Below, one piece after another: positions 1 through 8,406 of a DNA stretch of 8,406 nucleotides. The position numbers and the translations under genes were made by a program. Numbering within the stretch: position 1 is the stretch's first letter; the number at the start of each line of letters is the position of its first letter. Below the pieces are notes generated by a model. The model ran no database searches. It had not been told where the DNA came from and was given only the letters and a program-made list of their open reading frames with translations. The DNA comes from a virus (lineage: Duplodnaviria > Heunggongvirae > Uroviricota > Caudoviricetes): the IMG/VR virus record IMGVR_UViG_3300000301_000148. The stretch is one strand, 5' to 3'.

Positions 1-1041
1 ATGAAACACCAAAAAGTTAATATAGTCAAAAAGAATGGTGAATTCTCTTTAAGCCTACTTAGCTTCAAGTTGGTTCATATAAAAAGAACACAAGAGAATA
101 AGAGAAGCATTAATTATTACTGGAATAGCAGGACAAAAGAAGTCATATGTGGCTCAGGTTCATTGCGCAATCATCACAGCATACCATCTATCGCCCATTT
201 ATTTAATTATAAGAAAAAAACATGCGATCTAAGTCGCGAAGAGATACAACTTGGCGACTCCGTATGTGTTTTATTTAATACAACAGCAGCCCTTTTTCTT
301 TTTGGTTCAATTGTTGGTGTAGACAAGCTAAAAAAAGAAACTTATTTTCACATATTGCCTCACGACAAAAACTTTCCATTTCAACGCAATCATGTAATCA
401 AAGTAAAGCACCAAAAAGACAACATTTTTCTTTTACGTGACGGAAAAAATGAAAGATATGAATACATGGCAACAAAAAATCTAGTATTTGCAAAATACCA
501 ATACCAAGTTGAATTTGCCGAAATGGTTATTTCATATATCAAAAGTACGCAGCTCATAATAAATTATGTCTCCGACAAAAATAAAACAATTAATGAAAAG
601 ACGATCTTAGAATGCCATAAAGCTCTTTTTGGCCATATTTATGATTGGGCAGGTGAATACAGAAACCATCCCGTTGTTGTTGGAGATAAAGAGCGACCAA
701 CAATGGAACATAATGAAGTCAAAAAATCATTAAAAGCCTGTCTTAGAGGTTGCACAAAAAAAGAACTTAGCAAAATAAATTCTAAAGCAGAGTTAGTTCA
801 TAAACTAGCTACTCTCCATGCAGAAATCGCATGGATCCACCCCTTTCAAGATGGTAATGGTCGTTCAATACGATTATTTCTTCAGATTGTTGCAACTACT
901 ATGGGTTATGAATTTGATATGGAAAAGCTAGATGGAGATGTGCGAAATAAACGTGCGTACCATTATGCTGTAAGACGCGCAATACACGACAGTAACAGAA
1001 ATCTGATTGCCCTTATTTCAAGGGCAATCAAAGAGCTTTAA
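1..1041 (+). CDS. Fic/Doc (Fido) family protein, 346 aa; candidate toxin or anti-phage cargo gene
   Basis: Open frame of 346 codons in DNA of roughly 30% GC (by eye), which is very unlikely by chance. Canonical Fic active-site motif HxFx(D/E)GNGRxxR is present as HPFQDGNGRSIR at aa 280-291 (nt 838-873). I found no intramolecular (S/T)xxxE(G/N) inhibitory motif in the protein. The ORF begins at window position 1 with ATG, so the true start may lie upstream and the N-terminal ~150 aa has no motif I recognise. Confidence 0.8.
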   Translation: MKHQKVNIVKKNGEFSLSLLSFKLVHIKRTQENKRSINYYWNSRTKEVICGSGSLRNHHSIPSIAHLFNYKKKTCDLSREEIQLGDSVCVLFNTTAALFLFGSIVGVDKLKKETYFHILPHDKNFPFQRNHVIKVKHQKDNIFLLRDGKNERYEYMATKNLVFAKYQYQVEFAEMVISYIKSTQLIINYVSDKNKTINEKTILECHKALFGHIYDWAGEYRNHPVVVGDKERPTMEHNEVKKSLKACLRGCTKKELSKINSKAELVHKLATLHAEIAWIHPFQDGNGRSIRLFLQIVATTMGYEFDMEKLDGDVRNKRAYHYAVRRAIHDSNRNLIALISRAIKEL

Positions 1042-1235
1042 GCAACAGCTACTCTGGTCAGAAAACGTGCAGCCTGCGACATTTTAGACCATGAAGTGTT
1101 GGTAATGTGATTACCTTCCAGAGAAAACGAAGCACGCAGGGAACGATTAACACTTTGTTCAAGTTTTGAACGACGAACAGGCTTAGCACCTGCGTGCCCA
1201 CCTCTTACTTGTATCGTGATAACCTTTTTGCTCAT
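1038..1235 (-). CDS. small basic hypothetical protein, 65 aa; contains SxxxEG motif (possible Fic-inhibitory antitoxin-like helix)
   Basis: ATG at 1235..1233 preceded by a weak purine-rich RBS (AGAGAGA); the ORF track also gives a longer form starting at 1265 with no RBS. Codon usage favours CGT/GGT/GCT/GTT. SFSLEG at aa 36-41 (nt 1113-1130) matches the (S/T)xxxE(G/N) motif of Fic antitoxins. Its stop overlaps the Fic stop in convergent orientation (1038-1041). Confidence 0.4.
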   Translation of the reverse strand: MSKKVITIQVRGGHAGAKPVRRSKLEQSVNRSLRASFSLEGNHITNTSWSKMSQAARFLTRVAVA

Positions 1236-1278
1236 ATTAGTCTCTCTAGTGGTTAAGAACATCATAAATCAACAGCTA

Positions 1279-1295
1279 ATGATAACCATTATCAT
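1279..1295. promoter_or_regulatory. short inverted repeat ATGATAA-cca-TTATCAT in AT-rich spacer upstream of the small ORF
   Basis: 7-bp perfect inverted arms with a 3-nt spacer, read directly from the sequence, lying in the AT-rich region 1236-1418 between the gpA 3' end and the small ORF start. Only a weak operator or promoter candidate. Confidence 0.2.
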
Positions 1296-1395
1296 CTGGA
1301 ATCATCATAGCCGGCTGGCGATTCTACGCCTGATTGTTCATATCTACAACAACTACTTTATACATACAAATCTACTTACCTACCAATAACAGTGT

Positions 1396-4300
1396 TCACA
1401 TCTTCAACTTTTCACCGCNNNNNNNNNNNNNNNNNNNNNNNNNNNNNNNNNNNNNNNNNNNNNNNNNNNNNNNNNNNNNNNNNNNNNNNNNNNNNNNNNN
1501 NCCATCAACTATATACCACCGCCACTCATCAACAACCGGATACGTGAATTTTTTCCCATCATAATTTACGGTCGCGCCACGCGCCAGCGCCTCAAGCTCC
1601 CATCGCTGCGGCCTGATACCGTTCTGAGCAAGGTCAACGCGGATACGGGTAATTTGCATTCTTTCCGACCGGGTCAGTCTGGCCGATGGTGCAATTTCAT
1701 GTGGTTTTAACGGGCTNNNNNNNNNNGGCCAAACATCAGCACCCGGATACATGAATTTTTTCCCGTCATAATTTACGGTCGCGCCACGCGCCAGCGCCTC
1801 AAGTTCCCATCGCTGCGCCCTGATACCGTTCTGAGCAAGGTCAACGCGGATACGGGTAATTTGCATTCGTTCCGACCGGGTCAGTCTGGCCGATGGTGCA
1901 ATTTCATGTGGTTTTAACGGGCTTCCGTTTCTTTGCTGACGATTTGGCATTCTCAGCCCGTGTTTTAATGCGCCCCTGAGCGCCCTCACGACATCCGGGT
2001 CATTCCATTCGATAACACCGTCATCAACCAGATTAAGCACTGCTGCGGCGTGCTCAGAAGGTGTGGGAGCCGGTAACGAAGTATCACCACCGGTGAGTTT
2101 TCCACAGTTATTGACAGGACTCCGAGGCGCGGCGATGCCGCTTTTTAAAGTCAAAGGCTCAACGNNNNNNNNNNNNNNNNNNNNNNNNNNNNNNNNNNNN
2201 NNNNNNNNNNNNNNNNNNNNNNNNNNNNNNNNNNNNNNNNNNNNNNNNNNNNNNNNNNNNNNNNNNNNNNNNNNNNNNNNNNNNNNNNNNNNNNNNNNNN
2301 NNNNNNNNNNNNNNNNNGGCGCGTAAATGCCGACCACTCTCTCGACTTCTTCCTCGTACTCGTTAACGTCATCCGACGGGCTACGGGCGACCCTGACAGT
2401 CTGACAATCGCGCGGGACATTTGCCCCACCCTGCGCGCTGATATACAACGCAAAATCACCACTGTCTGCGGCGGCGCGTGCAGCCTCGACGCGCTCGTCA
2501 AACTCATCAGCAATGCTGACGCCGCGCGGCAATTTGCGTAGTTCACGGTAAGCCCCCATTGTCGGCAGACCAACCGTTTTAAATTGCGGGATGCGCCACG
2601 TTGACGCCCATGCGGTAACAGCCGCCGCAGTGTCTTTCAGCGGCCTGCCGGTATCGTTATCGAGCTGACCATCCAGTGCATAGCCGTCGATGTTTTTTGA
2701 GATGTATTTCGCGATATATCCCGCAGCACCGCCCCGGTTAAGGTGTTTCGCCTGAAAACGGTTTCGCGCGGCTCCTCTTTCGTCGCCATCTTCTTTGAGC
2801 GCATAGCGACGCATGATTTCGATAATCTGGTTACGCTGGCGTGGATTACAAAAAAGCATCATATGCCAGTGCGGCGTTCCGTCGTGGTGTGGCTCGACGA
2901 CTCGCAAACCGTAGACCTGTAAGTCATTATCCTTGANNNNNNNNNNNNNNNNNNNNNNNNNNNNNNNNNNNNNNNNNNNNNNNNNNNNNNNNNNNNNNNN
3001 NNNNNNNNNNNNNNNNATGCCGTGCGCATCAGGCTCCAGATACGGCAGAGATAACGCTGCGCATCCTTTGGATTAAATGCCTCATCATTCCAGCCGTGAT
3101 TAAGCTGGACGGTTTTACTTTCGCCTTTTCCGACCTGACGTGTCGGGTGATACTTTGACGGCGCGGTCAGCGTGATAAACATCCCCACATCACCCTCTGC
3201 GGCGGCGTAACGCTCAATTCCGGCGATGGTGTTCATCAGCTCCATCCGGCGAATTTCAGGATTAGAAATACTGCCCATCACCTTACTGATAAGGTCGATG
3301 CGTTCGCCGGTTTCCCTGTTTTCAAGGTCACACGATTTAAGAAATTCCAGATTTGCCTGGCGGCGNNNNNNNNNNNNNNNNNNNNNNNNNNNNNNNNNNN
3401 NNNNNNNNNNNNNNNNNNNNNNNNNNNNNNNNNNNNNNNNNNNNNNNNNNNNNNNNNNNNNNNNNNNNNNNNNNNNNNNNNNNNNNNNNNNNNNNNNNNN
3501 NNNNNNNNNNNNNNNNNNNAACGCCTCATGCCAGCGCATACGCTGGCCTTTAAGCTGATGAGTCCACCACTCATCGTTAAACAGGCGGGCAATGGCAGAA
3601 TATGCCTGCCTCGTGGTCATCTGCCCTTTACGGTATTTTTTCCAGTAGAGAGGGGAAATATTGAAAGCACGTGCAGCGCCAGCAACATGACCATACAGGT
3701 GATCCTGCGCCTCATCCGTAAACAGCGATTCTTTTTCGCCATGCGCATCCACCCAGGCATCGCAGAGTTCCTCATACATCATGAAAAGCTGCGATGAGAT
3801 ACGGGCGGCAAACTTTTTCAGCTNNNNNNNNNNCGGTATTTTTTCCAGTAGAGCGGGGAAATATTGAAAGCACGTGCAGCGCCAGCAACATGACCATACA
3901 GGTGAGCCTGCGCCTCATCCGTAAACAGTGATTCTTTTTCGCCATGCGCATCCACCCAGGCATCGCTGAGTTCCTCATACATCATGAAAAGCTGCGATGA
4001 GATACGGGCAGCAAACTTTTTCAGCTCCTTGTCATTCATTCCCGGCAGGCGCGCATAGTGGTCACGCTCTGCCAGAAACAGCAACGACGCGTCGGTGTTC
4101 ATTTCATGGCGCTGATTAACGCGCTCAATGCGCGGCCATAAACGACGCTGAAAAGTGGATGTGAGGAAATAAAACCCGTGCACCGGGCTTTTATTGCGCC
4201 GGATGTAGTCATAGCGTGAAGTAAACAGCGAACGCAAAAAGTAAGGCAGGCGGTTAATCGTGGATAAAACACCTTGCACCTGACACATCTCGTCACGTGT

Positions 4301-4426
4301 AAGGGGTCTTTCGCGCCCGACGGCCTCGCGTGGCGCGTTCCATGCATAAGCACCGGTAAACGTCTTACCGGTGCCTGCGGCAAATGCTGACGGTGGGACA
4401 AAACGCCCGGAGGCTTTAACGGCCAT
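1396..4426 (-). CDS. A: P2 gpA-like replication initiation endonuclease (HUH rolling-circle initiator), interrupted by scaffold gaps and duplicated segments
   Basis: Three minus-strand ORF fragments (3818-4468, 2859-3782, 1396-2907) read as one protein broken by N-runs. HUH motif HWHMM at 2857-2871 and a two-tyrosine motif YIAKYISK at 2695-2718 (Tyr codons at 2716-2718 and 2704-2706) are typical of phiX174/P2 gene A type initiators. Likely start is ATG 4426..4424 (MAVKASGRF...), since the track's upstream start is a TTG. The 3' end is uncertain because the 83-N run at 1419-1501 lies inside the ORF. Confidence 0.85.
1527..1923. repeat. near-identical duplicated segment pair flanking a 10-N gap (copies about 1536-1716 and 1743-1923), inside gpA 3' region
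   Basis: Direct comparison: about 181 bp align at an offset of 207 with only a handful of mismatches, and the copies sit either side of the N-run 1717-1726. The bases before each copy diverge (peptide ...YPVVDEWRWYIVD versus ...YPGADVW). Confidence 0.8.
3631..4026. repeat. near-identical duplicated segment pair flanking a 10-N gap (3631-3823 and 3834-4026), inside gpA 5' region
   Basis: 193 bp align at an offset of 203 with about 5 mismatches. Both copies encode MMYEEL(C/S)DAWVDAHGEKESLFTDEAQ(D/A)HLYGHVAGAARAFNISPLYWKKY. The N-run 3824-3833 sits exactly between them. Confidence 0.85.
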
Positions 4427-4691
4427 ATGAGCCAAAAGCCTCTGAACAACGCTTGCTGAGTTGCTCAACCTGCGCGTTTAAATCAGCAAAAGATTTTGCG
4501 CTTCCGGTCAGAATATCGTGATGCATCATGCCGGAAACGAGCTGGCTTAATTTTGGGTAATAACCAACCACCGCCAGCCATTCCTGACCGGCGTTTTTAC
4601 CGCTTTCCGCTCTCTTTTTCTCGTGGAGAATAAACTGAAAGCTGTCACTGGTAACGACATAACGTTCGCCAATTTCGATACGAATACTCAT
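4416..4691 (-). CDS. hypothetical protein, 91 aa, early-operon small ORF upstream of gpA
   Basis: ATG at 4691..4689 overlaps the stop of the preceding ORF (ATGA). Its 3' end overlaps the gpA start by 11 nt. Same strand and tight packing as the rest of the operon. No recognisable motif. Confidence 0.5.
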   Translation of the reverse strand: MSIRIEIGERYVVTSDSFQFILHEKKRAESGKNAGQEWLAVVGYYPKLSQLVSGMMHHDILTGSAKSFADLNAQVEQLSKRCSEAFGSYGR

Positions 4692-4912
4692 GCCGTTCTC
4701 CGGTAATGTTTGTTTTTTGCTTCAAAGACTGACTGACAGGAAACACAACGCGTGGCTGAGGGATAAGCAGCACGACGGGCAGCAGGTATTGGCGCGTCAC
4801 ACTCTTCGCAAACCAGCGCAGAAACACCGCAATGTTTTCCCCTTGCCGCGTTAATCTGGCGCTCCAGTAATTCAGCCTGTTGTTCCTGAATAAAATCTAC
4901 GTTGTCCGGCAT
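4688..4912 (-). CDS. TraR/DksA-family C4 zinc-finger protein, 74 aa
   Basis: CxxC-x17-CxxC arrangement (CEECDAPIPAARRAAYPSATRCVSCQ) including the PIPxARR signature seen in F-plasmid TraR-type proteins. Start ATG 4912..4910 overlaps the stop of the upstream ORF (TAATG). Confidence 0.7.
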   Translation of the reverse strand: MPDNVDFIQEQQAELLERQINAARGKHCGVSALVCEECDAPIPAARRAAYPSATRCVSCQSVFEAKNKHYRRTA

Positions 4913-5214
4913 TACCAGCTCCTTTTGTCGTTCAGCTTCTTAAATTCATCAGCGCAATAGCTGGCGATTTCTGTCGTTAATTTCGTCAGTTCATCCACGG
5001 AGGAAATTTGCTTGTGAAATACAGCGCGTTTAACAAGTAAATTGACCACATCAGACAGGAGGTTTAATTCACTCTGATAAATCGCGATAACAGATTCAGT
5101 TATTTCGCGTTTTTCTTTATCAAGACCAAGTTGAATAAGAGACAAATCGCCATTTTTCATAACGGCGATTTTTAAGGCATTGTTCAGTAAAACAACTGAA
5201 CGAGAACAGGACAT
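4912..5214 (-). CDS. hypothetical protein, 100 aa (MSCSRSVVLLNNALKIAVMKNGDLSLIQLGLDKEKREITESV...)
   Basis: ATG at 5214..5212 preceded by a strong SD (GGGGAGGTG). The long ORF in the track (4912-5343) is an artefact of reading through the 10-N gap. A second, diverged copy of this gene lies at about 5309-5697, interrupted by a 110-N gap. Confidence 0.55.
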   Translation of the reverse strand: MSCSRSVVLLNNALKIAVMKNGDLSLIQLGLDKEKREITESVIAIYQSELNLLSDVVNLLVKRAVFHKQISSVDELTKLTTEIASYCADEFKKLNDKRSW

Positions 5215-5781
5215 CAAAGCACCTCCCCGCGAGACAATCCGATGTTGTGAAATTTTTCCGACTCCTGACTGAGCAGCTCGACTATCTCCACGCGGGATNN
5301 NNNNNNNNTCAGCTCCTTTTATCGTTAAGTTTCCTGGATACATCAGCGCAATAACTGGCGAGTTCTGTCGTTAATTTTGTCAGTTCATCCACTGAGGAAA
5401 TTTGCTTGTGGAACACAGCGCGTTTAACAAGTAAATTGACCACATCAGACAGGAGGTTTNNNNNNNNNNNNNNNNNNNNNNNNNNNNNNNNNNNNNNNNN
5501 NNNNNNNNNNNNNNNNNNNNNNNNNNNNNNNNNNNNNNNNNNNNNNNNNNNNNNNNNNNNNNNNNNNNNATAACAGATTCAGTTATGTCGCGTTTTTCTT
5601 TATCAAGACAAAGTTGAATAAGAGACAAATCACCATTTTCCATAACGGCGATTTTTAAGGCGTTATTCAGTAATACAACTGAATGAGAACAGGACATCAA
5701 AGTACCTCCCCGCGAGACAATCCGATATTGTGAAATTTTTCCGACTCCTGACTGAGCAGCTCGACTATCTCCACGCGGGAT
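4913..5781. repeat. duplicated segment pair flanking a 10-N gap (4913-5298 and 5309-5781; second copy contains a 110-N run)
   Basis: Copies align end to end (both begin with TCAGCTCCTTTT and end with CTCCACGCGGGAT) with roughly 93% identity by eye. The 110-N run in copy 2 corresponds to only about 21 nt in copy 1, so gap lengths are not faithful. Confidence 0.8.
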
Positions 5782-5921
5782 AACTCCGCCTTTGTGATGT
5801 GGCGAATCATGGCGTCAAGATGAGAAGAAAAGCGCGTCGCTGCATCGGCCTGTGCTTCGGTTCTGGCCTGTTGCAGCAGTAATGCGTATTTACCGCACTG
5901 ATTTTCAGAAACTGTATGCAT
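5697..5921 (-). CDS. hypothetical protein, 74 aa, early-operon small ORF
   Basis: ATG at 5921..5919 preceded by GGAGAAAG. Its stop overlaps the ATG of the next ORF (TGATG arrangement). No recognisable motif. Confidence 0.5.
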
Positions 5922-5984
5922 GACTTTCTCCAGGCAAAAAGAAGCCCCGCACGATTAAGCGCGTTAAAAACTCTGGTTAATTAT

Positions 5985-6491
5985 TTAATGCAGATATTGC
6001 TCTGGTTTTACCGACGTCAGAATTGTCGGTGCATACTCAAACAGGCTGAATAATTCACGTAATGCACGGAATAAAGCATCACGCCAGTAACATGACTCTT
6101 CATTAATTCGCCAGTATGGCTGGTTAAATTCTTTTTCAGTCAATCCGGCATGCATAAATAAAGTACGACGCTGACTGACTGTTAAAAAACTAATATATGC
6201 ATACTCACTTGCACCGACCTGACGACGTTTTGAGAATGCCCCACGCAATTCATCAATTGCACATACCAGTCGTTCACGTTCGACGTCGTTCATTTCTTCA
6301 AAACGCATCGTTGCGTGACGCTGTTTTAACTGCGCATGAAAGCAAACTGTTAGCCGTTCGCGCTCCATCATCTGATTATAATAATCACATGTATCCTGCC
6401 AGCGAGGAACGGCAAGATGCTTACCAATTATCCGGCGCATAGCTGCTGGCTGTTTTTCAACGAGATTGAGCGTCATCACTGTCATTTCCAT
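5985..6491 (-). CDS. P2 gpB-like replication protein (positional and size-based call), 168 aa
   Basis: ATG at 6491..6489 preceded by a strong SD (GGAGGG at 6498..6493). It sits between cox and gpA as gene B does in P2, and its size is close to P2 B. No catalytic motif recognised, so the call rests on synteny. Confidence 0.5.
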   Translation of the reverse strand: MEMTVMTLNLVEKQPAAMRRIIGKHLAVPRWQDTCDYYNQMMERERLTVCFHAQLKQRHATMRFEEMNDVERERLVCAIDELRGAFSKRRQVGASEYAYISFLTVSQRRTLFMHAGLTEKEFNQPYWRINEESCYWRDALFRALRELFSLFEYAPTILTSVKPEQYLH

Positions 6492-6652
6492 ACCCTCCGG
6501 CTTTTCAGAAAGGTCAGAGCCTTTTTTAACGGACTCTGTTTTTTGGTGCGGATAATGATTCCCTTGCGTCCCTTCCCGTGGGTGATGGTGAAGTCAATCG
6601 CCCTGGGGCTTTCGTTACGCAGTAACTGAGCAATACAACGCGGCTCATTCAT
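6482..6652 (-). CDS. small hypothetical protein, about 56 aa, between cox and the B-like gene
   Basis: ATG at 6652..6650 lies 2 nt after the cox stop (TGATTATG). Its stop TGA (6484..6482) overlaps the B-like start (ATGGAAATGA), suggesting translational coupling. The ORF track's longer form (start 6679) overlaps cox. Confidence 0.4.
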   Translation of the reverse strand: MNEPRCIAQLLRNESPRAIDFTITHGKGRKGIIIRTKKQSPLKKALTFLKSRRVWK

Positions 6653-6654
6653 AA

Positions 6655-6927
6655 TCACAACCCCATCCACAAAAGCCATGCATCACGCTGTTCAACCGGT
6701 CGGTTATAAAACGCCTCACGTACAGCGCGATTAAACTCTGGAATGAAAACCCATTTCTCACCGGCGCGGGCCTTCGGCTTATTTGGATCTCGAAGCTCGA
6801 TAACCGGTAGCTTGTTAGCCTTTATCATTTCTGTAACTGCGGTTTTTGGTTTACCCAATAAATCTGCAAACTTTTCCGCATGTACCGCATCAAGCGGGTA
6901 CTTAATCACATAATCATTAACTTCCAT
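6655..6927 (-). CDS. cox: Cox-like excisionase / early regulator (P2 Cox family), 90 aa
   Basis: KLPVIELRDP...AGEKWVFIP...RD.WLLWMGL resembles the P2 Cox family signature. ATG at 6927..6925 has a good SD (GAGGGT). It is divergent from the repressor gene, as in the P2 immunity region. Confidence 0.8.
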   Translation of the reverse strand: MEVNDYVIKYPLDAVHAEKFADLLGKPKTAVTEMIKANKLPVIELRDPNKPKARAGEKWVFIPEFNRAVREAFYNRPVEQRDAWLLWMGL

Positions 6928-6997
6928 CTATGTTACCCTCATAGGATCCAGCCCCTTAAAAACCGCTTGGAACCGTTTAAGCGGCGCTGGACTCACG

Positions 6998-7031
6998 CCC
7001 GAAAAGGTTCTGGATTAATGACCTTTTCGGG
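6998..7031. promoter_or_regulatory. 11-bp perfect inverted repeat CCCGAAAAGGT-(12 nt)-ACCTTTTCGGG in the cox/C divergent intergenic region; candidate operator
   Basis: Arms at 6998-7008 and 7021-7031 are exact reverse complements. No T-tract follows on either strand, so it is not a typical intrinsic terminator. It lies just downstream of a minus-strand promoter-like element. Confidence 0.35.
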
Positions 7032-7032
7032 G

Positions 7033-7062
7033 AATATAGTCATTAAGTCAGGACTATGTCAA
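7033..7062 (-). promoter_or_regulatory. sigma70-like promoter candidate reading toward cox (early-promoter-like): TTGACA-N18-TATATT
   Basis: On the minus strand there is a perfect -35 TTGACA (7062..7057) and a 5/6 -10 TATATT (7038..7033) with an 18-nt spacer. The predicted start near 7026 falls inside the inverted repeat. Confidence 0.3.
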
Positions 7063-7356
7063 ATGAATATCGCACAGAAATTAAGAGCAATAAGACAATC
7101 GGAAGGGCTAACTCAAGCAAAATTCAGTGAAATCAGCGGTATAGCGTTAGGAACGCTAAAGAATTACGAAGGAGGCCATCAAGACCCTGGCATCCAAGTT
7201 GTGTTGCAGGTCACCAATGCACCTCAGTTCCAAAAATACACACTATGGCTCATGACAGATAAAACAGCGCCGGAAGCGGGACAAATCGCACCGGCTCTCG
7301 CGCACATTGGGCCAGAGTCAACAGAATCCGACCACTCCGCGAAAAGGATTGGCTAA
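7063..7356 (+). CDS. C: P2 C-type immunity repressor (HTH, XRE-like), 97 aa
   Basis: N-terminal HTH (LTQAKFSEISGIALGTLKNYEGG) and C-terminal QFQKYTLWLMT...APEAGQIAPALAH resemble the P2 C repressor family. ATG at 7063 has AGGA 9 nt upstream. It lies immediately upstream of int on the same strand. The longer frame from 6880 is antisense to cox and is rejected. Confidence 0.75.
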   Translation: MNIAQKLRAIRQSEGLTQAKFSEISGIALGTLKNYEGGHQDPGIQVVLQVTNAPQFQKYTLWLMTDKTAPEAGQIAPALAHIGPESTESDHSAKRIG

Positions 7357-7425
7357 CTCTATATAAAAATTACATTTTCACCATTTGCCACCAAGATGGT
7401 GAATACAGCGCCGGAGGGCTTTCTT

Positions 7426-8406
7426 ATGGCAATTAAGAAGCTCGATGATGGTCGCTATGAAGTGGACATTAGACCTCGCGGTCGCGACGGAAAACGCATC
7501 CGCAGGAAATTTGAAAGAAAAGCTGAAGCACTAGCATTTGAGCGATACACAATCGCCAATGCCAGTCAGAAAGAATGGGGAGGCCAGCGAGCAGACCGCC
7601 GAACTTTGACAGAATTGCTCGACATCTGGTGGAAATACCACGGGCAAAACCACGAGCATGGGACAAAAGAGTTTAATCATCTGCTCAAAACCATCAGCGG
7701 CATAGGTGATATACCAGTGAGCCGGATGAACAAAAGGGCTTTGATGGATTATCGCTCCATGCGACTACGTGATGGCATCAGTGCTGCAACGATAAACCGC
7801 GACATGTACCGATTATCCGGCATGTTCACAAAATTAATTCAATTGGATGAATTTTCCGGGCAACACCCAATTCACGGACTGCCGCCACTGACGGAGGCTA
7901 ACCCTGAAATGACGTTCCTGGAAAAAGCAGAAATCGAAAAACTGCTAAATGTTTTGACTGGTGATGACTTACTTGTCGCGCTTTTATGTTTGAGCACTGG
8001 AGGAAGATGGACGGAAGTTGCCACGCTAAAACCAGCACAGATTACAAGTTGCAGGGTTACCTTCCTGAAAACCAAAAACGGTAAAAAGCGAACAGTGCCG
8101 ATTTCTGAGGAACTGGAGAAAAAAGTTAAAGAGGAGGCCAGCGCCAAATTGTTCAAGGTAGATTATGAGAAGTTTTGCGGGATTTTACGCAGAGTGAAAC
8201 CTGATATACCTCCCAATCAGGCAACCCACATTCTGCGGCATACATTCGCAAGCCATTTCATGATGAATGGGGGCAACATAATTGCACTGCAACAGATTCT
8301 GGGGCATGCGAGCATTCAGCAGACAATGACCTATGCGCACCTTGCGCCTGACTACCTGCAGAACGCCGTCGCTCTGAATCCACTAAAAGGCGGAGTGACG
8401 TTATAA
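7426..8406 (+). CDS. int: tyrosine recombinase / phage integrase (P2 Int-like), 326 aa
   Basis: C-terminal catalytic region HILRHTFASHFMMNGGNIIALQQILGHASIQQTMTYAHLAP has the H-x-x-R and Tyr-containing box of tyrosine recombinases. N-terminus MAIKKLDDGRYEVDIRPRG is typical of P2-type integrases. ATG 7426 is preceded by GGAGGG (7413-7418). Stop TAA at 8404-8406. Confidence 0.9.
   Translation: MAIKKLDDGRYEVDIRPRGRDGKRIRRKFERKAEALAFERYTIANASQKEWGGQRADRRTLTELLDIWWKYHGQNHEHGTKEFNHLLKTISGIGDIPVSRMNKRALMDYRSMRLRDGISAATINRDMYRLSGMFTKLIQLDEFSGQHPIHGLPPLTEANPEMTFLEKAEIEKLLNVLTGDDLLVALLCLSTGGRWTEVATLKPAQITSCRVTFLKTKNGKKRTVPISEELEKKVKEEASAKLFKVDYEKFCGILRRVKPDIPPNQATHILRHTFASHFMMNGGNIIALQQILGHASIQQTMTYAHLAPDYLQNAVALNPLKGGVTL

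What the first reader, a model, noticed from the sequence alone, without database searches (positions are those of the whole stretch)
1038..1235. Convergent 65-aa basic ORF with an SxxxEG motif: possible Fic antitoxin
The small ORF encodes SFSLEG (nt 1113-1130), an exact match to the (S/T)xxxE(G/N) inhibitory-helix motif by which FicA/VbhA-type antitoxins block the Fic ATP-binding site. The adjacent Fic protein itself lacks such a motif. My rough estimate is that a 65-aa random protein would contain this pattern only a few percent of the time, so it is suggestive but not decisive. Against the idea: the two genes are convergent with overlapping stop codons rather than co-directional, which is unusual for a toxin-antitoxin pair, and the ORF could instead be a conserved phage gene downstream of gpA.
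Basis: partly seen in the sequence, partly recalled or inferred. Interest (0 to 1): 0.55.

Follow-up and report, generated by a model that had tools for sequence, protein, structure and literature searches.

The report
Convergent antitoxin for phage-borne Fic toxin
The 65-residue gene lying tail-to-tail with a phage-borne Fic enzyme is very probably that enzyme's own inhibitor, supplying in trans the glutamate-bearing helix that blocks its ATP site; it defines an unannotated family of Fic antitoxins that travels with its toxin between phages, plasmids and genomic islands.

Summary
A 65-aa ORF lies at 1038-1235 on the minus strand, SFSLEG is at 1113-1130, and its stop codon shares a TTAA with the stop of a 346-aa Fic gene (1-1041, +).

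The motif alone arises by chance in about 4% of proteins this size. Comparative evidence makes the antitoxin reading strong:
- Every full-length relative of this Fic examined (30-100% identity) has a convergent 62-72 aa ORF at its 3' end carrying S-x-x-(L/I)-E-G. Contexts were P2-like phages, a lambdoid prophage, integrative elements and islands, and small and large plasmids.
- 44 of 45 small-protein clusters keep the motif. S, E and G are three of only six invariant residues.
- The one exception is a Photorhabdus orphan whose Fic gene has been deleted.
- The Fic partners keep a canonical active site and have no inhibitory motif of their own. Their fold is closest to class I toxins solved with antitoxins (VbhT, EcFicT, Fic-1).
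- Of 382 phage records with a P2-type gpA match, only 11 have the ORF, the same 11 that have this Fic.

The small protein is not detectably homologous to VbhA or FicA. A convergent Fic antitoxin has one precedent (FicY/AntY). No binding or toxicity data exist. Verdict: a new variant of a known kind, of moderate interest.

The parts
1..1041 (+). Fic-family protein, 346 aa (putative AMP-transferase toxin). An N-terminal beta-rich domain (aa 1-146) is followed by the FIC domain (aa 167-342).
   Evidence: Pfam Fic E=6e-17. AF2 model pLDDT 89.5. Best fold matches are the class I toxins VbhT, EcFicT and Fic-1. RefSeq annotates it as WP_021522894 'Fic family protein'.
838..873 (+). Fic active-site motif HPFQDGNGRSIR (aa 280-291). 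It matches the canonical HxFx(D/E)GNGRxxR, including the second arginine.
   Evidence: Regex on the translation. The motif is kept in all partners examined. H280-R288 and R291 are invariant in 27 homologs.
1038..1235 (-). 65-aa small protein, the proposed trans-acting inhibitor (class I-type antitoxin). It has a beta-hairpin (aa 5-21), helix 22-39, an E40-G41 cap, and helix 46-64.
   Evidence: pLDDT 83. dN/dS 0.09-0.25. RefSeq WP_016236400 'hypothetical protein'. PHROG 9918, unknown function.
1113..1130 (-). SFSLEG, matching the (S/T)xxxE(G/N) inhibitory-helix motif (S36, E40, G41).
   Evidence: S36, E40 and G41 are three of six invariant positions in 38 clusters. The motif is present in 44 of 45 clusters. 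It lies at the C-terminal end of the predicted helix 22-39.
1038..1041 (.). TTAA, the shared and overlapping stop codons of the two convergent genes.
   Evidence: Sequence. The same 4-nt overlap is seen in most loci. Other loci have gaps of 15-45 nt or overlaps of 8-41 nt.
1002..1032 (-). 14-bp hairpin followed by a T-rich tail, 6 nt after the small gene's stop and inside the last codons of Fic. Probably the terminator or 3' stabiliser of the small-gene transcript.
   Evidence: Terminator-like hit. The fold is -19 to -22 kcal/mol in the E. coli, Salmonella and Serratia copies and weaker in Dickeya (-12.6 for the 60 nt). Paired synonymous changes keep the stem: ATT/GCA to ATC/GCG in L024, and GCC/AGG to GCT/AGA in L013.
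1321..1349 (-). Promoter-like element for the small gene, TTGTAG-17 nt-TAGAAT.
   Evidence: It was read by eye and matches 8 of 12 consensus positions, below the scanner threshold. Both hexamers are invariant in 7 P2-clade loci while the 17-nt spacer varies in sequence. Similarity between unrelated contexts begins at the -35 element. Dickeya has TTGAAA-17-TATACT at the same place.
1280..1294 (-). Inverted repeat TGATAA-nnn-TTATCA between the promoter-like element and the start codon. Possibly an operator.
   Evidence: Partly conserved in the P2-clade alignment. Its function is inferred only.
1396..1398 (-). Stop codon of the P2-type replication gene A. It marks the phage-side edge of the gpA-gpQ ('TO') hotspot that holds the cassette.
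   Evidence: Hotspot definition from PMC9122126.

Best explanation
The 65-aa protein is the cognate inhibitor, supplied in trans, of the adjacent Fic AMP-transferase. Together they form a class I-type Fic toxin-antitoxin pair.

Proposed mechanism (inferred). The long helix (aa 22-39) docks on the FIC core. Ser36, Glu40 and Gly41 at its C-terminal end then sit over the nucleotide pocket. Glu40 occupies the position the ATP gamma-phosphate must take and pairs with the second arginine of the Fic motif (R291). ATP therefore binds in a non-productive orientation and AMP transfer is blocked. The beta-hairpin and the second helix, with invariant W49, K51 and L59, would add binding surface.

Gene organisation (shown). 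The two genes form a self-contained cassette of about 1.25-1.4 kb. It is arranged tail-to-tail. The small gene has its own promoter-like element, and a hairpin embedded in the Fic 3' end.

Mobility (shown) and role (inferred). The cassette moves as a unit between the P2 gpA-gpQ defence hotspot, other prophages, integrative elements and plasmids. Its likely role there is an addiction or abortive-infection module. If the small protein is lost or titrated, Fic would be released to AMPylate an essential target. By analogy with FicT, VbhT and FicY, that target may be GyrB or ParE.
For: (1) Co-occurrence, small ORF to Fic. All 12 first loci have both genes in the same geometry. This includes L011, where gpA is only 34% identical but Fic is 76% and the small protein 83% identical. 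Distant members (30-50% identity) sit next to a Fic in a Dickeya P2-like prophage, a Celerinatantimonas lambdoid-type prophage, a Klebsiella integrative element, a Yersinia prophage end beside Kiwa, a Mixta island, an E. albertii P2 hotspot and a Serratia gpA remnant.

(2) Co-occurrence, Fic to small ORF. Every locus that holds the 3' end of a full-length Fic relative has the partner (L116 is cut by the contig end). None of roughly 90 loci that share only the Fic domain do. The apparent exception, L030 from Proteus, has a diverged convergent 66-aa ORF with SMYLEG. So do Rep_3 plasmids and metagenome contigs (SLYLEG, SIFLEG, SFALEG) and five further plasmids.

(3) Motif conservation. S36, E40 and G41 are 3 of 6 invariant positions, and 44 of 45 clusters keep the motif.

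(4) Natural loss series in Photorhabdus at one chromosomal site. With Fic intact or split, SFSLEG is kept (L026, L025, L023). With Fic deleted, it reads SFALAG (L018).

(6) The AF2 model puts E40-G41 at the C-terminal cap of a long helix. hhalign places its best local alignment to both FicA and VbhA on the motif, in register. The local sequence ...AS..LEG... is shared with PDB-verified FicA and VbhA.

(7) Mechanism and motif definition come from PMC3667792.

(8) A convergent Fic antitoxin is biochemically proven for FicY/AntY.

(9) Similarity between copies in unrelated contexts ends at the edges of the two-gene cassette.
Against: There is no direct evidence of binding, inhibition or Fic toxicity. 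A complex model could not be computed.

There is no significant sequence or fold similarity to any known antitoxin. The family matches no VbhA or YhfG model in Pfam, NCBIfam or PDB sequence searches. hhalign P values are only 0.03-0.04. Foldseek finds nothing below E=2.

The loss-of-glutamate orphan is a single lineage.

Genomic linkage shows functional coupling, not the direction of the effect. The partner could in principle be an activator, an adaptor or a regulator. The target of the Fic and the role of its N-terminal domain are unknown.
Confidence: 0.8

Rival explanations
1. The small protein is a true partner of Fic, but the complex is not simply 'off'. Glu40 would convert the enzyme into a deAMPylase. 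The pair would then work as a reversible AMPylation/deAMPylation switch whose balance depends on the partner ratio, as reported for Fic-1-AntF and for glutamate-bearing class II/III Fic enzymes.
Against: Nothing in the sequence separates pure inhibition from deAMPylation. This extends the main explanation and is not an alternative to the physical pairing.
Confidence: 0.2
2. The small protein is linked to Fic but acts in another way, for example as a transcriptional regulator of the cassette, a chaperone or stability factor, an adaptor to the N-terminal domain, or a sensor. The S-x-x-x-E-G conservation would then reflect some other structural need.
For: Its overall fold (beta-hairpin plus two helices) differs from the VbhA/FicA fold. 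EcSoFic's downstream AS1 may act through stability and not through an inhibitory helix. An inverted repeat lies upstream of the gene. The P2-clade protein is very basic.
Against: Charge flips from +10 to -10 between clades, which argues against a conserved nucleic-acid-binding role. The invariant residues are the three that define the inhibitory motif, at a helix C-terminus. The partner Fic lacks its own inhibitory helix, although about 90% of canonical Fic proteins have one in cis or in trans. The glutamate is lost only where Fic is gone.
Confidence: 0.1
3. The ORF is an ordinary conserved P2-family gene downstream of gpA that happens to lie next to a Fic moron.
For: In this window it follows gpA on the same strand.
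Against: 382 phage records have a P2-type gpA match (163 cover at least 80% of it), but only 11 have the ORF, and those are the 11 that carry this Fic. The ORF also occurs with Fic outside P2 phages, in a lambdoid-type prophage, integrative elements and plasmids. In L011 it stays with Fic although gpA is only 34% identical.
Confidence: 0.01
4. The ORF is a chance open frame, antisense to nothing functional, and the motif is coincidental.
For: The motif is expected by chance in about 4% of 65-aa proteins. The ORF is not annotated in some records (FSL SP-004, R18C).
Against: dN/dS is 0.09-0.25 and this is the only open frame of six. The ORF is conserved to about 30% identity with the motif invariant. 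The AF2 model is confident.
Confidence: 0.01

Closest known systems
Class I Fic toxin-antitoxin pairs: VbhT/VbhA (Bartonella) and EcFicT/EcFicA (YhfG), as classified by Engel et al. 2012 and Goepfert et al. 2013 (PMC3667792)
   Different: The antitoxin gene is downstream and convergent, not upstream and co-directional. No sequence homology is detectable outside about 16 residues around the motif. The predicted fold is a beta-hairpin plus two helices, not an all-helical wrap. The toxin has an extra 160-aa N-terminal beta-barrel domain.
FicY/AntY of Yersinia pseudotuberculosis YPIII (Lu et al. 2020, PMC7479194)
   Same: The antitoxin is encoded by a downstream, convergently transcribed ORF under an independent promoter. 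It carries an inhibitory-helix motif. AntY blocks FicY AMPylation of ParE in vitro.
   Different: FicY is a single-domain FicT-type protein of about 24 kDa (catalytic His141), whereas this Fic is 346 aa (His280). AntY's motif is S22TAIET27, which ends in T and lies nearer the N-terminus. No member of the present family has it. I could not obtain the AntY sequence for a direct comparison.
EcSoFic-AS1 (Wu et al. 2025, PMC12249575) and SoFic single-gene defence
   Same: A Fic enzyme in defence islands, toxic when expressed alone, is neutralised by a small protein encoded downstream.
   Different: SoFic is class II. It has its own N-terminal inhibitory helix, a Fic_N domain and a SoFic-type C-terminal domain. 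AS1 is 47 aa and its mechanism is unknown, possibly acting through stability. No homology to the present pair was seen beyond the Fic core (PADLOC SoFic E=1.7e-13 over aa 172-294).
tin/old cargo of the phage P2 'TO' region, the gpA-gpQ defence hotspot (Rousset et al. 2022, PMC9122126)
   Same: The cassette sits at the same locus in the phage genome. The arrangement 'Fic + hypothetical' (WP_021522894 + WP_016236400) is listed in that paper's supplementary table of hotspot contents.
   Different: The proteins are unrelated. I found no test of this arrangement for defence in that paper's main text.

Membership tests
Class I Fic toxin-antitoxin system (functional class) | Fic protein with the canonical HxFx(D/E)GN(G/K)RxxR active-site motif | tested here: met
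   The window has HPFQDGNGRSIR. All 20 partner Fic proteins checked have the motif, and it is invariant in 27 homologs.
Class I Fic toxin-antitoxin system (functional class) | No inhibitory (S/T)xxxE(G/N) helix within the Fic polypeptide itself | tested here: met
   There is no hit in the window protein. The only hit elsewhere is a non-conserved SFLKEN at residue 7 in two near-identical copies. The plasmid copies have none.
Class I Fic toxin-antitoxin system (functional class) | A separate small protein encoded next to the Fic gene carries (S/T)xxxE(G/N) | tested here: met
   SFSLEG in the window. 44 of 45 clusters keep the motif, as do all diverged partners.
Class I Fic toxin-antitoxin system (functional class) | The motif lies on an alpha-helix, with the glutamate at its C-terminal end | tested here: met
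   In the AF2 model (pLDDT 83) helix 22-39 is followed by E40-G41. This is a prediction, not a solved structure.
Class I Fic toxin-antitoxin system (functional class) | Antitoxin gene immediately upstream of the toxin and co-transcribed with it (the usual layout) | tested here: not met
   The gene is convergent and downstream in every locus. This layout is typical but not obligatory, since FicY/AntY is convergent.
Class I Fic toxin-antitoxin system (functional class) | The small protein binds Fic and blocks AMPylation; Fic alone is toxic; an E-to-G change relieves inhibition | not testable with these tools
   This needs experiments or a multimer structure prediction.
VbhA / FicA (YhfG) antitoxin protein families (homology) | Detectable sequence similarity to VbhA or YhfG | tested here: not met
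   Neither the protein nor the family profile matches any VbhA or YhfG entry in Pfam, NCBIfam or PDB sequence searches. hhalign aligns only 16-17 residues at the motif, with P 0.03-0.04 and probability below 2%.
VbhA / FicA (YhfG) antitoxin protein families (homology) | Same overall fold | tested here: not met
   The model has a beta-hairpin plus two helices. Foldseek against the PDB gives no hit below E=2, and neither VbhA nor FicA appears.
FicY/AntY-type convergent module | Antitoxin ORF downstream of the Fic gene and convergent with it | tested here: met
   precedent in PMC7479194.
FicY/AntY-type convergent module | Homology of the toxin and antitoxin to FicY and AntY | tested here: inconclusive
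   FicY is about 24 kDa with His141, against 346 aa with His280 here. No sequence in the present family contains STAIET. The AntY sequence (ACA66912) was not available to align.
SoFic (class II) defence Fic | Fic_N domain with an intrinsic inhibitory helix, plus a SoFic-type C-terminal domain | tested here: not met
   Pfam finds only the Fic core at aa 197-296. NCBIfam SoFic scores 15 bits against a cut-off of 550. The N-terminal half is a beta-barrel domain.
Doc/Phd (Fic-fold kinase toxin) | Doc-type motif and a score above the DOC_P1 family threshold | tested here: not met
   TIGR01550 scores 15.9 bits against a cut-off of 38.65. The active site is of the GNGR (AMPylase) type.
Cargo of the P2 gpA-gpQ defence hotspot | Located between the replication gene A and the portal gene Q of a P2-like phage | tested here: met
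   Annotated regions of vB_YpM_22 and an E. coli prophage. Hotspot definition and listing in PMC9122126.
Cargo of the P2 gpA-gpQ defence hotspot | Confers resistance to other phages | not testable with these tools
   Only indirect hints exist. PADLOC matches the candidate family PDC-S04 (E=3e-33) and SoFic over the Fic domain. Neighbours include Kiwa and other conflict systems.

The most novel reading that the evidence does not exclude
The cassette is an anti-phage abortive-infection system with an unusual control logic. Toxin and antitoxin are transcribed towards each other from separate promoters, and the antitoxin's terminator is embedded in the toxin's last codons. In P2-like phages the antitoxin gene also lies downstream of the early replication operon and is co-oriented with it. 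The carrier phage's own lytic programme could therefore raise antitoxin levels by read-through and protect itself, whereas an invading phage that shuts down host transcription or degrades the small protein would release Fic. The N-terminal tandem SH3/Tudor-like domain, absent from known FicT toxins, would select the target or sense the invader. The glutamate-bearing complex might also act as a deAMPylase that resets the system.
Probability: 0.25. Interest if true: 0.65.

Novelty: new variant of a known kind. Interest (0 to 1): 0.45.

Why it matters
This assigns a specific, testable function to a protein family that every database searched calls 'hypothetical' (no Pfam or NCBIfam model above threshold; PHROG 9918 has unknown function). 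Some phage records do not annotate the gene at all.

It shows that trans-inhibition of Fic enzymes by a glutamate-bearing helix has been built on a third, apparently unrelated small-protein scaffold.

It shows that the tail-to-tail gene layout, previously reported for one Yersinia pair, is the fixed architecture of a whole mobile family.

The cassette sits in the P2 gpA-gpQ defence hotspot, next to Kiwa and other conflict systems, and on small plasmids. It is therefore a good candidate for a toxin-antitoxin-type phage-defence or addiction module.

Practically, phage records that label the enzyme 'VbhT' without noticing its partner are incomplete. Cloning the Fic gene without the small ORF is likely to fail.

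Tried and rejected
Searches that found nothing useful:
- Sequence searches of the small protein against Pfam, NCBIfam, PADLOC and PDB found nothing meaningful.
- A 13-sequence family profile against PDB found only noise.
- Foldseek of the small-protein model against PDB gave no hit below E=2.
- The first genome-contig scan with the small-protein alignment returned no confirmed locus. I used the Fic alignment instead.
- The sigma-70 scanner found no promoter for the small gene at its threshold. The candidate element came from reading the sequence and from conservation.

Jobs that could not be run:
- A complex-style AF2 prediction was prepared from a paired alignment of Fic, a (GGGGS)x6 linker and the small protein.
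- The AntY sequence could not be retrieved for a direct comparison.

Ideas considered and dropped:
- 'Conserved P2 gene downstream of gpA' was rejected.
- 'Basic, hence DNA-binding, antitoxin' was rejected as a family property by the charge flip. That analysis also showed no simple charge complementarity between partners.
- Two large repeat proteins (P0018, P0020) and P0021 hit residues 18-60 several times in the exhaustive search. I judged these repeat-driven similarity and did not follow them up.
Full report
**What is in the window**

The window is the early-gene end of a P2-like (Peduoviridae) phage or prophage. Bases 1-1400 are 99.6-100% identical to Yersinia phage vB_YpM_22, phage R18C, Salmonella phage STYP1 and prophages in 12 of 5,426 complete E. 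coli genomes.

In those records a Fic gene and a 198-nt 'hypothetical protein' gene lie between the replication gene A and the portal gene Q. This is the P2 'TO' region, now recognised as a defence hotspot (PMC9122126; PMC6823313).

In window coordinates the features are as follows:
- Fic is 1..1041 (+), 346 aa.
- The small ORF is 1038..1235 (-), 65 aa.
- gpA ends at 1396 (-).

**Checking the observation**

- the 65-aa ORF;
- SFSLEG at nt 1113-1130;
- basic composition (net +10);
- convergent orientation, with the stops sharing TTAA at 1038-1041;
- no such motif in the Fic protein.

The motif [ST]xxxE[GN] turns up in 4.1% of shuffles of this protein. By itself the motif is therefore only a hint.

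The ORF is a real gene. It is the only open frame of six over that stretch. dN/dS between P2-clade copies is mostly 0.09-0.25. It survives intact in Salmonella phage FSL SP-004, where the region is only about 76% identical and the ORF is not even annotated.

**The small-protein family**

The family is small and unannotated.
- A word-indexed search of 5.8 billion proteins found 15 clusters, all at least 65% identical.
- An exhaustive HMMER scan of 1.84 billion representatives found eight hits.
- A profile search raised the family to 45 clusters, nearly all from Enterobacterales.
- No cluster matches a Pfam or NCBIfam model above threshold. PHROG 9918 is 'unknown function'.

In an alignment of 38 clusters only six positions are invariant: S36, E40, G41, W49, K51 and L59. 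Three of them are the residues that define the Fic inhibitory-helix motif. 44 of 45 clusters have the motif: SFEIEG, SFSLEG, SLEIEG, SFALEG or SFSIEG.

**Linkage to Fic, from the small ORF**

In all 12 loci first collected, the small ORF and Fic have the same tail-to-tail geometry. In L011 gpA is only 34% identical while Fic is 76% and the small protein 83% identical. The pair therefore moves independently of the phage backbone.

Distant members (30-50% identity) lie next to a Fic gene in many other settings:

| Setting | Locus |
|---|---|
| Dickeya P2-like prophage | L013 |
| Lambdoid-type prophage of Celerinatantimonas | L015 |
| Klebsiella integrative element | L016 |
| End of a Yersinia prophage, beside Kiwa | L020 |
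| Mixta island | L021 |
| E. albertii P2 hotspot | L022 |
| Serratia gpA remnant | L024 |

**Linkage to Fic, from the Fic gene**

I fetched 105 loci encoding relatives of this Fic and scanned them with an HMM of the small family. Every locus that holds the 3' end of a full-length relative has the small ORF immediately downstream on the opposite strand. The one exception was L030; L116 is cut off by the contig end. None of roughly 90 loci that share only the generic Fic domain has it.

L030 (Proteus) proved to have a convergent 66-aa ORF too diverged for the HMM, with SMYLEG. The same holds elsewhere in that clade:
- small Rep_3 plasmids and metagenome contigs, with SLYLEG and SIFLEG;
- the most distant Fic relative, at 30% identity, with SFALEG;
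- five further plasmids, including IncI and a Vibrio conjugative plasmid, with SFEIEG, SMYLEG, SFELEG and SLYLEG.

In the curated phage collection, 382 records have a P2-type gpA match. Only 11 have the small ORF, and they are the 11 that have this Fic's N-terminal domain.

**A natural loss series**

At one chromosomal site in Photorhabdus, between an ABC transporter and the moa operon, four states exist:
- Fic intact, with its partner (L026);
- Fic split into two fragments, with the partner keeping SFSLEG (L025 and L023);
- Fic deleted, with the orphan small ORF reading SFALAG (L018).

L018 supplies the only cluster in the family without the glutamate. It is one lineage. Still, it is what one expects if the glutamate matters only in the presence of Fic.

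**The Fic partner**

All partners keep HPFx(D/E)GNGRxxR, and none has a conserved intrinsic inhibitory motif. According to Goepfert et al., about 90% of canonical Fic proteins are held in check by such a helix. It is supplied either in trans (class I) or in cis (classes II and III). The glutamate sits where the ATP gamma-phosphate must go (PMC3667792).

**The small protein's structure, and what it is not**

The AF2 model (pLDDT 83) shows a beta-hairpin (5-21), a long helix (22-39), and then E40-G41 at the helix C-terminus. A loop and a second helix (46-64) follow.

The sequences of FicA/YhfG and VbhA, which I verified against the PDB, read NRNFQASRRLEGV and ARNALASQRLEGL. The window protein reads NRSLRASFSLEGN. 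hhalign puts its best local alignment on this stretch, in register, for both proteins. However, the P values are 0.03-0.04 and the probability is below 2%. Nothing else aligns, and the predicted fold finds no PDB neighbour.

So the protein works like a class I antitoxin but is not a demonstrable member of the VbhA or FicA families. Either it is a very remote relative, or the motif arose independently on another scaffold.

Net charge swings from +10 in the P2 clade to about -10 in the plasmid clade, while Fic is always basic. Basic charge, and by implication DNA binding, is therefore not a conserved feature.

**Architecture of the cassette**

Pairwise BLAST between copies in unrelated contexts shows where similarity begins and ends. 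It starts 0-130 nt upstream of the small ORF and ends 0-90 nt beyond the Fic start codon. The mobile unit is therefore this two-gene cassette of 1.25-1.4 kb.

Upstream of the small ORF, TTGTAG-17-TAGAAT (1349-1321, minus strand) is invariant in seven P2-clade loci while the spacer sequence varies. Similarity starts at the -35 hexamer. Dickeya has TTGAAA-17-TATACT at the same position. I read this as the small gene's own promoter. That is an inference, and the element scores below the scanner's threshold.

Six nucleotides after the small gene's stop, inside the last codons of Fic, lies a 14-bp hairpin with a T-rich tail (1002-1032, minus strand). It is kept in related copies by paired synonymous changes in the Fic codons, seen in L024 and L013. 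This looks like the terminator of the small-gene transcript.

The stop-codon overlap is usually the 4-nt TTAA. It ranges from gaps of 15-45 nt to a 41-nt overlap in other clades.

**Comparison with what is known**

It has one experimentally validated precedent. Yersinia pseudotuberculosis FicY is inhibited in vitro, in a dose-dependent way, by AntY. AntY is encoded by a downstream convergent ORF with an STAIET motif, and FicY AMPylates ParE on Tyr106 (PMC7479194). FicY is a single-domain protein of about 24 kDa. No member of the present family carries STAIET, so this looks like a different family with the same layout. I could not obtain the AntY sequence to test this directly.

EcSoFic-AS1 is another defence Fic with a small downstream neutraliser. 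There the Fic is class II and the mechanism is unknown.

Rousset et al. list 'Fic + hypothetical' (WP_021522894 + WP_016236400) among P2 hotspot arrangements in a supplementary table, without comment in the main text. The R18C paper calls the Fic ORF a moron of unknown function and does not mention the small ORF. I found no paper that identifies this small protein as an antitoxin.

**Verdict**

The 65-aa ORF is very probably the trans-acting inhibitor of the neighbouring Fic enzyme (confidence about 0.8).

What is shown:
- the ORF is a real gene under purifying selection;
- linkage is complete in both directions across at least five kinds of mobile element;
- the three motif residues are invariant;
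- the motif lies at a predicted helix C-terminus;
- the Fic is class I-like and lacks its own inhibitory helix;
- the two genes form a self-contained cassette.

What is inferred:
- physical binding, insertion of the glutamate into the pocket, and Fic toxicity;
- the identity of the target;
- the promoter and terminator assignments;
- any role in phage defence. For this last point the only hints are the hotspot location, PADLOC similarity to PDC-S04 and SoFic, and defence-system neighbours.

It is a new variant of a known kind. The mechanism is familiar. The differences are an unannotated antitoxin family on a different scaffold, a fixed tail-to-tail layout, and a two-domain toxin.

Noticed in passing
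window 1419-1501, 1717-1726, 2165-2317, 2937-3016, 3366-3519, 3824-3833, 5299-5308, 5460-5569; repeats 1521-1716/1728-1923, 3631-3823/3834-4026, 5087-5298/5570-5781, 4916-5065/5310-5459: The window contains eight runs of N. Three of them are 10-N junctions flanked by direct repeats 91-97% identical to each other. These duplicate parts of gpA and other early genes, so the window is about 1.2 kb longer than the same region in complete genomes. It looks like a scaffolding or assembly artefact that joined two variant copies of a P2-like prophage. It does not touch the Fic/small-ORF pair.
   Followed up: partly
[not shown]
   Followed up: partly
window 1002-1032 (-): A 14-bp hairpin lies inside the last codons of Fic (encoding ...LIALISRAI...). 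It is preserved by paired synonymous substitutions in related copies. This implies selection on RNA or DNA structure superimposed on coding sequence. It is probably the terminator of the convergent small gene.
   Followed up: partly
window 1280-1294 and 1321-1349 (-): A promoter-like element, TTGTAG-17-TAGAAT, has invariant hexamers and a variable spacer. An inverted repeat, TGATAA-nnn-TTATCA, lies in the predicted 5' leader of the small gene and may be an operator.
   Followed up: partly
L026, L025, L023, L018 (Photorhabdus, same chromosomal site): These loci form a decay series of the cassette: Fic intact, then Fic split into two ORFs, then Fic deleted. The orphan small ORF loses its glutamate (SFALAG) only in the last state.
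   Followed up: yes
L016 5438-6514 (-); L020 5009-6216 (-); L022 5134-6216 (+): The cassette often sits beside other conflict systems. These include a second, SoFic-type Fic (Fic_N + Fic + SoFic-like_C) in Klebsiella, KwaA/KwaB (Kiwa) in Yersinia, and CTD9/MC5/SMC-like genes in E. albertii.
   Followed up: no
L131 2818-3507: On one small Rep_3 plasmid contig the small ORF is present twice, as identical 67-aa copies. A 72-aa Fic fragment lies between them, suggesting a local tandem duplication of the cassette's 3' end.
   Followed up: no
P0018 (1611 aa), P0020 (1379 aa), P0021 (230 aa): Three repeat proteins from the exhaustive search match residues 18-60 of the small protein in 4-10 separate stretches. 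The P0021 repeat unit reads ...ATSFDLEGNILTKTSY.... This is probably repeat-driven similarity, but the shared 'SFxLEGN' core is curious.
   Followed up: no
NC_021774.1 (FSL SP-004) 27441-27635; NC_049461.1 / MN016939.1 (R18C) 30173-30367: The small ORF is not annotated in these deposited phage genomes. Several records name the Fic gene 'vbhT', although it is only 21-24% identical to VbhT over the FIC domain.
   Followed up: yes
small proteins of L030, L130, L132, L136 compared with the window: The partner protein is strongly acidic in the plasmid/Proteus clade (net -6 to -10, pI about 4.1-4.6). It is basic elsewhere, most strongly in the window copy (net +3 to +10; pI 12 in the window copy). 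Fic is basic throughout, so there is no simple charge-complementarity rule.
   Followed up: partly
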